From a virus: a stretch of 64,000 nt of DNA. A program made the translations under genes and the position numbers. Every line of letters starts with the position of its first letter. Positions within the stretch are counted from its first letter, which is position 1. Below are positions 1 through 64,000 of the stretch, piece by piece. The stretch lies in the IMG/VR virus record IMGVR_UViG_3300047673_000554, positions 15,598-79,597 of that record. The stretch is one strand, 5' to 3'. The notes beneath the pieces were generated by a model, which saw nothing but the letters and a program-made list of their open reading frames with translations, searched no databases and was not told the origin of the DNA.

Positions 1-307
1 CGCCAATGATGGCGGATGTTTGCAGCGCGGCGTCTTCCAGCTTAGGGACGCCGATCGCGACGATCACCGCTTTGGCGCGCACGTAGATCGCCTGGGCGGC
101 TTTGGTGATCGCCGAGTCCGGGCCGAATGCGGCAATGGCTTCGCGCTCGGACGTGAGCAACACCAGCTCGCCGGCCTTGGCCGTACCGCCGCCGAGCAGG
201 CCCGGGGTGAAGGTGTCGCACAGGCCGATGATCGACGACGACGGCAGCGAAATAGTCCGTGCGCCGGTGTCGATCAGCGAGGTGGTGACGCCGTGAAAGA
301 AACTCAT
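1..307 (-). CDS. Phage tail sheath protein (P2 FI-like), N-terminal part; runs off window
   Basis: Own translation from ATG at 307: MSFFHGVTTSLIDTGARTISLPSSSIIGL..., a typical FI sheath N-terminus; absent from the ORF track because it is truncated. Confidence 0.88.
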   Translation of the reverse strand, partial: MSFFHGVTTSLIDTGARTISLPSSSIIGLCDTFTPGLLGGGTAKAGELVLLTSEREAIAAFGPDSAITKAAQAIYVRAKAVIVAIGVPKLEDAALQTSAIIG

Positions 308-385
308 AAGGCTCAATCTCCAGAAACGAAAAAGCCCCGCATAAGCGAGGCTGTCAGGGATGTTTGTGTTACGCGTAACGGAAAA

Positions 386-415
386 GAAAACGCCCCGTCA
401 GTGCGGGGCGTTTAT
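386..415. terminator. Intrinsic terminator-like hairpin after tail fibre chaperone
   Basis: AAAACGCCCCG-TCAGTG-CGGGGCGTTT hairpin with A-tract on left (U-tract on minus strand). Confidence 0.6.
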
Positions 416-975
416 TTGGGTTTGTCGGCGATCCAGCTCGGCGCCACCGGCCGGTCTTTTTGCTCCGGAAACTGACCGGCTTCCGGCCAGTTGCGCAGAG
501 CCTGTCGATAGGCATACAGCTCCGCGCGCTGATCGGCGCTTAGCGGATAATCCGGCATGACCAGATAATCGGTGCTCGCAATTTGCGCATTGCGCCACGC
601 TCGCTCACCCGCTTGCGCCGCTGCAATCTGCGCCGCCTCATCCAGAACCCAATCGCCACCCGCCCACATGTAGAACTGACCCGGCCAGCGTTTAGCGGTC
701 AGTCCTTCGGGCAGATCGCCAAGCTTGGAATACTCCTCCGCGACGCCTGGTTCTTCCGTGCGGAAAACAGCACCGCGATAGTCGGCCAATAGTTGCGGCT
801 TCCCCTCGACCAGCGCCCATACGTGGCCAGCCTCGGGCGGGCTCAGAGGCTTTTCAAGCTGGACGGTATTGCCCGGCAGATACGGGCCAAATCCCGGGAC
901 ATCTGGAAACTCTGACAACTTAAACGGCCCGGTCAGGATGCCCAGCGGGTCGAACACATAGATATTCATTAGCAC
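412..975 (-). CDS. Tail fibre assembly chaperone (Tfa-like / XkdW-like C-terminus)
   Basis: Directly downstream of fibre gene; C-terminal RAWRNAQIASTDY...YRQALRNWP motif. Confidence 0.8.
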   Translation of the reverse strand: MLMNIYVFDPLGILTGPFKLSEFPDVPGFGPYLPGNTVQLEKPLSPPEAGHVWALVEGKPQLLADYRGAVFRTEEPGVAEEYSKLGDLPEGLTAKRWPGQFYMWAGGDWVLDEAAQIAAAQAGERAWRNAQIASTDYLVMPDYPLSADQRAELYAYRQALRNWPEAGQFPEQKDRPVAPSWIADKPK

Positions 976-976
976 C

Positions 977-2740
977 TCAGATCACTTTAATTCTGCCCGG
1001 CCAGGCGATGTTTTTCGGAACCGTCTCAGCACCGCCAGCGGCGCCAGTGCCACCACCGGCCCAGGTGGCATAGGTGATGCTCCCGCCGCCCATCGCCTGC
1101 GTGCCGTAACCGCCGGAACCGACATAGTGGTTGTGACTCTTGAAGTCATCGAGACGATAGCTGCCCCCAGGACGGCCCGGGTCGATCCCGGCAGATTCGT
1201 CAAGATGGCGGATGAATTTACCGCGCGGATCTGGACTACGGAACGTGGTCGCGCCATCGCCCGAGGTCCAACCGCCCTCCATCCCCGCGCGAGCGGCTTC
1301 CGTAGTCAGCATTCCCGACTGTTGAGCGTGGTCCCACAACCATGGCCAATCGGCACGAACAAAGAGGGCATTGCCCAACGGGACGTGCCCCCCTGGATTC
1401 AATACGGTCGTCGTTTCAAGCACGGGCCGCCCGAGTGCCGTACCGTCTAGGCGCGCAATCGGTATCCAGTTGCCCTTGCCATCACTGCGCAAATGCCAAT
1501 AATCCCCGGCCCCCATCAGGTATAAGAATGGATAGCCGGCCGCATTCAGATGGGTATGAAACTTGATTTTGTTGCTGCCGGCCGCCTTGATTGTCAGTCG
1601 GTTGCTGGTGTTATCGACCCGTCGCACCACCACACTACGAACGCCCAGCGCTGAGTTGGCATCGGGCAGATCAACCGTCAACGCCCCCGCGCTGGCATCA
1701 ATCAGGACAAGCCCCAACTCGTTCGCCACCAGGGGCCTTGAGGTGTTGACCTCCACCAAAGGGACTTGGCTCGTCCCGTTAATCAAGTCGAGCGTTTCAG
1801 TTTTGGTGAAGGCGTCCGTGATCGCATAACCGGCCAGCGTGGTCGGGTTGGTCCCACCCACCACCCGACCGTATTTGTCCACGGTCACACTGCGGTAGGT
1901 GCCGGCATTGATACCGGTGCGCCCGGCCGCCATTTCAAACAGCAGATCCGTCACGCCCAGGACAATCGGCGCATCCGTCACCAGTTGCCAAATGCTGTCG
2001 CCGTTGATGGTGCCGCGCTCGACATGCACAAACAGCCCGGGCGTCACTTCCAGACTGCTGTCGGCATCCGCGCTACGCGCCCACACACCCGCAGCCGCCA
2101 CGTAAAGGCCGTTGTCTTTGGCCACGGCCTGGTTTTTCACCAACACGCGATCACCGGCAACCAGGGCGACCCCGTCAATGGTCTGAAGGCCGATCAGCAC
2201 CACAGGGGCGGTGGTCGCCACCCGTACCGAGTGCTTAAAGTCCAGCTTGCCCAGCTCCTCCAGCACCTTTTGATCGACGTACTCACGTGTTGCCAACACC
2301 ACCGATGGATCGATTTTTAACTGAATGTTCGCGGTGCCGCTGGTGACGATGTGCATGCGTACCACTTGGTTACGCCCTGAGCCTTGCGCCAGCAAGGGCT
2401 TGTAACTCGGCGCGGCGTTGGCCACCGCCGAAAACACCCCATCCTTGTCTTCCAGCGCCAGCTCACGAATCCACCAGCCGCCCACGTCCGGCGGCAACAC
2501 CAGCTCGGCGATCAACACATTGTCGTCGGTGGGAGAGACGCGCAGCTGATTGAGCTGCGCGCGATAGACCTGATTGACCAGCTTGGTTTGCGATGCACTG
2601 GGCACCGGATCGGTGCCGTTCGCATCACCGATCAACATGTAACGCGGCTCCCAAGGGATACCCAGCGCGTCGCAGTTGGTTTTTTTGGCGGCCCCCTGAG
2701 TCGTGAGCATGCCGCCGAAAATAGAGTTTTTATCAACCAT
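977..2740 (-). CDS. Tail fibre protein (P2 gpH-like N-terminus, collar domain)
   Basis: N-terminal GDANG...GGWWIRELAL...SYKP (DUF3751-type); C-terminal collar PDPRGKFIR and ETVPKNIAW; start taken at MVDKN. Confidence 0.9.
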   Translation of the reverse strand: MVDKNSIFGGMLTTQGAAKKTNCDALGIPWEPRYMLIGDANGTDPVPSASQTKLVNQVYRAQLNQLRVSPTDDNVLIAELVLPPDVGGWWIRELALEDKDGVFSAVANAAPSYKPLLAQGSGRNQVVRMHIVTSGTANIQLKIDPSVVLATREYVDQKVLEELGKLDFKHSVRVATTAPVVLIGLQTIDGVALVAGDRVLVKNQAVAKDNGLYVAAAGVWARSADADSSLEVTPGLFVHVERGTINGDSIWQLVTDAPIVLGVTDLLFEMAAGRTGINAGTYRSVTVDKYGRVVGGTNPTTLAGYAITDAFTKTETLDLINGTSQVPLVEVNTSRPLVANELGLVLIDASAGALTVDLPDANSALGVRSVVVRRVDNTSNRLTIKAAGSNKIKFHTHLNAAGYPFLYLMGAGDYWHLRSDGKGNWIPIARLDGTALGRPVLETTTVLNPGGHVPLGNALFVRADWPWLWDHAQQSGMLTTEAARAGMEGGWTSGDGATTFRSPDPRGKFIRHLDESAGIDPGRPGGSYRLDDFKSHNHYVGSGGYGTQAMGGGSITYATWAGGGTGAAGGAETVPKNIAWPGRIKVI

Positions 2741-3344
2741 GTGGGTACACATCCAATTCGTCGAGGTTGTATTCGCTAACGCCGTGGCAGCCCTGAATCA
2801 CCACGTCCAAATCGGGATTGTTCCAGGGGTAAACATCGATCTCGTCGCCGTCATACACAGCGAAGCCGACATAGGCGTTCAATCGGGTTTCCAGCGTGAT
2901 ATCGAGACCGGTCAAATGCCGGGTCACGGGCTTGGCGTCGTCGATCAGGCGCTCCAGCTCCTGATACATGTCTTCGGTGATCCCGGTGTCCAGCACACCG
3001 ACCTTCAGCGCAAAGGTGCCCGGCGGCCCTTCGGGGACGGTGTTGAACCACTCAATGATTTCGACCAGATAGCCTAGGGGCTCGACCACCCGGCGCAACG
3101 CACCGATGGTGCCCTTGCGGGCATGGATGTAATACGACGCCTTGATCGCCGCGCGCTTGGTCGCCTCCGACCACCGATAGTCCCAGCGATCGACCGACCA
3201 CGCCCATGCCAAATGCGGCAGCAGATGGACCGGACAGGTGTCGGGGTTGTACAGGGTGCGCAGCGGGACAATGGTTCGCTCGTAGAAAGCCGCCTCCAGA
3301 GCGCGCTCCAGTTGCGTGCTATTGCTTGGCAGCAGGCTTTTCAT
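2733..3344 (-). CDS. Phage tail protein I (P2 gpI-like)
   Basis: LLPSNSTQLERAL...LPHLAWAWSVDRW...HARKGTIGALRR. Confidence 0.92.
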   Translation of the reverse strand: MKSLLPSNSTQLERALEAAFYERTIVPLRTLYNPDTCPVHLLPHLAWAWSVDRWDYRWSEATKRAAIKASYYIHARKGTIGALRRVVEPLGYLVEIIEWFNTVPEGPPGTFALKVGVLDTGITEDMYQELERLIDDAKPVTRHLTGLDITLETRLNAYVGFAVYDGDEIDVYPWNNPDLDVVIQGCHGVSEYNLDELDVYPHG

Positions 3345-4228
3345 GTCGCCCCCGCCAGCTTCACCTCATAGCCGGTACACCATGCCGCCTGAGCCTTGCT
3401 CGGCGCCAAGTCCACCCAGCCGATCAGCTCAACCCGGGACACACCGGCGACGTGCAATTGCGCATCCACCGCCGAGCGTGCGACTTCGACACCCAAGCGC
3501 TTGCGCGGATTGATCCACTTTGCCAAGCGGTTGATGGCTTCGGCCAAACTGGCGTCCCCCTCAGGCCCGGCGCCGTTCATGTGCAAAAGGGCGTTAATGC
3601 GATAGTCGATAATCTGCGCACCCTGCACCGTCACCCGATCGCCCAGCGGGCGCACGTCTTCATCACTCAAGCCCGCTTCGACGGTAGCCAGCAGCGCGGG
3701 ACTGGCCTCGCCGCGCCCCTCGGAACTCAGCACCGTTACCGTAACGCAGCAAGGCTTCGGGCTTTCCGCCGAGGCATCCATCACCAACCCCGAGGCGTTA
3801 CGGGCGTGCAGAATGTAGCTGACACGCGGCCCGGCCGTGGTCAGCCCCTCAAACGCCAACTGGATGCGCTCGCGAAACGGGTCGTCCAGCTCCTTGACCT
3901 CGGCCACCGGCGGCACCGCCGCTAGGTCCGCCGCCTGGATTACCAGGCGCTTGAGGTTGTAGTTCGCGCCCAACTGATCGAGGTCCGGGCCGATCGCGTG
4001 AGCCAGTAACAGCGCCTTGGCGGCGTCATTGACCCGGGCACGGTTACCGACCTTCTGATAGGCCCCCACCTCCAGCACCTTCACCACCGGATCGCTCTCA
4101 ATTGCCGCGCTCCAGTTGTCGCCCATGTAGCCGCGAAACGTGCCCAGGGCTTCGTCATAGGTGACTTCGAAGTCCAACGGTTCCAGCACGTCCGGCGCCG
4201 GCAACGCCGACAGATCCACGATGCTCAT
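3341..4228 (-). CDS. Baseplate J-like protein
   Basis: DLSALPAPDVLEPLDFE...LDQLGANY...TTAGP motifs; position. Confidence 0.92.
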   Translation of the reverse strand: MSIVDLSALPAPDVLEPLDFEVTYDEALGTFRGYMGDNWSAAIESDPVVKVLEVGAYQKVGNRARVNDAAKALLLAHAIGPDLDQLGANYNLKRLVIQAADLAAVPPVAEVKELDDPFRERIQLAFEGLTTAGPRVSYILHARNASGLVMDASAESPKPCCVTVTVLSSEGRGEASPALLATVEAGLSDEDVRPLGDRVTVQGAQIIDYRINALLHMNGAGPEGDASLAEAINRLAKWINPRKRLGVEVARSAVDAQLHVAGVSRVELIGWVDLAPSKAQAAWCTGYEVKLAGAT

Positions 4229-4551
4229 ACGCTCACCTCAAACAGAAAACGGTCGCCGAGGTACTCGCCGGCAATGCTCAGATTGATTTGCCCGCCCAGC
4301 ACCGAGAGCGCGCGGACGCGCTCCAGCTTGACGCGCGGCTCCCACCGCCCGATCGCGCAGACCGCCTCGGCTTGCACCGAACTTTTCCAGCCTTCGTTAA
4401 TCGGCATGTCGACGTACAAGGGGATCTTGCTGCCGTACTCCGGCCGCTGCCGGCGACTGCCCAGGCGCGTGCCCAAGATGTCGGCAATGGACTGCCGCAC
4501 ATGCTCGATGCCGGAGATGGGTTGGCCGGTGTGGCGGTCCATTCCGATCAT
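4225..4551 (-). CDS. Baseplate wedge protein (P2 gpW/gp25-like)
   Basis: HVRQSIADIL...RPEYGS...WEPRV. Confidence 0.9.
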   Translation of the reverse strand: MIGMDRHTGQPISGIEHVRQSIADILGTRLGSRRQRPEYGSKIPLYVDMPINEGWKSSVQAEAVCAIGRWEPRVKLERVRALSVLGGQINLSIAGEYLGDRFLFEVSV

Positions 4552-4556
4552 CTAAC

Positions 4557-4793
4557 TCACTCCAGCGGTTCGAACTCTTGATGGGTCTTCAGGTAACGAA
4601 CGGCCGGCTCGTCTGAAACAGATACTTCGACGCAGCCTCTGGCTACCGGCAACGTCCGTCCCGATTCGGGAAGGACCAAGGTGCGCGACGTGTACACCCG
4701 GTCGCGAAATTTCATCGTCAGATCCGCCGCCCGTTGCGGCTGCGGCTGCGGCTGCGGCTGCTCAATACTGAGCACATCGTTTGTCTTCGCCAT
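4557..4793 (-). CDS. Small hypothetical phage protein with QP repeat
   Basis: ORF between gpV and gpW with GGAG SD; (TGCGGC)n encodes QPQPQP. Confidence 0.6.
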   Translation of the reverse strand: MAKTNDVLSIEQPQPQPQPQRAADLTMKFRDRVYTSRTLVLPESGRTLPVARGCVEVSVSDEPAVRYLKTHQEFEPLE

Positions 4794-4847
4794 GATTTCT
4801 CCAGGCATGAAAAAGCCCGCACTCGGCGGGCTTGGATGAGTTAGTGA

Positions 4848-5453
4848 TTAGTGCGAGTGATGGTTGCTGTTACCTGTGGCGTCGAGAATCGAGGCGTCAC
4901 TGGTGATGTCCTGCGTGACGTGTAACGGCCCGTCGATCGCCACTGCGCCCACCAACTTGATAGCCGCTGCTTTGACCGTCGCCGAACCCGGCGTCAGCGC
5001 CACCTCAGTGCCTCCGACCTTGGCCGTCACGGCGGCATCCGTAACGACGACCTCGGTGCTACCGACCTTGATGGTGACGGTGCCGGTGGGCAGGGTGATG
5101 GTGTAGCTCTTGGCCTGCCAGTCATAGACTAATGAACCGCCGTCGTCGAAACGCCACACCTCCACATGGTCGCGGTTATCCGGCGGCGCGCCGGCATTGC
5201 CGTACAGCCCCGGGATAAAGGTGCCCATGCCGGCCTGACCACTGGGGTTGAACAGCACCCCCTGCTCGCCCAGGCTCGGCGCCCGCCAATGCCGCGCCTT
5301 ACCCGCCGCGAGGCTGTGCCAGCGCACCCAGGCGCTTGTCCACTCGCCATTCGACACTCGCACCGCCGGCCCCGTCAGATCCACCCCGACCACCGCGCAG
5401 GGCATCAGCATGGCCGCGATCATGCGGTCATGCTCGGCACTGGCGTAACTCAC
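4848..5453 (-). CDS. Baseplate spike protein V
   Basis: [16 protein letters not shown]-terminal HHSH metal-binding tip. Confidence 0.92.
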
Positions 5454-5959
5454 AGATCCTCCGGATTGAAAGGCCCATCGCCCGATTCAACGTCGAATAC
5501 CAGCGAGCCCGGCGGCTCATTCGGCCAGGGCCACTCCTCAACACCCAGGTAGAGTTGGTGAGTCCATTCCACTAACCAGACCACGTAGCCATCCAGCTCC
5601 GGCTTGGTCCAGTCCTGCATCGCCTGGCCAAACTCGGCGGGCTCTACCTCAAGCCCCCACGTTTGCAGTCGTAACAACACAGCCAATTGGGCTGCAAGGT
5701 ACGCGGCTTGCTGCAAATGCTGTGGTCGTATCGGGTCGACAATAATCCGCGCTTCGAACTTGCAAACCAGAGTGGTTTGCCCCGTTCCAATGTCGACACC
5801 AGGTTCCATCTCAGCCAGCTCGATGAACACCGCCGGTAGTGCAATGCGATCCTTGATGTTGGGCCACGCCGTCACCGCTTGAACGCCCGGCAGATGATCC
5901 TTCAGGTTCTGTTCTATTGCCCGGTAGAGCTGGTCGAGACTAAAAGGCTCGTCAGACAT
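5450..5959 (-). CDS. Tail completion/terminator-like protein
   Basis: Position between head-tail connector genes and gpV; PAVFIEL motif. Confidence 0.55.
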
Positions 5960-6617
5960 TCGCCGTCCCCTTCAAATACTTTTGCAGCTCAAAGTTGAAT
6001 TCCTGCCGCAGGATTTCCAGCAGGCGCGCATCAGCGCGTTTAACCCAACTGTCGAAGTGCGGCTGGGCTTGTTCCAGTGACACCTTGGCTTTGGCCAGCG
6101 GAAAGCGATCGCCGTTTTCCGCCACCCACCCCGAACTGGGTCCACCGCCGGACGACACGGTGCTGTCGGGATAGTGATCCGCATTGAAGTGCTTGCTCGC
6201 GGTACGAATCCAGATATCGGGTTTGTTGCCGTAGACCTTCTTGAGAAAGGCGCCCTGGTAACGCCGGCCGGCCACCGACACGCCAGTGCCAGACTGCCGT
6301 GCCCGGCCGATACGACTGGACTCGATGGCATTCAAACCGAACCACAACTTGCCACTGGTGGCCCCGCCGGAGACCGGGTAGCTGCGCAAGCGCTGACGAA
6401 CCGCCGCCACGGCAATGCGTTCCTGCCGACTTACGGCCCGGGCAATGTGCGTGCGCAGCCAACCTAGCGTTTTGTTGATCGCCCGACGTTGGGCGGCGGC
6501 GGCCGCCTTGGGCACCAGCTTGGCGAAGTCCTGGAACGCTTTCAGGTCCGCCATCGAGGACTGGATGGAAATCATCCCACCACCGGCCGAGGGCTTGAAG
6601 TGACTGCCGACACTCAT
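5952..6617 (-). CDS. Minor tail protein (lambda gpZ-like)
   Basis: RRAINKT...AF motif and position after head closure gene. Confidence 0.6.
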   Translation of the reverse strand: MSVGSHFKPSAGGGMISIQSSMADLKAFQDFAKLVPKAAAAAQRRAINKTLGWLRTHIARAVSRQERIAVAAVRQRLRSYPVSGGATSGKLWFGLNAIESSRIGRARQSGTGVSVAGRRYQGAFLKKVYGNKPDIWIRTASKHFNADHYPDSTVSSGGGPSSGWVAENGDRFPLAKAKVSLEQAQPHFDSWVKRADARLLEILRQEFNFELQKYLKGTANV

Positions 6618-6934
6618 GGGCGCATCCTCAGAATCAAGGCGACCAGACCGTCACCGCTCGGCTCCAGCTGCAACAGGTCGTAATCGCCACCGCCATCCAG
6701 CGCGGGCAGATCGATGCTGACCAGCATGCCCTGCTCCATGCCGTGCGAATCGCTGACGCGGATCTCGAACCGCGGCTCACGCAAACCGGTGTTCAGCTTG
6801 CCGAACTTGGGCTGCAACCACGGAGCGGCGAACATACCCAACACCGGTTCTTCGCGACCCTCGATCCGTGCGGTATCGCCCAGCGTTTCGAACACCACTG
6901 CGTCCACCTCGGCAATTAGATCGCGAAAGCTCAT
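6614..6934 (-). CDS. Head-tail joining protein
   Basis: Directly after major capsid gene; 106 aa, DG..LIL C-terminus. Confidence 0.65.
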   Translation of the reverse strand: MSFRDLIAEVDAVVFETLGDTARIEGREEPVLGMFAAPWLQPKFGKLNTGLREPRFEIRVSDSHGMEQGMLVSIDLPALDGGGDYDLLQLEPSGDGLVALILRMRP

Positions 6935-6936
6935 GG

Positions 6937-7932
6937 TCAGAGCTCCAGCAGGATCTGGGCGCGCGGCCGGGTGCACAAGTGCAGCGGGTTGGACTGGGCT
7001 TCGCCGGCCATGCCCTTGCCGAACTGCATCGGCTCAATCTTGCTGTAATACGGAATGCCTTGGGTGTTAACCGTTTCCATGTAGTCAGCCGGTGCGAACA
7101 CTGAGATGTACAGATCAGGAACACCTTCAGGAACCAGCAGCGCCTTATCGTCGTGGACGAAAGAGACGCCCGCAACTTTGCCACGGTAGCGCTCCCAGAT
7201 GATGCCGCCGAACTCGAAGCTTTCCCGGGCATCACCACGCAACGCCGCTGCCTGTTGGCTGTTGAGGTAAGTCTCTTTGACCGAATCGTGAACGATCAGA
7301 CTGTTCCAGAAATGCTTGCCGCAGAACGCGCGGGAACCCGTGCTGGTGACGGCACCGAGTGCGTCCTCCTGCATGTCCAGCGCTTCGACACATTGAACAC
7401 GCAGCTCGGTGTTGGGGTCCGTCAGGCCCATGGAGAGCTTCTGACGCTCCACACCGAAACGATCATAGAGGTTCAACAGCACCGTCGAACCGTCGGCATC
7501 AAGGATCACGCCATTGAGTGCGCCCATGCGCTGAAACTCGTGGGTTGCGTCCAACTGGCGGCGCGCTTTGGCCAGGCGGGCATTGACCACATCTTGCACG
7601 GCCTGCAACTCGGTGCGGGTACCGAAGGCGCGAATGCCCTGGATCTCGTCGGCCTTGATGGTGAAGCGTTCCGGCAGGTGCACGGTGTTGAAGGGAATCA
7701 GGTTGCGCTTGCTGGCGGCGACCACCAGACCAGAGCCACCGCGCTCACCGGCCGGCACCAGCGCCAGGGTGTCGCCGTCCTTTTCGATCTGTACGGTCAG
7801 GGTGTTGATCCCTTCCTCGCGAAACAGGCCCAGGGCGCTGATACGGCCCGGCAGGTAGGGTTGATCGTTGAGTGCAGCAGTCAGCGCGGTAACGGTAAAC
7901 GCTTCGTCGTCAAAAATGGCGATCTCGGCCAT
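6937..7932 (-). CDS. Major capsid protein (lambda gpE family)
   Basis: Follows gpD-like gene; FAPADYMETVNT.G.P.Y and QSNPLHLCTRP. Confidence 0.9.
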   Translation of the reverse strand: MAEIAIFDDEAFTVTALTAALNDQPYLPGRISALGLFREEGINTLTVQIEKDGDTLALVPAGERGGSGLVVAASKRNLIPFNTVHLPERFTIKADEIQGIRAFGTRTELQAVQDVVNARLAKARRQLDATHEFQRMGALNGVILDADGSTVLLNLYDRFGVERQKLSMGLTDPNTELRVQCVEALDMQEDALGAVTSTGSRAFCGKHFWNSLIVHDSVKETYLNSQQAAALRGDARESFEFGGIIWERYRGKVAGVSFVHDDKALLVPEGVPDLYISVFAPADYMETVNTQGIPYYSKIEPMQFGKGMAGEAQSNPLHLCTRPRAQILLEL

Positions 7933-7994
7933 GGGTACTCTCCAGAAATTGAAAAGCCCGCTCAAGGCGGGCTGGGTAAACGTGACTAAAGGTC

Positions 7995-8339
7995 CTAGCG
8001 GACGATCAGGAAATGGGCGGCCAGGTCTTTCTCGGCCTCAGGGTCCAGTCCGGTCAGGTGTACTTCGCTGACCTCCGCCAGTCGCACCACGGCGCGCCCC
8101 CGGCGCACGATGTCCGACGCCCCCAGTGGCCCGAAGAGAATCGCCACAGCAGTCTGGGTGCCGTCTTCAGCGGTCGGGTGGTACGGCGCGAATTCACGCG
8201 TCGCGGTCACCAGCCCCAGGACTTGCCCTGGGTACAGCGCTGGACCTGCCGCAACGTTGATCGATTCCCGCGAAATGTTCCCCGCCCCTTCAGACAGAAG
8301 AAACTCACCCGCGTGGATCGGCTCTTTTTTGATGGTCAT
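7995..8339 (-). CDS. Head decoration protein D
   Basis: EFLLSE...SRE...GQVLG...DGTQTAVAIL. Confidence 0.85.
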   Translation of the reverse strand: MTIKKEPIHAGEFLLSEGAGNISRESINVAAGPALYPGQVLGLVTATREFAPYHPTAEDGTQTAVAILFGPLGASDIVRRGRAVVRLAEVSEVHLTGLDPEAEKDLAAHFLIVR

Positions 8340-9496
8340 GGTCTTGCTCCTTTCGCGCCGCGCGCAGTTCCAGATTGGGCCGCTTGACGCGAAGCCCAGA
8401 TCGAGGTGGGATCAGGTTGTTTGGCCAGCACCTTGGGGGCTGGGTCGTCATCCAGCGGCAGACTGTTATCGATTTCGAAGCCCTTGCCGCTGGTGACAAT
8501 TTTGTCGAACAGACGCGCCCGAACTGCTGCAGCATCCAACCCCGCCGCAACGTATTCAGCGCTGAACTCCGGTAAACGAGCCGCCACGCAGAGATCATTC
8601 ACGGCCTTGGCACGTGCCAACCCGGCCAAGACGATCTCTTCGCTTTCGAGCTGGGTCGAACTGAGCAACGGCTCGACCAGATTGGAGATGCCCGCCGCCG
8701 TGCAGCGCTGGGAGATCATCAGTGCCAACTTGGCCGAATCGACCACCGGCGGCACCAATGGCGGATCGACCGGATCCAGCTCCAGATCCGGATCCGCTTC
8801 CGGTGGCTCGTCGAGCTGGGCCAACAACTCAGCCGGCGTATGCTGGTAACGCTGCAACACACCACCTTGGCCAAGGCAGGCATTGACCTTAATGCCGTCG
8901 CCGACTTCATCGGCCAAGCCCAAGGCCACGGCCTCATTCGCGGTGAGCCAGGTTTCAGCGGCAACCAGCCGTCGCAGTTCGACCTCATCGATTTCCGGCG
9001 CCTTCGCTTTGTAGGCTGCGATGATCGCCTCCATCGTCTGGTCGAGCGCATCGGCCACCTTGCGGAAGTCTTCGGCATCCCCGGTGGCGTAGGTCCAGGG
9101 GTTGTGAATCATCAACATGGCATTGGCCGCAATCACAACCTTATGCGCGCCGCACACCGCCACGCTGGCGGCACTGGCGGCCAGCGCATCAACACGACCG
9201 GTGCAACGCTCAGCCAGACGCGACAACGCGTTGTGCATAGCCAGCCCGTCGAACAAATCGCCGCCGATGCTGTTGAACGCCGCGATCACCGGCGATACAC
9301 CGTCATCCATGGCCCGCAGGTCTTGCACGAACTGATTGGCCGTAATGCCCCAGGTACCGATCTCGCCATAGACAAAGACCTCAATCACCCGCTCGGCAGC
9401 TTCGCCGCTGGCCTGCACGGCATACCAGGTTTTGTCCTGAACCGGCACACGCTGGCCGGCGCGGTTGTAAATGCGCGGTCGCGCTTTTTTGCTCAT
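8336..9496 (-). CDS. ClpP-like prohead protease/scaffold
   Basis: YGEIG, NSIGGDLF, AASAAS, MIHNPW, ETWLTA. Confidence 0.92.
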   Translation of the reverse strand: MSKKARPRIYNRAGQRVPVQDKTWYAVQASGEAAERVIEVFVYGEIGTWGITANQFVQDLRAMDDGVSPVIAAFNSIGGDLFDGLAMHNALSRLAERCTGRVDALAASAASVAVCGAHKVVIAANAMLMIHNPWTYATGDAEDFRKVADALDQTMEAIIAAYKAKAPEIDEVELRRLVAAETWLTANEAVALGLADEVGDGIKVNACLGQGGVLQRYQHTPAELLAQLDEPPEADPDLELDPVDPPLVPPVVDSAKLALMISQRCTAAGISNLVEPLLSSTQLESEEIVLAGLARAKAVNDLCVAARLPEFSAEYVAAGLDAAAVRARLFDKIVTSGKGFEIDNSLPLDDDPAPKVLAKQPDPTSIWASRQAAQSGTARGAKGARP

Positions 9497-10974
9497 GGTT
9501 GCTCCTTGTCGTCGTTGGTGTCGACGGCATCCAGGGTGTTGTAGTTGAGGCCCAGTTTCGTGGCCCGTGCCAGATCGGCGGCGTTTTCCTGATCGACCGT
9601 TTCAGCGTCGTAGCCGGTGCGCAGAACCATCTCGCTGCGTGAGGCAAAGCCGGCCTGCACTTCCATCCGCCGGGCTTGCACGTCCTGCACCGGCTGGATG
9701 TAGGCCCAACCTTGCGGCACCCAGCGGGTACGCAAGTAGTCGCGGCGTTTCTGCGCGTAATCGCCCAGCACCAGGACACCCGACAACACGGCCATGTCCA
9801 TCCAGGCCGCCCGCACTGGGCGGCAGAGCTGGTGGACGTAAACGCCGAATTGCAGTTGTTCCAGGCGGCGCCGAAACTCGTTGAGCACCACTCGCAGCGC
9901 TCGGTCGTTGATGCCGCGCATGTCGCCGGTGAGGATCTCGTAAGGCGTGCCGGACCCCGCCGCTGCAGCCATCAGTTGCTGCCGCATGAAGTCTGGGTAG
10001 TTGTTGCCCGCGTCCGGTGGCTTGGAGAACTCCACCTCTTCGCCAGGACCCAACTCCTGCATGGTGCCGGGTTCAAGGGCGACCATCGGTGTGAAGCCAT
10101 CACGATCCAGATTCAACGGAGCGCCTGTCACCGGATCTCTGGGTACAGGCCCAGACTCCGGCGTCGGTCGCTTGATAAAGCCGGCAAACAGGTTGGCCAC
10201 TTCCTGGCGAAACAACACGGCGTCGTCGTAGTTGTCGAGACTGCGCAGACGCTTGAGCACCGGCGACAATCGCGGCACGCCGCGCAGTTGACCGGGCTCC
10301 ACCGGTTCAAAGATGTGCAGCACCTGCGACGCCGGAACCCGCACCAGTTGGTTGTAGCCAGCGTTCAGCGACGCCGCATCGCGCGGATGCGACAAGTACA
10401 TCCAGTAAGCCACGCGCTTGCCGCCGGGGTTGAACTCGATCCCGGCGCGGATGGTGTTGCCGGTTTTAGTGCTCTCATACTTGTCGTGCGGGACAAACTC
10501 CGGCGCCAGAATCTGCAACTGCAGCGGAACCGCCAATCCCTCGTCCAGGCTGCGCGGTCGCAACCGCACAAAGCACTCGCCCGAGGTTTCAACCGTGCGC
10601 GCCACCAGGCCCTGCTGGCCGTAGAAGTCAGTGCGATCATCCGCATCCGACTCATCGACCCAATCGCCCCACAGTTCCTGCAGCAACTTGCGTAAAGCAT
10701 CGTCTTCAGTGGTGGGTCGCGGGGTGATGCCCGTGCCGATCAAGTTGCTGACGCGTTTGTCGATCACGTTGAAGGCATACGGGTCATTGCGAACGGCTGC
10801 CCGAGAGCGCGAACGCAGGTTGCGCAATGCCGGGGTGTTGATGCTGTTGATCCCGTTGTCGGGAGCATCCCAACCAGTGGAGCGCCGGCCCTCCCCGGCG
10901 CCTTCGTAACTGGCCTTGATGTTCGACGGCAACACGAATCCGTTACGGGTCAGAGTCGGAAAGTGTCGGGCCAT
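9493..10974 (-). CDS. Portal protein, lambda family
   Basis: LRSRSR..VRND, GQLRGVP, PGEEV; position. Confidence 0.93.
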   Translation of the reverse strand: MARHFPTLTRNGFVLPSNIKASYEGAGEGRRSTGWDAPDNGINSINTPALRNLRSRSRAAVRNDPYAFNVIDKRVSNLIGTGITPRPTTEDDALRKLLQELWGDWVDESDADDRTDFYGQQGLVARTVETSGECFVRLRPRSLDEGLAVPLQLQILAPEFVPHDKYESTKTGNTIRAGIEFNPGGKRVAYWMYLSHPRDAASLNAGYNQLVRVPASQVLHIFEPVEPGQLRGVPRLSPVLKRLRSLDNYDDAVLFRQEVANLFAGFIKRPTPESGPVPRDPVTGAPLNLDRDGFTPMVALEPGTMQELGPGEEVEFSKPPDAGNNYPDFMRQQLMAAAAGSGTPYEILTGDMRGINDRALRVVLNEFRRRLEQLQFGVYVHQLCRPVRAAWMDMAVLSGVLVLGDYAQKRRDYLRTRWVPQGWAYIQPVQDVQARRMEVQAGFASRSEMVLRTGYDAETVDQENAADLARATKLGLNYNTLDAVDTNDDKEQP

Positions 10975-11181
10975 TTAGAGTCCTTTGCCCCCGTGGTAAA
11001 GCCGAACCGCACGCGAACGCGGTCCGGCAGCGTTGACCAGCGACGAACGAATCTCTTCGCGTGCTCTAAGCAGTTCGTCGACGGTGCGGTACTCCACGGT
11101 ACGGTCGGTGTAACGCACGGTTTTCTCACCGCGAGCGATGGCCGCCTCAACCGCGTCGAGGTGCTTCTGGGTAAATGACAT
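10975..11181 (-). CDS. Head-tail joining protein (lambda gpW-like)
   Basis: AIARGEKTVRY.DRTVEYRT; between terL and portal. Confidence 0.85.
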   Translation of the reverse strand: MSFTQKHLDAVEAAIARGEKTVRYTDRTVEYRTVDELLRAREEIRSSLVNAAGPRSRAVRLYHGGKGL

Positions 11182-11182
11182 A

Positions 11183-13198
11183 TCAGCGTCTCTTCAGGTA
11201 ACCGCTGGTGGAACTGCGGCGTTGAGGTGGTGTTGCTGCGGGGCGCGTTTGCACGACTGCAACAGCGGGTGGTGACGCCGGTTGCCGAGTCGATGTTTCT
11301 GGATCAGAACTATCGACCCGTTCGCCTTGAACGGGCTTGATGCCCAGGGCTTCGTCAAACAGTCCGGACTGCGCCAGGGACTGACGCACGCGCTCCCAGT
11401 CGTGTTCCTTGTAGCGATTCAGGCCCAGGTAATGCGCCATGGCCAGGCAATACACCATCAGGTCGAGCGCTTCGTTGCGCTCGGCTTTGCCCTTCACCCA
11501 TTCGATGCGCTTGTGACCGCGCACGTAGCGCGCAACTTTTCGCTCTGCGACGCACTGATCGAAGAAGTCATCCGGCAGGTCATTGGCAAAGTGCAACGCG
11601 CCCGGTCCGGATTCGAACGGGTAGCGGTTGTAGATCCAGTCCTTTGCCGTGTCCGTACCGACGAACCACAGCTCGGCACCATTGCGTTCGGTCTGGCCTC
11701 TCCAGGTCACGTCGACCATCGATGGGCGTTGAGCAATGACCGGCTTGCCGGGTTTGCTCGCGCCTTTGATGGCGAACACGTTGCGCCAGCGACGAACACG
11801 GCAGAACTGATAAACCTCATCGGTGTGGTGACCGCCGGAGTCGACGGCCACCGCGAGAATGCCCAAACCAACACCGCACGGATGGCGGTATTTGGCCTTG
11901 AGCAATTCATCCAGCGCCGCCCAGGTGCGCTCGTCGGCGGGAGCGCCCGAGACTACTTGGAAATCAACGATCCAGCGCTCCATGCCGGCACCCCAGCCCA
12001 TGGCCATGAATTCCAGCCGGTTGGCTTGAACATCGACGGCCCCAGTGATCATCAACACTGCCGCCGGCATTGAGCCGAGGGTGTAACCTTCCAACCGCGC
12101 CCGCTGCCTGAGCACGTCCGCTTTGGTCTGCTCTTGCGCCGCGTCCCAAACCTTCGCCAGACGGGTGTTATAGAACACCTGCATGGGCTCAAGGTCGCCT
12201 TTGGCCTGGGCCTTTTTGGCCTTCTCGAATTGCTTAGCCAGTGACTTCCAGTCCATCCACCCTAGCGGCGAATACAGCGCGTTGAGGTGGAAGCCCACCG
12301 TCTCGCCGTCACCTTCGGCGTGAGCGCGCCATTCGCCGTTGGCGAGCATTTCGCCCTTGTGGTACTCCTCGATCAGCACATCACAGTCAGGTCCAGCGCA
12401 CTGGTAATGCACCACGCTGAAGTCCGGCGAGTAGTGCAGCCGCTCCCACTCAAGGATTTGCATGTGCCCACACGTCGGGCATGGCACGTAGTAGTGACGC
12501 TGGTCGCTGCCATCGAACAGGTCGGAGATTCGCGAGGCGCCCTTGATCGTCGGCGAGCTGGAGAAGTAGAACTTGGCGTTGCGGCCAAAGGTACTGCCCC
12601 TGGTTTCTGCCAGCTCGATAGGGTCACCCTCCTCGCCGATGTCCACCTCCCAGCGGTCGATCTCGTCGCCGTACACGTAGCGCGCTGACAGCTCCGACAA
12701 GTTGGCGGCCGAGCCGGCGGTGGTCACGTACAACGTACCGCCCTCGAACTCTTTGGTGTCCATGGTGTTGCGCGAATCTCGCGAGCGGTTGGCCGCCACA
12801 CGTTCGCGCAACACCGGCGTCGCCTTGATCGTTTTGCCGATCCGCGAGGACACCCGTTTTGCCAATCCCAGACTGGGCAGCAGCGCCAGGATATTCGATG
12901 GCGCCATGTGCATCAGGCCGCCGATCCAGTTCAGACCAATCTGAGTTTTCATCAACTGCGACGCGACCATGGTGATCACGCGCTTGCAGGGGTGAGCCGG
13001 CGACAGGCAACGCATGGGCTCGCGGGCATACGGCGTACGCGAGGTGCGGTACTGGCCCGGCTCAGCGGCGCCGGTATCACGCGGGATACGCATGTACTCG
13101 TCAGCCCACTGATCGATCCAGACATCCGGGTCAGGCCGTAGCCCACGGAAGTACGCCTCGCGGTACACCTCTGCACCGTCAGGAAATCCGGTGGGCAT
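11183..13198 (-). CDS. Terminase large subunit, GpA family
   Basis: ASQLMKT Walker A variant, DEIDR, SSPT, CPTC, VDVQ, DSGG, RNEALD. Confidence 0.95.
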   Translation of the reverse strand: MPTGFPDGAEVYREAYFRGLRPDPDVWIDQWADEYMRIPRDTGAAEPGQYRTSRTPYAREPMRCLSPAHPCKRVITMVASQLMKTQIGLNWIGGLMHMAPSNILALLPSLGLAKRVSSRIGKTIKATPVLRERVAANRSRDSRNTMDTKEFEGGTLYVTTAGSAANLSELSARYVYGDEIDRWEVDIGEEGDPIELAETRGSTFGRNAKFYFSSSPTIKGASRISDLFDGSDQRHYYVPCPTCGHMQILEWERLHYSPDFSVVHYQCAGPDCDVLIEEYHKGEMLANGEWRAHAEGDGETVGFHLNALYSPLGWMDWKSLAKQFEKAKKAQAKGDLEPMQVFYNTRLAKVWDAAQEQTKADVLRQRARLEGYTLGSMPAAVLMITGAVDVQANRLEFMAMGWGAGMERWIVDFQVVSGAPADERTWAALDELLKAKYRHPCGVGLGILAVAVDSGGHHTDEVYQFCRVRRWRNVFAIKGASKPGKPVIAQRPSMVDVTWRGQTERNGAELWFVGTDTAKDWIYNRYPFESGPGALHFANDLPDDFFDQCVAERKVARYVRGHKRIEWVKGKAERNEALDLMVYCLAMAHYLGLNRYKEHDWERVRQSLAQSGLFDEALGIKPVQGERVDSSDPETSTRQPASPPAVAVVQTRPAATPPQRRSSTSGYLKRR

Positions 13199-13202
13199 GG
13201 GC

Positions 13203-13805
13203 TTAACTCGTGGTCAGTGCGTGTTCAAGGTCCGCTGAAGACATCCGTTCGGCGTCTTCCAGCGAGCGGCGGATCGCCGCCGTGAGGTGCTTTTCGATTT
13301 CCCAAGGGTCGGTCATCGATGCCAGTTCAGGAGCCAGTTGCGGCGGCATCCCCAGCAGTTGATCGCGCAGCATGCGACCGGCGTTGTAAGCACCGGTTTG
13401 AACTGCCGACAGAACTACCAGCGAGCCCTTGGCTTTGTGCAACTCGATCTCGGCGAGCTGGGCCAGGTTGTGCTCGCGCAATGCGCGGGCTTTCTGGAAA
13501 TCGGGGAGCTGTCCCGCAGGGGTGATCGCGAGCGGCGGCGCAGCCGTTGAAGTCGGCTCGACCTGGCTGGATAGCTGACTGTAAACGTCACGCTGAAGCC
13601 GATCTTGGTGGTGGCGGTCAGCGACAGCAGTCTTGCTGGGGTCAGCGGTGTCGCGAATCAATGCTTCGCTCGCCGTGACATCGACCTGTTTACCGTCGGC
13701 GGTCAACACCAGGCGGTTGTTGTTTTTCAACCAGGTGATGTAGCTGGGCGCCCTGCCGATCCGAGCCGCGAAGGCGCTCTTTGACAGGTACATTGGTTCT
13801 GTCAT
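13203..13805 (-). CDS. Terminase small subunit (Nu1-like)
   Basis: N-terminal wHTH SKSAFAARIG; upstream of terL. Confidence 0.85.
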   Translation of the reverse strand: MTEPMYLSKSAFAARIGRAPSYITWLKNNNRLVLTADGKQVDVTASEALIRDTADPSKTAVADRHHQDRLQRDVYSQLSSQVEPTSTAAPPLAITPAGQLPDFQKARALREHNLAQLAEIELHKAKGSLVVLSAVQTGAYNAGRMLRDQLLGMPPQLAPELASMTDPWEIEKHLTAAIRRSLEDAERMSSADLEHALTTS

Positions 13806-13894
13806 AAGCCCTCCTTTTCAACGGCTTTTCAATGGAACCTTTCGATTTCAATGGATTGAATTTCAGTAAGCTGGCAACCCTGCCGCTAACAACT

Positions 13895-13941
13895 TCCCGC
13901 GGGTTTCCGACCCCGTACCCGCGGGATAACCCCAGGGTCCC
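13895..13941 (-). other. Lambda-like cos site of prophage 1 (cosQ-like GGGACCC plus cosN-like GGGTCGGAAACC)
   Basis: Minus strand GGGTACG-GGGTCGGAAACC-CGCGGG resembles lambda GGTTACG-GGGCGGCGACCT-CGCGGG; lies just upstream of terS. Confidence 0.7.
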
Positions 13942-13971
13942 CGGCAGTTTTCGACGCCCCAAATCGGTGCA

Positions 13972-14316
13972 TCACCCCTGCTCACCACCAGCAGGTGGCA
14001 CTTCGCAGACCCCCAGCCGCTTGGCGGCCCATCGCTCGTACAAGCCGATGGCCACATCGGCTCCGGCCATTGCGGTCAGGCAGCCCATCGCCGACGCAGC
14101 CCAGATCGACACCCCGGCGGCGTGCAACAACATCATGGTGGACAGTCCGCAACCAACGCAGGCACCGGACCGAAGTGCCAGGCGCCGTAACAATGCCCAA
14201 CCCCTTGCCCCGTCCTTATCAGCTCGCCACATCTCGCCCGACACGCCGCCGACCAGGGCCAGGACGATCACTAACCAGATCGGCATCTCTGCCAGCGTTT
14301 GCTGCTCGTTCGTCAT
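13972..14316 (-). CDS. Holin
   Basis: Three hydrophobic segments, GGVSGEMWRADK; Pseudomonas phage/tailocin-type holin at the head of the late operon. Confidence 0.85.
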   Translation of the reverse strand: MTNEQQTLAEMPIWLVIVLALVGGVSGEMWRADKDGARGWALLRRLALRSGACVGCGLSTMMLLHAAGVSIWAASAMGCLTAMAGADVAIGLYERWAAKRLGVCEVPPAGGEQG

Positions 14317-14335
14317 CGCCCTACCCCATAAACGC

Positions 14336-14362
14336 AAAAACCCGGCGCAATGGCCGGGTTTG
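14336..14362 (-). terminator. Terminator in late leader (tR'-like)
   Basis: AAAAACCCGGC-GCAATG-GCCGGGTTT hairpin just upstream of holin. Confidence 0.65.
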
Positions 14363-14541
14363 GTGTGTGGTGCCTTCCGCTCTCTGCGGTCGCACCTATC
14401 GAAGATGACTACTTTTTACAGGTGGATTCCGGTGGCAGCAACCCCACTTTAATGCCACCCGGTGAATATGTGGGTAACGCAGGGTGAACGCCTAGGCAAT
14501 GTCGGTGAATACACCACCTCGGCTATCTGTTGCTTTTGCGT

Positions 14542-14818
14542 TGTCCCATTTGTCCCACTTTTCAAAATCGAAGTGGGACGCCTGAGAGCGCCTAAATTCG
14601 GGGCGTCGCCCCACTGTCCTACTTTTTTATCTTCTTTCTCGTGTAAAGAAAGTAATTGAATTACACGCGTGCGCGCCACGGGCGCGTGCTGGTGCCCGCT
14701 CCGCTCACATGGGCGGGAGGCTCCAACAGGCGGGACGGTGGGACAGCCCAACAACGACAAGGCCCGCACTTGTCCCACTACGTTAAAACGCAGCGGGACA
14801 AGGCGAGCCAGAGGGACA
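14542..14818. repeat. Iteron-like array (TGTCCC/GGGAC), candidate origin of prophage 1
   Basis: About 9 copies in both orientations around an AT-rich patch (14622-14662), in non-coding DNA close to the VapE replicase. Confidence 0.65.
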
Positions 14819-14843
14819 ACAACTACCGGTGTCGTGCCTGGGA

Positions 14844-15209
14844 TCACGCAGCCTTCCCCATCAACATGCCGGCGATGCACAAATGCGCCTCATGCAAACG
14901 CTGGTAGTACGTGTCACGACTACACCCGCAATGGGTGTATTTCTGCGATAGAAAGCTTTCGTGATTGCAGTAATGCTCCCTCACCACCACCGACAACTGC
15001 GGTGGCAGGTGTTTGTTCACGATCAGTTCAATATCCGCCGACTCATCCAACAACACCCGACTGCCTCTAGTCCCGCGAATCAACTCACCTTTGCATTCCA
15101 TCAGCATGGCGATCATGTTGCCGCCACTCGCCCCGCCGAAAGACTCGGCCACCGGCGAATGCAAGTCCTCAGCCCAAAGCTTGAGCATTTCATCAATTCG
15201 CTTAATCAC
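14844..15209 (-). CDS. Late-gene regulator, antiterminator Q-like
   Basis: IDEMLKLWA start, C-terminal HTH (CGCSRDTYYQRLHEAH); between replication and lysis genes. Confidence 0.7.
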   Translation of the reverse strand: MIKRIDEMLKLWAEDLHSPVAESFGGASGGNMIAMLMECKGELIRGTRGSRVLLDESADIELIVNKHLPPQLSVVVREHYCNHESFLSQKYTHCGCSRDTYYQRLHEAHLCIAGMLMGKAA

Positions 15210-17421
15210 CGAAGCAAGGCTCCTCGATCGGTTCCACCTTCAACGCCGAAGCGCCACCCCAACCTGCCGGCTTCTTGTAAGCCCAAGGACGCTGCCCACT
15301 TTTCGCCAGCGCCGGCATCCGGGTACGCCGCCAACCAAGCCGGTGCATGATCGCCCCGACACGCATCTGCTCGGGCTTACCCCAATGACCGAAGTCGAGC
15401 TTCAGCGCATTAGTCAGCACCTCACTGCCGGACGTGGTTTCACCGATCTGCGATTCTTCCAACCAGGTCAGGATTGGCCCTTCCCACTCATCCACAACAA
15501 AGCGCTCTTCCTGCGCCTCGGCAAAGGTCGGCGCCTCATCAGGCGTCACCCACCAGATGTCACCCGCCTCATAGCAAAACATCGCTTCAGCCCAGAGCTG
15601 GTCACGGATCTCACGCAACTGCTCCAGATCGACCTTGGTACAAGCCACCGGCCAATATCGCCGGTTGCCAGTGGCGTCCTTGAGGTACTCGTCTTGGTTG
15701 GTCGTGCCCACGAACACACACTGGCGTGGCACGTCGTTCGTTCTGCGGCCATAGCTTTCGCGGTAGGTATCGGTCGACGCTGAGAAGAACTGTTTAGCCT
15801 TGGTGCTTTCCGCCTTGTTGAAGCTGTCCAGCTCCCCCAACTCGACGATCCATTTGCCACGGATCGCCTGAAAGCCGTCCTTGTCACCCAGGGCAAAAGG
15901 CGTATCCATGAACCACTCGCCGCCGAGGATGCTCATCGCCGTCGACTTACCCGCGCCCTGCGCGCCTTCAAGAATCATCACCGAGTCAGCCTTGCAGCCG
16001 GGCCTCATAACCCGCCCCACCGCCGACAGCATCCAGCGCTTACCGACCTTGGCCGAGTAGTCGCTGGCCTGCACGCCCATGACATCGGTGAGCCAACTTT
16101 CCAACCGAGGTACCCTGTCCCATTCGAGCTTTTGCAGGTACTCCCGCACTGGATGAAATGCATGGTCATGAGCAACAACGCTCACCGCCTCAATCACCTG
16201 CGTCGACTTGACCCTTAGGTTGTATTGCTGCGCGAGCCACTTCATCACCCGCACGTCATCGATGTCGGCCCAGTCGCCCGTACCACCGCCATAAGGGGCA
16301 GAACGTAGCTTGACGATCTTCGAACTGAAGGCGCTGTAAGTGATCACGCCGGCCCAGCGTTCGTCGTTGCCAAGTATCAGCTCAACGTTCTGCATGTGGG
16401 CAATCAGGGCGCCGCTTTCGGTGCGAGCCAATTGGTCTTTCCATCCACCCGCTGCCGGCGGCTTGACCACCGCCAACACCTGACGCCGGACTGCCTCCAA
16501 GCCTTCGGCGACGTGCAGATCATTGAAGTCCGTCCACTTGTCTTCCCGCTCACCGGAGAAGATCGGCGCGACGACCTGGCCACCGACGATCAATGCCGCG
16601 TTGTTGGCCTTCTCCTCCCCGGGGTTCCAGGCATCACCATTGGCGCGTTTCGTCTTCCAGTCATCATCCCGGCAAACAATCAGCGGGCAACCCGGAAAGC
16701 GCTCACGCATGGCCTTGCATACCACCAACAGGTTGCCCGCATCGAAGGCGATGGCCACCGTCAGCGAGGTCGCCATATGCAGACTCGCGCCCGTGGCGTA
16801 ACCCTCACATACCAGCACCGGCTCCCCCGGTTCAGGGTGAGGCCCGATCAGGTGAAAAGCCCCCTCCTTCGACATCCCATAAGGCCAGTAAGACTTATCC
16901 CGACCGGTATCTTCCTGCTTAGCCGGAAAGACCACCTGCAGGCCAACAATCTGGTCCCGCACGTTGCACATCGGCACCAAAAACGCGCCCGTGCGCGGCG
17001 CGTAACGAACACCAAAACCAACGATCTGTTTTCGATCCAGGTAGTCGCTACGCCCCTTCTCCGGCATGCGCTTGAACAGCCCTGCCGCACGGTTCGCCGC
17101 TCGACGTGCAGCATTGGCCGCTATCTCGGCGGCGCGACGCTTGGCGTCCTCCTGCCGAGCGCGCATGACCTCACGTCCTTCAGGCGACATCCGCCCAGCC
17201 TTCACTTTGATCTTCTGCGTCTCGCCCGAACGCCAGTCACCGAAGCTCCCGAAGATCAACGTCTCGCCTTTCTCGGTGCGATGTTCGTGGACGACATACC
17301 AACCGTTCTTTTCTTTGCCCTTGTCCTGAGCGGTCTTGCAGCGGGTCAGCTTGCCAAAGATTAAGGGCTGGTCTGGCTCAAGGCCGTAGTCCGCGAATTG
17401 ACCCAGTACCTCATCGAGCAT
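15202..17421 (-). CDS. Toprim primase fused to VapE-type helicase
   Basis: CEGYATG...AFDAGNL...DDD...TDFNDL (Toprim); EGAQGAGKST and TGNRRYWP (VapE). Confidence 0.92.
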   Translation of the reverse strand: MLDEVLGQFADYGLEPDQPLIFGKLTRCKTAQDKGKEKNGWYVVHEHRTEKGETLIFGSFGDWRSGETQKIKVKAGRMSPEGREVMRARQEDAKRRAAEIAANAARRAANRAAGLFKRMPEKGRSDYLDRKQIVGFGVRYAPRTGAFLVPMCNVRDQIVGLQVVFPAKQEDTGRDKSYWPYGMSKEGAFHLIGPHPEPGEPVLVCEGYATGASLHMATSLTVAIAFDAGNLLVVCKAMRERFPGCPLIVCRDDDWKTKRANGDAWNPGEEKANNAALIVGGQVVAPIFSGEREDKWTDFNDLHVAEGLEAVRRQVLAVVKPPAAGGWKDQLARTESGALIAHMQNVELILGNDERWAGVITYSAFSSKIVKLRSAPYGGGTGDWADIDDVRVMKWLAQQYNLRVKSTQVIEAVSVVAHDHAFHPVREYLQKLEWDRVPRLESWLTDVMGVQASDYSAKVGKRWMLSAVGRVMRPGCKADSVMILEGAQGAGKSTAMSILGGEWFMDTPFALGDKDGFQAIRGKWIVELGELDSFNKAESTKAKQFFSASTDTYRESYGRRTNDVPRQCVFVGTTNQDEYLKDATGNRRYWPVACTKVDLEQLREIRDQLWAEAMFCYEAGDIWWVTPDEAPTFAEAQEERFVVDEWEGPILTWLEESQIGETTSGSEVLTNALKLDFGHWGKPEQMRVGAIMHRLGWRRTRMPALAKSGQRPWAYKKPAGWGGASALKVEPIEEPCFGD

Positions 17422-17638
17422 GACGGGCCTCCCGCGATTCTGCGATCGATTGGCAAGGCACGCACTGCGAACAACCGGGCTGCGCTAAGCGACGGTCTTC
17501 CGGTATCGGGTCATCACACCCCTCACAGAATAGAAATGAATGCGCCGCCGAAGCGGGCTTGGCGGCGTTACGTTCAGCGAGTGCCTGATCAAGACGCTCC
17601 TGCACCAGGTCGTTGGCAAAGTCAGCGATGTCAGCCAC
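17411..17638 (-). CDS. TraR/DksA C4 zinc-finger protein
   Basis: DIAD...CEGC..PIPEDRR...CVPCQ; GTG start. Confidence 0.88.
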   Translation of the reverse strand: MADIADFANDLVQERLDQALAERNAAKPASAAHSFLFCEGCDDPIPEDRRLAQPGCSQCVPCQSIAESREARHAR

Positions 17639-18149
17639 GGTCGACACCCCGCGTGGTCTGATTGACGTAGGTAGCGCGGTTGAACATCCCCAACAGCCCT
17701 TGAATACCGCGAAACACTTGCAGCCGGATTTCGGCCAATTCGTGGTCACTCACCACCCCATCACCAATGCTCTTGGCCCAAGTGTCGGCCAGATCAGCAA
17801 CCTGCCGGAAATAAGCAGCAATGCCGGTGGTCAAGGTTTCAGGCATGTCGTTGGTGTACGCCTCGGCCAACTCCTGCCAAGTCGTATCCCCGACCAGCGC
17901 ATGCACTGCATCGAGAATGCGGCGGTCTTTGGTCAACTCCAGGATCTCGCCGAACTCCTGAATGTTCACGGTATGGCTAGGGTGGGTTGGAGACAGCTTG
18001 TGCTGCAGCGTGGTGGCGTTTCTGCCGGTGGTGGCGGCAATTGCAGCGGCGCCGCCGGGATAGTCTCGGGCAGCATGGTAAAGCGCTAAATCGAGCGGCA
18101 GGATTTCCCGCTGCGCCCGTTCTACAGAACTCAGAGCGATTCGGCTCAT
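17631..18149 (-). CDS. CII-like phage regulatory protein
   Basis: YPGGAAAIA..TLQHKLSP...DGVVS..E; downstream of cro. Confidence 0.78.
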   Translation of the reverse strand: MSRIALSSVERAQREILPLDLALYHAARDYPGGAAAIAATTGRNATTLQHKLSPTHPSHTVNIQEFGEILELTKDRRILDAVHALVGDTTWQELAEAYTNDMPETLTTGIAAYFRQVADLADTWAKSIGDGVVSDHELAEIRLQVFRGIQGLLGMFNRATYVNQTTRGVDRG

Positions 18150-18450
18150 GGCATTAATCCTTACAGGTTGCCAGTGCCTCGCGACATGCAGTGGTGATAC
18201 ATTTGCCGCGTGGCTTGAAAGGGCCCAAACGCCGGCTAGATCTTCAGGATCGAACCGGCACCGTGCCGAGGCGAACAATCCGTTGTTCACCCCTGGCGCA
18301 ACAGCTGCCCAATCTGTGGTGGAAAAGGCAGCAACACCAAGGCATCCGTGCCTTGGAAAGCGCGATAAAGAGAGGTGGTTAGCATGTGGTGTGCCCGCCT
18401 ATCTTTACCGCGACCCGACAGCGCTGTGGTGGTGCGTGGCGGGAGGAACT

Positions 18451-18477
18451 GGGCGACCTTAGGGTCGCCTTTTTTCT
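18451..18477. terminator. Hairpin after cro (tR1-like)
   Basis: GGCGACC-TTAG-GGTCGCC followed by T-run on + strand. Confidence 0.5.
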
Positions 18478-18479
18478 TG

Positions 18480-18740
18480 CTACGCAGCGGTTTTTTGAGG
18501 AGCCGATGCGTTCAAAAGCCAAGCAGCTTGGAAAGCATTGCCTTTCTGTTCCGCAGCAATTGCCAATAGCTCAGCGTATTTGGTTTCACCTGTGAAATCC
18601 GTTCGCGGCAGACATGCCGCCTGACGCCATTTGTTCAACGCCTGATAGCTTCTATTGCATATCTTCGCGGCGGCCCCGATGCCGCCTACGGCTTCAAAAG
18701 CGAACGCAATGGCGCTCGGAAATTTTGCGGGGTCCAACAT
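18480..18740 (-). CDS. Cro-like regulator
   Basis: Short HTH GGIGAAAKIC..SYQALNKW, divergent from repressor. Confidence 0.8.
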   Translation of the reverse strand: MLDPAKFPSAIAFAFEAVGGIGAAAKICNRSYQALNKWRQAACLPRTDFTGETKYAELLAIAAEQKGNAFQAAWLLNASAPQKTAA

Positions 18741-18754
18741 GACAACCTCCATTT

Positions 18755-18828
18755 ATCAACTCGTGGTTGATGTTATAGATCAACTGACTATTGCGCAACC
18801 TTTGTGAGACTCTCAACTCATGGTTGAT
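18755..18828. promoter_or_regulatory. OR-like operators (CAAC-N5-GTTG dyads)
   Basis: ATCAACTCGTGGTTGAT (18755-18771), weaker ATCAACTGACTATTG, and CTCAACTCATGGTTGAT (18812-18828) overlapping the cI start. Confidence 0.75.
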
Positions 18829-19551
18829 AAAAATGCACTCCGCGCAGCTTTTAGCGAGCGCCTCCATGAAGCACTCGACGACGCCGGCGTACGTACCCGG
18901 GGTCGTGGCGTGGACATCCATCGTCAGTTGAAAAGCTTGGGGGTAGATAAAACCACACAGGCCATCAGCAAGTGGCTGAATGGTGAAGCCATAGCTGAGG
19001 CTGACAGCATGGTTGCGCTTTGTTCTTGGCTAAAGGTGCGGCGCGAGTGGCTGGAGTATGGCGTTTTGCCAAAAGAGCGGACAAGTGAGAGTAATGTTCG
19101 CCATATGGGGCTCGGCGATGGGAGTAATGTTAGTGAAATCAACCATCGCTTTGGCAAGGTTCCCTTGATTTCCTGGGTACAAGCTGGAGCATGGTGCGAG
19201 GCTTTTTCAAACATTGAGATCTACGATGCAGACTCATGGCTTTCTTGCCCTGTTCCGATCAGCAACAATGGATTTGCATTGAGAGTGCAAGGCGATTCGA
19301 TGACGAATCCAGGGCCTGGTCGCAGTTATCCAACCGGTTGCATAATCTTTGTAGACCCTGAAGCAGAGACACGAACTGGTGACCGCGTAATAGCTAGAGT
19401 TCCCCGTACCAACGAGGCTACATTTAAAGTTCTAGTAGAGGATGCCGGTCGACAATTTCTGAAGCCGATCAATCCGCAATACCCAATCATTGATATTACG
19501 GAAGAGACGCACATCTGTGGCAAAGTAGTTGGATCATTCATCCCTGAATAA
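18820..19551 (+). CDS. CI-like repressor (HTH + S24 autopeptidase)
   Basis: VPLISWVQAG cleavage region, GDSM serine motif, ATFK lysine. Confidence 0.93.
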   Translation: MVDKNALRAAFSERLHEALDDAGVRTRGRGVDIHRQLKSLGVDKTTQAISKWLNGEAIAEADSMVALCSWLKVRREWLEYGVLPKERTSESNVRHMGLGDGSNVSEINHRFGKVPLISWVQAGAWCEAFSNIEIYDADSWLSCPVPISNNGFALRVQGDSMTNPGPGRSYPTGCIIFVDPEAETRTGDRVIARVPRTNEATFKVLVEDAGRQFLKPINPQYPIIDITEETHICGKVVGSFIPE

Positions 19552-19561
19552 ATCCATTTCG

Positions 19562-22054
19562 CTACCGGTTTTTCACCCTAAATGGAACCGTGTACATATC
19601 ACAAAAATCAGAAGCGCGAAGTTTAGCGGCGATCAATTTTTGTCTTATCGCAACCGCATCACCCAACTCATTACTGCTTGCTACTGAATTAATGAATTTC
19701 CGAACAGACTCTCTAAACTCTCCAAGCTTTTCCCGTGTCATGACACGAATATTTTGGTTAGGTGAAGCAGCGTATTCGAACAACGAATATGGGTGCACCA
19801 AAATTGGAGTATAAGCACTCGAGTGATCATAACGCTCCTCAAACCACTCACAAGAGCCATTAAGCTGATTACAGTAATACTTGGTTATAGTTTCAACCAC
19901 AGCCTCATTTTTACATTCAATCACAAAATAATTTAACTCTCCAACTTTCCACAGTACATCAGGCCCCTTTTGGTACTCTTGCTCCGGGCGTTGACTACGG
20001 AAGCCTAAATACCTAGCTACATCCTTCATCCTTGCTTCAAACAATTCGGAACTATCAAGCTTAAAGTCCAGCCCCTCCAACACCCCATTTATTTCCACTA
20101 CAAGCTTATTTGGATCTTGAAACGTTTTAGTCAAAAACTCACTACATGCTTTAGCCTGATCCAGCACCGCCCCAGAAATTTTATGATATTGAATACCTTC
20201 GATAGGCTTCAATAGCCTTCTATTGTCCCCAACAGCAGACATTTGAATTTTTTGAGCAGAGGCTTGATCTAGCAAATTAGTGTATTCCGCATAATGCTGC
20301 TTAACCAAACCTCTAAACTTCAAGTCAGCAACTGCATTAACTAACTCCTTTAACTCTTGAGCCGCAGCAGCAAAATTGCTATTGCACGCATAATCGTATG
20401 CTTTTCTGAGTGACAAGATATTACTATCAATGGAGTTTTCTTGAGTGTAAGCCAAAGTTGCCAACACCCCCTTACTTGCTGCAACCCACTCCTCTTTGCG
20501 CGCCCAGCAATAATTTAACGTATCTGTAATCTCTGATAATTTCTTTCCTTTGATCTGTTCAGAAACCTGCTCGGACAGGGCTAACTGGGCTCTAGTACCC
20601 GGTGAAAACTTGCTCATAGCACCTTGCGCATAAAGCTTGCTGGTCAGATCTCTACCCATTAAAAAAACAACACAGTAATCATCATTTGATCTAACGCCAC
20701 GCCCCATACCCTGTTCAACGCGTTGAATTACCTGATTTACGTCCCGATCACTTCCCAATAAAACCGTTTGATTGACCCTGTCGATTTTGCTGCGAACATC
20801 TGGAAACCCATCTATCACTAACAGCCTGCAGGCATCACCGGGCAGGTCAATCCCATCATACTTATTAACAAGTACGACCAAACCAACTTTACCGGCCTTT
20901 AGCTTATCCACCCCCTCGTAAAGATTATTTGCAAATAGAACTAAATTAGCGCTATCCCTCCAGTAATCAGCACGCGCCTTCGAAGGTACAATAACTACCA
21001 CATTCATATATTCAGCGATGAACTTGCAATATTTCTTTATATGATCATCAGCTAGTTCAGAATTAATTACTTGAGGCAGGAGTATCATACGATCCCCAAC
21101 ATCACCCGCTGAATCAGGAACGATAGGACGCTGTAGAAATTTATCATCAACCCCGAAATGACTAGCCAAAATTGAATCATCAACTAACGTGGCGGTCATG
21201 AACAACTTACGATCGGCATCAATGATACTAGGAATCATATGAATCGGAATTGCATGCGGGGTGATCTCGATACTCTTCGCCCCAACGACACAATGACTCA
21301 ATTTTGGAAACTCTTTCACAAGAGGCCACACAAACTGTAAATAATCTTCTTTTTTATGCGCAATTAGAATTTTACAAACTTCTGATATTTTACTCTGCCA
21401 AACCCAATAGGGAACTTGCATCAACGCAGCTGAACTACCACTTTCGACTTCAAGAGCTTTTGATTCGCATTGGTTATGGAGAGATTCCTTAAATAAATCA
21501 TACAGCGCGGTATATACCGCGGTGCCCTGCGGAATCTCGATTGTAAACTGCTCTTCAACGTAGCCAATACATGCATGAGCATCATCTACGACAAGACTAG
21601 CAATTTTTATTTTTACACCTTCGTCACCAACGCCGAACGCTGATCGGCCATTGACCAATTTGAAAATATTCGCCACGAGAATTGCTTTACCGGAAATAAA
21701 GCGATGTGAATGTACATCGTCAGTAACTTCAACACCCAGTTCTTCAGCAGCATCCATCACTTGTTTTACAAGATAAGGATCAGGGCAAATATATACAGCG
21801 GGAAACTTTCCCTCATTTATACAACTTTTTAACGCAAGTAAACCAACGACAGTTTTTCCGCTACCAGTGTTTAACTTTAGAACTAAACTATTTTCATTTC
21901 GACGCTCGAACCACTTCGACCAAACCTGAGATTGGACATCTCGAGGATATTGAAACTTTTGAGCATTTTTTTTGGGTAAAGCATTAAAAATTTCCCTGGG
22001 CTGCAGGACGGTATCAACCGTTACACCTGTTCCAATACGTGTGAAGTCAATCAT
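19562..22054 (-). CDS. SF2 (DinG-like) helicase with C-terminal PD-(D/E)xK nuclease; Hna-like anti-phage protein
   Basis: NTGSGKT, VDDAH, MTAT, DGIDLP, QGMGRGVR; C-terminal GPDVLW...IECK; 830 aa, AT-rich. Confidence 0.8.
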   Translation of the reverse strand: MIDFTRIGTGVTVDTVLQPREIFNALPKKNAQKFQYPRDVQSQVWSKWFERRNENSLVLKLNTGSGKTVVGLLALKSCINEGKFPAVYICPDPYLVKQVMDAAEELGVEVTDDVHSHRFISGKAILVANIFKLVNGRSAFGVGDEGVKIKIASLVVDDAHACIGYVEEQFTIEIPQGTAVYTALYDLFKESLHNQCESKALEVESGSSAALMQVPYWVWQSKISEVCKILIAHKKEDYLQFVWPLVKEFPKLSHCVVGAKSIEITPHAIPIHMIPSIIDADRKLFMTATLVDDSILASHFGVDDKFLQRPIVPDSAGDVGDRMILLPQVINSELADDHIKKYCKFIAEYMNVVVIVPSKARADYWRDSANLVLFANNLYEGVDKLKAGKVGLVVLVNKYDGIDLPGDACRLLVIDGFPDVRSKIDRVNQTVLLGSDRDVNQVIQRVEQGMGRGVRSNDDYCVVFLMGRDLTSKLYAQGAMSKFSPGTRAQLALSEQVSEQIKGKKLSEITDTLNYCWARKEEWVAASKGVLATLAYTQENSIDSNILSLRKAYDYACNSNFAAAAQELKELVNAVADLKFRGLVKQHYAEYTNLLDQASAQKIQMSAVGDNRRLLKPIEGIQYHKISGAVLDQAKACSEFLTKTFQDPNKLVVEINGVLEGLDFKLDSSELFEARMKDVARYLGFRSQRPEQEYQKGPDVLWKVGELNYFVIECKNEAVVETITKYYCNQLNGSCEWFEERYDHSSAYTPILVHPYSLFEYAASPNQNIRVMTREKLGEFRESVRKFINSVASSNELGDAVAIRQKLIAAKLRASDFCDMYTVPFRVKNR

Positions 22055-22155
22055 GGTCAGTTCGTCCCTTTCTGATGCAGTGGGATCGCACCGTAAACCT
22101 TAGGCGCTGACGATGTCCATACGATATCAGTCGATACACCCTCAACAACTCGCAT

Positions 22156-22199
22156 ATCAACCACTGGTTGTTGACAATTAGCAACTTACGGTTGATATT
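22156..22199 (+). promoter_or_regulatory. OL-like operators and PL-like promoter
   Basis: ATCAACCACTGGTTG and GCAACTTACGGTTGAT share the OR dyad; TTGACA(22171)-17 bp-GATATT(22194). Confidence 0.78.
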
Positions 22200-22234
22200 T
22201 GCTTCACTCTTCCACCACAGAGCGAGGCAACACC

Positions 22235-22411
22235 ATGCACACCACAGCCACCCTGCACGTCCATCCGGCTGCTGCTGATCCATTCCGCATCTTCGAAATC
22301 CGCCGCCTGGCCCGCGAATGCGGCTGCACGTTTGTCACTACCAAACCAAAGCAGAAAGCCCGCATCTCACCCACTCCGTTCGATCCGAATGGCGGAGGGT
22401 GTGCAGCATGA
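22235..22411 (+). CDS. Small early phage protein
   Basis: GAGG SD, first gene after PL, coupled to next gene. Confidence 0.6.
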   Translation: MHTTATLHVHPAAADPFRIFEIRRLARECGCTFVTTKPKQKARISPTPFDPNGGGCAA

Positions 22412-22998
22412 GCAAGTACAAGCTAGACAACCGCACCCTGCAATTGCTCAACGCTCAGGTCAACCTGACCGAGACCTTCAACCACACGCTAAGGTCGACG
22501 CCTAAGCGCGAAGCTCTGTCGTTCCGCCTGAAAGTTGAACGCAACACATCCGACACCCTTTTCACCGTTGAACTGGGCAGCGAGCGCCACACGCTGACCT
22601 TGAAGAACGAAAAAAAGATGCACCTCAAGCTGGCCGACTTTATCGAAGAGATCGTCAATGGCCCCTTCGACCCCAACAATGCTGCCGACCTGTTGAACCT
22701 CCCCCACGCCAGCCGTCAATACGCTCGCTTCGACACTGAGCACAAGCAGCGGGTATTCGAGCTGGTGCGCACGGGTGGTGTGGTGAGCCTCGACATGGGT
22801 TTTGATCTGCCCCTCCACGTCGCATTGCATCGCACACAAGCCCGCTCGGGTGTCACCAGCATCATGAGCATCGGCGAGAAAAGGCCACGCACCAAATGCT
22901 TCACCGTGTACGGAAGCGATGTCGAGATCTACGAGAAAGTGTCCGAGTCCATCAACCACCTGGCTGCGGCAGCAACACCCGCCGCACACGCTGCGTGA
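22408..22998 (+). CDS. Hypothetical early protein
   Basis: ATGA overlap, GGAGG SD. Confidence 0.7.
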   Translation: MSKYKLDNRTLQLLNAQVNLTETFNHTLRSTPKREALSFRLKVERNTSDTLFTVELGSERHTLTLKNEKKMHLKLADFIEEIVNGPFDPNNAADLLNLPHASRQYARFDTEHKQRVFELVRTGGVVSLDMGFDLPLHVALHRTQARSGVTSIMSIGEKRPRTKCFTVYGSDVEIYEKVSESINHLAAAATPAAHAA

Positions 22999-23007
22999 GG
23001 GGGTGTC

Positions 23008-23292
23008 ATGGAACGCACTCTCGCCCAAGCCGCGAAGCACCTCGGCATCACTCGGCCCAAGCTGATCGAACTTATGCGGGCTAAAGGTCTGCTCAATAAC
23101 CGGAACCTGCCCACCTACCCGACCCGCGATCGCGAATACCTGCGGATCAAGGACAGCAACTGGTACCACGAGACCGCCGGCATGCAGTACAGCCAGTCAA
23201 CCCGCGTCAGACAACCCGGCATCCGCTGGCTGGCCGATCAACTGGGGCTGGATCTACCCGCCATCCCGGCAAACCACCGTGACGTGGCCTAG
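23008..23292 (+). CDS. Antirepressor KilAC(ANT)-like protein
   Basis: AAKHLG...L...MRAKGLL...TRVRQPGIRWL. Confidence 0.7.
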   Translation: MERTLAQAAKHLGITRPKLIELMRAKGLLNNRNLPTYPTRDREYLRIKDSNWYHETAGMQYSQSTRVRQPGIRWLADQLGLDLPAIPANHRDVA

Positions 23293-23458
23293 GGAATACG
23301 CTCGCCAGATCGTCGCCATGAGCACACGCGAAGAGCGCAATGCCGCGCTCCTCGAAGTGCCTGAACATCTGCGGGAGCTGACCAAAACACACTGCCTGAA
23401 TGCCTGGAACCACCCGGCAAGAACACAACGCAAGGAGGCTCAGCAAGCCGATGCATAA
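23279..23458 (+). CDS. Small hypothetical protein (59 aa, not in ORF track)
   Basis: Own translation from GTG: MTWPREYARQIVAMSTREERNAALLEVPEHLREL...; overlaps both neighbours. Confidence 0.6.
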   Translation: MTWPREYARQIVAMSTREERNAALLEVPEHLRELTKTHCLNAWNHPARTQRKEAQQADA

Positions 23459-23768
23459 CACCAGCCAAACACCGCTACGACTGCGACCCGCACCCGAGTC
23501 AGCCACCGTGGAACTGCTTTACCGCACCTTCGGTGACGTGCTGATCCCGCTGGAAAAAGTCCGCGAGCAGTACTTCCGCAACCTCAACGAGCAATCGTTC
23601 GTGGCCGAGATCAATAGCGGCCGGATCCAGCTCCCCATCACCACGCTGGACACCAGCCGCAAGGCCCCGAAATACGCACACATCCGCCATGTCGCTTCGC
23701 TGATCGACATCCGCGCCTACAAGGCGGATGAAGAGATGCTGCGACCGCAGGACGATTCAACCGAGTAA
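23451..23768 (+). CDS. PrtN-family (pyocin activator-like) protein
   Basis: LLYRTFGDVLIPLEKVREQYF...SRKAPKYAHIRHVASLID. Confidence 0.75.
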   Translation: MHNTSQTPLRLRPAPESATVELLYRTFGDVLIPLEKVREQYFRNLNEQSFVAEINSGRIQLPITTLDTSRKAPKYAHIRHVASLIDIRAYKADEEMLRPQDDSTE

Positions 23769-23825
23769 GACACCCGACCCAAAGGCTGCCACCACCGGCC
23801 TACGACATCACCAGGAGCACACCAC

Positions 23826-24245
23826 ATGACTGCAATTCAAATCTGCGCATTGATCGGCCTCATCGTCGGCGCTGCCCTTCTCTACTGGACCGGCTACCGA
23901 GGCGGTCAAATCGATGGTCGCATCGAGGGAATCGACGAAGGCAAAGCCATCCAACAATCCGACAACTCGCAAGCCCTCCGAAACCTGGAGCACTCACTAC
24001 TCCAAGCACGCGCCGAGGAGTTGCAACTGTACGGCCACTACGAGCGTGCACTGGCGGCCTCAAAACTGGGAGAGCAGGAGCGTCAAACCCTACTTGCCAT
24101 CGCCGAAAAACTCAGGATCGCCGCGGAGACATTCAGCGCATTCCGCACCGGCAAAAAACTCGAACGCGATTCACTAGCCCTGCGCGAACAAGCGCTCTCC
24201 ATGGCAGCCCTGCTAGAGCCAGAAACGCAGGAGGATGCGGCATGA
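23826..24245 (+). CDS. Hypothetical protein with N-terminal membrane anchor
   Basis: AGGAG SD; hydrophobic N-terminus then helical region. Confidence 0.65.
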   Translation: MTAIQICALIGLIVGAALLYWTGYRGGQIDGRIEGIDEGKAIQQSDNSQALRNLEHSLLQARAEELQLYGHYERALAASKLGEQERQTLLAIAEKLRIAAETFSAFRTGKKLERDSLALREQALSMAALLEPETQEDAA

Positions 24246-24463
24246 ATCGCTCGCTTCCAATGTTACGCCTGACACCACAGGCGGCCGGCGCCTTGCAACA
24301 GCAATGCACCAAAGCCACCACCGAGTTGCGGGAACTGACGCGCTTTCGCAAAGAGTTCGACCGGCAACTGGTCGCACTGATCGGCAACGACGCCCTGCGC
24401 AAACTGAACAAAGATACCAAGAACGCTCTGCTACTGGCGGACTTGGTCAAGGAGGCAGCATGA
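24242..24463 (+). CDS. Hypothetical early protein
   Basis: ATGA coupling at both ends. Confidence 0.65.
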   Translation: MNRSLPMLRLTPQAAGALQQQCTKATTELRELTRFRKEFDRQLVALIGNDALRKLNKDTKNALLLADLVKEAA

Positions 24464-25215
24464 GCCAAATTTCTCACCATCATCGCAACACGGCTCACGC
24501 TTCATCAGCACTTGATGGACCAACTCGCTATCGAACACCGGAGCAAAGCGGCATCAAAATGGACCAGCACACCACCCAAACATCGACCGCTTTGCTCTGC
24601 AACGCGAATGGGGTCGACACACCAGAAACAAACAGCCTCTGCTGCGCAGCAGCAGGCATTATTGCCCCTCTCAGCGCCACTGCCGAGGCACTTATACCCC
24701 ACGAAAAGCTGCGCGAGGCAGCCGCACCTGATGCAACGCTAATCGCTCAAAATCGGCTGCCCGCGCAGCTTGTCGAGGGGTATAAGCTACTTTTACATAC
24801 TCATGACGCTTCGAAGCAGGCTGCCGTCAAGGCCGCCAAAATTGATGAGCGCGCAGAGTTCGAGAAAGAGTTTCCAGCTCCTGAGGGGCTTCAGTATTGC
24901 AAACAACGTGGGACGTACATTACGTCGCCTGGTGTGAGCGTATCTGCCACATTTTCGCGCGAGCATTACGCGTACAGAGCAGGCTATTCAGCGTGGATGC
25001 GTCGAGCTTGGAAGCACGGCGCTTTGGTCAACCAGCAACCTCCGGACCGAGAATGCAGTAATAATCCGTTGCCTATAGGCATTGATAGCGCGCCCGCCGA
25101 GAAGGCTCCCCTGCCGAATAAGACCGCCGAACCTCCTATGTTCAGCGACGTTTCAACATGGGCACAGCCAGCAGCTATCGCCTCAAGTGAATCTCCGCGG
25201 GAAAGAGAGCAATGA
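24460..25215 (+). CDS. Hypothetical early protein
   Basis: AGGAGG SD, ATGA coupling. Confidence 0.55.
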   Translation: MSQISHHHRNTAHASSALDGPTRYRTPEQSGIKMDQHTTQTSTALLCNANGVDTPETNSLCCAAAGIIAPLSATAEALIPHEKLREAAAPDATLIAQNRLPAQLVEGYKLLLHTHDASKQAAVKAAKIDERAEFEKEFPAPEGLQYCKQRGTYITSPGVSVSATFSREHYAYRAGYSAWMRRAWKHGALVNQQPPDRECSNNPLPIGIDSAPAEKAPLPNKTAEPPMFSDVSTWAQPAAIASSESPREREQ

Positions 25216-25481
25216 ACACCTTGTTTTTATTGATGGCTCAATACAACGGTCAAGCCGTAATTCCCCTCGATCGTGTATGCGCTGACTATATGCACCTGAC
25301 GGTCGAGAAGTTCAAACGCAAACGGTTGGACGGAGAGATTGATGTTCCGATAGTGCGCTTGGGGGCTGACAGCCAAAAGGCAGCACTTGGTATCCACCTA
25401 AAAGATCTGGCCGATTATATAGACCGCCAGCGGGAAAAAGCAGCCAAGGAGCAGAACCAACTGATGGGGAGAGCTGCTTAA
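25212..25481 (+). CDS. PrtN-family protein (possible excision directionality factor)
   Basis: MNTLFLLMAQYNG..IPLDRVC..SQKAA..HLKDLADYID. Confidence 0.85.
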   Translation: MNTLFLLMAQYNGQAVIPLDRVCADYMHLTVEKFKRKRLDGEIDVPIVRLGADSQKAALGIHLKDLADYIDRQREKAAKEQNQLMGRAA

Positions 25482-25548
25482 CTCCAAACATGGGCGAGCC
25501 TAAACATTGACCTCGCCCTTTTTTCCATCATTAATAACCTGCATAACT

Positions 25549-26043
25549 CTACTCACCATACATAGAAATTTCCGCTCGCAAATTGTTTGCGGTAACGAAT
25601 CCCACCAACTGAACAAGCACCACAACAAGAACACTCAACAAACAAGCACCCCGAATAGACAAGGCACCCCACACCCAATATTGCGAAAACCCCAATTTCT
25701 GTGCAAAAGCCATTTCCCCAACAGCACCAACAACAAATGCAACCACAATCAAGACAACAACCAAAACAACATTAACAATAACTTCTCGCTTCAAATCAGT
25801 CAAAGCGCTAACAACCAACACGTACGCCTGCGGCTTTTGCAACCTTAACTTCCTTGGGACATCCTTCAAGATTCCTTCAACGTAGTTAAAAAACGCGAAC
25901 GATAGAGCCCCGAACAATGCACCCAAGGCGAATAAAACAGTATTAACATTACTAAACATTGGGCTAGCCTCCCCTGCCGACCCCCATAATGACAGGAAGG
26001 AAAGACCGAACGATGTTAAAAACACAAATACCAGGCGAAGCAT
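25549..26043 (-). CDS. Four-helix membrane protein, putative defence effector
   Basis: Four hydrophobic segments; 1 bp downstream of 314-aa gene. Confidence 0.8.
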   Translation of the reverse strand: MLRLVFVFLTSFGLSFLSLWGSAGEASPMFSNVNTVLFALGALFGALSFAFFNYVEGILKDVPRKLRLQKPQAYVLVVSALTDLKREVIVNVVLVVVLIVVAFVVGAVGEMAFAQKLGFSQYWVWGALSIRGACLLSVLVVVLVQLVGFVTANNLRAEISMYGE

Positions 26044-26044
26044 A

Positions 26045-26989
26045 CTAACGCCTCAATGAATTACCTATAGCAGAATAAACTTCAGCCACCATGCGGGCAT
26101 CGTTATCAGAACGACCCGGAGCAGGCTGTCCAGTTTCAAGTTCCAGCTGCCCCTCGTGCATCACTACCTCATCCGATGGAACATCCAGATCAAGAGTAAC
26201 TATAGCAGAGATGCTTTTATGTGTTTTTTTGCCACCATGATCACCTTCAGTAGTAACACTCCACTTACCTTCTCCCTCCTCAATATAATCCACGTAATCT
26301 TCAATGGGCGCCTTCGGGATTCTGAGGTCGCCATATTCGTTACTCAGTGTAATCTTAACCTCATCTTGATCAAAAAGCTCTTTCATGGCCTTAAGTGCAT
26401 CACGTGCTTTGACATTCGTTTCTAAAATATTTGGAGAGATGAGCTCCAACTCAACTTTATACACTTTCTTATGAGTTTTAATAACATTCCAAAACTCACC
26501 TTTAATGGTTTTCGGCTCAATGAAAATCGAGTAATTATACTCATTCAAGACAGCGTCTTTTAATCCCGCATGAATAGCATTTGCAATTTGTTCTTCAGTA
26601 CCAAAGCGCCAATCATGCTGTACAAAAACATACTGCTCCACGATATCCACTATTGTAATTACTGGAACCCAATCATCAGCATCATGAGGGACAATATCAC
26701 CTGGTATCTTATCGCCAACTTTTGTTATTTTGTGTTTAGCCGTCTTCCCGACCAGAAATCTTCCCTTCGGGAATTCATCAGCTATAGGGTCAACGTACGA
26801 AAAGCCTACAAAACTATAACGAACCTTATTTTTAACAAACTCACTGCCATCGTCCTGAAGGGCAGAAACGACCACCGCTCCTTTGGGGCTCGGTAAGGGC
26901 TTTGGAACAAGGGCGCCCTGCTTGTTTTCGATCAACGAGTATCGCAGCACTAAAAACGGTTTGATTCCTTTCACAACAAAATCCTTCAA
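26045..26989 (-). CDS. Soluble protein, DUF4747/RdgC/RexA-like (tentative), putative defence sensor
   Basis: AT-rich ORF; IFIEP...FW...VELELISPN...YIEEGEGKW pattern recalled from DUF4747-like proteins; start could be GTG at 26974. Confidence 0.55.
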   Translation of the reverse strand: MKDFVVKGIKPFLVLRYSLIENKQGALVPKPLPSPKGAVVVSALQDDGSEFVKNKVRYSFVGFSYVDPIADEFPKGRFLVGKTAKHKITKVGDKIPGDIVPHDADDWVPVITIVDIVEQYVFVQHDWRFGTEEQIANAIHAGLKDAVLNEYNYSIFIEPKTIKGEFWNVIKTHKKVYKVELELISPNILETNVKARDALKAMKELFDQDEVKITLSNEYGDLRIPKAPIEDYVDYIEEGEGKWSVTTEGDHGGKKTHKSISAIVTLDLDVPSDEVVMHEGQLELETGQPAPGRSDNDARMVAEVYSAIGNSLRR

Positions 26990-27094
26990 CGTAAATTAGG
27001 AGTTCAGCAGTGCTCGGCAACGTACCCTTTTTAGAGAGCGATCTCAATGTGCAATCACGCGACTCTTAAGTATGCGACCGCTTCGCTACGCCGG

Positions 27095-28183
27095 CTAAAC
27101 CAGCTTGCTTAACCACTCCCACTTTTTATAAGCGTCCCCTCTCCCTCGAAGGTGGGTATACCGCCTCAACGAGTTCCAGTCCCTGTGCCCTGAAACACTC
27201 GACACTCTCGGGATATCCCAGTCCATCTCAAACAACCGACTCACCCCTTCGTGTCGCAGATCATGGAAATGCAGGTCTTCGATGCCTAGCATCGGGCAGG
27301 CCCGGGTGAAGGACGCCGACACCGACCTGGCGTTGTAGGGAAAGATCTCCACTTCCGTTTTGGGCATGGACTGCAGGATCGCCCAGGCTTCATCCGGCAG
27401 ATGACACCACACGTTGTTGCCGATCTTCTGCCCGGGGTTTTTCATGTCCCGCACCAGGACGGCCTGACGGATCTCATCCAGGTCCTCCCAGCGAATCCGC
27501 GTAATCTCTTCCTGCCGGCGAGTTGAGAAGAGCGCGAAAGCAATCAGCTTTGGCATATCGATTTGGCTTTTTCGACGCTCCTGCATTTCGAAAAAATGCT
27601 TCATCAGCTTGTCCAGCTCATCAAGGGTTGGCCGACGGTTACGCTCCTTGCTCTTGCTCACCATGCCCAACTTGCGCAACACCCTGCGTGCGTCGGACAT
27701 GGCCAGCGGGTTCACCTCATAACCCCAGGCTGGCCTCGCCACGGACAGCACCGCCCCTAGGTGCGACAAATCGTTGCCGACTGTCTGCGCCTGGACGCCA
27801 CCACCCTCCTTGCTCATTCGCCACTGCGCGAACTCCACCAGCTTCTGACTACTCAGCGCCGCGTCGTCGAGCTCGCCCAACCAGGTGTCCTTGATCGCGT
27901 TCAGCGTGGCGCTCTTGGTCTTGCCCAGCGGTCGGATCTTCTCGTACTCATCCAGGTACTGCTGGATCATCTTCTTGATCGTCACCCCTTTGCGGTTCGC
28001 GCGCTCGATGGCACCCGGTTCCGCCAGCTCTGTTTCCCGGCGCTTGATCCAAGCCTGGGCTACCTGCTTGCGGTCGAAGGTTTGGCTTTCCTGATAAACT
28101 GTCTTCCCGTCCCGATTGATCCGTATCTGCGCCGTGTAGGCCGTCGAGTTGTCCTTGCGCTTACGTGATGTGATCGTGCCCAT
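27095..28183 (-). CDS. int: Tyrosine integrase, dusA-associated type
   Basis: Catalytic R (STRRQEEI), K (DMKNPG), HDLRH, GH, Y; divergent from dusA 5' fragment. Confidence 0.93.
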   Translation of the reverse strand: MGTITSRKRKDNSTAYTAQIRINRDGKTVYQESQTFDRKQVAQAWIKRRETELAEPGAIERANRKGVTIKKMIQQYLDEYEKIRPLGKTKSATLNAIKDTWLGELDDAALSSQKLVEFAQWRMSKEGGGVQAQTVGNDLSHLGAVLSVARPAWGYEVNPLAMSDARRVLRKLGMVSKSKERNRRPTLDELDKLMKHFFEMQERRKSQIDMPKLIAFALFSTRRQEEITRIRWEDLDEIRQAVLVRDMKNPGQKIGNNVWCHLPDEAWAILQSMPKTEVEIFPYNARSVSASFTRACPMLGIEDLHFHDLRHEGVSRLFEMDWDIPRVSSVSGHRDWNSLRRYTHLRGRGDAYKKWEWLSKLV

Positions 28184-28189
28184 TTCCAG

Positions 28190-28235
28190 TTGCTACATTG
28201 CTGAAGTCGATTGCTACATTGTAGCAACCGACTTC
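28190..28235. repeat. Arm-type integrase site repeats / palindrome
   Basis: TTGCTACA at 28190 and 28211, TGTAGCAA at 28220; near-perfect inverted repeat 28203-28235. Confidence 0.7.
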
Positions 28236-28264
28236 GAAAAACAAGGAAAAATGGGTAAAAACCG

Positions 28265-28280
28265 CTGTATAAAAGACCAG
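28265..28280. promoter_or_regulatory. LexA (SOS) box
   Basis: CTGTATAAAAGACCAG fits CTG-N10-CAG with CTGT and AT-rich spacer. Confidence 0.7.
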
Positions 28281-28285
28281 TATCA

Positions 28286-28387
28286 ATGAATCTCGAAAAA
28301 CCTGAAGCGCCCGTAAATACTAGCCACACCCGTTCCGAGCCATCCCGCCGCTTCAGCGTGGCCCCGATGATGGATTGGGCGCACTAA
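28286..28387 (+). pseudogene. dusA: dusA 5' replacement fragment containing the att core (33 codons, then stop)
   Basis: Own translation MNLEKPEAPVNTSHTRSEPSRRFSVAPMMDWAH*; RRFSVAPMMDW is the conserved DusA N-terminal motif. Confidence 0.88.
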
Positions 28388-28816
28388 CGGTCCCCCCCCC
28401 CGCAAATAAAGGCCGTTAGGTCTGTTCTAAATCCCCGGTACCAATTTCGTACCAGCAACATTCGTCCTCCATCAAATCCGAGTAGCTCTCTCACCCGCTG
28501 TAGCAAATTTTAAGCAACCGTTTTCGGCTCCAATCATGGGCACTGTTGTGACTGCCCCCCCTTATCCGCTACAGTTTCCAGGTTGATTGTTGATTGTTTA
28601 TTTTTGCATGTATGTACACGCACGCTCTGCGTTAATAAAAACAAAATATATCACTACACCCCCCTAACCTCGCTCATATTATCAATGCACATTACAACCC
28701 CTTTAAACTAAAAAATACGCCCCCATCGCCAAAGCAAAAAGAATTTGAAAATTAATTTAAAAAATGAGAAGGTGGCATTTTGCCCACAATGGATTGCATC
28801 CCTAAGGAAATATTAA

Positions 28817-30634
28817 ATGATTGTAACTTCAGCAATGGCTGCCGCAGCCATACGCAGCCTCACTCCGCTGATTGGTGCAGCCTACAAAGGTGCAAGCAAA
28901 TCATTGAAATCCAGTTTTTCAAACTGGTCCAATACGAATAGTAATGAAGAAATTGCGAATCATCTTTTACAGATCGGCGTTGTTAAAACAATCTGGTCAT
29001 CAGGAAAAAGCAAGTTTATTAAAGACTTTTATTACCCATCAAAGATTGACGAAATCAACGATGGCGAGGGCATTGACCATGTCGATCAACTCCCTAAAGG
29101 AAACATAGTTATTCAAGGCATAGTTGGCCAGGGCAAATCTATGTTCATGCGCCACCTAGCTTGTTCTGCCATTGGAGAAATTGGGAACTCTTATATACCG
29201 GTATTCATTGAACTTCAAAAGATAAGTTCAAAAAAAGGCTTGAAACAGATCATATTTGAAAACTTGGAACTATTGGGAATCACAGTAACTGAAGAGAGTG
29301 TTAAATATCTAGCATCAAAAGGCTACTTAGTCTTTCTGTTAGATGGATTTGATGAAGTCGTAGATGCATGCATCAATGAAACTGTTGAAGCGCTTGATGA
29401 ATTTCAGAGACGCTATCCAAAACTTAAAATCATTGTCTCATCACGCCCCGGTAGTGGCATCCAGCAGATGGTAGGCTTCGAAGTTCTAGATCTGACGCCT
29501 TTAACGGAAGATGATTACGAACCTTTCTTAAAGTGCCTCCAGCTAGATACCGTAAAAAGAGAGGCGTTGATAGCCGCAACTGAATCTGCTCCAGATTCAG
29601 TTAAAGAAATTATAAGCACACCATTAATGCTCACGTTAGTTGTTTGGGTTTACGAATCCGAACAAGAAATTCCATCTACGCTAAGAGATTTCTTTGAAAA
29701 ACTATTCCATGTCGTTTTCACCAGACACGATAGTTTAAAGGTTGGCTTTACAAGACAACACTACAGCGGTCTTTCGGAAACAAAACTCCTACAACTTTTT
29801 GAGGCGTTCTGTTTTATGATCGTTCAAGAAAATTTCGGAAGAAGTTTAACACGACCAGAATTTAATACTGCATTCACCAATGCACTTGAGTATTCAGAAG
29901 CAACAAATTGCGATGTGGACCATTTCAGAAAAGACATTGTAAAAGTCGCATGCCTGATGCTGGAAGATGGCCTTGACCTAACTACTTTTCTGCACAAAAG
30001 CATTTTGGATTATTATGCCGCCGCATTTATATTACACAGCGAAGAAGAGTTATCCGAACTATTTTATTCGGACGCTTTTGAAGGATTTAGCCAATGGCAG
30101 CATGTGTTATTCTTCTTAGCTGACGCTGACAAATACCGATATTCAAAACATTATTTACTCACCCATTTCCAACCGGGCATTGATGAAATCGATCAGTTAC
30201 TTAAATCAAAGAGTGACGATATTTTATTACGACACATAAATAAGAAGCATACTGGCTTCACTTACTTAATTAGTGAAAAAGGGCAAATGCTTGGTTGGTC
30301 AGGCGCCAAATCGGCAGCAACGCAAATTGGTATCTATTTTGAAAGAGCATTAATTTACGGAGGCCAAAAAATATTCAATGGGAGTTTACCTGCCACCCAG
30401 CTAGCCCAAATAATAAAAGTTGCGGCTGTACAAGGGAAAAACAAACCTGCAGGTAGAAACTATTATCACATTGAAATCAGCGAGGTTATGCGCATTATTG
30501 GCACTGATTCATACTGGCGCGAAATTGCTCTCATCGATCTTGAATTACACAAAAAAATGGACGAGGCACAACGCACAGTTGAACATCAAAACAAAAAGAA
30601 AAAAATCTTTGGTAAAAAACTGAAGCCCCGCTAA
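28817..30634 (+). CDS. NACHT-family STAND NTPase (bacterial NLR-related), short C-terminal domain
   Basis: GIVGQGKS, LLDGFDE, VSSR, TPLMLTL, FLHKSILDYYAA. Confidence 0.9.
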   Translation: MIVTSAMAAAAIRSLTPLIGAAYKGASKSLKSSFSNWSNTNSNEEIANHLLQIGVVKTIWSSGKSKFIKDFYYPSKIDEINDGEGIDHVDQLPKGNIVIQGIVGQGKSMFMRHLACSAIGEIGNSYIPVFIELQKISSKKGLKQIIFENLELLGITVTEESVKYLASKGYLVFLLDGFDEVVDACINETVEALDEFQRRYPKLKIIVSSRPGSGIQQMVGFEVLDLTPLTEDDYEPFLKCLQLDTVKREALIAATESAPDSVKEIISTPLMLTLVVWVYESEQEIPSTLRDFFEKLFHVVFTRHDSLKVGFTRQHYSGLSETKLLQLFEAFCFMIVQENFGRSLTRPEFNTAFTNALEYSEATNCDVDHFRKDIVKVACLMLEDGLDLTTFLHKSILDYYAAAFILHSEEELSELFYSDAFEGFSQWQHVLFFLADADKYRYSKHYLLTHFQPGIDEIDQLLKSKSDDILLRHINKKHTGFTYLISEKGQMLGWSGAKSAATQIGIYFERALIYGGQKIFNGSLPATQLAQIIKVAAVQGKNKPAGRNYYHIEISEVMRIIGTDSYWREIALIDLELHKKMDEAQRTVEHQNKKKKIFGKKLKPR

Positions 30635-30772
30635 AACGTCATGGCGTGATACTGGTGCAAAACATTTCCTTGCCCGACATCACTATCGGCAAGTGTTTCC
30701 CTTTTGCGTCGGAGGTGTCGCCGTAGGATTCGTTAATGACGGTTTTGGAGACTTTAATAACCCTCCCCGCTT

Positions 30773-30829
30773 CCTCGTTATCAGCTTCCCAAGCTGATAA
30801 CGAGGGTTCGATTCCCTTCACCCGCTCCA
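30773..30829 (+). pseudogene. 3' half of tRNA-Gly(CCC), att-core remnant
   Basis: CAGCTTCCCAAGCTG anticodon arm, GAGGGTTCGATTCCCTT T-arm, CACCCGCTCCA end; D-arm and 5' acceptor strand absent. Confidence 0.88.
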
Positions 30830-30875
30830 CTATTTTCAAGGCCTGCAGCCCTGTTCATCCATTACCGTAACCCAC

Positions 30876-30897
30876 TGGGGGACGTATTGGGGGACGT
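30876..30897 (+). repeat. Direct repeat TGGGGGACGT x2, arm-type site candidate
   Basis: TGGGGGACGT-AT-TGGGGGACGT about 45 bp after the tRNA fragment. Confidence 0.6.
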
Positions 30898-30969
30898 TTG
30901 ATGCAAGCACACGCAACGCGCTGTAACTCCTGATCCAACCCCCGTATAGGTGCCAATCCTAAAATCCGT

Positions 30970-31281
30970 GGGGGTTCGAAAAAATAGTAATATCAGTAAT
31001 ACCCCCTCCGTAAAACAGCCACAGCCCTTATCGATCAAGGCGTCCAGCGATTCATGGGGAAGGCGATATTTAAGCGATAGAAAGGCGATAGTATTACCTT
31101 TCTATAAAGCTATATTTCCATTCTTTGAAACCCAATGAATCCGGGGGTTTGGCCGAAATATTACTTTTCATATCGCCTCGTATTACCTTGCTTTGTAATA
31201 CCGAAAGCCTAGTAAAACCGGGGGCTCCAAACCCGCTACCTATAAGGTATCGCTGATATCGCTCTTTTTGAAAATGCCCCC
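30970..31281. repeat. Iteron-like array (GYRATA x12) with imperfect terminal inverted repeats; candidate origin
   Basis: GTAATA/GCGATA mostly forward on left, TATTAC/TATCGC mostly reverse on right. Confidence 0.65.
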
Positions 31282-31373
31282 GCCCCCTAAGAATCACTCT
31301 CAATAAAGCGATGTTTTCGGTTCTCGGTCTGTCGCTGCTATGCTTGAATTTCTTTCGAAAGGAGTCGGCAACC

Positions 31374-31604
31374 ATGGCAAGCGAGTATTCACTGGCGGAT
31401 GTGCTGGAACGGATTTACCACAATCAGTTGGCCTTGGAAGCGGCAGTGATGGAGCTGACTCGGTGGGCAGAGCAGCAGAATGCAGTAGATGTGGGCGATA
31501 ACGTGCGGGGAGCGCTCTACACTATTGGCGAAAACGCAGGTCATATCAAACAAGGCTTGGCTCGACTGAGCGGGTTCCCGCCAGATCTTCGTGAGGCCAA
31601 TTAG
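31374..31604 (+). CDS. Small helical hypothetical protein
   Basis: AAGGAG SD; MASEYSLADVLERIYHNQLALEAA..., a type I recall from Pseudomonas prophage ends. Confidence 0.7.
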   Translation: MASEYSLADVLERIYHNQLALEAAVMELTRWAEQQNAVDVGDNVRGALYTIGENAGHIKQGLARLSGFPPDLREAN

Positions 31605-31707
31605 ACGATGGCTTAGCGTCTTATGAACAGTTCTCCCCGCTAGGCAATCGACAGTAATTGGCCAAAAGCAGTCATTCAATCCTCTACAAAAGCAGGGGCG
31701 ATTCACC

Positions 31708-32358
31708 ATGCAGGATCACGTACTCAAGCGCATCGATGAACTGATTTCGCGGGGCAATGCCGCCGCCCGGTCACAATCATCCCAAGACTATTGGATGAAA
31801 GACGTCGTGGAGGCACAGAGTTGGTTCTCGTCCGCGGCTAACGCGATACACCAGGTCGCCCCGCCTGGCAGTTTCTACATGGCAGAGCTGCAGAGGATCG
31901 TCGAGCATGAGCAACTCCAAAGCGGCTTCCCGATTTCCTCCGTCGAAAAACTCCTTGGTCTGCTTCAGTCGGTGCAGCTTGAAGCGCGAGCTGGGTTGCT
32001 GGTCAAACTCGAGGACCAAGTAGTCGCCTCAGCGTTCGATGACTTTCTTGATCACGCGACGCAGTATCACAAGGCCGGCAAGGTCAACGAAGCTGCTGTC
32101 CTGGCTTCTGCGGTGCTTGAAGACACTATCAAGCGCATAGCACGGAAGTCTGAGATTGCGGTTGGTGGTGTGTCTCTCGAACCTCTCATTGATGAACTGA
32201 CCAAGCGCAGCGTCTTTACGCAGGTGAAGGCGAAGCGTTTGAAATCATACGCAGCGGTTCGCAACCACGCTCTTCACGCGGAGTGGGAGAAATTGGACAT
32301 TAGAGACGTTGGTGCACAACTCTCTGGGCTTCGTGAACTTCTAGATGAGCATCTTTGA
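31708..32358 (+). CDS. HEPN/DUF4145-domain protein (putative RNase)
   Basis: AAVLASAVLED helix and RNHALH (Rx4H) motif. Confidence 0.8.
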   Translation: MQDHVLKRIDELISRGNAAARSQSSQDYWMKDVVEAQSWFSSAANAIHQVAPPGSFYMAELQRIVEHEQLQSGFPISSVEKLLGLLQSVQLEARAGLLVKLEDQVVASAFDDFLDHATQYHKAGKVNEAAVLASAVLEDTIKRIARKSEIAVGGVSLEPLIDELTKRSVFTQVKAKRLKSYAAVRNHALHAEWEKLDIRDVGAQLSGLRELLDEHL

Positions 32359-32365
32359 CGCTGAC

Positions 32366-32423
32366 GCCTAACCCGTCGTTCCAGCCGACCGCCTTCGGCG
32401 GCGGTTGAACTCCAACGTTATGC
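32366..32423 (+). mobile_element. Integron attC site (59-base element)
   Basis: R'' GCCTAAC ... GTTCCAGCCGACCGCC-TTCG-GCGGCGGTTGAAC ... R' GTTATGC, 58 bp, 7 bp after the stop codon. Confidence 0.88.
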
Positions 32424-32887
32424 AAAAGGAGTTCGCCGCCCCCTGAAATTTCTGACTGAATCGGACTTAGTTTTTAGACAAGCCGGTATGTCAGTAATGG
32501 ATCGATTGCAGTCGTCTGAATTATCCGTACACGGGTGATCACCTGTGAAATGCGCTATAGGGCCTGAAAGCCCCCTGTGTCGGGGCTTCCGGGCAAGCTA
32601 CCCCTCGTCCTAAAACACTTCAAAGCGCCCCTGATACGAACTTTTGAGAATTCGAAAACTCAATAAGACGCTTATTTTCCAGCGTCACACCCTTGTAAAT
32701 TGGGGGTTCTGCAGATCGACCACCGACCTGGCTTGCTCTGGACGATACGCAAAGCCACTGCACTTTTTTGCAAAACCTTGCACACCGTGAAATTGCAAAA
32801 TGCGCCACTAACTGCTCGGCGGGCTTGGGCGCGACCTTGACTTGCGCAACACCCGCCTTTGCACAATAAAGGGACGCAAAGCCCGTC

Positions 32888-32907
32888 GGCGGGAGGGGGA
32901 TAAGTGC
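32888..32907 (+). other. Possible cos site of prophage 2
   Basis: GGCGGGAGGGGGATAAGTGC resembles P2 cos GGCGAGGCGGGGAAAGCAC; non-coding, between tail end and att as in HP1-type maps. Confidence 0.4.
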
Positions 32908-33291
32908 TTTTTTAATCGTTTTTTTATCATCCAATGATTTTTTTGCTGTAGGACTGCGGTTACACACTACTGCGTTCATCAATACTGCAAGCGTCATCTT
33001 GATCAATCCTCGTTGCGATCGGCAGCCACACGGCGCCCCAGGCATCGCCGACTACATCGCACGATCAGCGTCCCTCCACCCATTGCGGCGCTCCAAGACG
33101 GCATCCTCAGGAGTGCATTTGTTCTCATTAGCCGCAAATGAGTGCGAAGGCTACAGCGCTGAATTTAGCTACCTTAGCCCTCCATAGCCGTTCGACAACC
33201 TCCAAACACCTTAACTCGCTCTAGCATTACACCCTTAGAAATGCTATCTAAATCGAAAGTCGTTTAAGTAATCAGCGTAGGAGTTAAATGG

Positions 33292-35013
33292 ATGTTTCAG
33301 CAACCTCAAATTTTTTTAATTGATACGGATGAAGATATTTCTAAGGCCATCCTTAAAAGCTGGTCTAATATTGGTACTGGAACGCTCGGCACCCCATATG
33401 AAACTCCTACTGATAGTGACTGGCGCCCAGTAATCCAAAATAAACCGCTGGGTAAATTTGAGGAATCAGATTTAATCATTGTTGATCTTTCATCAAAAAA
33501 ATTAGCACATCATGCACCAGGCGAAAAGCACACACCGACAGGAGAAGTAGATCTATGGGCGAAGTGTGACAAAGGCTGGATTGATGCCAGAGTTCGCACA
33601 GTTTTATCCGCAAAAGCAGATCTGAATAGAATTGTAAGGAATGGCGGCGTACTTATCATTTTTGCCGCACCTGATAGCCCAATGAATTTTCAATGGGCAA
33701 CAGTTAGCAACTATCGAATGTCAACTCGAAGTACCGTTGATGGTGGAGTATGGAATCTTGCCGACCCACTAGATCGATTGAGAGTTGATGCCGAGTCTGG
33801 ATCCGTAATTAACGTAACAGACAACTCCCCAATAGGATCGCTTTTAAAACGGCATTTGACAGGTGCCGAATTCACATGTGTGTTCAGCTCTGTATGGGAT
33901 CACGACTCAACATGGAAATCATTAGCGACTAATAAGTATGGCGTGAGTGTTGCGGTCTCTGCTGAACATGGCAACGGACATATTTTCGTACTCCCTCAGT
34001 TAATAGAAAAAGCACGGTTCATCGAAGAGTTATTAGGGTCAATTCTTCCTGAAATAGTACCCAACCTATTTCCAGATATCGAAAAAGGCAAATGGACTCA
34101 TCGGCCGGAATACGAACTTGAGCGTGTTAAAGAATTAGAATCTCGAAAAGCCTTAGTAATCGCCGAGGCAGAAAAACAACTCAATAACATACAACAAGAA
34201 ATCGATGAAAATCGTGCCGCGAATGGCTGGCTACATGATCTAATTACGGGAACAGGTGATGACCTAGTTAACGCTATAAAAATCGCCCTTTCAGAACTAG
34301 GCTTTCAGCGTGTTATAGACGTTGATGAAATACGAGACGCTGAAGGCAAAAGCCGACGCGAAGACCTTCGAATAGAAGACGGCGACCCGCTCTTGATTGT
34401 CGACATCAAAGGCGTCGGCGGGAGAGCTGGTGACGATGACATTATGCAAGCAAACAAACACGCCTTAATTAACATGAGGGAACTAGACAGAACCAACATT
34501 CAAGGTTTATCGATAATTAACCAGCAAAGACATTTACCCCCATTAGAAAGGGATAACAACGAAGCTTTTCGAAAGGAAATAGTAGATTTTGCTGGTGAAA
34601 CAGGCCTAGGGCTACTAACTGCATTCGACCTTTATCGAATAGTTGTAAACAAACAAAGACACGGCTGGTTACCAGATTGGGTAAAACCGCTTTTTTTTAG
34701 GCATCAACGCATTACTGCTGTGCCTACGCACTATAAATATCTAGGAACAATCTCCAAAGTCTTTACCGAAGTTTTTGGCATGCATATATTAGAAAACGAA
34801 ATCGAAGTAGGCGACTACTTAGCGGTGGAGGGAGACATTTATTTTGAGGAGGTCGAAGTTCTGTCAATACAAGTAGAAAATGTTGAAGTAACAAGTGCTG
34901 CCGTTGGGGATCGTGCGGGCTTCAAATGGCCACAAAGTGCAGCGAAGCTTCGAGAGAATATGCGCGTCTATGCAATACCTCGCTCATTTCAAGACTCGAG
35001 GTTGCAGCCTTAA
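33292..35013 (+). CDS. Multidomain protein: alpha/beta N-domain, coiled coil, PD-(D/E)xK nuclease, elongation-factor-like beta-barrel
   Basis: AGGAG SD; REDLRIE...IVDIKG; C-terminal YLGTISKVF...IEVGD...VLSIQVENVEVTSAAVGDRAGFK. Confidence 0.7.
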   Translation: MFQQPQIFLIDTDEDISKAILKSWSNIGTGTLGTPYETPTDSDWRPVIQNKPLGKFEESDLIIVDLSSKKLAHHAPGEKHTPTGEVDLWAKCDKGWIDARVRTVLSAKADLNRIVRNGGVLIIFAAPDSPMNFQWATVSNYRMSTRSTVDGGVWNLADPLDRLRVDAESGSVINVTDNSPIGSLLKRHLTGAEFTCVFSSVWDHDSTWKSLATNKYGVSVAVSAEHGNGHIFVLPQLIEKARFIEELLGSILPEIVPNLFPDIEKGKWTHRPEYELERVKELESRKALVIAEAEKQLNNIQQEIDENRAANGWLHDLITGTGDDLVNAIKIALSELGFQRVIDVDEIRDAEGKSRREDLRIEDGDPLLIVDIKGVGGRAGDDDIMQANKHALINMRELDRTNIQGLSIINQQRHLPPLERDNNEAFRKEIVDFAGETGLGLLTAFDLYRIVVNKQRHGWLPDWVKPLFFRHQRITAVPTHYKYLGTISKVFTEVFGMHILENEIEVGDYLAVEGDIYFEEVEVLSIQVENVEVTSAAVGDRAGFKWPQSAAKLRENMRVYAIPRSFQDSRLQP

Positions 35014-35147
35014 GCGCCGCGACTTCTTTTGCTCTTGGCCCCGCTTTCAGTTAGTGCCGCAACTACGTGGTCTAGAACCCCGAGTGCAGCCCATTGGCGA
35101 GCTGGGGCTTCTAGGCAACAATAACCTTAAACTGACTGTCACGAATG

Positions 35148-35170
35148 AAAAGGCCCCGCACATGCGGGGC
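35148..35170 (-). terminator. Terminator ending prophage 2 late operon
   Basis: AAAAG-GCCCCGC-ACAT-GCGGGGC. Confidence 0.65.
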
Positions 35171-35181
35171 ATGAGCCGTAT

Positions 35182-35907
35182 TCAAGGAATTGCGTACGCT
35201 CTGTGTAGTTCGATGGAAGCCGCCTCGATATCCGAATTGTTCAGTGCACGGTCGTATGCCCTGATAAAGGCATAGCCTCCCACCAGCCCTGCTGTGGCCA
35301 GCGCCGATCCTTGCCCGCCCAGAATATTCCGTCCGCTGAGAGACACCCCGGTCGCGCCTTCGACGATTGGGCTAGTGCCGACTTTGATTTTGGAGGTTGG
35401 ACCGTCGAACACGGCGAGGATGACCGTCCACTCGGTCGATTTGTCACTGCTTTCCAGTCGACTGGCCGCTGAGATACTTTCATAGAAGCCATTCGCACCT
35501 GGTGCGAGGATCTGGGCGCCCGACGCCATCAGACGCGCCTGATTCGCCGCAAAGACAGAAGCCTTGACCACCATCGCGTAAGTCATCGACTGCGCGATAG
35601 CGACCGTGCCCGGGCCATTTCCGATCTGCTGTGTCCCGTCAAATAACACGGCTGGGTTGCCACCTGGTCCACCAGTCAGCGAAAACTTCGGTTTCCCCCA
35701 GCCCGTGTACTGGAAGTTGAAAGTGCGGTTGACGATCGGCGCCGGTCCGTTTGCCAGCCAGGTGTCCACGGCAGCACCGTCGGCCAGTGCGGCCAGACTC
35801 GCGGCATCGAGCTCGTAAATGATGTTCGACTGCACATCAGGGATGGTTGGGGTATCGGAGAGAGGGTTGGACAACACACCAGGTGCGCTAATCACGAGAG
35901 AAAACAT
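35182..35907 (-). CDS. LamG/concanavalin-like virion accessory protein
   Basis: ELDAASL..DGAAVDTW, PAVLFDG, YDRALNN. Confidence 0.65.
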   Translation of the reverse strand: MFSLVISAPGVLSNPLSDTPTIPDVQSNIIYELDAASLAALADGAAVDTWLANGPAPIVNRTFNFQYTGWGKPKFSLTGGPGGNPAVLFDGTQQIGNGPGTVAIAQSMTYAMVVKASVFAANQARLMASGAQILAPGANGFYESISAASRLESSDKSTEWTVILAVFDGPTSKIKVGTSPIVEGATGVSLSGRNILGGQGSALATAGLVGGYAFIRAYDRALNNSDIEAASIELHRAYAIP

Positions 35908-35926
35908 TTGATGCTCCTTACTGCGT

Positions 35927-37831
35927 TCAGCGCAGCGCGGTGTAGAAGAATTCAGAAATCACTGGGGCGCCCTTGGCCGGATCCGGATGGATTTTGTCAT
36001 CACTGATCAGCGGGGTTTGCCCGGTACTGGCGTACTTCGCCGGGTCACCCATGGCCGCGTACTGCATATCCATAAAGGCAATGCCCTGCGTCCAGCACCA
36101 GGCAGCGGCGAGCTTGGTGTAGGCACTCATGGGGTACTGACTGGATCGTGTGGTGTCCCATCGCATGGCGACGATGAAGGACGCGCCGGGATGGACTTCC
36201 AGGTGAGTCGCGACCACGCCCTGCAGGTTGGCGAGAAAGGTCGCCGGCGTGACTGATGCGCCCTGATCGTTACCGCCCAGCATCACCAGCACGGCATCTG
36301 CGGGAATGAAGCCCGTGGCGGTCTTCTGCTGCGTTAACCAGGTCGTATCGTTCTTGTACCAGTCACCCGAGGCCGAACCGCTGGCCGCGCACTTGGAGAC
36401 GACCACACCCGACGTACTGTTTTCGGTGTAGATGCCAAACAGCGTCGGCGTGCCGGTGAAGACTTCCATGCGCAGCTTCCAGTTACCGCCAGCAGGCAAC
36501 ACCGGAAAGGCCACTTGCTGGGGCCCCACCCCGGACAGCGACAACGTGTTCCACTCCAGGGCATCACCCCAGCGATACCGCAGGGTGGAATTTGTGCCAT
36601 CGCCCAGGAATAGCAGCTTCGCCAGTGTCGCCGCTGTCGAGATATCCGCGGTGTCGACGGCTGCGATGCTCACGTAATCACCCACAGCCCCCGCCTTGAT
36701 CGTCCTGTTGTCGGGACTGGCCGCGCCCAATGGCGATAGCGTCCAGCTGCCGCCGAAGTAGGTCAGGCTGCCATTGGTGTACAAGAAGTTTTTCGTGCCC
36801 AGGGACGAGCCGTGGTTGAAGCCGATGTAACCCGAACCGCCAAAGCCAAAGTCTTTGGCTAAAAACCGGGTGAGGTCGTTCATGTAGAAGTTGTGAGCGG
36901 CGGAATAGGAGTCGCCGATGATTTTTAGGTACAGCTTTACCCCAGGTACACCCGCGCGAATCTGGCCTTGCTTCATTCGCATTTTGGGCACGTTGGAGAT
37001 GTTGTTGTAGGCCGTCTTCGGATGACTGTCGTCACTCCCGATCAGCGGTTTCAGCCGCTTGGCCCAACGAAAGATCACCCAGTCCGGCACCTGACCGTCG
37101 GTGTCGCGGATCGACAAATCAGTCAGGCGTCCCAGGGCATCAGGAAACGCATACAGCAGACCCGGGACATACGCTGGCTTGACGCCCAGGTACTTGTACA
37201 ACATCTTCAGCGCCCAATTGCTCGGCCCGCCATCCCGATTATTGATGCCCATCCACGTTTCATGGCCGGCGGCATCACGCACTGCCACCAACGTGTCATT
37301 GACGGTCTGAACTTTGAATTTGCTCTGCACAAAGCTGTTGATCGTTTCGACGGCGGTCGAGCTCGGGTAGCGCGTTTGCTCAATTGCCACCCCCGCTTCA
37401 TTTTTAAACAGAATCAGCGACTGGGCGTTCTCGGGTGAAACCACCGTGAAAAACATGCCGTCGGTCGTGGTGCGCAAGCCTTCCGCCGTGCTGGCTTTCA
37501 CGCCGGCAGCCAACTGGGCCGCATCCCTTGCCGATTCTGCGCGTAACGCCGCGCCGTTCGCCTCGGCTAGGGATTCGGTGACGTCCAGGAACTGGACGGG
37601 CAAACGGTAATCCCGTTTTCCTTTGGTGATGCGCAGGTCATACAGCCCGTTCGGCGCGGCAAACTGGGCCAATCCGTTTGCGTCGGCCAGGAACGGGTTG
37701 AGCAATCCTAAGCCGTTGCTTTTACGTAAACCGAAGACGATGTTTTCGGTGCCGCGCTCGTACAGGTAGCAGGTCGCAGCGGGCAAGGCATTGCCCAGGT
37801 CATCCTGTGCAAAGAAACTCTTGAGTTCCAA
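35927..37831 (-). CDS. Tail spike-like protein with SGNH hydrolase domain
   Basis: GDSYS, GGND, DKIHP blocks; N-terminal virion-attachment-like region; TTG start at 37831. Confidence 0.8.
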   Translation of the reverse strand: MELKSFFAQDDLGNALPAATCYLYERGTENIVFGLRKSNGLGLLNPFLADANGLAQFAAPNGLYDLRITKGKRDYRLPVQFLDVTESLAEANGAALRAESARDAAQLAAGVKASTAEGLRTTTDGMFFTVVSPENAQSLILFKNEAGVAIEQTRYPSSTAVETINSFVQSKFKVQTVNDTLVAVRDAAGHETWMGINNRDGGPSNWALKMLYKYLGVKPAYVPGLLYAFPDALGRLTDLSIRDTDGQVPDWVIFRWAKRLKPLIGSDDSHPKTAYNNISNVPKMRMKQGQIRAGVPGVKLYLKIIGDSYSAAHNFYMNDLTRFLAKDFGFGGSGYIGFNHGSSLGTKNFLYTNGSLTYFGGSWTLSPLGAASPDNRTIKAGAVGDYVSIAAVDTADISTAATLAKLLFLGDGTNSTLRYRWGDALEWNTLSLSGVGPQQVAFPVLPAGGNWKLRMEVFTGTPTLFGIYTENSTSGVVVSKCAASGSASGDWYKNDTTWLTQQKTATGFIPADAVLVMLGGNDQGASVTPATFLANLQGVVATHLEVHPGASFIVAMRWDTTRSSQYPMSAYTKLAAAWCWTQGIAFMDMQYAAMGDPAKYASTGQTPLISDDKIHPDPAKGAPVISEFFYTALR

Positions 37832-37832
37832 A

Positions 37833-38783
37833 TTAGGCTCCCGTGATGGGCTTGAGCTGCCCAGTAAGCTGTAGGCCGGTACCGGCGTTGGTAGTGAAGT
37901 TCGCGGCGTTGGCAGGGACAGGGCTAGGTCCGTGGACGTGGGCCGCCAGTTCGGTGTTCGTCTGCGTGACCAGGTCAATCAGATCGCACAGCACCTGCAG
38001 TACGTTGACCGACTCAGAGCCCAACCAGGTCTTGGCAGCGATGCTGCGGCGGGCACCTTCGATGCGCTCGAGCAGCTGGCCTCCCACGGTCAAATTGAGC
38101 TTCTGGCCCACCACCTGGTTGAGGTCACGCCCGCTGGCCAGGTGCAAGTCATCCAGTGCGGCCAGGCTGGCGGAACCGCCCGACAGCAACTTGAGCGAGC
38201 CGATCGCTTCGATCGTCTTAATGCCCCCGACCGACTCGGTCGAATGGTCGTCCACCGTCACCGTGCTGCTCTGGTGGCGCTCGACGTTGGTCAGGCTTTC
38301 AACCTCACGCTCGATCGACTTGTCCAGAATCCGGCCATCGGTCTGGCGCAGCCAGTTGCCGTCCGCATCGGCGCGCTGCTGGGCGGCGTCGCTGTGCTGC
38401 CACACCTGGTCACCTTTCGGCACCTTGGGCAGACTCAGGCCGTGCGGCAGGATTGCCTGGATAAACGGCTTGCTCGGCAGGCCGTAGGCGAAGGACACGA
38501 CAACCCGTGTCCCTTCTTCAGGGAACGCGAAAAAGCCCATCTCATCGCCGCCCATAGGCATGGGCAGCGGCACGCCGGCGAGCACTGGCAGCTCCGGATC
38601 CGGCTCGTCATCCTCACCCAACAGTTCGAGGTCCACCGCAAAGCGCGGACGGAAGTCGTCGCAGATCCCGGCGCCGGCGGGAGCATCGGCCACACCCACC
38701 ACGCGGGCGAAGCGCGGCAGGTGATAACCGCCGGTGAGTTCGGGAAATTGCCGCTCTACGCTGCGGCGGATTGCGTCTTCCAT
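37833..38783 (-). CDS. Baseplate spike protein (HP1-type)
   Basis: FPEEGTRVVVSFAYG, beta-helix repeats, terminal HVH. Confidence 0.7.
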   Translation of the reverse strand: MEDAIRRSVERQFPELTGGYHLPRFARVVGVADAPAGAGICDDFRPRFAVDLELLGEDDEPDPELPVLAGVPLPMPMGGDEMGFFAFPEEGTRVVVSFAYGLPSKPFIQAILPHGLSLPKVPKGDQVWQHSDAAQQRADADGNWLRQTDGRILDKSIEREVESLTNVERHQSSTVTVDDHSTESVGGIKTIEAIGSLKLLSGGSASLAALDDLHLASGRDLNQVVGQKLNLTVGGQLLERIEGARRSIAAKTWLGSESVNVLQVLCDLIDLVTQTNTELAAHVHGPSPVPANAANFTTNAGTGLQLTGQLKPITGA

Positions 38784-39466
38784 CGGATCGCCATTTGGTT
38801 GCCGGTGAGCGTGACATTCGTGATCCGCTCGCCTTGGTTGATGGATGCACCTGGTCGCAACCCGGGAAGGGCCGCGATCATCGCGCTCTGATTGTTTTGG
38901 TAGCCGTTGAACAGCTCGACGGGCAGCTGCAGCGGCGATCGGGAACCGAAAAAGCCGTCAGCCCAACTGCCCACATACACTTCGCCGTCGCCTTGCTGCT
39001 GCCAGATAAAGTCGGGAATCCCGAACACCCGGGACAGGCTGTCCATGGCCTGGTAGCCGGCGGCCAGATTGTAGAAAAACGGGGCTTTGACTTTGGCGTA
39101 GGCCTTGTCCGGCACTCGAAAGCTCAACCCGGTTATCTGGTTGATTTCCCCCAGCACAGTCGTCAGATCCGCATGGCGCAGGTTGAGCGGTAAAGGGTTG
39201 GCCAGGATCGCCGCCAGTTCACGACAGAACAGCACTTGCTCGATCGCATTGGACGACGTGCAACGTTCGACATATCCAATGAAGTGGCGCTGCAGCGAGC
39301 TGTCGTTGTAGCCGATATCGAGCGTCACCAGTCCCTTCACCGGCGCAACCGCTTGAATGGTCAGCGTGGCGCGGCCGGGGGTGCGCAGCTCAAGGCGAAC
39401 GTCATCGGTGATCAGCGGATAGACCACGCCACCGACGGTCAGCACCTTGTGCAGTTTCATGCTCAT
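38756..39466 (-). CDS. Baseplate hub-like protein
   Basis: Position; WQQQGDGEVYVGSW. Confidence 0.6.
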   Translation of the reverse strand: MSMKLHKVLTVGGVVYPLITDDVRLELRTPGRATLTIQAVAPVKGLVTLDIGYNDSSLQRHFIGYVERCTSSNAIEQVLFCRELAAILANPLPLNLRHADLTTVLGEINQITGLSFRVPDKAYAKVKAPFFYNLAAGYQAMDSLSRVFGIPDFIWQQQGDGEVYVGSWADGFFGSRSPLQLPVELFNGYQNNQSAMIAALPGLRPGASINQGERITNVTLTGNQMAIRWKTQSAAA

Positions 39467-40005
39467 GCCCCACCGCCCAAGTAGTTATCCAGCTTTTTCA
39501 GGGTGGCTTCGAAGCCACTGAGCTCCTCACCTGGTGCGCCGGTTTCACCTGCACCTGGTGCCGTCACTGACTGCCCCGGGGCGCCCTGCTGCGTGACAGC
39601 CTTGGCCGATCGCCGCGTCTCGACCCGCTCGGGGTTGGAGAGCTTTTCCGACAGCGTGAATTGAACGAGCCAGGCGCGAAGCGAGTCGTCTTCCCGGGCG
39701 CTGACGCCCTCGGAGAACTGCACCTGGCGCACGCCGAATGCGGACGCGGTGTCGTTGACCAGCCGATAGGTTTTGAGCTGGCCACCGGTGCCGGTCGCCT
39801 CGGCCAGGCGCATCAGACTGCGTAGCTGCGACTCATCGACAAACGGGATCAGCAATGTGACCGCCAGCGTCTTGGGTTTGAAGCCTTTGTGGGCCGAGTC
39901 GGTGTTGCTGGTTTGGCCGGACAGGTCGTCGCTTTCGATTCGCAGGTTGGCGGTGACCTTGAGGTTCTTGCCGCGTACCTGTTCGCCATCGAGCAATAAG
40001 GTCAT
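39463..40005 (-). CDS. Baseplate/tail initiator-like protein
   Basis: DDLSGQTS...W.VQFTLSE; HP1-like order. Confidence 0.55.
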   Translation of the reverse strand: MTLLLDGEQVRGKNLKVTANLRIESDDLSGQTSNTDSAHKGFKPKTLAVTLLIPFVDESQLRSLMRLAEATGTGGQLKTYRLVNDTASAFGVRQVQFSEGVSAREDDSLRAWLVQFTLSEKLSNPERVETRRSAKAVTQQGAPGQSVTAPGAGETGAPGEELSGFEATLKKLDNYLGGGA

Positions 40006-40922
40006 AGGCCCACCAATTCCCGAACAAAGCCCAACCCTTTCAGGGAGCCGACCAGCAGCACGCCGGCCGACAGTCCCCACTCGTGACCTGGTGCGTCGCC
40101 CTGCAGCAGCTGGTGCCGCAACTCGGCGGCATTCCCCGGACCGATCAGGCGGGCGCGCATGGTGTCGTCGGCCGTGCCGCCGGCGAACTGCGATTTGAGG
40201 TTGGCCAACTGTTTGGCCTGTGCCTGGGCCTGGCTGGCTTTACGAGTAGCCAACCGTGCTAGATCCGCCATCGGCGAATTGTCCGCATAGCTTTCCAGTG
40301 CCGACAGCTGACTGTTCAGGGCTTGCGTGGCGGCCTTGGTCACGGTGCAACGCTCCAGGGGCAGCGCGCCCCAACGCGGGAGCGTGCCGGCGGTGGGCAG
40401 TTCCCACTTTTCGGCGTCCAGCGCGAACAGGTTCTTCGCTCGACGTTCGGCGCGCTGCAGGTCAGGCATGGGCAGCACTGCGTTGAAGCGGGACAAGGTC
40501 GCCGCGAACTTGTCATAGCGCGTGCCCAGGAACATCACCGCCAAGGCGTATTGCGCGCCGGCAGGACGACCGTCATCGCCGGTGTCTTCCAGCTTCTCGC
40601 CCAGCTGCTGCAGCAAGTTCGGCGCGGACAGATAACGCTGGTTACCTCGGCCCTGCCCTACCCCACTTTGGAATGGCGTCACCACCAGGCAGGCCGGTAC
40701 TTCGCCCAAGGCACCACTGAGTCCGGCGCGGCCAGCGGCCACGGCCGCTTCTGCAGCGGCGCCGACCGGCCCCGGCGAGGTGGTGGCCAAGTCGGCGAGA
40801 TCTGCCAGACGTTGCCCGGTGCTGGTCAGTTCGAGACTCGCCAGATCCTTGGCCGCCTCGAGGTCGTCAAGCCACTGGGTGGACTGCTCCGGCCAGCGCA
40901 TGGTGATAGGCGCCCAATTCAT
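40002..40922 (-). CDS. Tail-region hypothetical protein
   Basis: ATGA coupling in tail operon. Confidence 0.6.
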   Translation of the reverse strand: MNWAPITMRWPEQSTQWLDDLEAAKDLASLELTSTGQRLADLADLATTSPGPVGAAAEAAVAAGRAGLSGALGEVPACLVVTPFQSGVGQGRGNQRYLSAPNLLQQLGEKLEDTGDDGRPAGAQYALAVMFLGTRYDKFAATLSRFNAVLPMPDLQRAERRAKNLFALDAEKWELPTAGTLPRWGALPLERCTVTKAATQALNSQLSALESYADNSPMADLARLATRKASQAQAQAKQLANLKSQFAGGTADDTMRARLIGPGNAAELRHQLLQGDAPGHEWGLSAGVLLVGSLKGLGFVRELVGL

Positions 40923-41629
40923 ACCGGCGTGGACTCCCACACCACAGCGTTGAGCGCGTCGAGGTCCGACGTCGATCGCGCCGCTGCCAAGGCTTGCTTG
41001 AGGTCGTTGGCTTTGAGCAGACGCTGCAGTTTGAAGTCGGTGAACTCGTCACCGATCTGGCGCAGTTGGTCGCTGGTGTGTTCCAGGAAGGCTTTCACCC
41101 CGGCTTGATCCTGGCAGGGGCAGAGGCCACCCAACCCGCGCAAAATCATGCTGGTCAGGTTCAACTGATCCTGAAGCTGAGTTTCGTAGAAAAAACGATC
41201 GCCCAACACCGACGACCAGAACCCGCCGGTGATCTCCTGCAGACACGCCGTGTTGATCGCCGCCAGTTGGGCGACGTAGCGCAACTCAATCACGGCCGGG
41301 ATATCGTCAACCCAGTGACCGTTGCCCCAGATCTGGCCCGGGCCTGGCACTTCCAGCGTGTAGCCGGTCGGCAGCGAACCCGCCCGCTCAATGACCAGGG
41401 GCTCACGGGTTTGGATGTTGTAGGCCGTCAGCCCCTGGTAAGAGTCAACCAACTGCCAGCGTCGACCATCCCAAAACGCCGCCTTTCTTTCCGGTACCGC
41501 TGGCGGCGCCACTTCGACACACCCGCCGGGAATCAACCAAACATCCGGTTCCAGCGGCGAGCGATCGGCCACTGTCTTGCCGGTAAAGATGCCCAGGTGA
41601 TCGGTTTGATAGACGGTTTTGGTATCCAT
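40919..41629 (-). CDS. Tail fibre assembly protein (DUF4376-like)
   Basis: SPLEPDVWLIPGG; DQLNL...HTSDQLRQI. Confidence 0.75.
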   Translation of the reverse strand: MDTKTVYQTDHLGIFTGKTVADRSPLEPDVWLIPGGCVEVAPPAVPERKAAFWDGRRWQLVDSYQGLTAYNIQTREPLVIERAGSLPTGYTLEVPGPGQIWGNGHWVDDIPAVIELRYVAQLAAINTACLQEITGGFWSSVLGDRFFYETQLQDQLNLTSMILRGLGGLCPCQDQAGVKAFLEHTSDQLRQIGDEFTDFKLQRLLKANDLKQALAAARSTSDLDALNAVVWESTPV

Positions 41630-41637
41630 GGCGGGTC

Positions 41638-43305
41638 TCAATACTTAATGCAGGCAAGGAAGGCGATGTTTTGGGGGCGTGTTTCCGCGCCTCCCGAGTA
41701 GCCAACGGTGACGGCGTGGGCATGATCACCAACAGCTCCGACGGTGATGACGTGCGCGTGGTCGCCGACGGCGCCCACGCTGATGTTGTGGGAGTGGTTA
41801 CCCGCTTCGTTGGTGATGTTGGCCGGTTGATCGACCCCGCCGCCGAAATCCGCGAAAGTCCAACTGCCGGGAAAGACGCCCGCCGCACTGGAGTTGTTGA
41901 CGGTGTGGGCGTGGTTACCCTGGGCATCTGCCCATGCCGAGTGACCGTGTCCACCAGCAGCCCCTGCATTAGCTGAGTGGCTGTGGCCACCCGCGGCCGC
42001 CGAACTGCCGGCGTGGTTGTGGGCGCGCGTTTCGTCCGCTTGCGAGCTCCCCAATACCCGGCCGGCATCGATGCCGCGACCGTCATCCAGCACGCGGATG
42101 AACTTGCCGCGTGGGTCCGGCAGGTTGAACGTGTTGACGCCGTCACCCGCGCCGTAAAGGGTGCCGATCTTGGCGAACAACGCGGCGTACACCGTGCGCG
42201 ACACCGCCGCGCCATTGGCCCGAAACCATCCCGGCGGCGGTGTGGCCATCGCAAAGGTGCCGATGCGCCCGACTTCGGAGTCAGCGATAACCTTGCGCAG
42301 GGCGTTGAGCGCCTTGGTGGTCGCCAGAATCTCGCTGCTGTCCGTACCTGGGTCGTCACTTTTCGCGTTGGGCAGCTCGCCCAGGTCGACGTCGTCTTTG
42401 GTCGTGGCCCGGGCGCGCAGGTTTTCGTAGTCGCCGTTGCGCAGCGCGAATTGCTTGACCAGGGCGCCGGTGATCGGCTCGCTTTGACGCAGATCCGTGA
42501 TGTCCTCGGACACCGACACCTGGGCGAGCTCCACCAGGTAATGGGCGGTACCGTTGCTGTCGACGTAGTCCGTCTTCGCGGCGCCGAACACCACCTTCCA
42601 GGCGGCGACCGAGTCGCTGCCCTCGCGGGCCAGCGCAACGTCGAGCCAGGCTTTGACGGGGAGCGCCGGCAGTTGCACCTGGACCGGCTCAGCCAGCTCG
42701 ACGCGAATGCCTTCCACGTAGGCAATGCCCGCTTTCACCTGGTACAGGTCAAAACTGCGTTCCATCTGCAGGCTGTCGGCCAGGTAGCAGACCCGACCAA
42801 AGACGTCGCGGTTGCTCATGCGTTCGCGCAGATCGATGCCGTTCAGGCGAATCGTGAAGTCGTGCTGCCAGGTACTGGCGTCGACGGTGATGCCCGTCAG
42901 TGCCTGGGCACCGTTGAACTCCACCAGGAAGTTGCGGGTGACGTTGTTGCCGATCTGCAGCGGCGGAATGTTCTTGCGCTTCTGCTGCACAGGCACGGTC
43001 GCGACTGCTAGCAGCACGCCTTCCGACGCTTCCAGGCCAATCCAGTTAAAGTCCCAGTCGCCCACGTCGGAGCCCACCATCAGGCTGTAGATCACCTGAT
43101 TGGGGCTGACGTAGCCTTTGCGGTCGTAGGCTTTGGTGAAGACAATCTGAGACGCTGGCGGCTTGCCGGCGGCGCGATCAACCGGGGCGTTCGGATCAAG
43201 GCCTGGCACAAGTGCCAGGACGAAGCGAGCAACCTCGAGCTTCTCCCCGGCGCCTTGCTTCTGGGCAATAAGACTCTCGCCGGCAAGCGTGATGCTAGCT
43301 CCCAT
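41638..43305 (-). CDS. Tail fibre protein with collar and HxH repeats
   Basis: GDWDFNWIGL, LRARATTKDDVDLG, VSRTVYAALF...FNLPDPRG, ETRPQNIA. Confidence 0.9.
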   Translation of the reverse strand: MGASITLAGESLIAQKQGAGEKLEVARFVLALVPGLDPNAPVDRAAGKPPASQIVFTKAYDRKGYVSPNQVIYSLMVGSDVGDWDFNWIGLEASEGVLLAVATVPVQQKRKNIPPLQIGNNVTRNFLVEFNGAQALTGITVDASTWQHDFTIRLNGIDLRERMSNRDVFGRVCYLADSLQMERSFDLYQVKAGIAYVEGIRVELAEPVQVQLPALPVKAWLDVALAREGSDSVAAWKVVFGAAKTDYVDSNGTAHYLVELAQVSVSEDITDLRQSEPITGALVKQFALRNGDYENLRARATTKDDVDLGELPNAKSDDPGTDSSEILATTKALNALRKVIADSEVGRIGTFAMATPPPGWFRANGAAVSRTVYAALFAKIGTLYGAGDGVNTFNLPDPRGKFIRVLDDGRGIDAGRVLGSSQADETRAHNHAGSSAAAGGHSHSANAGAAGGHGHSAWADAQGNHAHTVNNSSAAGVFPGSWTFADFGGGVDQPANITNEAGNHSHNISVGAVGDHAHVITVGAVGDHAHAVTVGYSGGAETRPQNIAFLACIKY

Positions 43306-43906
43306 GGGTGCTCCTAAACGGGTTGTTCAAAAAGGTGAGCAATGCGAGCTCGTTGATCACGACTAGGCGACTGGCGCTGTCGTCCAGGGTGGCAATCAGG
43401 GTTTGTTGGTCGTCGTTAAGATCGGCCACGCCGATGTTCAGCTTCACGGGGGTGATCGTGACAAAGTCGTAGCGCCGGCACGTGCGGCCGTATTGCTGCA
43501 TCAGGACGCGCAGCAACACCGGGTTTTCGCTCAGCTGCGTGTCGGACAGGTGCAACAGGACCACGTCCCAATCGAGGTCCGGCAGGCGCTCCTGGATCTC
43601 CACATAACCGACGCCCAGGCGTTCGAAAATGCGGACCATGCCGGCGGTGCTGCCCGCGTCCACAGCATTGATGAAGGCGTACTTCACCCGCCGGCGGTAG
43701 AGCTTTTCGGGTTCGCCGTGAAAGCGTTGGATGTCGCGCTGCCAGGCCAGCAGATCGAGCACGCTCAGGTGGCAGGTCTCGGCGTCCATTTGCAGCAACG
43801 GCCAGTGCAGCCAGCCTTCGACCTTGACCCACCAGGCTTGCGCGGCCGCTTTCAGCTTGGCCAGCTCCGGCCCATCCAGCCAAAACGGGAGACTCAACTT
43901 AAGCAT
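43295..43906 (-). CDS. Tail protein I-like
   Basis: LDLLAWQRDI...DAGS...YGRTCRRY. Confidence 0.8.
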   Translation of the reverse strand: MLKLSLPFWLDGPELAKLKAAAQAWWVKVEGWLHWPLLQMDAETCHLSVLDLLAWQRDIQRFHGEPEKLYRRRVKYAFINAVDAGSTAGMVRIFERLGVGYVEIQERLPDLDWDVVLLHLSDTQLSENPVLLRVLMQQYGRTCRRYDFVTITPVKLNIGVADLNDDQQTLIATLDDSASRLVVINELALLTFLNNPFRSTHGS

Positions 43907-45074
43907 TCAACATCACCTCAACCCCGGACAGGCGCGGGATGGTCAGCTTGGAAATGATGTCCGCGTTGTCAAAGTCCAGCGAGTCGATGCCCGGGAATTG
44001 CTGGTGCAGCTCCTCGCCCAAACGGCTGAAGGAGAACCGCGACTGGGGGTGAGTCAGCGTCGGTTGGTAATCACTGGCCGTGCTCTCACGAAATGCGGCG
44101 CGGATGAACAGCTCGATATCAGATTTCAACGCTGGCCAGCGCTCGGCACCGACTTCGGCCTTGGGCCAGACCGTCAACCTCACCGTATGCAGCGTGGCGG
44201 GCATCTCCAACACCAAAAGGTCGTCACCGTGACCATGGTTGCCCTGGTCCCGGATGTAGTGGTTGATTTCAGCCAGGAAGGTATCCGCCGGCGAGTCGGC
44301 TTCGAACAGCACAAAGGCATTGGCACTGCCGGGGCCCCGGGGCGCGTTGTGTTCAAAGTAAACGCCGTCGGGCTGCACACCGGGGAACACGGCAATCATG
44401 GCGCGATAGACGGCGTCGGTGTGCCATTGGTTGACGGCCGAGAACTGGTTGCGCACACGCAAACGCAGCTCGTCGTCAGGCTCAGTGTCGGCGCCGGGTT
44501 GGCTCAGCCAACCGTCAGCGTTCACCACCTGGACAACCCCCGGCACCGGCTCCGGCAGAATGGAAAAGTAACCTGGTGCGAGATTGAATCCGCTACCGGC
44601 CTGCTTGGCCCGGGCCAACACCCGGATCTGGGATTCACCGTCGGCAAAGCTGGCCGCTGCCACCGTCACCAGCTCGTAGACGTTGCCGTTGATCGCGATC
44701 GATTGCACCCGAGTACCGGCCGGCACTTCCAGCAGACCGGCCAGCGCGCTTCGGGTGAACAGCAGCAACCCCTCGGCCTTGGTCGCCGGCTTGCGGGTGA
44801 CGTTCACCGCCCAGGCCAACATGTCCAGCCAGGCACCGGCGGCGGTCTTCACGAAAAAGTTCGGCAATACGGTGCCGGCGATAAAGTCGATCAGCCACAT
44901 GACCGGCTTGGTCACCAGGGCGGTGATCACCCGCCAGAACGGTGACCAGGCGCTGGTGTTGCTCAACTTGCTGCCCTGGGCGACGACTTCCAGTTCCCAG
45001 GCAGCGCGCAGCTTAGCCTCGGTCGTCGGAATACCGGCGTCACTCAACGCCTGTTTGAAATCTACGTCACTCAC
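43899..45074 (-). CDS. Baseplate J-like protein
   Basis: GADTEPDDELRLR, PRGPGSA. Confidence 0.88.
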   Translation of the reverse strand: MSDVDFKQALSDAGIPTTEAKLRAAWELEVVAQGSKLSNTSAWSPFWRVITALVTKPVMWLIDFIAGTVLPNFFVKTAAGAWLDMLAWAVNVTRKPATKAEGLLLFTRSALAGLLEVPAGTRVQSIAINGNVYELVTVAAASFADGESQIRVLARAKQAGSGFNLAPGYFSILPEPVPGVVQVVNADGWLSQPGADTEPDDELRLRVRNQFSAVNQWHTDAVYRAMIAVFPGVQPDGVYFEHNAPRGPGSANAFVLFEADSPADTFLAEINHYIRDQGNHGHGDDLLVLEMPATLHTVRLTVWPKAEVGAERWPALKSDIELFIRAAFRESTASDYQPTLTHPQSRFSFSRLGEELHQQFPGIDSLDFDNADIISKLTIPRLSGVEVMLNA

Positions 45075-45388
45075 AGCACTACCTCGACAGATCCGAATTC
45101 AACGGTTTTGGCGGTGACCAGGTATCTGCCCTTCCCCTCTTCCAGGATCCGGACGGTGCCTGGTACCAGGCGCACGTCCGCCTCAACCAGTAGTTCCAGT
45201 TGCTGGATGCAGTCGGCTTGACGGAAACGATCGCGCTCGGCCACCTGCGTCACCAACAAGCCGCTTTCGCGGATCATGTGACCGATGTCCTGGGCGATGC
45301 TGGCCCGATCGTCCACCAGCAATGGCTGATTCGAAGGGTCCAGGGTCAGGTCGTTATTGGTGATCAACAGATCGATATAGAGACTCAT
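45071..45388 (-). CDS. Baseplate wedge protein (DUF2590-like)
   Basis: IAQDIGHMIRESG...DVRLVPGT. Confidence 0.75.
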   Translation of the reverse strand: MSLYIDLLITNNDLTLDPSNQPLLVDDRASIAQDIGHMIRESGLLVTQVAERDRFRQADCIQQLELLVEADVRLVPGTVRILEEGKGRYLVTAKTVEFGSVEVVL

Positions 45389-47367
45389 CCGCCTACCCCC
45401 ATCGCGACCATGTTTTCCAGCTCCAACGGGGTCAGCGGCTTGGCGGTGTGGATGTTCACGTTTTCAACGTGGGTGCCCTTGTTCTGGCTGTTGGTGTTCT
45501 GAATGCTGGTCAGCAACCCGCCCGGGGGCACGGCAGAGGCCCGCGACGGTGAAAGGCTGGGGATTGCCGCATTGATGGTCTGCTGGGTTTTCTGCGCGGT
45601 GCTGGCGGCGTTGGCCGCACTAATCGCCGCGTCGACACCGGGCACTTCCGGCATGCCGCCAAAACGCGCTTCGATGTTCACACCCGGGATGCTGTTGATC
45701 ATCTCGATCAGGCTGTTGATGGATTTGTAAAAGACGCTGACGATGCTGTCCCACGCGCCCTTGGCCATGCTCGACCAGCCGCCCATGGAGCCGAACCAGT
45801 CGGACAGCGTTTTGAACTGGTCACTGACCCACTTGAAGGCCTCGCTGTTGAGCAGCGCGGCGGTCCATTCGTCCCAGTAGTAGACGGCGGCAATGACCAG
45901 CGCGACCAGGGCGGCAATCCCCATCACCACGACGCCGATCGGGTTGGCAGTCAGGGCAAAGTTGACCAGCCAGATCGCGCCCTGCCACAGCATCATGGCG
46001 CCCCGAATGACAGCCAGGCCGGCGCTCAGGCCATAGATCACGCCGGTATAGGCCAGGATGGCCAGCTTTTGTAGGACGAAACCTGCAGCGGTGCGCAGAT
46101 TGAGCAGCTGCACCACTTTCCACACCGTGACCAACCCAAGCCAAGTGGTCCTGGCGATTCCGACCACAAGGGTGAGCAACGACATGCTGGCCACAATGCC
46201 CAGAACAGTCAGCGTGGTGATGCCGATCACGCGGGTGATATTCGGAAAAATCTGCGTCCAGCGCGTAAGGGTTTTCCCGATACCCACCAGCTTATCCATG
46301 AGAGGCGCCAGGATCGGAATCAGCACCTGGCCGAAGGCAATACGCAACGCCTCGACGGCAGCGGCGAACTGTTGCCACGGATCGACCATGGCTTTGGCCA
46401 TGTTCTCGGCGTTCTCCAGGCCTCGGACTTTGCCCAGTTGGTCCATGCCGTTGCGCAGGCGATCAGTGTCCTTGGTCAATGCGGTGATGACGCGGGCGCC
46501 CTCCCCGCCAAAGGCTTCGATCAGCTTGGCGCCGGTACTCGCGCTGTTCAGGTCGCCAAACTTGCCTTCCAGCTTGCCGAGGATGTCGAGCATCGGTAGC
46601 AACTTGCCGTTCTGGTCGACGAACTTCATCCCCAGCTTTTCCGAAGCCCCGCCGATGTTTTCGAAAAATGATTTGTAGATGCCGCCAGCGTCCCCGCCTT
46701 CCATGGTGCTGCTGAGTGAGCCGATCACCGCGAACTGCTCGGCCAGGTCCACACCGGCAGTGGTGGCGATCGAGCCGACTTCCTTGAACGCGTCCTTCAA
46801 CTGCGCGCCGTCGGTACGGAACAACTGCACTGCCAGCGCCGTTTGGCCGCCGAGTTTCTCCACCCACTCGCCCTTGCCCATGGCGTCGGCCTGGCCTTTG
46901 AACAGGTTGTACATGGTGCCCACGTAGTGCCCCATTGTTTCGGCGTCGGTCCGGGTCGCCTTGGCCATCACGTCAGAGGCATTGGTGAACACCGCCAACT
47001 GGTTGCCGGTCAGTCCCTTGATGGCGCCCTCAACGGTGGTCGCCGAGGCGACAAAGTCCCGGGCGCTTTCGCCGTAGGTAACCGAAAATTCCAACGCCTT
47101 CTGATTGAGCGCGGACAACGCATCTTCGGCCACGCCCAGCGAGCGGACCTCGCCCAAGGCGCGGTTCACTTCCAGCGCCGGCGCCAAAGACTCGGTAATG
47201 GCCACACCGGCACCGACCAGGCCACCCAGCCCCAAGCCCATCGTCTTGATGTTTTTTTCGCTCTTTTCGGCAAGGTCGGAAAACCCCATTTTCACTTTAC
47301 CCAGGGGCGCGGTGACCTTGTCGGTCAGACTCAAGATGAAGGCCAGGCGAGCAGCGCGGTCAGCCAT
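45385..47367 (-). CDS. Tail tape measure protein
   Basis: LSLTDKVTAPL start, ANPIG motif, Ala/Gly-rich. Confidence 0.92.
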   Translation of the reverse strand: MADRAARLAFILSLTDKVTAPLGKVKMGFSDLAEKSEKNIKTMGLGLGGLVGAGVAITESLAPALEVNRALGEVRSLGVAEDALSALNQKALEFSVTYGESARDFVASATTVEGAIKGLTGNQLAVFTNASDVMAKATRTDAETMGHYVGTMYNLFKGQADAMGKGEWVEKLGGQTALAVQLFRTDGAQLKDAFKEVGSIATTAGVDLAEQFAVIGSLSSTMEGGDAGGIYKSFFENIGGASEKLGMKFVDQNGKLLPMLDILGKLEGKFGDLNSASTGAKLIEAFGGEGARVITALTKDTDRLRNGMDQLGKVRGLENAENMAKAMVDPWQQFAAAVEALRIAFGQVLIPILAPLMDKLVGIGKTLTRWTQIFPNITRVIGITTLTVLGIVASMSLLTLVVGIARTTWLGLVTVWKVVQLLNLRTAAGFVLQKLAILAYTGVIYGLSAGLAVIRGAMMLWQGAIWLVNFALTANPIGVVVMGIAALVALVIAAVYYWDEWTAALLNSEAFKWVSDQFKTLSDWFGSMGGWSSMAKGAWDSIVSVFYKSINSLIEMINSIPGVNIEARFGGMPEVPGVDAAISAANAASTAQKTQQTINAAIPSLSPSRASAVPPGGLLTSIQNTNSQNKGTHVENVNIHTAKPLTPLELENMVAMGVGG

Positions 47368-47373
47368 GTTTTT

Positions 47374-47568
47374 TTATCCGTTCAGTGCATGAGCGATGCC
47401 GTTAGCCACGGCGATTTCCATGCGTCTCCAGTGTTCGTCCTCCAACCACTTGGCTGCGCCCATCACCTCGGGTGTGGGCTCAGCACCAGGCAGCCAGCGA
47501 CTGGACAAGGTCATCAGTTGACCAAGCCCGTCTTCACTCAGGCGCTCAGCGTGCTCGAGTGCTTTTTT
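47374..47568 (-). CDS. -1 frameshift extension of tail assembly chaperone (gpT-like)
   Basis: A AAA AAG slippery site at 47562-47568 opens a -1 frame to TAA at 47374. Confidence 0.75.
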   Translation of the reverse strand, partial: KKALEHAERLSEDGLGQLMTLSSRWLPGAEPTPEVMGAAKWLEDEHWRRMEIAVANGIAHALNG

Positions 47569-47825
47569 ACGATGATTTCAACGTCCGGCGCGTACTCCTC
47601 GAGCAGCGCACCGGCGATCTGCATCGTCATCACCGGGTTGGCCAGCAGCGTGCGCAGCTCGGTGCGTTGATCGGGCGCCACGGTGTTGCTGAGCAGGTTG
47701 TGCGACGGCGACACCTTGTTGTTGGCGGTCATCGCGTTGAAGTACTTGGTCACGTCCTGCGGGGTCATGGAGAAGGTGAATTCTTTGTCGCCGACTTCCA
47801 GGGTGATATCGCGTTTCTCGGTCAT
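47538..47825 (-). CDS. Tail assembly chaperone (gpG-like)
   Basis: Upstream of tape measure; NKVSPSHNLL. Confidence 0.8.
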   Translation of the reverse strand: MTEKRDITLEVGDKEFTFSMTPQDVTKYFNAMTANNKVSPSHNLLSNTVAPDQRTELRTLLANPVMTMQIAGALLEEYAPDVEIIVKKHSSTLSA

Positions 47826-47856
47826 CTCGTTGTTCCATTCAGGTTTAAAGGTGAGG

Positions 47857-48324
47857 TCAGCGCAGGCAGATCCGGCGCACGTGGTCCTGCAGGCCCAGGA
47901 TCATTTGCCGACTCAGGGCAAGCTGATTTCTGAGGGTGAAATAATCCGATCGAGCGTCTGCTGTGAGTTCGGCGGTGCCTGCATTAGCCACGCGGCCGGC
48001 GTCGGGTTGGGCGGGCGTTGCGGTGCTGCAGGTGGCGGCGAGGCGCAGCCGCTGACGGCCATCGTCAACAGAGCGGCGCAGGTCATCGTTTTGATTGAGC
48101 GCATGGCTCAGCTCCTGGGTACGTTGAAGATCGATCGCATCGCGGTCGGCCAACATCTCACCGCTGATGCGGGCCGCTTCGCGCAGGCCTGTAACCTCAC
48201 GCTGCACGTCGTCGCGTTCGCGGCGAGCGGTCTCGAGCTGATCGATCACCTGGTCAAACGCGACCCAGACCAGCAGCCCGGACAGCAGAAGAAAAAGGAC
48301 GAGGCGCAACGGTGGAATGGTCAT
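47857..48324 (-). CDS. i-spanin Rz
   Basis: N-terminal TM, coiled coil, GRQRLRLAATC...LQDHVRRIC. Confidence 0.88.
   Translation of the reverse strand: MTIPPLRLVLFLLLSGLLVWVAFDQVIDQLETARRERDDVQREVTGLREAARISGEMLADRDAIDLQRTQELSHALNQNDDLRRSVDDGRQRLRLAATCSTATPAQPDAGRVANAGTAELTADARSDYFTLRNQLALSRQMILGLQDHVRRICLR
47913..48104 (-). CDS. o-spanin Rz1 lipoprotein embedded in Rz
   Basis: Lipobox VSGC followed by Pro-rich segment, alternate frame within Rz. Confidence 0.85.
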   Translation of the reverse strand: MRSIKTMTCAALLTMAVSGCASPPPAAPQRPPNPTPAAWLMQAPPNSQQTLDRIISPSEISLP

Positions 48325-48848
48325 TGCGCGCACAGGCTCGCTTCCGCCAGGCGCCGTGCATGCAGTCCGCGAACAAACTGTTTGCGGCCCTGGGCGTCGG
48401 TAACAAAAGCCCACACCGGTGTTTTGCCATCCGGGGCCCAGGCCATCGCCTTGCAGCCGTCCGCAATGCGTCCGGCGTTGATCAGGCCGACCGCACGACT
48501 GGCGCACGTCGTCGGCACGCCGAAGTTATGCGCGTGGCTGCTCAGCGCGTCGAAGGTGTTCTGCCCCACTTGCTGATTGGTGATGCAGTCAGCCAGCTGC
48601 AGTTGCCCTTTCACGATCACCAGCTGCTCCACCTGGTCACAGCGAGCGTCCGACCAGAAGTCACCGATCACGACCGGATAAGGGCTGGTGTGGCGAGTGA
48701 TGCCTTTGCACACCGTCGGCAGTCCCCGGGCCAACTGGTCGGGGTAGACCACGTTCTGGCCCTCTCCTTCCCATTGGCCTAGAAAACCGAGTAAGGAAGC
48801 GCTGACCAGCGCAATGGCGCCGGTGGCGATCTTGGTGCGCAGGTTCAT
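48321..48848 (-). CDS. Endolysin, T4-lysozyme family (SAR-type N-terminus)
   Basis: WEG...YPD...TVCKG (E-D-T triad), N-terminal weakly hydrophobic anchor. Confidence 0.88.
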   Translation of the reverse strand: MNLRTKIATGAIALVSASLLGFLGQWEGEGQNVVYPDQLARGLPTVCKGITRHTSPYPVVIGDFWSDARCDQVEQLVIVKGQLQLADCITNQQVGQNTFDALSSHAHNFGVPTTCASRAVGLINAGRIADGCKAMAWAPDGKTPVWAFVTDAQGRKQFVRGLHARRLAEASLCAQ

Positions 48849-49051
48849 AACTTGCCCTTCCAGTCGCGCAGCATCTGACGGTACTTGGGGACCAGCAGCA
48901 CGATCTGCAGCACCATGTAGAGCGCGGTCAGCATGTAGGCTACCGCTGACCAGTCGATGGCCCCTGTCACACCGGTAGCGGCCACGCCGATTGCCGGTGA
49001 TGCCTTGAGGAATACAATGGCGGTGTCTTGAGCGGCCTGATTCGTGCTCAT
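48845..49051 (-). CDS. Holin
   Basis: Small hydrophobic ORF before endolysin. Confidence 0.7.
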   Translation of the reverse strand: MSTNQAAQDTAIVFLKASPAIGVAATGVTGAIDWSAVAYMLTALYMVLQIVLLVPKYRQMLRDWKGKL

Positions 49052-49260
49052 CGGCGAGCCTCTTTTTCAAAAGTTGACTGGCATGGCACGCAACGCAAGA
49101 TCCCGCCAAGCGCCTGGCGCGCAGCTGGAATCTCGTTGTCGCAGTCATCGCAATGGGACCGGCTCGGCCCCGATGGCCGCGGTTTGGCGAGCTGGGCAGC
49201 GATTGAACGCTCACGCTCCAGCTCCTCGATCGCTTTGGCGTTGTCGAGCCAGTCCCCCAT
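49048..49260 (-). CDS. TraR/DksA C4 zinc-finger protein
   Basis: CDDC..EIPAARQ...CVPCQ. Confidence 0.88.
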   Translation of the reverse strand: MGDWLDNAKAIEELERERSIAAQLAKPRPSGPSRSHCDDCDNEIPAARQALGGILRCVPCQSTFEKEARR

Positions 49261-49709
49261 CAGCGCAGCCCCTCGATCTCGGCGGCGGCCAGGTACGGCA
49301 CGCCGTTGATGCGGATGAAGTCCGGACTGGTGACGTCAAACGGCACCTTGTGTTTGGATTTCTCGCCACCTTTCGGATCGATGCTCAACAGGCTCGAAAC
49401 CTTCAACTTGCAAGCGAACGCCTCAATACGCAGTTCCTCGTCGCCGGCCTTGGCGAAGAAAATGGAGTCAAATGGCTCGAGCTCGCGAAAGCTGCCCGCC
49501 GTGCGAGCAGCTTCGATCAGCAGGTTGAAGTTGCTGGTGTCGAACTCCATTTCCCCGCTGCCCGACACGTCGCCGTCGACGTGTCCGTTGGGTACCCCGC
49601 CGCTCTGCGCCACGGCAGTGTTGTCCGTGATATCCAGGGTGCAGCTTTCGACGTGAACCAGCAGATCGCCCAGGTTCACGTCGAAGTTCTTGCCGCCAAT
49701 ACGTGACAT
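49260..49709 (-). CDS. Tail tube protein (DUF2597, HP1-type)
   Basis: RIGGKNFD...VTSPDFIRINGVPYL. Confidence 0.85.
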   Translation of the reverse strand: MSRIGGKNFDVNLGDLLVHVESCTLDITDNTAVAQSGGVPNGHVDGDVSGSGEMEFDTSNFNLLIEAARTAGSFRELEPFDSIFFAKAGDEELRIEAFACKLKVSSLLSIDPKGGEKSKHKVPFDVTSPDFIRINGVPYLAAAEIEGLR

Positions 49710-49715
49710 AGGGGG

Positions 49716-50831
49716 TTACTCCGAATCGTCGTTGGAAAGGTCGAGGGCGATGTTGGCCGTCAGGTCTTTCGGGCAGTTGAGGGGGCGGAACTTGATGTAA
49801 ACCTCCACCCTGGTTTTGCTGTGCCACACCAGGACGATGTCGCCGTCCTTGGGTGCCTCGATCTCGCCCGGGAACACCTGGCCGGCGAACGTGGCGGACT
49901 TGGCCATCTGACGCAGGGGTTTCATGAACGCGCTGATCGCGGCGGCCATGCTGTTGGGGGTGTTGTTAAGACGACGGTCACCCACGCGACGAATCAACAA
50001 CGGACGCACCTGGCGCGCAGCCTTGTCGGCCAGACGCAGGTACTCGATCACCTGGAAGTCACTGGCCGGCGCATCGAGCATGTTGCCGTCGCCCCAAAAC
50101 ACGCCTGGGTAATCCGGGTAGGTCTGCGACACGGAGAAACGCGCCTTGTCCAGCTCGGCCCGGGTTGCCGATGGCAGCGGTACGCCTTCGACGTCAGCGG
50201 GCACCGGCCCCAAGCCCAGCACTGCACCGGACGCCACACGCATTGGGCTGTCGGCAACGCTCACGGCGGCGTTGGCCAAGCGGCCAGCCAGCACGCCCAG
50301 GTCATTGCCATGCAGTTGAGGGACGACCAGAACACGCGGCGCAGCCAGGCCGGTGGTGATCGCCCGCTGTTCGACCAGGTATTGATCCCAGGTCTGCAGC
50401 ACGGTGATGCCGGCACTCGCGGCCATGACAAAGGCCCGACGGCCATAGGTGTTGTTCAGCGCGATCGCCGCGTCATGCATGGCGGACAATTGGGCTGCCG
50501 TGGTCACCGGCTTGGTGATCACCACCGCCTCAACCGAATAGCCTTGCTGCTGGGCGTTTTCCAACGCTTCGGACCAGTCGGTGTCGGCCGCGATCGGGGC
50601 CGCCAGACAGGCCCAACGATCGCCGCCATTGAGGCGTGCGGCGATGATCTGGGTTTTCAGGTCACTGGCCGGAATGCCCAACGCGCTGTCCAGGTCACTG
50701 TCGTTGTTCAGCGGGATCAGTTGGCCGATGCTTTTCGCACCGGTGCCGATGAAAAGGAAATAGCGCTCGATCTCAGTCACGGCGCCTTGGCCCAAATTGA
50801 GATTGTTTACGCTGACTTTGCCGAGTGCCAT
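49716..50831 (-). CDS. Tail sheath protein (DUF2586, HP1-type)
   Basis: VNNLNLGQG..EIER.FLFIG, ADSPMRVASG. Confidence 0.88.
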   Translation of the reverse strand: MALGKVSVNNLNLGQGAVTEIERYFLFIGTGAKSIGQLIPLNNDSDLDSALGIPASDLKTQIIAARLNGGDRWACLAAPIAADTDWSEALENAQQQGYSVEAVVITKPVTTAAQLSAMHDAAIALNNTYGRRAFVMAASAGITVLQTWDQYLVEQRAITTGLAAPRVLVVPQLHGNDLGVLAGRLANAAVSVADSPMRVASGAVLGLGPVPADVEGVPLPSATRAELDKARFSVSQTYPDYPGVFWGDGNMLDAPASDFQVIEYLRLADKAARQVRPLLIRRVGDRRLNNTPNSMAAAISAFMKPLRQMAKSATFAGQVFPGEIEAPKDGDIVLVWHSKTRVEVYIKFRPLNCPKDLTANIALDLSNDDSE

Positions 50832-50842
50832 GCAGTGCCTCG

Positions 50843-51523
50843 CTAGCGGGGTGAATTAAGGATTTGTTGGAGCACCTGGCTCAGCAGCAAGCTGGTGTCT
50901 CGCTCGGTGCTGACGCCGATAAACCGGCGTTTGGGCAAGGTGATTTCCCAGCTCTGCGCGCCACTGCTCTCGGCTTTTTCGTCATCCAGGATGCGGATCA
51001 GCAGGCCAGCCTTGGCGTAGTTCACATGCTCTTGAATCCATGCCACGGATGGGCGTGTTAGACTCTTTTTGCCTTGTTGGCGGACCTTGAAGCCCAGCCG
51101 ACGCAGACGCTTGGCCTGCTTTTCGGTGGCGGCCAAGCCAACGGGAACGGTGTTCCATTTGCGCATTTGGGCGGCGGTGCGGCGCTCGCTGGCGCCGTTG
51201 TGTTGCTGGGCCGCGACCCAACTGGTCAGCGCGTTACGCCAACCCAGTTCGGCTTCGTCGGCACTCACGCGGGTGACCTGCATCAGCTTGGCCAGGCCGG
51301 CTTCCATCTTCTTTTTGCCTTTGCCAGAACCCTTGCGTGCCTCGAACGGCGAGCCGTCCAGGTTCTGCTGATCACGCACACGCTTACGGCTCATCGTCCG
51401 CACGCGCTTGGTGACGTTGTTCAGCAGGCGACGGCGCAGCTGTGGCGGGAGGCTGAGCAACGCCAGTTGCTCGCGCACACCCAGATAGCCCCGGGCATCG
51501 AGTTCGAAAGTGCTACGCCCCAC
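50843..51523 (-). CDS. Virion morphogenesis protein (P2 gpS-like)
   Basis: QQNLDGSPFEARK...LPKRRFIG. Confidence 0.85.
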   Translation of the reverse strand: MGRSTFELDARGYLGVREQLALLSLPPQLRRRLLNNVTKRVRTMSRKRVRDQQNLDGSPFEARKGSGKGKKKMEAGLAKLMQVTRVSADEAELGWRNALTSWVAAQQHNGASERRTAAQMRKWNTVPVGLAATEKQAKRLRRLGFKVRQQGKKSLTRPSVAWIQEHVNYAKAGLLIRILDDEKAESSGAQSWEITLPKRRFIGVSTERDTSLLLSQVLQQILNSPR

Positions 51524-51956
51524 GGCTGCCTACCTCGCCGTGTTCGGCAATCCATAGGTCGAACGGAACAAACGCCCAGGTCTTGCCGAAAGCCTCGATC
51601 TCGCCGGCTGGATCCTCGGCCAGGTATTGCGGCTCGTTGAATTTCAGGGTGATGTCGACGTCGGCCAGATCGTTGTCGAGCATGGTGATGTCGAATTTCG
51701 CCGCCGGAAGGTCGTCGCGGTCCTGGTCGTTGCCCTCGAGCCAGCTACCCACCAACGCCATCAAACGCCCCGGGTGATCAGCGAAACGCTCGAGTGCGAT
51801 CGTGGCGCTGTAACGCATGTCACCCATGCGCAGGCCGTCGAGGTCCGGTTTCCAGATCAGTTCCAGGTTCACCTGGTCGGTCCAGCTGTCGAGCTGTTCC
51901 GGCAGCACCAGGCGCCGCTCGATCAGGTAGGTGGTCAGGGCACGGAGTTTGATCAC
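51513..51956 (-). CDS. Tail completion protein (P2 gpR-like)
   Basis: Position between L and S. Confidence 0.75.
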   Translation of the reverse strand: MIKLRALTTYLIERRLVLPEQLDSWTDQVNLELIWKPDLDGLRMGDMRYSATIALERFADHPGRLMALVGSWLEGNDQDRDDLPAAKFDITMLDNDLADVDITLKFNEPQYLAEDPAGEIEAFGKTWAFVPFDLWIAEHGEVGSRGA

Positions 51957-52414
51957 AGCAACACCGCCGTGATGCGGCCACGGCCTTGGAGCGAGCGAAC
52001 GGCCTGCTGGCTGAACTCCAAGAAGGTTTCGCCACGCTCGGGCAGTTCTTTGCCGGTGTTTTCTGCACTTTCACGGCGGGTCACCGTGGCGAACTGCGTC
52101 AGCAAGCTGGCCTTGGCCCGGCAATACACGGCGCGCTTGTACGTCGCTGCGTGAAATGTGCGTTCGGGCAGCACCGTGGTGTCCGCGGATTCCACGGTGG
52201 TGACGCCCACGTTCTGCCATTGACCTTTGCGCTTGGCCAGATCGCGATTGACCTCGATCATCGCCGTGGTCAGGTCAGTGACCAGCATGTCTACCAGGTA
52301 CTCCGCCGGCAGGCGGTAACCCTTCTGAAACTCGGCCACGGAGAGGTCTGGCCAGAAGCCGTCGTTCTCGATCGCCTGTTCCACAAAGGTCGTGGGTTTC
52401 CCGGAAAAGCTCAT
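51953..52414 (-). CDS. Head completion protein (gpL)
   Basis: NDGFWPDL...YKRAVY. Confidence 0.88.
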   Translation of the reverse strand: MSFSGKPTTFVEQAIENDGFWPDLSVAEFQKGYRLPAEYLVDMLVTDLTTAMIEVNRDLAKRKGQWQNVGVTTVESADTTVLPERTFHAATYKRAVYCRAKASLLTQFATVTRRESAENTGKELPERGETFLEFSQQAVRSLQGRGRITAVLL

Positions 52415-52513
52415 TGCTGGGCACTCGAATAGGGGCGGGAAAACTGTTTCAGTGGGTCAGGCCATAAATGGTTGGCTCACATCCACAGTTTCTCGCCGGG
52501 GGGGGGTAGTCGG

Positions 52514-53227
52514 TTATTCGGCGGCTGTCACAGCCAGTTGTTTGGCCAAGGCCTTGCGAGCGCCTTCCAGGCGGGTGCCTACACCGACACCTGCGTGCAA
52601 CTCAGTGGCGCGCTCAAAGTGAGTGATGGCCTTGGCCCACTCCTTGTCATCCAGGGCACGGATACCCAGCAACTTGTGATACTTGGCTGGGATCTGTTCG
52701 GTGAGCTGCCATTCATCATCGACACGCGGTAGCAGGTCGGACACATACGGCTCAGGACTGCGACCGGCCTTCTGCTCAGCCTCGGCCCACTCGATCACCG
52801 CATCGGCGACAAAGGTCTGCACGTTGCGTTTGAAACGCTCGGGCATCGGCTGGCCTTGTTCCATGGCGAAGTCCGCCAGGTCCAGGCCCGCTTCGAACTG
52901 CTCGGTGTCGAACAGCCACACCAGGACCTGCATCACCACCGGGTTCGGGAAACTCAATCCGGAATCGCGATAGCGCTGCACGTAGTCCAGGTACTTGGGC
53001 ACCAGCTCGTCACGCTTAAGTTGTTGGCGCAATCCGAGGTTATCGATGGCGCTCAGTCGCTCGAGGTCCTGGGCCAACGCGTCTTCCATCAGCTTTAGGT
53101 GTTTTTTGGCGTTGGCTGGGCTGGCCAGCGCGGTGGCAGCGGAATACACCACCGCTACGGCACTGGCGCCTTCAACGGCGGGACCTTCGGCCTGAATGCG
53201 GCGTTTGTGCGCCAGGGCCAGGCTCAT
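52514..53227 (-). CDS. Terminase small/endonuclease subunit (gpM)
   Basis: VWLFD...MPERFKR...GVGT. Confidence 0.88.
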   Translation of the reverse strand: MSLALAHKRRIQAEGPAVEGASAVAVVYSAATALASPANAKKHLKLMEDALAQDLERLSAIDNLGLRQQLKRDELVPKYLDYVQRYRDSGLSFPNPVVMQVLVWLFDTEQFEAGLDLADFAMEQGQPMPERFKRNVQTFVADAVIEWAEAEQKAGRSPEPYVSDLLPRVDDEWQLTEQIPAKYHKLLGIRALDDKEWAKAITHFERATELHAGVGVGTRLEGARKALAKQLAVTAAE

Positions 53228-54243
53228 CAGACCAACTCCACGTTTTCAGCGGCGGCGAATTTTTCCAGCTGCTCGATCACGTAGCCTTCGTTGCGGCCGT
53301 TGTAATCCTCGACGCGGGAGCGCTTCGGGTTCTCGATCAGGTGGCGGCGCCAGCTGCTGTCCTGGAAGTAGATGGACAGGTTGTCCCAACTGGTGACGAC
53401 CACAGCGTTGACTGGGAAGTGCGGCACGGTGAAGGTCGGCAGACCGCCATAGGTCGCGATGACCTGGGCACTTTCAATGCGTTCTTTCTCGGTGGGTTTG
53501 CCCGCCTGGTTCGAATACAGCTTGGCCTTGTCACTGGCCAACAGGTCACTGCCGACGATGGCGATCAAGTCGCCGCCGTCACGGAACACGGAGTCGATCA
53601 TCTGCTTGGTGTCATGCACCAGGGCGTCTAGGTTTTCGTAATCGCCTCCGGCACCGAGGGTGATTTTCCCGGCCGTTTTACCTTCGTGCAGCACCTGCTC
53701 GGGAATCTGCTCACGGGCCAATTGCAGCCAGCCCTTGTTCACGTCCTGCAGCATCGGGCTGGTGGCCAGATTGGTCTGGATGGCGGCGGTCAAACCGTGC
53801 CAGCCGATCATGATGCGATCCAGGGCGATCTGTTTCTGCACGGCCGCCGAGTAGCGATCGGCAAAGTCCGGAAACTTCGCCCAGCTGTCGATCTTGGCGA
53901 ACGGCAGGCCGACATCCGACTCGGTGTGAAACAGCTCGTAGCCCAGGCCGTTCAGATCGGAAACGTCTTTGGCTTCGCGGTCGGTGGTCTTGGTGTTGGT
54001 GCGGCTGGTCACGGGACCATTCACGCCAAACATGACCTTTTCGCCCTTGATCTCGGTCACCGGCACTACGTTAATGCGTTCGAGGAAATCCGCACGCTCG
54101 GTGATCTTGTCGTTCAGTTCCTGAGCAATGCTCGGCTCGACATTGAACTGGCGAGAGACGTCGACACTGTAGGTCTCGGCGATCGCTTCACGCAGCGCGG
54201 CGTATTGCTTCAGAGCACGATTGCTCAAAGATTGCTGGCTCAT
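53227..54243 (-). CDS. Major capsid protein (P2 gpN)
   Basis: ALDRIMIGWHG, QDVNKGWLQ, NLSIYFQ, NEGYVIE. Confidence 0.95.
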   Translation of the reverse strand: MSQQSLSNRALKQYAALREAIAETYSVDVSRQFNVEPSIAQELNDKITERADFLERINVVPVTEIKGEKVMFGVNGPVTSRTNTKTTDREAKDVSDLNGLGYELFHTESDVGLPFAKIDSWAKFPDFADRYSAAVQKQIALDRIMIGWHGLTAAIQTNLATSPMLQDVNKGWLQLAREQIPEQVLHEGKTAGKITLGAGGDYENLDALVHDTKQMIDSVFRDGGDLIAIVGSDLLASDKAKLYSNQAGKPTEKERIESAQVIATYGGLPTFTVPHFPVNAVVVTSWDNLSIYFQDSSWRRHLIENPKRSRVEDYNGRNEGYVIEQLEKFAAAENVELV

Positions 54244-54244
54244 G

Positions 54245-55147
54245 TCACAGCACCCGCTTTTTAGTGTCAGTGGAACCGGTGGTTTTCGGCAGCGGCAGAC
54301 CGGTAGTGGTGTTGAAAGCTTTTTCCAGCAGCGCTTCGATGCGATCAAGACGCTTGCTGTCGCTGCCCTGCTTGGCGAATTCACGATCCGCTTCGGCCTG
54401 GGTAACGATCGCGTCAACGGCTGTTTCGACGTCATCGACTTCGGCAACAACCGGGTCAACGACTTCAACAGTCACGGGCTCGATCACAGCGGCGAGGCCG
54501 GTGACGACAAGGCCGAGTTGTTCGATCAAGGCCTTCAACGCCTTGGCTGTAGCTTCATCCATTGGGGGTTTGCTCTCGGTGGGAGTGGTCGTTTCGGTGG
54601 CCGTGTCGTCAACAGCGAAGCGCTTGAACAGGCGGGTCAGCAGGCTGTTCAACTTGCCGATTTCGCCCTTTGGCTCCTCATCACCCAACACGCCGAGAGG
54701 AACAGAGGCGGCGTAATGCACGGGCTCGCCGGTCTTGCGGGAAAAGTAGAGTTCCTGGGTACCCAGGCTCGCCGGCGAATCGGTCACGGCAAGGCCGGAC
54801 AGGTAGGCTTTGCCGCTGCTTGCGAAGTTCGGGGTGATTTCGATACTGGTGAACAGCTTCTCGCCCTGGTCGTTGAGGCAGAGCAGCTTGTCGTTAGGCT
54901 TAAGCTGAGCTTCCAGAGCGACTTGGCCTGGCTCCAGGCCTTCGGCGTCTTCAACCAGACGCACCGCAAAGACGGTCCCGTGAGAGCCGAACCAGCGATC
55001 GTGCTCACACCAGATCACGGCCGTGTACTTGGCTAGGTTGTAGGTCTCAGCGATATCGCGCAGTTCCTGGGGAAGGATTTCACGACCGTCAGCGGTGGTG
55101 CCGCTGGTGGCGACACGCTTCCAGAACGAAACAAGGGAACGGGGCAT
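54245..55147 (-). CDS. Capsid scaffolding protein (gpO)
   Basis: ATSGTTADGREI, YLSGLAVTDSPASLGT. Confidence 0.93.
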   Translation of the reverse strand: MPRSLVSFWKRVATSGTTADGREILPQELRDIAETYNLAKYTAVIWCEHDRWFGSHGTVFAVRLVEDAEGLEPGQVALEAQLKPNDKLLCLNDQGEKLFTSIEITPNFASSGKAYLSGLAVTDSPASLGTQELYFSRKTGEPVHYAASVPLGVLGDEEPKGEIGKLNSLLTRLFKRFAVDDTATETTTPTESKPPMDEATAKALKALIEQLGLVVTGLAAVIEPVTVEVVDPVVAEVDDVETAVDAIVTQAEADREFAKQGSDSKRLDRIEALLEKAFNTTTGLPLPKTTGSTDTKKRVL

Positions 55148-55232
55148 GGGCGATAACTGCGCTCAATCGGTGATTTGAGCCGCCACGATAGGCACCGGCC
55201 GAGCACCAAACAAACGGTTCACTTTTGCTCTG

Positions 55233-55255
55233 GTCCTATTTCGCCGATATAGGAC
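55233..55255. promoter_or_regulatory. Dyad between divergent late operons (candidate Ogr-type activator site)
   Basis: GTCCTAT-N9-ATAGGAC centred in the O/P intergenic region. Confidence 0.5.
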
Positions 55256-55309
55256 GAACACGGATTTTAACCCCGCGTTTCCAGCGTTTTCGCCGCATAG
55301 ACTGCGGCC

Positions 55310-57373
55310 ATGCAATACGCCCCCGAACTAAAAGAAGCCGCCAAACGCCTTTATTTGCGCCGCTGCAAGCCGCGTGAAATTCAGGTGCAATTGTCCCTGC
55401 CCAACATCCGGATCATTTACTACTGGATCCGCCAGGGTGAGTGGGACGACATGCTGTCGGATGAAGAACCGCTGACCGCCGTCGGCAGGCGAATCACCCT
55501 CCTCCTGGACAAAGCCACGTCGCTGACCAAGGGCGACCTGGACGAGCTCGATCGACTGACCACCGTTCGTGAACGGCTGCTGAAACAATCGGCGAAGCCG
55601 GCACCGGCGCCGAACGGAGAACCGCCGGCGGACGATGGCCAGCGCCGAGACAATCAACGCAGTGAGCGTCGAGACCGAGGCGATCGCGGCGACAAAGGCG
55701 GGAAGAAGCGAGAGAAGAAAGCCAAGAACGAAGTCGGCGAGCTGACGGAAGTCGACTTTCTCGACAAGTTCATCAGCAAAATGTACGGCTACCAAAAGGA
55801 GTTGTTTGCTGCCAAACAGAATCCGCTGACGAGTCGGATCCGCAACATCCTCAAAAGCCGTCAGGTGGGCCTGACCTACTACTTCGCCGGCGAAGCGTTC
55901 ATGGACGCCGTACTGACCGGCGACAACCAAATTTTCCTGTCGGCCAGCCGCGCCCAGTCCGAGATTTTCCGTAGCTACATCGTCTCGTTCGCCCAGGAGT
56001 GGTTCGGCCTGGAGCTGACCGGCAACCCGATTGTGTTGAGCAAAGACGGCAAGCCATGGGCCGAGCTGCGCTTTCTCAGCACCAACAGCAGCACCGCACA
56101 GGGTCACCATGGCCACGTCTACGTTGACGAATATTTCTGGATCCGCGACTTCGAAAAACTGAACACCGTCGCCAGTGCCATGGCCACGCACAAGAAGTGG
56201 CGTAAGACCTACTTTTCGACGCCCAGCGCCGTGTCGCATCAGGCCTATCCGTTTTGGACCGGCGAGAAATTCCGCAACAGCAAACGCAAGAACGCCAAGG
56301 ATCCGTGGCCCAGTGAGGCCCAAGCGGCGGCGGGTTCGCTGTGTCCGGACGGGCAATGGCGCAAGGTCATTACGATCCTCGACGCCATCACCGGTGGCTG
56401 TGATCTGTTCGACCTCGAGCAGCTGCAGCTGGAGTACGACGAGGACAAATTTCAGCAACTGTTCATGTGCAAGTTCATCGACAGCACACAAAGCGCTTTT
56501 TCCCTGGCAGACCTGGAACGCTGCTACTCCGACCAGTCATTGTGGACCGACTACGATCCCGACGACCCGCGTCCGTTTGGCAACAGCCCGGTCTGGATCG
56601 GCTACGACCCGAGCCGCACCCGCGACGATGCCAGTTGCGTGGTCATTGCCCCGCCGCTCGAGAACGGCGGCAAGTTCCGGATTCTGGAAAAGCACAGCTG
56701 GCGGGGGCAGTCGTTCAAGTACCAGGCCGAGCAGGTCAAGAAACTCACCGAGCGCTTCAACGTGCAGCACATCGGCATCGACACCACCGGTATCGGTTAC
56801 GGCGTGTTCGACCTGGTGCGCGACTTCTACCCTCGTGCGACTTCGATCCACTACAGCCTTGAGACCAAAAACACCCTGGTGCTCAAGGCGCAGGACACGA
56901 TCCAAGGCAGCCGTATCGAGTGGGACGCCGGCTGGAACGATATCGCTCAGGCTTTCCTGACGATCAAGCGCGGCACCACCGGCGGTGGTCAAGTGACCTA
57001 CAGCGCATCGCGCACCGACGCCTCAGGCCACGCCGACATTGCCTGGGCGATCATGCACGCCCTCGCCCATGAACCCCTCAACACCAACAAACAGCGGCGC
57101 AGCCGCTACACCTTCAGCGGATCAAGCACCCATGGGCAAACCAGCAAAAAATCAGCAGCTACCACCGGTAACCGGTCCGATGCGGGCCTTTTCATTCGGT
57201 GCGCCGGAACAGGTGCTATCCGAAAACATCGGGCATTACCTGGGCGTGTTCGCCACCCACGACGGGCGAACCTACACGCCGCCAGTGTCGCGCCAAGGCC
57301 TGGCCAAATTGCTGCGCGCCAACGCGCATCACGGCGCCATTCCGGGATTCAAACGCAACCTGTTGCTGCGTGA
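55310..57373 (+). CDS. Terminase ATPase subunit (P2 gpP-like)
   Basis: LKSRQVG, YVDEYFW, GYDPSR, HADIAWA. Confidence 0.93.
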   Translation: MQYAPELKEAAKRLYLRRCKPREIQVQLSLPNIRIIYYWIRQGEWDDMLSDEEPLTAVGRRITLLLDKATSLTKGDLDELDRLTTVRERLLKQSAKPAPAPNGEPPADDGQRRDNQRSERRDRGDRGDKGGKKREKKAKNEVGELTEVDFLDKFISKMYGYQKELFAAKQNPLTSRIRNILKSRQVGLTYYFAGEAFMDAVLTGDNQIFLSASRAQSEIFRSYIVSFAQEWFGLELTGNPIVLSKDGKPWAELRFLSTNSSTAQGHHGHVYVDEYFWIRDFEKLNTVASAMATHKKWRKTYFSTPSAVSHQAYPFWTGEKFRNSKRKNAKDPWPSEAQAAAGSLCPDGQWRKVITILDAITGGCDLFDLEQLQLEYDEDKFQQLFMCKFIDSTQSAFSLADLERCYSDQSLWTDYDPDDPRPFGNSPVWIGYDPSRTRDDASCVVIAPPLENGGKFRILEKHSWRGQSFKYQAEQVKKLTERFNVQHIGIDTTGIGYGVFDLVRDFYPRATSIHYSLETKNTLVLKAQDTIQGSRIEWDAGWNDIAQAFLTIKRGTTGGGQVTYSASRTDASGHADIAWAIMHALAHEPLNTNKQRRSRYTFSGSSTHGQTSKKSAATTGNRSDAGLFIRCAGTGAIRKHRALPGRVRHPRRANLHAASVAPRPGQIAARQRASRRHSGIQTQPVAA

Positions 57374-58151
57374 GTTCGTATCGTCCAAAGGCTGCTCGAT
57401 CAAAACCATGAGCTGTGCAGCGCTGGATTTTATGGTGTTCGGCGAGGCGTATTTCCGCCGTAACCGCAATGCCTTCGGCCAGGTGCTCGAGATGGATCAC
57501 CTACCGGCGATCAATATGCGGGTGAAGGTCGGCGGCGGATTTGTGATGCTGCAGAAAGACGGCAAGGAGCTGGAGTTCGGCGAGGACGAGGTTGAGCACG
57601 TCATGAACTACGACGTGGAGCAAAACATCTACGGCGTGCCCGAATACTTGGGCGGCATGCAGGCGCTGCTGCTCAATGAGGCCGCTACCCTCTTTCGCCG
57701 GCGCTACTACAGCAACGGCGCCCACGCAGGCTACATCTTCTATACCAACGACCCGAACCTGACCGAGGAAGACGAAATATCGCTGCGCGATCAGATAAGT
57801 GCGAGCAAGGGTGTGGGTAACTTTCGATCGCTGTTCGTGAACATCCCGGGCGGTACCGAGAAAGCGATTCAGATTATCCCGGTGGGTGACTTCCAGGCCA
57901 AAGACGAGTTGGAGAAGGTCAAGAACATTACGCGTAACGACGTGATCGCCGCCTGGCGGATGAACCCAGCATTGGCGGGCATCATTCCGGAAAACAACGC
58001 GGGTTTTGGTGATATCGAGAAGATCGATCGGGTGTACACCAGCAACGAGATTCGTCCGATCTGCCAGTTGTTCAACCAGCTGAATGATTCGCTACGCGAA
58101 GACAGGCGATTCACCTGGAAAACCCCAAATGACGTAGTTGTTTCAACTTAG
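57132..58151 (+). CDS. Portal protein (P2 gpQ/PBSX family)
   Basis: QNIYGVPEY, LLNEAATLFRRRYYSNGAHAG, GFGD. Confidence 0.94.
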   Translation: MGKPAKNQQLPPVTGPMRAFSFGAPEQVLSENIGHYLGVFATHDGRTYTPPVSRQGLAKLLRANAHHGAIPGFKRNLLLREFVSSKGCSIKTMSCAALDFMVFGEAYFRRNRNAFGQVLEMDHLPAINMRVKVGGGFVMLQKDGKELEFGEDEVEHVMNYDVEQNIYGVPEYLGGMQALLLNEAATLFRRRYYSNGAHAGYIFYTNDPNLTEEDEISLRDQISASKGVGNFRSLFVNIPGGTEKAIQIIPVGDFQAKDELEKVKNITRNDVIAAWRMNPALAGIIPENNAGFGDIEKIDRVYTSNEIRPICQLFNQLNDSLREDRRFTWKTPNDVVVST

Positions 58152-58228
58152 TAAAATCGATATACAAGAGATTACCACTGCGCACTATGGCAAAATGGCG
58201 GTAATTGGATGCCCTGGGGAGGGACACA

Positions 58229-58486
58229 ATGCGAGTTGAATGCAAGTGCGGACACCGAGGACGGATCGCTTCAAGAGAGAAGTTTTCCGTGGATTTCGTG
58301 AAGTTGTACTGCCAGTGCCTGGATGCAAAGTGCGGGCACACATGGGTTGCGGAATTGACGTTTTCCCACACGCTGAGCCCGTCGGCTCAGTCATACGAAA
58401 GGATGTTGCTCGATCGCTTGAAAGAGATGCCCAAGGCAAAACAGCGCGAGCTATTTGAGAAGTTGGGAACACAGGCAGTGGCGTGA
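58229..58486 (+). CDS. ogr: Ogr/Delta-like zinc-finger late activator
   Basis: CKCG...LYCQC....CGHTW...HTLSPS. Confidence 0.85.
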   Translation: MRVECKCGHRGRIASREKFSVDFVKLYCQCLDAKCGHTWVAELTFSHTLSPSAQSYERMLLDRLKEMPKAKQRELFEKLGTQAVA

Positions 58487-58547
58487 GCTGTAAACCGCCG
58501 ACCCCGAAGGCGTCGGCGATCAGCTACACAAAAGACTGCTTAAGCAA

Positions 58548-58736
58548 TCAAGAGCTCTTGCCTGTCTCTGTTGGATTGATGGCAAGCACCTCGGAAAGCC
58601 GACGGATCTGAGCTCTCTCCTTGTCACTCAATGCCCGGTAAAGATCAATGAGGCGGCGTTCCACATTGCTTAGGCTTTGCCATTCGAAGTCGACAAACCC
58701 AACGTAAACGGGCTCTTTCTTGATGCGATCCAACAT
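58548..58736 (-). CDS. Small protein resembling the repressor C-terminal domain
   Basis: GGAG SD; ERRLIDLYRALSDKERAQIRR. Confidence 0.7.
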   Translation of the reverse strand: MLDRIKKEPVYVGFVDFEWQSLSNVERRLIDLYRALSDKERAQIRRLSEVLAINPTETGKSS

Positions 58737-58835
58737 GCGTACTACTCCATAAAATGCATTGCTGAACCGTAATCGGGGCGGTTGCACACATTGAAATGGA
58801 GCTCGCAGAAAACAACCTAAACGAATTGTTACAAG

Positions 58836-59183
58836 TTAAATCAGCTGGCGAGCAGCGTCATCCGCCATCGCTTGAAGAAAACGGCGGATCGCCGCTTGAT
58901 CCTCTTCCGTAATACTCCGGAACTGATTTATCAGCTCCTCCTCGTCCGCTGAAAACAGTTGGCCAAGTGGCGTGCAACGACGGCCTGTCAGTACAAACGC
59001 CGCGTCGGCACCGTGTTCCTCAAGAGCCGAAACATAGCGAAGGTCGAGCGAGTTCGCTCCCTGCTCGTAGTTCTTTTGCGTTCCCCGACTTACACCTAAA
59101 AGAGCTCCAAACTCTGTTTGATTCAAACCTAAGCGCTCGCGCTCTTCCTTTAGGCGTTCACCTACACCATCCGCTATGAGCAT
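58836..59183 (-). CDS. XRE-family immunity repressor
   Basis: GERLKEERERLGLNQTEFG...TQKNYEQG. Confidence 0.9.
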   Translation of the reverse strand: MLIADGVGERLKEERERLGLNQTEFGALLGVSRGTQKNYEQGANSLDLRYVSALEEHGADAAFVLTGRRCTPLGQLFSADEEELINQFRSITEEDQAAIRRFLQAMADDAARQLI

Positions 59184-59200
59184 TTTTTTATTCACCGCCA

Positions 59201-59229
59201 TTGACTTGATCAAATTTTTGACCAAGAAT
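59201..59229 (+). promoter_or_regulatory. Early promoter with operator dyad
   Basis: TTGACT-17 bp-AAGAAT with TTGATCAAA-TT-TTTGACCAA dyad in the spacer. Confidence 0.6.
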
Positions 59230-59275
59230 CACCACAGACAAACACAAGTAAACACAATCGAACAGAGTGCGCACT

Positions 59276-59476
59276 ATGCCCGCCACCGTTACACCCGAGC
59301 AAGCCCGAGAGGCGTTGGATCGCAAAGGTATGAGTATTGCGGAGTTCAGCCGGAAAAACGGATTGAACAAAAATTTAGTCAGCGACCTGTTGAACGGTCG
59401 GATCAAAGGTCGCCGTGGGGAGGCACATCGCGCCGCCGTGCTGCTCAAAATCAAAGACGGCGTTATTGAACAGTAA
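59276..59476 (+). CDS. Cro/Ner-like DNA-binding protein
   Basis: GMSIAEFSRKNG...RGEAHRAAVLL. Confidence 0.8.
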   Translation: MPATVTPEQAREALDRKGMSIAEFSRKNGLNKNLVSDLLNGRIKGRRGEAHRAAVLLKIKDGVIEQ

Positions 59477-59505
59477 CGGCCGTGATCAACAGGGAAAAGT
59501 AGAAA

Positions 59506-59985
59506 ATGAAAAGCCCGGTTCTAGAAACACGCAAGGACGCCATGAGCAAAATTATTCGCAGCTACCCTGGTGGACGTGAAGGCGCAGCAGCTCGCTTAGA
59601 TATGAAGGTCAAAAAATTCGACAACCACGCCTATGAAAACGCGGGGTGCAGTCCGCTCAGTGATGCCCAGATTTTCACGCTGGAACAAGTAAGCGGCACC
59701 AGCCACCTCCCAAACTATGTTGCACAAATGTACGGCGGTCTGTTTGTCCCGGTCGTCGACCCAGAAACGTTGGATAACGTCGAGCTGTACGCCCGATCAG
59801 TTCAGGTTTCGGCAAAGCGTGGATGTGTTGACCAAGCGATTGCCCAAGCATTGGAAGACGGCGCTATCAGTGCAGAAGAAGCGGAAATAATCCTAAACGC
59901 TCACAACGTCCACATGGCCGCACGTCACGCCGAAGTGCTGGCAGCCATCGACCTATACCGTGCCAATCCGGGGAAAAAACAATGA
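59506..59985 (+). CDS. CII/YmfL-like regulatory protein
   Basis: YPGGREGAAARL...ALEDGAIS..E. Confidence 0.72.
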   Translation: MKSPVLETRKDAMSKIIRSYPGGREGAAARLDMKVKKFDNHAYENAGCSPLSDAQIFTLEQVSGTSHLPNYVAQMYGGLFVPVVDPETLDNVELYARSVQVSAKRGCVDQAIAQALEDGAISAEEAEIILNAHNVHMAARHAEVLAAIDLYRANPGKKQ

Positions 59986-60347
59986 ACACTCCGCCGCCGG
60001 TACAGGAATATCAGGACAGCCTCAAAGCCGCTGCACTTGTGTTCCTGGAACGTCACCAATGTGAACATCTGGGCGACGATCAGCAGTTGTTCGATCGAGC
60101 TGTGCATCACCTGATAACTGACTATGACGTGCTGACGACAACCGCTGAGAAGATGGTGCATTTGGCCAGTTCCGATATGTCAGCAATTCGCGATCGGCAG
60201 CGATTGGACATCGTCAGCAGCACGGCGACACACACCGTCATTATGGACCCTGCCACAGGTAACGCATGGGCAGTTCCGGTCAGCCTGATCTACGAACGAA
60301 TTCTCAACGCACCGGACAACGGTCGTTTCCGCGTAACCGCTTCCTAA
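59982..60347 (+). CDS. Hypothetical early protein
   Basis: ATGA coupling. Confidence 0.65.
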   Translation: MNTPPPVQEYQDSLKAAALVFLERHQCEHLGDDQQLFDRAVHHLITDYDVLTTTAEKMVHLASSDMSAIRDRQRLDIVSSTATHTVIMDPATGNAWAVPVSLIYERILNAPDNGRFRVTAS

Positions 60348-60413
60348 CACCCAACCAATAATCCGCCTGTCCCACCCCCATGGGTTTGGGTGAGCTGCGC
60401 CCGAAATTGAGGT

Positions 60414-60665
60414 TTGACGATGAAAAACGCCATGAACATCAACGCAAAACTGACTCCCGATCAGGCGAAAGCGCTCTTGGCCAGCCTACGCGAGCAATAT
60501 CGTCTCAGCTTCAACGACCTTTGGTATGCAGACCAGTACCGCCTGATTCCCGATGGTTTACGCCACGGATCGATCCTTGCCAACAGCCCTGTGATGGCCG
60601 CTCAAAAACACTTGATCGGCGCCCTCACCCATAGCCTCGGCCTCAGCCTGAAAGCAGTGAAATAA
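60414..60665 (+). CDS. Hypothetical early protein
   Basis: ORF immediately before replicase. Confidence 0.6.
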   Translation: MTMKNAMNINAKLTPDQAKALLASLREQYRLSFNDLWYADQYRLIPDGLRHGSILANSPVMAAQKHLIGALTHSLGLSLKAVK

Positions 60666-60667
60666 CC

Positions 60668-63361
60668 ATGAGAGACGATCTGCGTCACGACGTCCTGCAA
60701 CGCATTGAGTCCGAATTCGGTCTTAAACATCGCGTCCCCACCAACTACATGCGTGGTGGAGTCTGCCCCAAGTGCAACAAAAAAGAGCTGTACACCCGCT
60801 TCGACAGTCCGTGGCAGCTAATCTGTGGACGCCAAGAAAAGTGCGGCCACACAGTGCATGTGAAAGAGATCTACGACGACCTTTTTGAAGACTGGAGCAA
60901 GCGCGTACCCGCCACAGAGAGCGCCCCTACAGCGACTGCACGGGCATACCTTGAGTTTGCCCGTGGATTCGATATTTCACTGATCGCTGGTTGGTTTACA
61001 CAGGATACGTACTACTCGACCCAACATGATGCTGGAACCGCGACGGTGCGATTCGCCCTAGAGAAAGGCGGATACTGGGAACGCTTGATCGACCGGCCTG
61101 CGCGCTTCGGCAAGATGAAAGCCCGGTTCAAACCGGGTGACTCCTATAAAGGCGTGTGGTGGTGCCCGCCGTGCGTCGATGTGCTCGAGGCGAAAGAGAT
61201 CTGGATTGTCGAGGGGATCTTCGACGCGCTCGCCCTGGTACACCACAACATTGCCGCCGTATCGGCAATGTCCTCAAACGCGTTCCCATCAGTATCGTTG
61301 GAAGCACTTGTAGCGGCTCGCCCAGGCAACCTGCCAAAGCTTGTTTGGGCGCTGGATAACGAACCTGGTGCACACGCTTACACCAAGCGCTGGGTCCGTA
61401 TGGCCCGTGAACTGGGATTCACCTGCGAAGCAGCCCAAATCCCTCAGCGGGATAACAAGAAGGTCGACTGGAACGATCTGCACCAGCGTTGGCAGTTCCT
61501 GGATGAAGGCGAGAAGCGCGATGCTCAGGTTGACAAAGACGTCACCACTGCGCGGCATTACGGCGCCCTGCTGATCGCTGAGAACGCCACCGAGAAAGCC
61601 CTGGTGATGTTTGATTGGAAACGCCGCAGCGAATTCCACTTGGAGTTCGGCAATCGCCTGTACTGGTTCAAGCTCGACTTGGAGAAGTACAACAAAGCGA
61701 TTCAGGAACTCGAGGACAGCGATCACCACGACGACCAACAGCTGAACAACAAACAAATGCGGGCCAAGGCTATGCAGCAGTGCGGCGCGCTGCAGCGCAT
61801 AGCTACCTGTAATCCGAAGGCCCTGTACTACCAGGAAAACAAACTCACCGACGAGTCCTGGTACTACTTCCGGATCACGTTCGCCCACGATGCTGCACCG
61901 ATCAAGAACACCTTCACCAGCTCGCAGATCGCCTCCTCTGCAGAGTTCAAAAAGCGCCTGCTGGGCATTGCCCCGGGCGGGATGTTTACTGGTACCACCC
62001 AGCAGCTGGACGCCTTCATTGAGGAGCAAACCGACGCACTCAAAACCGTTCAGACCATTGATTTCACAGGCTACACCCGTGAGCACAGCGCGTACGTCTA
62101 CGGTGACGTGGCGGTGCGCGATGGGAAAGTGTTCAAGCTCAACGAAGAGGACTTTTTCGACATGGACCGGCTGAGCATCAAGACCCTGAGCCAGTCGGTG
62201 ATCCTCAACCTGAACACGGAGCTTGAGAAATTCGACACCGAGTGGCTAGACATTATCTGGCAATGCTTCGGTGCTAAGGGCCTGGTCGCACTCGCATTCT
62301 GGTTCGGCTCGCTGTTCGCCGAGCAGATCCGGCAGCACCAGAAAAGCTACCCCTTTATGGAGATCATCGGTGAGCCAGGCGCCGGTAAGTCCACGCTGAT
62401 CGAGTTCCTATGGAAGCTCTGCGGTCGTATCGACTACGAGGGTTTCGACCCTACCAAGGGCACTCCAGTTGCTCGAGCACGTAACTTCGCCCAGGTCGGC
62501 AATTTGCCGGTGGTGCTGATCGAATCAGAGCGGGAAAAAACCGATGGTAGCCAAACAAAACAGTACGACTGGGACGAATTGAAAACCGCCTACAACGGCC
62601 GCAGCGTGCGCTCCACCGGTGTGAAGAATAACGGCAACGACACCCGCGAGCCTCCTTTCCGTGGTGCTGTGGTCATTGGACAGAACCATGCGGTGAACGC
62701 TTCCGAACCCATTCTGCAACGCCTGGTGCACATCGCAATGACGAAAGACGGGCAGACGCCACAAACCAAATTGCTAGTGGAAAAGCTCGAGCGTATGCCC
62801 GTCGACCGCGTCAGCGGCTTCCTGGTCAAGGCAACTATGATGGAAAGCAAGGTGATGGAGACCGTCCGCGAAAAGGGGCCCAAATACGAACAGCAGCTGC
62901 TGGCCCTGCCCGAGATTCGCACAGTGCGGATCGCGAAGAATCACGCCCAACTGCACGCCCTAGTCGATGCCCTGGTGCACGTTGTCCCGCTGAAAAAGCA
63001 CCAGGTGGACGCAGCCCACGACGAGATCCAGAGCATGGCCAAGGAGCGCCAGCTGGCGATCAACGCTGATCACCCCATCGTCGTCGAGTTCTGGGAGCTA
63101 TACGAGTACCTGAACAGCACTGCAGGTGGACTTAACCATTCGCGCAATGACGGCCTGATCGCAGTGAACCTCAACGACTTCGCTAAGGAAGCCGCAGAGA
63201 AACGCCAGAAGGTCCCAGACCTGACTGAGCTCAAGCGCCACCTCAAAACCAGCAAGTGTCCCAAGTTCGTGGAGACCAACCGAAACGTCTGCTCGGCATG
63301 GGATACCGATGCCGCCAACAAACCGAAAACCGTGCGGTGTTGGATTTTCCAAGCTGCGTGA
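60668..63361 (+). CDS. Zn-finger/Toprim primase-helicase replicase
   Basis: CPKC..CGR..KC, VEGIFDA..ALDNE..DWND, GEPGAGKST. Confidence 0.9.
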   Translation: MRDDLRHDVLQRIESEFGLKHRVPTNYMRGGVCPKCNKKELYTRFDSPWQLICGRQEKCGHTVHVKEIYDDLFEDWSKRVPATESAPTATARAYLEFARGFDISLIAGWFTQDTYYSTQHDAGTATVRFALEKGGYWERLIDRPARFGKMKARFKPGDSYKGVWWCPPCVDVLEAKEIWIVEGIFDALALVHHNIAAVSAMSSNAFPSVSLEALVAARPGNLPKLVWALDNEPGAHAYTKRWVRMARELGFTCEAAQIPQRDNKKVDWNDLHQRWQFLDEGEKRDAQVDKDVTTARHYGALLIAENATEKALVMFDWKRRSEFHLEFGNRLYWFKLDLEKYNKAIQELEDSDHHDDQQLNNKQMRAKAMQQCGALQRIATCNPKALYYQENKLTDESWYYFRITFAHDAAPIKNTFTSSQIASSAEFKKRLLGIAPGGMFTGTTQQLDAFIEEQTDALKTVQTIDFTGYTREHSAYVYGDVAVRDGKVFKLNEEDFFDMDRLSIKTLSQSVILNLNTELEKFDTEWLDIIWQCFGAKGLVALAFWFGSLFAEQIRQHQKSYPFMEIIGEPGAGKSTLIEFLWKLCGRIDYEGFDPTKGTPVARARNFAQVGNLPVVLIESEREKTDGSQTKQYDWDELKTAYNGRSVRSTGVKNNGNDTREPPFRGAVVIGQNHAVNASEPILQRLVHIAMTKDGQTPQTKLLVEKLERMPVDRVSGFLVKATMMESKVMETVREKGPKYEQQLLALPEIRTVRIAKNHAQLHALVDALVHVVPLKKHQVDAAHDEIQSMAKERQLAINADHPIVVEFWELYEYLNSTAGGLNHSRNDGLIAVNLNDFAKEAAEKRQKVPDLTELKRHLKTSKCPKFVETNRNVCSAWDTDAANKPKTVRCWIFQAA

Positions 63362-63461
63362 TAACCAAGCACCAGAAACAGAGGCCGGTGAAAGCCGGTA
63401 ATGAGAGCGGTGCCGAGGAGTTGCAGCTCCTCGACACCAACCACCACTTGAGGGCAATACC

Positions 63462-63728
63462 GTGCAAGCACAGAACCCAAGCAGCAGCGAGCCAAACGCT
63501 AACACATCGAGCAATGACGGAGCCCAGTCGAGAAGACATTTAATGGCGATCCGGATTGTTGGTACAGCGTTGTTTGAGTACCAGATACGGAAGTCAGCTG
63601 ATTCACGGATCCGCCTTGAATGCCTAACCACTATGGCCCAGGTACTTGGAGATATAAGCGCCCGAGAGGCCGCTGTTGTTGCCCAACTGCTGACCACACC
63701 AACTTCCGCAGTAGGAGCAACACTATGA
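63462..63728 (+). CDS. Hypothetical protein
   Basis: GAGG SD, GTG start, ATGA coupling to next gene. Confidence 0.6.
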   Translation: MQAQNPSSSEPNANTSSNDGAQSRRHLMAIRIVGTALFEYQIRKSADSRIRLECLTTMAQVLGDISAREAAVVAQLLTTPTSAVGATL

Positions 63729-64000
63729 AAACGCTGTTTGTCCTAATGGCCCAATACGATGGTCAGGTTGTGATTCCCTTAGATCGAATTTGTAGGGACT
63801 ATTTCACCCACCTCACCACGGATATGTTTCAGCGCAAGGTCGGTGCCGGACAAATAAAAATCCCCATTACGCGCATGGAGCCGAGCCAAAAGAGCGCAAA
63901 GGGAATTCATATCACCGACCTGTCCGAGTACCTGGACGCTCAACGCGCCGCGGCCCTCAAAGAAAGCAATCAGTTAAACAGCGCGCCACGCAGTAGCTGA
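63725..64000 (+). CDS. PrtN-family protein
   Basis: MKTLFVLMAQYDGQVVIPLDRIC..SQKSAKGIH..DL..YLD, clear paralogue of 25212-25481. Confidence 0.85.
   Translation: MKTLFVLMAQYDGQVVIPLDRICRDYFTHLTTDMFQRKVGAGQIKIPITRMEPSQKSAKGIHITDLSEYLDAQRAAALKESNQLNSAPRSS

What the first reader, a model, noticed from the sequence alone, without database searches (positions are those of the whole stretch)
31708..32435. Integron gene cassette (HEPN gene + intact attC) stranded in prophage cargo with no integron integrase
Seen: 7 bp after the stop of an Rx4H HEPN-type gene is a 58-bp attC (GCCTAAC...hairpin...GTTATGC). R' is not the perfect complement of R'' and is followed by AAAAGGAG, an SD with no ORF. No intI or attI is visible in the window. 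Knowledge: in cassette arrays R' beyond the G belongs to the next cassette, and integron cassettes often encode phage defence. Inference: this was lifted out of an array together with the first bases of the next cassette, so a temperate phage region now carries an integron-derived toxin/defence gene and a potential IntI docking site.
Basis: partly seen in the sequence, partly recalled or inferred. Interest (0 to 1): 0.75.

Follow-up and report, generated by a model that had tools for sequence, protein, structure and literature searches.

The report
Orphan integron cassette in prophage hotspot
A putative HEPN-type RNase gene that still carries an intact integron recombination site (attC) sits, with no integron nearby, in the cargo slot next to the probable packaging (cos) site of a P2-family Pseudomonas prophage, so phage cargo hotspots can draw genes from the integron cassette pool.

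Summary
A 216-aa gene (31708-32358) has an invariant R-N-x-A-L-H motif and a HEPN fold. Seven bases after its stop lies a 58-bp site (32366-32423). Two attC covariance models built without this site each score it 54.8 bits (E about 1e-11). It is the only significant hit in 64 kb on either strand.

It is 85-87% identical to real attC sites of class 1 integron cassettes. Relatives of the gene lie in attC arrays in many phyla, once next to an intI. No integron integrase is in the 79.6-kb provirus record. This is therefore a SALIN (single attC lacking an integrase), a described category.

New points:
- The unit sits in the variable slot between the att-proximal gene and the probable cos site of a Peduoviridae prophage. 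This is the positional analogue of the P2 old/tin defence hotspot.
- Its present ends are not IntI junctions. The 5' end is a dispersed 60-nt Pseudomonas repeat ("E") that abuts the ATG. The 3' end runs 73-82 nt past the attC crossover point.
- The same E-gene-attC block occurs in two chromosomal Pseudomonas sites, where the attC is decayed or truncated.

Defence or toxin function is inferred, not shown. This scan has noted phage-borne integron arrays and HEPN-like cassettes before, on other DNA.

The parts
30711..30826 (+). tRNA-like fragment, the probable att end of prophage B (context)
   Evidence: Rfam tRNA 24.8 bits, below the gathering score of 29. ARAGORN finds no tRNA. Related proviruses share this stretch.
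31374..31604 (+). 76-aa phage gene (phrog_12397), the left border of cargo slot 1
   Evidence: PHROGs E 1.9e-30. 201 IMG/VR stretches encode relatives, often at the very end of the provirus contig.
31647..31705 (+). 'E' element: a dispersed ~60-nt Pseudomonas repeat that forms the 5' end of the unit. Its CAGGGG serves as the SD, and it ends 2 nt before the ATG.
   Evidence: nhmmer 66.6 bits. Found in 55 of 401 genus genomes. The alignment shows a sharp 3' edge at ATTCA.
31708..32358 (+). 216-aa gene: N-terminal helical domain (1-95) plus C-terminal HEPN domain (96-216) with R185-N186-x-A-L-H190
   Evidence: ORF. 451 relatives with the motif invariant in the 19 aligned. AF2 pLDDT 87.7. HEPN structures match at Z 10-13. 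Sub-threshold DUF4145/HepT/HEPN Pfam hits.
32366..32423 (+). attC site. R'' 32366-32372, spacer 32373-32377, L'' arm 32378-32387 with bulged C (32381/32382), bulged A 32388, 5-bp terminal stem and TTC loop 32389-32401, L' arm 32402-32410, spacer 32411-32416, R' 32417-32423.
   Evidence: CM R1 and CM R2 each 54.8 bits. Fold. 85-87% identical to aacA34, gcu and Polaromonas attCs, with compensatory changes.
32424..32505 (+). 3' extension past the attC crossover point, with SD-like AAAAGGAG (32424-32431). No ORF; origin unknown.
   Evidence: Shared only with L006 (85% over 60 nt). No other match in any locus, plasmid or phage.
32492..32513 (+). Right junction with the phage backbone: a stretch common to the window, L006 and phage L080. 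It is a 16/22 direct repeat of 31652-31673.
   Evidence: The E profile does not recognise it.
32756..32943 (+). Conserved non-coding element, the probable cos region of prophage B and the right border of cargo slot 1
   Evidence: Shared by 17 related provirus loci. The two ends of the linear GenBank genome PQ412991.1 map to 32758-32897 and 32888-32925, so its termini fall inside this element at about 32888-32897.
33292..35013 (+). 573-aa orphan gene in cargo slot 2 (cos to tail genes); context
   Evidence: No Pfam, PHROGs or PADLOC match, and no relative in IMG/VR.

Best explanation
The stretch 31647-32505 is a relic integron gene cassette that now travels as ordinary phage cargo.

Origin. A promoterless cassette (a HEPN-domain gene plus its attC) left an integron array, probably in a beta- or gammaproteobacterium. 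In a Pseudomonas lineage its 5' boundary and leader were replaced by a 60-nt dispersed repeat (E). E now supplies the ribosome-binding site and abuts the ATG.

Spread. This E-gene-attC block, together with about 80 nt of unknown 3' flank, then moved by non-IntI recombination into at least three contexts. The recombination was homologous or microhomology-mediated. The contexts are two chromosomal accessory regions and the slot between the att-proximal gene and the probable cos site of a P2-family (Peduoviridae) prophage. That slot is the positional analogue of the P2 old/tin hotspot.

The attC. In the prophage copy the attC is fully intact: R and L boxes, unpaired spacer, two bulged bases, short terminal stem. 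In principle it could still be bound and cut by an integron integrase supplied in trans.

The protein. It is most likely a HEPN RNase whose N-terminal helical domain gates or targets it. It would then act as a single-gene toxin or abortive-infection effector that benefits the lysogen.

Shown: attC identity, cassette ancestry of the family, location in a variable phage slot, absence of IntI, non-IntI boundaries, HEPN fold and motif.
Inferred: RNase activity, a defence role, recombination competence, and the order of events.
For: attC:
- Two CMs give 54.8 bits each, and the site is the sole significant hit in the window.
- In a blastn of 31600-32500 against plasmids, only the attC part matches. 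The hits are terminal attCs of aacA34 (intI1-blaIMP-14-aacA34-qacEdelta1) and of a gcu cassette in intI1 arrays.
- The alignment shows compensatory changes, GCCGAC/GGCGGC versus GCGGAC/GGCCGC.
- Top-strand bulges C and A correspond to bottom-strand extrahelical G and T. The architecture is as described in PMC11641012.

Cassette family:
- R2 finds 43 attCs in 76 loci, all on the gene's strand.
- At least 15 relatives have an attC within about 100 nt of their stop (10-25 nt in 13 of them).
- Arrays of 3 to 6 attCs occur in L012, L013, L023, L025, L049, L055 and L068.
- Array-borne relatives carry canonical GTTAGCC 5' boundaries.
- L055 has an IntI1-like gene (49-60% identity) directly upstream.

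No IntI: none in the provirus record, nor in the genomes that hold L005 and L006.

Phage slot:
- Prophage B shows 75% nt identity to Pseudomonas phage UFJF_PfPro, Peduoviridae.
- L080 matches the window up to 31646 and again from 32496, with 1.9 kb of other cargo in between. Other relatives have only about 230-350 nt there.
- The ends of PQ412991.1 fall inside the 32756-32943 element.
- Cos-adjacent hotspots of P2-like phages hold defence systems (PMC9122126).

Re-packaging:
- Homology with L005 and L006 starts at 31660. It ends inside the attC (L005) or at about 32505 (L006).
- E is found in 55 of 401 genus genomes.

Foreign origin: 51% GC versus about 61% for the phage.

HEPN.
Against: - No function was tested. 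There is no PADLOC hit and no Pfam hit above threshold. Z 10-13 for a helical bundle is near the tool's caution zone.
- No other IMG/VR contig carries a relative, so there is no sign that phages select for this gene.
- No true empty site of this phage lineage was found.
- Slot 1 in L080 holds non-defence-looking cargo, a response-regulator-like gene, so location alone does not imply defence.
- The host genome is not available, so an integron elsewhere in the host cannot be excluded.
- The identification of cos rests on one GenBank record's termini, plus my memory of the P2 cos sequence.
Confidence: 0.8

Rival explanations
1. In-situ SALIN formation. An integron integrase inserted a free circular cassette directly into the phage genome at a secondary (attG) site, as shown experimentally for bacterial genomes.
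For: SALINs are common (3400 in 21,105 genomes), and IntI-driven insertion outside att sites has been demonstrated (10.1101/2022.09.11.507474). The attC keeps G|TT, and R' diverges from the complement of R'' exactly beyond the crossover point. 55 of 401 genus genomes encode an IntI, one of them the unpublished G372.
Against: The left junction is the E repeat, not G|TTRRRY plus the cassette leader. Sequence past G|TT (32419-32505) is shared with a chromosomal locus (L006) but not with the phage backbone (L080), so the inserted block is larger than a cassette.
Confidence: 0.07
2. One reading: a piece of an integron array (one cassette plus the start of the next) was cut out and pasted directly into the prophage.
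For: A 73-82-nt extension lies beyond the attC, with an SD-like AAAAGGAG. In L006 an ATG follows the SD. Its first 18 nt loosely resemble the unit's own 5' end, read by eye.
Against: The extension matches no array, plasmid or phage sequence. It has only a 7-codon ORF in L006 and none here. There is no second attC. The 5' end is E, and the same block exists in non-phage chromosomal sites, so transfer was via an intermediate Pseudomonas module.
Confidence: 0.12
3. The hairpin is not an attC but a terminator, a REP-like element or a chance palindrome behind an ordinary phage moron.
For: Folding energy is not exceptional (z -1.35 and -0.72). It sits where a terminator would.
Against: There is no T-run and no terminator call. 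Two CMs give 54.8 bits. It is 85-87% identical to attCs inside intI1 arrays. Homologues carry attCs in arrays.
Confidence: 0.01
4. The protein is not a toxin or defence RNase but a benign HEPN-fold protein, such as a nucleotide-binding or regulatory subunit. The cassette would then be neutral hitch-hiking cargo.
For: No partner antitoxin gene lies in the unit. There is no PADLOC match. Many HEPN-fold proteins (KNTase_C, sacsin) are not nucleases. Slot cargo can be metabolic.
Against: R, N and H of the RNase motif are invariant in the 19 aligned relatives, which span 50-100% identity. The best fold matches are HepT toxins, Csm6 and AbiV. Neighbours in L006 are an OLD-family ATPase-nuclease and RlaP. 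The gene is intact in all three contexts while the attC decays.
Confidence: 0.3

Closest known systems
SALIN (single attC site lacking an integron integrase; Loot et al., bioRxiv 10.1101/2022.09.11.507474; detected with the IntegronFinder 2 option --calin-threshold 1, PMC9024848)
   Same: One CDS plus one attC, with no other attC and no IntI nearby. Decay or loss of the attC in sister copies matches their remark that folded attCs are easily deleted.
   Different: The boundaries are not those of an attC x attG insertion. The unit lies inside a prophage cargo slot, and its 5' end has been replaced by another repeat.
Short attC sites of class 1 integron cassettes (aacA34, catB3 and gcu types, 58-60 bp)
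   Same: Same length and box layout. 85% identity to the aacA34 attC and 87% to a Polaromonas JS666 plasmid attC. Same bulged positions.
   Different: R' reads GTTATGC, with T where a purine is expected. No neighbouring cassette or attI.
HEPN RNase toxins and effectors (HepT/MNT toxins 5yep, 6m6u, 7ae2; AbiV 9bj5; Csm6 HEPN domain)
   Same: Four-helix HEPN fold over residues 96-216 (Z 10-13, rmsd 2.4-2.8 A over 116-117 residues). An R-x4-H motif with N after R.
   Different: An extra 95-residue helical N-terminal domain. No MNT-type antitoxin or partner gene. Only sub-threshold Pfam matches (DUF4145, HepT-like). Activity untested.
Cos-adjacent hotspot of P2-like phages (old/tin locus; Rousset et al. 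2022, PMC9122126; PMC13586616)
   Same: A variable slot directly beside the probable cos site of a P2-family prophage, with cargo that differs between close relatives.
   Different: A Pseudomonas phage with a different gene order: the slot lies between an att-proximal small gene and cos, not between gpA and gpQ. The cargo here has traceable integron ancestry, which those papers do not report (0 mentions of integron or attC in PMC13586616).
Phage-borne integrons and CALINs (earlier scan note e1-5983933)
   Same: Integron-type cassettes inside a phage genome.
   Different: Those have arrays, attI and an IntI. Here there is a single fossil cassette and no integrase.

Membership tests
attC recombination site | R'' (RYYYAAC) and R' (GTTRRRY) boxes in inverted orientation | tested here: met
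   GCCTAAC fits 7 of 7 positions. GTTATGC fits 6 of 7, and the conserved G|TT is present. 6 of 7 R''/R' pairs form.
attC recombination site | Hairpin with L box, unpaired central spacer, 2-3 extrahelical bases and a variable terminal structure (PMC11641012) | tested here: met
   The fold shows a 4+5+5-bp stem with bulged C and A (G and T on the bottom strand) and a TTC loop. The CM alignments place spacers of 5 and 6 nt.
attC recombination site | Scores with an attC covariance model | tested here: met
   My own models R1 and R2 give 54.8 bits, E 1e-11 and 3e-12. IntegronFinder's own model was not available.
attC recombination site | Lies just 3' of a CDS in the same orientation | tested here: met
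   7 nt after the stop, + strand.
attC recombination site | Recombined by an integron integrase as a folded bottom strand | not testable with these tools
   Needs a suicide-conjugation or IntI assay.
Integron (complete) or CALIN | IntI with attI nearby, or at least 2 attC sites | tested here: not met
   There is one attC in 64 kb. The best TIGR02249 match in the 79.6-kb record is 16 bits.
SALIN | CDS with a single attC and no other att site or integrase nearby | tested here: met
SALIN formed by attC x attG insertion | The cassette is bounded by G|TT junctions on both sides of an otherwise continuous target | tested here: not met
   The left end is the E repeat abutting the ATG. The block shared with L006 runs about 82 nt past G|TT.
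HEPN superfamily | Conserved R-x4-6-H motif | tested here: met
   R185, N186 and H190 are invariant in 19 relatives down to 50% identity.
HEPN superfamily | Four-helix up-and-down HEPN fold | tested here: met
   Residues 96-216 match at Z 10-13 to 2hsb, 6m6u, 5yep, Csm6 and AbiV. The Foldseek top hits are all HEPN. Caveat: helical bundles can reach such Z values.
HEPN superfamily | Pfam family membership above the gathering score | tested here: not met
   DUF4145 best E 2.3e-4 in 12 of 19 members, HepT-like in 4 of 19, HEPN in 1 of 19; the window's own protein scores 14.5 bits against the 23.1-bit gathering cut-off.
HEPN superfamily | Metal-independent RNase activity | not testable with these tools
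   Biochemical assay needed.
P2-family cos-adjacent cargo hotspot | A variable gene content slot directly next to cos in related phages | tested here: met
   Slot contents differ between the window, L080 and more than 10 other loci. The termini of PQ412991.1 fall in the conserved element. That this element is cos has not been proven experimentally.

The most novel reading that the evidence does not exclude
The 60-nt E repeat may be the handle of an undescribed Pseudomonas cargo-exchange system. E copies in direct orientation punctuate accessory and defence regions. Examples are E | AAA-ATPase pair | E | GajB-like plus GajA-like genes | E in L196, and E | 233-aa gene, GmrSD_N and RiboL-PSP-HEPN | E in L198. 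On this reading, modules bounded by E shuttle between chromosomal islands and P2-family prophage hotspots. The HEPN-attC unit would then be an integron cassette re-captured by a second cassette-like system, with the attC kept as a fossil.
Probability: 0.15. Interest if true: 0.75.

Novelty: new member of a known kind. Interest (0 to 1): 0.5.

Why it matters
Recent surveys of P2/P4 hotspots conclude that cargo is swapped very fast, but the routes of exchange with other mobile elements are unclear (PMC13586616). Here the attC acts as a molecular birthmark. It shows that one hotspot gene came from the integron cassette pool, and that it passed through chromosomal Pseudomonas accessory regions before reaching a phage.

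This links two gene reservoirs that have each been shown to store anti-phage genes: integron cassettes and prophage hotspots. It also places an apparently intact IntI substrate on a transducible, inducible genome. Finally, it nominates a widespread, unannotated, single-gene HEPN family (451 relatives) for defence or toxin testing.

Tried and rejected
- Homodimer prediction gave no answer.
- A profile search of the PDB by sequence found nothing. PADLOC found nothing for the gene.
- GCTAGGC at 31639 was considered as the cassette's left R'. It was rejected because it is phage backbone; L080 has GCCAGCC there.
- GGCC at 31660 was considered as a remnant of GTTAGGCC. It was rejected because CGGCC is conserved in E copies unrelated to the gene.
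- The weak CM hit at 31042-31082 (14.5 bits, R1) was considered as a decayed upstream attC. It disappears with R2.
- The right-hand 22-nt repeat (32492-32513) was considered as a second E copy. The E profile does not detect it, so it may be only a microhomology.
- E shows no conserved RNA structure and no sigma-70 consensus promoter on the + strand. It has no match in the plasmid or GenBank phage collections.
- The 82-nt 3' extension has no match beyond L006 and no ORF.
- A search for an empty site of this phage lineage found only L080 again.
- No IMG/VR contig encodes a relative of the HEPN gene or of the 573-aa gene.
- The 74-aa gene next to int in phage UFJF_PfPro is not a homologue of the 76-aa gene.

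Full report
OBSERVATION

The ORF 31708..32358 (+, 216 aa) ends with TGA at 32356-32358. Seven bases later, GCCTAAC...GTTATGC spans 32366-32423, which is 58 bp. AAAAGGAG follows at 32424-32431 with no ORF behind it. As single-stranded DNA the site folds into a 4+5+5-bp stem. The stem has two single-base bulges on the 5' arm (C, A), which correspond to G and T on the bottom strand. A TTC loop closes it. The folding energy is not exceptional (z -1.35 and -0.72), so stability alone proves nothing.

IS IT AN attC?

A blastn of 31600-32500 against 72,556 plasmids matched only the 58-bp site. The hits are real attCs:
- the end of the aacA34 cassette in intI1-blaIMP-14-aacA34-qacEdelta1;
- the end of a gcu cassette between blaIMP-45 and blaOXA-1 in another intI1 array;
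- a site in Polaromonas JS666 plasmid 1, at 87% identity.

The alignment shows compensatory exchanges in the stem.

I built covariance model R1 from five class 1 attCs (catB3, aacA34, gcu, aac(6')-Ib4, blaOXA-1). The window's site was not included. With filters off, over the whole window and both strands, R1 gives 54.8 bits (E 1.1e-11) for 32366-32423. The next hit scores 14.5 bits.

A second model, R2, was built from 24 attCs that R1 found in unrelated chromosomal and metagenomic arrays. R2 gives 54.8 bits (E 3.3e-12), with the next hit at 11.2 bits.

The layout matches the published description of attC sites: R box, L box, unpaired central spacer, extrahelical bases and variable terminal structure (PMC11641012).

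IS THE GENE A CASSETTE GENE?

The protein has 451 relatives, nearly all 214-225 aa long, scattered over many phyla. R185, N186 and H190 are invariant in the 19 relatives I aligned.

In 75 genome loci, R2 finds attCs only on the gene's strand; counting the Polaromonas plasmid locus L003 as well, that is 43 of 43 hits in 76 loci. At least 15 relatives have an attC within about 100 nt of their stop (10-25 nt in 13 of them). Several lie in arrays of 3 to 6 attCs: L012, L013, L023, L025, L049, L055 and L068.

Array-borne relatives show the canonical 5' boundary GTTAGCC 15-35 nt before the ATG. In L055 (Acidovorax) the relative is the first cassette next to an IntI1-like gene. That gene shows 49-60% identity but is split over three frames.

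IS IT HEPN?

Pfam gives only sub-threshold DUF4145, HepT-like and HEPN hits. An AF2 model has pLDDT 87.7. Over residues 96-216 it matches HEPN structures at Z 10-13: AF_0298, HepT toxins, Csm6 and AbiV. Residues 1-95 form a helical domain with no clear match.

WHERE IS IT?

The window is part of a 79.6-kb IMG/VR provirus record without an integron integrase. It holds two prophages.

Prophage B runs from about 30.8 kb to 64 kb. It is a Peduoviridae myovirus with 75% nt identity to Pseudomonas phage UFJF_PfPro.

Comparison with 80 related provirus loci shows a common backbone, in this order:
- the 76-aa gene (31374-31604);
- a variable slot;
- a conserved 190-nt element (32756-32943);
- a second variable slot;
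- the tail genes.

The two ends of the linear GenBank genome of UFJF_PfPro map inside the conserved element, overlapping at 32888-32897. The invariant GGCGGGAGGGGGATAAGTGC resembles the P2 cohesive end as I remember it. The element is therefore probably cos.

The HEPN unit fills slot 1. L080 matches the window up to 31646 and again from 32496, with 1.9 kb of different cargo in between. Other relatives have only 230-350 nt there.

Cos-adjacent slots of P2-like phages are known defence hotspots (PMC9122126).

HOW DID IT GET THERE?

Two chromosomal Pseudomonas loci carry the same gene at 96% and 93% aa identity: L005 (P. koreensis) and L006 (P. alkylphenolica). Their flanks are unrelated and non-phage. 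Neither genome has an IntI.

Homology starts at 31660 in both loci. It ends inside the attC in L005, where the attC is truncated after L''. It ends at about 32505 in L006. In L006 the attC has decayed to GTCGAAC...GTCATGC and scores 21.5 bits.

The moved block is therefore larger than a cassette on the 3' side.

On the 5' side, the roughly 60 nt before the ATG proved to be a dispersed repeat, which I call E. It is found in 55 of 401 sampled genomes of the genus. It has a sharp 3' edge at ATTCA, 2 nt before the ATG. The cassette's own 5' end has been replaced.

E copies in direct orientation flank accessory and defence modules elsewhere. In L196 they flank a GajA/GajB-like pair and an AAA-ATPase pair. 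In L198 they flank a GmrSD_N plus RiboL-PSP-HEPN pair. L006 has a second, inverted copy downstream of an OLD-family gene.

The right junction lies in a 17-22-nt stretch that the window, L006 and the phage backbone have in common. This suggests recombination at a microhomology. An IntI-made junction is not supported at either end.

COMPARISON WITH WHAT IS KNOWN

Single attCs without an integrase (SALINs) are described and common. Cassettes encoding defence systems are described (listings). Cos-adjacent phage hotspots are described.

What I did not find described is an attC-tagged cassette inside such a hotspot. The 2026 hotspot survey does not mention integrons. The finding is therefore a new member of a known kind, with a documented route.

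IntI genes occur in 55 of 401 genus genomes. One of these is the unpublished G372; without it the count is 54 of 400. Meeting an integrase is therefore conceivable for this phage.

LIMITS

Function, recombination competence and the order of events are inferences.

Noticed in passing
window 31647-31705; L196:4872-4930, 7625-7678, 11070-11095; L198:5049-5112, 8341-8401; L195:4753-4815, 6470-6529; L006:10562-10622: 'E' is a roughly 60-nt dispersed repeat (consensus about CGGCCAGAAGCAGTCATTCAATGCTCTACAAAAnCAGGGGCGATTCA). It is found in 55 of 401 Pseudomonas-genus genomes, often as 2-3 direct copies 1.7-3.4 kb apart in low-GC regions, where it flanks defence-like modules (GajA/GajB-like pair, AAA ATPase pair, GmrSD_N plus HEPN). 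It has a sharp 3' edge and no conserved structure. It is absent from the plasmid and GenBank phage collections. Its nature is unknown.
   Followed up: partly
window 32756-32943: A conserved non-coding element in more than 17 related proviruses, with invariant GTCGGCGGGAGGGGGATAAGTGCTTTT. The termini of the linear genome PQ412991.1 fall inside it, so it is probably the cos site. Variable cargo slots lie on both sides of it.
   Followed up: partly
window 33292-35013: A 573-aa AT-rich orphan gene in the slot between the probable cos site and the tail genes. It has no Pfam, PHROGs or PADLOC match and no relative in IMG/VR.
   Followed up: partly
window 19562-22054 (-): An 830-aa low-GC gene matches the PADLOC candidate system PDC-S28 end to end (1045 bits) and phrog_16128. 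It is helicase-like cargo of prophage A.
   Followed up: no
window 28817-30634 and 30711-30826: A NACHT NTPase gene (Pfam E 3e-11, 39-43% GC) lies between the integrase of prophage A and a tRNA-like fragment (Rfam 24.8 bits, below threshold). The fragment probably marks the att end of prophage B. Related proviruses (L093) carry up to three tandem copies of the tRNA-fragment plus 76-aa-gene module.
   Followed up: partly
L003:5001-5058 and 5541-5627 (Polaromonas sp. JS666 plasmid 1, NC_007949.1): Two attC sites (R2: 58.3 and 33.5 bits) sit behind two unannotated genes, with no intI nearby. They lie between a PRTRC system and a SIR2 plus ATP-binding-protein pair. This is a small CALIN on a conjugative plasmid. 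Its first attC is the closest relative (87%) of the window's attC.
   Followed up: partly
L055:4939-5676 (-) and 6001-7929 (Acidovorax sp. FG27): An integron whose IntI1-like gene is split over three reading frames, so it is probably broken. A HEPN-family relative is the first of at least three cassettes.
   Followed up: no
window 31652-31673 and 32492-32513: A 22-nt imperfect direct repeat (16/22) lies exactly at the two ends of the inserted unit. The left copy is the start of E. The right copy is phage backbone and is also present in L006. It may be a recombination microhomology.
   Followed up: partly

What the first reader, a model, noticed from the sequence alone, without database searches (positions are those of the whole stretch)
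33292..35013. Single-gene moron fusing a restriction-like nuclease to an elongation-factor-type beta-barrel: candidate undescribed anti-phage system
Seen: a stand-alone AT-rich 573-aa gene with its own SD, convergent on the end of the prophage 2 tail operon. Four parts are readable. (i) An N-terminal alpha/beta region with DLIIVD...RIVRNGGVLIIF...GNGHIFVLP. (ii) A coiled coil (ELERVKELESRK...QQEIDENR). (iii) REDLRIE-x-IVDIKG, a PD-(D/E)xK-type catalytic pattern. (iv) A C-terminal strand-rich unit YLGTISKVF...IEVGD...VLSIQVENVEVTSAAVGDRAGFK. Knowledge: part iv matches the pattern of EF-Tu domain II / peptidase U32 C-terminal barrels, part i resembles class I glutamine-amidotransferase-like folds, and P2-family moron slots are defence hotspots. 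Inference: the barrel could be a decoy or sensor for phage proteins that target translation factors, or a tRNA/ribosome-docking module, gating the nuclease. I do not recognise this architecture from a named system.
Basis: partly seen in the sequence, partly recalled or inferred. Interest (0 to 1): 0.85.

Follow-up and report, generated by a model that had tools for sequence, protein, structure and literature searches.

The report
Orphan FokI-like nuclease, likely anti-phage
A stand-alone prophage cargo gene encodes an unnamed three-domain protein (inactive amidotransferase-like domain, FokI-type nuclease, elongation-factor-type barrel) whose relatives repeatedly sit inside restriction-modification operons, so it is probably a new anti-phage nuclease, though no function has been tested.

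Summary
The ORF (33292-35013, +, 573 aa) is real, AT-rich, has its own Shine-Dalgarno sequence and converges on the tail genes of a myovirus-type prophage.

- Residues 1-262: a class I glutamine-amidotransferase/ThuA-like domain with no conserved nucleophile.
- Residues 277-319: a long helix, predicted to form an antiparallel coiled-coil homodimer.
- Residues 320-476: a PD-(D/E)xK nuclease closest to the FokI cleavage domain, with E357-D358...(D/E)371-x-K373 conserved family-wide.
- Residues 477-566: an EF-Tu-domain-II-type barrel.

The protein matches nothing in Pfam, PADLOC, PHROGs or NCBIfam. Every database homologue is named 'hypothetical protein'.

The family is rare, patchy across at least 10 phyla and has a fixed architecture. 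In 7 of 36 full-length loci it lies inside a type I RM operon next to hsdR. In 2 it abuts an MmeI-type enzyme. A distant relative lies between PifA and PD-T4-5 on a Klebsiella plasmid.

A defence nuclease is therefore the best reading, by guilt-by-embedding only.

The EF-Tu-decoy and tRNA-docking ideas gain no support. The barrel is about 12% identical to a real EF-Tu, the tRNA-end-contacting Glu is not conserved, and the domain is acidic.

The same stretch was noted once before in this scan, from an overlapping window of the same genome.

The parts
33280..33283 (+). Shine-Dalgarno-like GGAG, 8 nt before the start codon
   Evidence: read directly from the sequence
33292..35013 (+). CDS, 573 aa (P0001), single-gene unit
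   Evidence: Full-length homologues of 565-645 aa. No conserved partner gene in 36 loci.
33292..34077 (+). Residues 1-262: class I glutamine-amidotransferase/ThuA-like alpha/beta domain, predicted non-catalytic. Candidate sensor or oligomerisation module.
   Evidence: VIA-align: 1kxj Z 11.2, rmsd 3.2, 170 aa; 1t0b ThuA-like Z 11.1; 2gk3 Z 10.9; IFT52-N 5fms Z 9.8. No conserved Cys after the strand GGVFIVFA. Family-wide invariants are P5, G33, E58, G170, P235 and F260.
34078..34248 (+). Residues 263-319: linker plus long helix 277-319, predicted antiparallel coiled-coil dimer interface
   Evidence: DSSP of the model. Homodimer prediction with contacts 282-300/304 and 293-293.
34249..34719 (+). 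Residues 320-476: PD-(D/E)xK nuclease domain of the FokI cleavage-domain type
   Evidence: Domain-only model pLDDT 92.8, pTM 0.88. FokI 2fok_A Z 11.2, rmsd 3.1, 137 aa; R.BspD6I small subunit Z 10.8; AF1548 Z 10.7. FokI is also the top Foldseek hit, E 6e-3.
34360..34410 (+). Predicted catalytic core: E357-D358 (RREDLRI) and D371-I-K373 (IVDIKG)
   Evidence: E357, D358, K373 and G374 are invariant, and position 371 is always D or E, in 34 sequences from many phyla. The same holds in the 44-sequence alignment.
34720..34989 (+). Residues 477-566: six-stranded barrel of the EF-Tu domain II / IF2-C2 / peptidase U32 C-terminal type
   Evidence: eRF3 3e20 Z 11.7, rmsd 2.1, 81 aa; Pbp11 7anu Z 11.4; U32 C-terminal 4he6 Z 11.3. 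The sequence profile hits mainly translation GTPase barrels, the top 21 hits all being such, at E 0.003-0.9.

Best explanation
The gene encodes a member of an uncharacterised, horizontally mobile family of single-polypeptide nucleases that most likely act in defence against phages or other mobile DNA. The working unit is probably a homodimer held by an antiparallel coiled coil (helix 277-319). The dimer carries two FokI-type PD-(D/E)xK active sites (E357/D358, D371, K373) and could make double-strand breaks. The catalytically dead GATase-like N-domain and the acidic EF-Tu-domain-II-like barrel evolve faster than the nuclease, and I read them as sensor/regulatory modules that keep the nuclease off until an infection cue appears. 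Shown here: the folds, the conserved catalytic motif, the fixed architecture, the absence of a partner gene, and the RM/defence neighbourhoods. Inferred: nuclease activity, DNA as substrate, dimerisation (prediction only), gating, and the defence role itself. I put the umbrella claim 'defence nuclease' at about 0.7 and the gated, abortive-type mechanism at about 0.4.
For: Fold and motif. The nuclease domain matches FokI, BspD6I and AF1548 at Z 10-11, and nearly all of the top 50 structural neighbours are PD-(D/E)xK nucleases. E357, D358, (D/E)371 and K373 are conserved across phyla.

Dimer. ESMFold2 homodimer of residues 262-573 scored ipSAE 0.72, best of 3 controls 0.02. That mark was reached by 20 of 30 proteins solved as pairs of one chain and by 1 of 23 solved as single chains. 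The three runs agree in at least 98% of contacts and partner pLDDT is at least 89. My own alignment was used, so those counts hold only roughly. The interface is the helix plus the invariant P416-P417-L418 loop.

Context.
- In 7 of 36 full-length loci the homologue lies inside a type I RM operon beside hsdR: M-S-X-R in L018 and L027 (overlapping stops and starts in L027), S-X-R in L009, M-S-X-helicase in L012, R-X-M-S in L013 and L037, and L026.
- The embedded members fall in at least 4 separately supported clades.
- In 2 further loci it abuts an MmeI-type enzyme.
- A UG29-type reverse transcriptase lies 0.9 kb downstream in L024 and L025.
- SoFic, AbiTii and PDC candidates occur among the other neighbours.
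- A 24%-identical full-length relative (hhalign probability 99.8%) lies between PifC-PifA and PD-T4-5 on a conjugative Klebsiella plasmid.
- Another relative is cargo on a P1-like phage-plasmid.
- In the window the gene shares a low-GC cargo stretch with a NACHT NTPase gene.

Distribution. The family is patchy and rare: 42 loci among 185,579 species genomes and 0 of 400 sampled Pseudomonadota. The gene tree mixes phyla.

Sensor reading. Mean pairwise identity is 0.32 (N-domain) and 0.34 (barrel) against 0.49 (nuclease). All domains are acidic, and no recognisable DNA-reading domain was found.

Precedent. Genes embedded in type I RM, BREX and DISARM clusters are often defence genes (Payne et al., doi 10.1101/2024.01.29.577857).
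Against: No experiment exists for any member. About 20 of the 36 loci show only housekeeping-looking neighbours such as GroEL, PolA and an aminotransferase. Apart from this provirus, no IMG/VR viral contig carries the gene, so it is not typical phage cargo. No sigma-70-like promoter was found upstream, and no RNA data exist. A constitutively dimeric FokI-type nuclease with no antitoxin could equally be a direct restriction enzyme. Net charge and relative evolutionary rate are weak indicators of a sensor role. The dimer is a prediction only.
Confidence: 0.55

Rival explanations
1. It is a modification-dependent (type IV-like) restriction endonuclease. The dimeric FokI-type nuclease cuts phage DNA that carries non-host base modifications. 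The N-domain, whose fold relatives include sugar-handling ThuA/GIFT-type domains, and/or the barrel read the modification. No methyltransferase is needed because host DNA is not a substrate.
For: It is a single gene with no methyltransferase in the window and no conserved partner. The nuclease fold also matches the MDREs AspBHI (Z 8.1) and MspJI (Z 7.7). Sitting inside type I RM operons or next to MmeI-type enzymes parallels type IV systems such as TgvAB, which complement type I RM (PMC11411939). Methylase-less type IIS-like END nucleases in Pseudomonas restrict hypermodified phages (PMC12191111).
Against: None of the known modified-base readers (SRA, EVE, ASCH, YTH, winged helix, inactive EndoIII) appears among the structural neighbours of either accessory domain, although this absence is inconclusive. 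Both accessory domains and the whole protein are acidic, which is unusual for DNA-reading modules.
Confidence: 0.2
2. It is a PrrC-like second line behind type I restriction. The protein is held silent by contact with the type I RM complex, or by another host factor. When a phage disables that guardee it is released and cuts RNA, possibly tRNA bound through the EF-Tu-type barrel, or DNA, aborting the infection.
For: The embedded copies sit between hsdS and hsdR, the slot I recall PrrC occupying (from memory, not checked), and are sometimes translationally coupled. PrrC is almost exclusively embedded in type I RM. The stand-alone barrel protein Pbp11, a top structural match, binds tRNA in gel shifts (PMC9540759). 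Some PD-(D/E)xK nucleases such as Can2 (Z 8.7) cut RNA as well as DNA (from my own knowledge).
Against: Most family members, including this one, have no type I RM genes nearby, so a type I RM guardee cannot be general. The tRNA-end-contacting Glu of EF-Tu is not conserved in the barrel, and the barrel is acidic. Pbp11 needs its basic N-terminal tail for tRNA binding. There is no ABC-ATPase or anticodon-nuclease module.
Confidence: 0.08
3. It is not an immune gene. It could be a DNA repair or recombination nuclease, or a selfish or addictive nuclease that travels with mobile elements and merely lands in the same variable regions as defence genes.
For: More than half of the loci show ordinary neighbours. 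The gene is absent from other viral contigs. Structural neighbours include the repair and resolution enzymes NucS (Z 9.3) and Hjc. It is IS1-flanked on a Klebsiella plasmid.
Against: It is too rare and patchy for a housekeeping repair role. Repeated, independent embedding inside type I RM operons in at least 4 clades is hard to explain by chance landing. Pfam, PHROGs and NCBIfam gave no match to any family, transposase or homing-endonuclease families included.
Confidence: 0.12
4. The barrel mimics domain II of EF-Tu or another translational GTPase and traps phage proteins that attack those factors. Binding relieves inhibition of the nuclease.
For: The barrel fold is clearly of the translation-GTPase domain II type (Z 10-11.7, rmsd 2.0-2.5). 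Its sequence profile finds mainly such barrels. An acidic, fast-evolving barrel fits a protein-binding sensor better than a nucleic-acid binder.
Against: It is only about 12% identical to a Burkholderia EF-Tu over 52 aligned columns, hhalign probability 18%. That is far from the mimicry expected of a decoy. The barrel is no closer to EF-Tu than to eRF3, SelB, IF2 or the U32 C-terminal domain. No phage trigger is known.
Confidence: 0.05

Closest known systems
FokI / BspD6I-type (type IIS) restriction endonuclease cleavage domain
   Same: Same PD-(D/E)xK fold over the whole catalytic domain (Z 10-11.2, 137-141 residues aligned). It has an acidic pair plus a (D/E)-x-K motif. Two domains are probably needed for a double-strand break, and here they are predicted to be brought together by a coiled coil.
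   Different: No sequence-level similarity is detectable by HMMER. There is no FokI-type helix-turn-helix recognition domain. There is no adjacent methyltransferase. The dimer is predicted to form through an upstream helix rather than the cleavage-domain helices. The flanking GATase-like and barrel domains are unknown in type IIS enzymes.
Modification-dependent (type IV) restriction enzymes: MspJI/AspBHI, TgvAB, END nucleases
   Same: A single polypeptide, or small unit, with a nuclease plus non-catalytic reader domains and no methyltransferase. They often sit in or beside type I RM loci (PMC11411939) or in Pseudomonas defence islands (PMC12191111). The nuclease fold is related (Z 7.7-8.1).
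   Different: Their reader domains (SRA-like, DUF262, inactive EndoIII) were not seen here. END nucleases use a PLD nuclease, not PD-(D/E)xK. No modification dependence has been shown for this family.
Shedu (SduA)
   Same: A single-gene defence protein built from a variable N-terminal sensing/inhibitory region and a C-terminal PD-(D/E)xK nuclease that works as an oligomer (from my own knowledge). The fold match is weak (8ps4 Z 6.4, 8ti9 Z 5.8).
   Different: No DUF4263 hit in Pfam and no SduA hit in PADLOC. The nuclease is closer to FokI than to Shedu. There is an extra C-terminal barrel and a fixed rather than variable N-domain.
PrrC anticodon nuclease
   Same: In several relatives the gene occupies the slot between hsdS and hsdR that I recall PrrC occupying in the type I RM operon (from memory). 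[quoted passage not shown]
   Different: Unrelated domains, with no ABC-ATPase or anticodon-nuclease region. Most members, including this one, are not next to type I RM.
EF-Tu domain II-type barrels (translational GTPases, IF2-C2, peptidase U32 C-terminal domain, Pbp11)
   Same: Same six-stranded barrel (rmsd 2.0-2.9 over 79-85 residues). There is weak but consistent profile similarity, mostly to translation factors.
   Different: It is attached to a nuclease rather than a GTPase. The Glu that contacts the tRNA 3' end in EF-Tu is not conserved. The domain is acidic.
Class I glutamine amidotransferase-like / ThuA-like / GIFT-type domains
   Same: Same alpha/beta fold over about 170-180 residues (Z 9.5-11.2).
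   Different: There is no conserved nucleophile at the elbow after the central strand, and no Pfam match. It is presumably a scaffold, oligomerisation or ligand-sensing domain rather than an enzyme.

Membership tests
PD-(D/E)xK nuclease superfamily | alpha-beta-beta-beta-alpha-beta core fold | tested here: met
   Domain-only AF2 model has pLDDT 92.8. Nearly all of the top 50 VIA-align neighbours are PD-(D/E)xK nucleases, led by FokI at Z 11.2.
PD-(D/E)xK nuclease superfamily | Acidic residue on strand 2 and (D/E)-x-K on strand 3, conserved | tested here: met
   E357, D358 and K373 are invariant, and 371 is always D or E, in 34 and 44-sequence alignments spanning many phyla. Their placement on strands 359-361 and 367-374 comes from DSSP.
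Type IIS restriction-modification enzyme (FokI-like) | Separate sequence-specific DNA recognition domain | tested here: inconclusive
   No HTH or winged-helix recognition domain appears among the structural or Pfam matches. The N-domain is GATase-like and the C-domain is an acidic barrel.
Type IIS restriction-modification enzyme (FokI-like) | Cognate DNA methyltransferase encoded alongside | tested here: not met
   No methyltransferase lies next to the gene in the window, and there is no conserved partner across 36 loci. The methyltransferases seen nearby belong to complete type I or MmeI-type systems.
Class I glutamine amidotransferase | Fold | tested here: met
   1kxj Z 11.2, rmsd 3.2, 170 aa. 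More than 15 further GATase1/ThuA-like chains score Z 9.5-11.1.
Class I glutamine amidotransferase | Cys nucleophile at the elbow after the central strand, with the His/Glu triad | tested here: not met
   The positions after GGVFIVFA vary (A, D, T, S, G, L, Q, V, C; Cys only in L039). The placement of the elbow is inferred from secondary structure, not from a residue-level superposition.
EF-Tu domain II-type barrel | Six-stranded barrel superposable on domain II of translational GTPases | tested here: met
   eRF3 Z 11.7, rmsd 2.1; SelB Z 11.0, rmsd 2.0; EF-Tu 4iw3_B Z 10.4, rmsd 2.4. The profile hits mainly such barrels at E 0.003-0.9.
EF-Tu domain II-type barrel | Residues that hold the aminoacyl-tRNA 3' end (E259 and R288 in E. 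coli, as quoted in PMC9540759) | tested here: not met
   hhalign to a Burkholderia EF-Tu puts the Glu opposite Q527, a variable column. The Arg lies outside the aligned stretch. The alignment is weak, with probability 18%.
Shedu | SduA / DUF4263 nuclease domain recognised by profile | tested here: not met
   No Pfam or PADLOC hit at E up to 1. The structural match is only Z 5.8-6.4.
PrrC | ABC-ATPase N-domain plus anticodon-nuclease C-domain | tested here: not met
   No such Pfam, NCBIfam or PADLOC hit, and the folds are different. Only the genomic slot is shared, and only in some relatives.
Type IV modification-dependent restriction enzyme | Nuclease fused to a modified-base reader, no methyltransferase | tested here: inconclusive
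   The nuclease and the lack of a methyltransferase fit. No known reader fold was seen, but the accessory domains could be new readers.
Any named anti-phage system (PADLOC-DB 2.0.0, NCBIfam 20.0, PHROGs v4) | Profile match to a system component | tested here: not met
   No hits for P0001, nor for distant relatives from Klebsiella, Synechocystis, Flavihumibacter and Marinifilum. Newer DefenseFinder models could not be run.

The most novel reading that the evidence does not exclude
The family is a new kind of guard nuclease in which the EF-Tu-domain-II-like barrel, and/or the pseudo-amidotransferase domain, is a bait. The bait would be recognised by phage proteins that normally target translational GTPases or type I restriction complexes, and binding would switch on a FokI-type double-strand-cutting dimer. 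This would be a decoy-based immune sensor fused directly to its effector.
Probability: 0.08. Interest if true: 0.8.

Novelty: new variant of a known kind. Interest (0 to 1): 0.52.

Why it matters
If the defence role holds, this adds a widespread but rare single-gene immune nuclease. The nuclease profile finds about 450 protein clusters (50% identity) at E up to 1e-30. The family spans at least 10 bacterial phyla and occurs on prophages, phage-plasmids and conjugative plasmids. Its domain combination is not in current defence catalogues. It would also be a compact, naturally dimeric FokI-type nuclease with two unexplained regulatory domains. That is a tractable model for how stand-alone nucleases avoid self-damage, and a further case showing that embedding in type I RM operons predicts immunity. 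If it turns out to be modification-dependent, it could become a useful reagent enzyme.

Tried and rejected
Neighbourhoods therefore came from the search for related loci with my own crude ORF calling, which may miscall genes in high-GC contigs.
- No other IMG/VR viral contig encodes a relative.
- No fused forms over 1003 aa were found. Hits under 315 aa look like contig-end fragments.
- HMMER profiles of the nuclease and the N-domain against PDB sequences found nothing meaningful. The whole-protein profile gave only noise.
- The whole-library profile search with the nuclease domain was saturated by the family itself. The roughly 1,900 weaker hits, which may have other architectures, could not be inspected.
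- BFVD held no full-length viral look-alike.
- Literature searches on architecture keywords and on RefSeq accessions found no description of the family.
- The accessions are not in the stored, truncated supplements of Payne et al..
- No RNA holder was listed among public runs, so expression could not be examined.
- Rfam found nothing in 28000-36000.
- A 14-nt inverted repeat bracketing the gene (32801-32814 and 35048-35061) is at chance level, by my estimate about 0.7 expected in 3 kb.
- No sigma-70-like promoter lies upstream of the start.
- A CheY-like acidic pocket in the N-domain (D11, D65) was considered and dropped because those positions are not invariant.
- The idea that the gene replaces a missing HsdR nuclease was dropped because the L018 HsdR keeps its HSDR_N domain.
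Full report
**Observation**

The ORF at 33292..35013 (+) is present as described: 573 aa with an ATG start. A GGAG lies 8 nt upstream of the start. GC is 0.41-0.46 over the gene against 0.57-0.65 in the tail genes to its right.

The gene is separated by about 930 bp from the previous plus-strand ORF. It converges on a 241-aa ORF (35182..35907, -) and on a tail-fibre gene with an SGNH/GDSL domain (35927..37978, -).

The surrounding element is a myovirus-type prophage with sheath, tape measure, an HP1-ORF34-type baseplate protein, major head protein and terminase. It sits in an IMG/VR provirus record from a rhizosphere metagenome. An integrase (27095..28183, -) and a low-GC NACHT NTPase gene (28817..30634) lie to the left.

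**The protein and its family**

Pfam, PADLOC-DB 2.0.0, PHROGs and NCBIfam 20.0 give no meaningful hit.

The protein is nevertheless a member of a well-conserved family:
- 194 clusters were found in the near-length search, all of 565-645 aa, all full length and all called 'hypothetical protein'.
- ESM Atlas holds clusters of 119, 115 and 495 members with no Pfam family.
- A profile of the nuclease domain finds 454 representatives (50% clusters) at E up to 1e-30, and 2340 at E up to 1e-3.
- No longer fused forms and no convincing shorter forms exist, so the architecture is fixed.

The family is rare and patchy. It gave 42 loci among 185,579 species genomes and was found in none of 400 other sampled Pseudomonadota. 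It occurs in Pseudomonadota, Verrucomicrobiota, Planctomycetota, Cyanobacteriota, Bacteroidota, Acidobacteriota, Chloroflexota, Actinomycetota, Myxococcota and Lentisphaerota, and the gene tree mixes these phyla.

**Structure**

An AlphaFold2 model built with 44 homologues has mean pLDDT 90.7 and pTM 0.56, so the domains are confident and their mutual arrangement less so. An exhaustive structural search resolves three domains.

| Residues | Fold | Best matches |
|---|---|---|
| 3-260 | class I GATase / ThuA-like | 1kxj Z 11.2, rmsd 3.2, 170 aa; 1t0b Z 11.1; IFT52-N Z 9.8 |
| 311-476 | FokI cleavage domain | 2fok Z 11.2, rmsd 3.3, 146 aa; R.BspD6I small subunit Z 10.9; AF1548 Z 10.0 |
| 479-564 | EF-Tu domain II-type barrel | eRF3 Z 11.7, rmsd 2.1, 81 aa; Pbp11 Z 11.4; peptidase U32 C-terminal domain Z 11.3; SelB, EF-Tu |

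A domain-only model of the nuclease (pLDDT 92.8, pTM 0.88) again ranks FokI first: VIA Z 11.2, rmsd 3.1, 137 aa and Foldseek E 6e-3. Nearly all of its top 50 neighbours are PD-(D/E)xK nucleases, among them NucS, Can2, LlaBIII, AspBHI, MspJI, Hna and Shedu.

Conservation by domain:
- **Nuclease.** E357, D358, K373 and G374 are invariant and 371 is always D or E. K389, E397, N410, P416 and R420 are also invariant.
- **GATase-like domain.** There is no conserved nucleophile after its central strand, so I take it to be non-catalytic.
- **Barrel.** The profile finds mainly translation-GTPase barrels in PDB sequences, weakly (E 0.003-0.9).

**Oligomer**

A homodimer prediction for residues 262-573 scored ipSAE 0.72, with the best of 3 controls at 0.02. 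That mark was reached by 20 of 30 proteins solved as pairs of one chain and by 1 of 23 solved as single chains. The three runs agree in at least 98% of contacts, and partner pLDDT is at least 89. My own alignment was used, so those counts hold only roughly.

The interface is an antiparallel pairing of helix 277-319, centred on residue 293, plus the invariant P416-P417-L418 loop. This supports a two-active-site unit but does not show it.

**Genomic company of relatives**

- The only recurrent neighbours are type I RM subunits, confirmed by Pfam.
  - L018 and L027: hsdM-hsdS-X-hsdR, with overlapping stops and starts in L027.
  - L009: hsdS-X-hsdR.
  - L012: hsdM-hsdS-X-helicase, with hsdR further on.
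  - L013 and L037: hsdR-X-hsdM-hsdS, a different HsdR type with EcoEI_R_C.
  - L026: X, then hsdR 0.5 kb away.
- These seven embedded copies fall in at least four separately supported clades of the gene tree, so embedding happened more than once.
- Two further loci (L008, L039) have an MmeI-type enzyme next door.
- Among 134 neighbours of the remaining loci, PADLOC finds a UG29-type reverse transcriptase (L024 and L025), SoFic, AbiTii and several PDC candidates.
- Distant full-length relatives are also mobile-element cargo. One (24-28% identity; hhalign probability 99.8%, E 5e-30) lies between PifC-PifA and PD-T4-5 on a conjugative Klebsiella michiganensis plasmid. Another is on a P1-like phage-plasmid of Pantoea. 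Another sits between IS1 copies on a Klebsiella plasmid.
- Many other loci show only ordinary neighbours.

Payne et al. showed that genes embedded in type I RM, BREX and DISARM clusters are frequently defence genes, and they placed 145 candidates in PADLOC (doi 10.1101/2024.01.29.577857). This family matches none of those models.

**Mechanism**

The shown facts fit a nuclease used in conflict with phages or other mobile DNA. Those facts are a conserved FokI-type active site, a probable dimer, a single gene with no partner, mobility, and repeated embedding in restriction loci.

How the nuclease is aimed or restrained is inference. The N-domain and the barrel evolve faster than the nuclease: mean pairwise identity is 0.32 and 0.34 against 0.49. 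All domains are acidic, with barrel pI 4.77 in this protein. No recognisable DNA-reading fold was seen. I therefore favour sensor/regulatory roles for the two accessory domains, gating a non-specific or weakly specific DNA nuclease.

A modification-dependent restriction enzyme is the main rival. It fits the RM-embedded position (TgvAB, PMC11411939) and the precedent of methylase-less type IIS-like END nucleases in Pseudomonas (PMC12191111).

A PrrC-like guard of type I RM that cuts tRNA is attractive for the embedded copies. The stand-alone barrel protein Pbp11 does bind tRNA (PMC9540759). But most members lack type I RM neighbours, and the barrel neither conserves the EF-Tu Glu that contacts the tRNA end nor is basic.

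**Comparison and novelty**

By fold the protein belongs to the PD-(D/E)xK superfamily, nearest to FokI-type cleavage domains. It is not a type IIS RM enzyme, because it has no recognition domain and no methyltransferase. It is not Shedu, PrrC or any PADLOC or NCBIfam system by profile.

Literature searches found no description of this architecture. I rate it a new variant of a known kind: a single-polypeptide nuclease effector with accessory sensor domains.

It is a solid candidate but an untested one. Many such candidates are now reported each year, so interest is moderate.

The scan had noted this same stretch once before, from an overlapping window of the same genome.

Noticed in passing
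window 28817-30634 (+): A 605-aa NACHT-domain STAND NTPase (PF05729 E 3e-11; phrog_32986 E 4e-61) in the lowest-GC stretch of the region (0.38-0.40). It is a candidate bacterial NLR-type defence gene just right of the integrase.
   Followed up: partly
window 31708-32358 (+): A 216-aa ORF with only a weak DUF4145 match (E 0.037). Another first-stage note calls it a HEPN cassette with an attC site, which I did not test.
   Followed up: no
window 35927-37978 (-): A tail-fibre protein carrying a C-terminal GDSL/SGNH lipase-acylhydrolase domain (PF13472 E 9e-11; phrog_38670). It may be a receptor-modifying or depolymerase-type tail enzyme.
   Followed up: no
window 19562-22054 (-): An 830-aa DEAD/ResIII/Helicase_C_2 helicase to the left of the integrase region. 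It may be another defence or replication gene of the neighbouring element.
   Followed up: no
L008:184-11222: In a Terrimicrobiaceae MAG the homologue sits in a same-strand run: SNF2 helicase (1184 aa), an 800-aa protein with a 2OG-Fe(II) oxygenase domain, the homologue, a 162-aa ORF, and an MmeI-type enzyme (914 aa). This may be a larger composite restriction or BREX-like island.
   Followed up: partly
L048 (NZ_CP024642.1 123402-140721): A Klebsiella michiganensis conjugative plasmid carries pifC-pifA, the distant homologue (563 aa), several hypothetical genes and a PD-T4-5 (Abi family) gene in one stretch. It is a compact plasmid defence island.
   Followed up: partly
L024:8623-10575 and L025:14566-16521: A 651-aa UG29-type reverse transcriptase (PADLOC E 4e-49) lies just downstream of the homologue in two Pseudanabaena-like cyanobacterial genomes.
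   Followed up: partly
window 32801-32814 and 35048-35061: A 14-nt inverted repeat (13 of 14 complementary) brackets the gene and its upstream spacer. I estimate about 0.7 such pairs by chance in 3 kb, so it is probably meaningless.
   Followed up: partly
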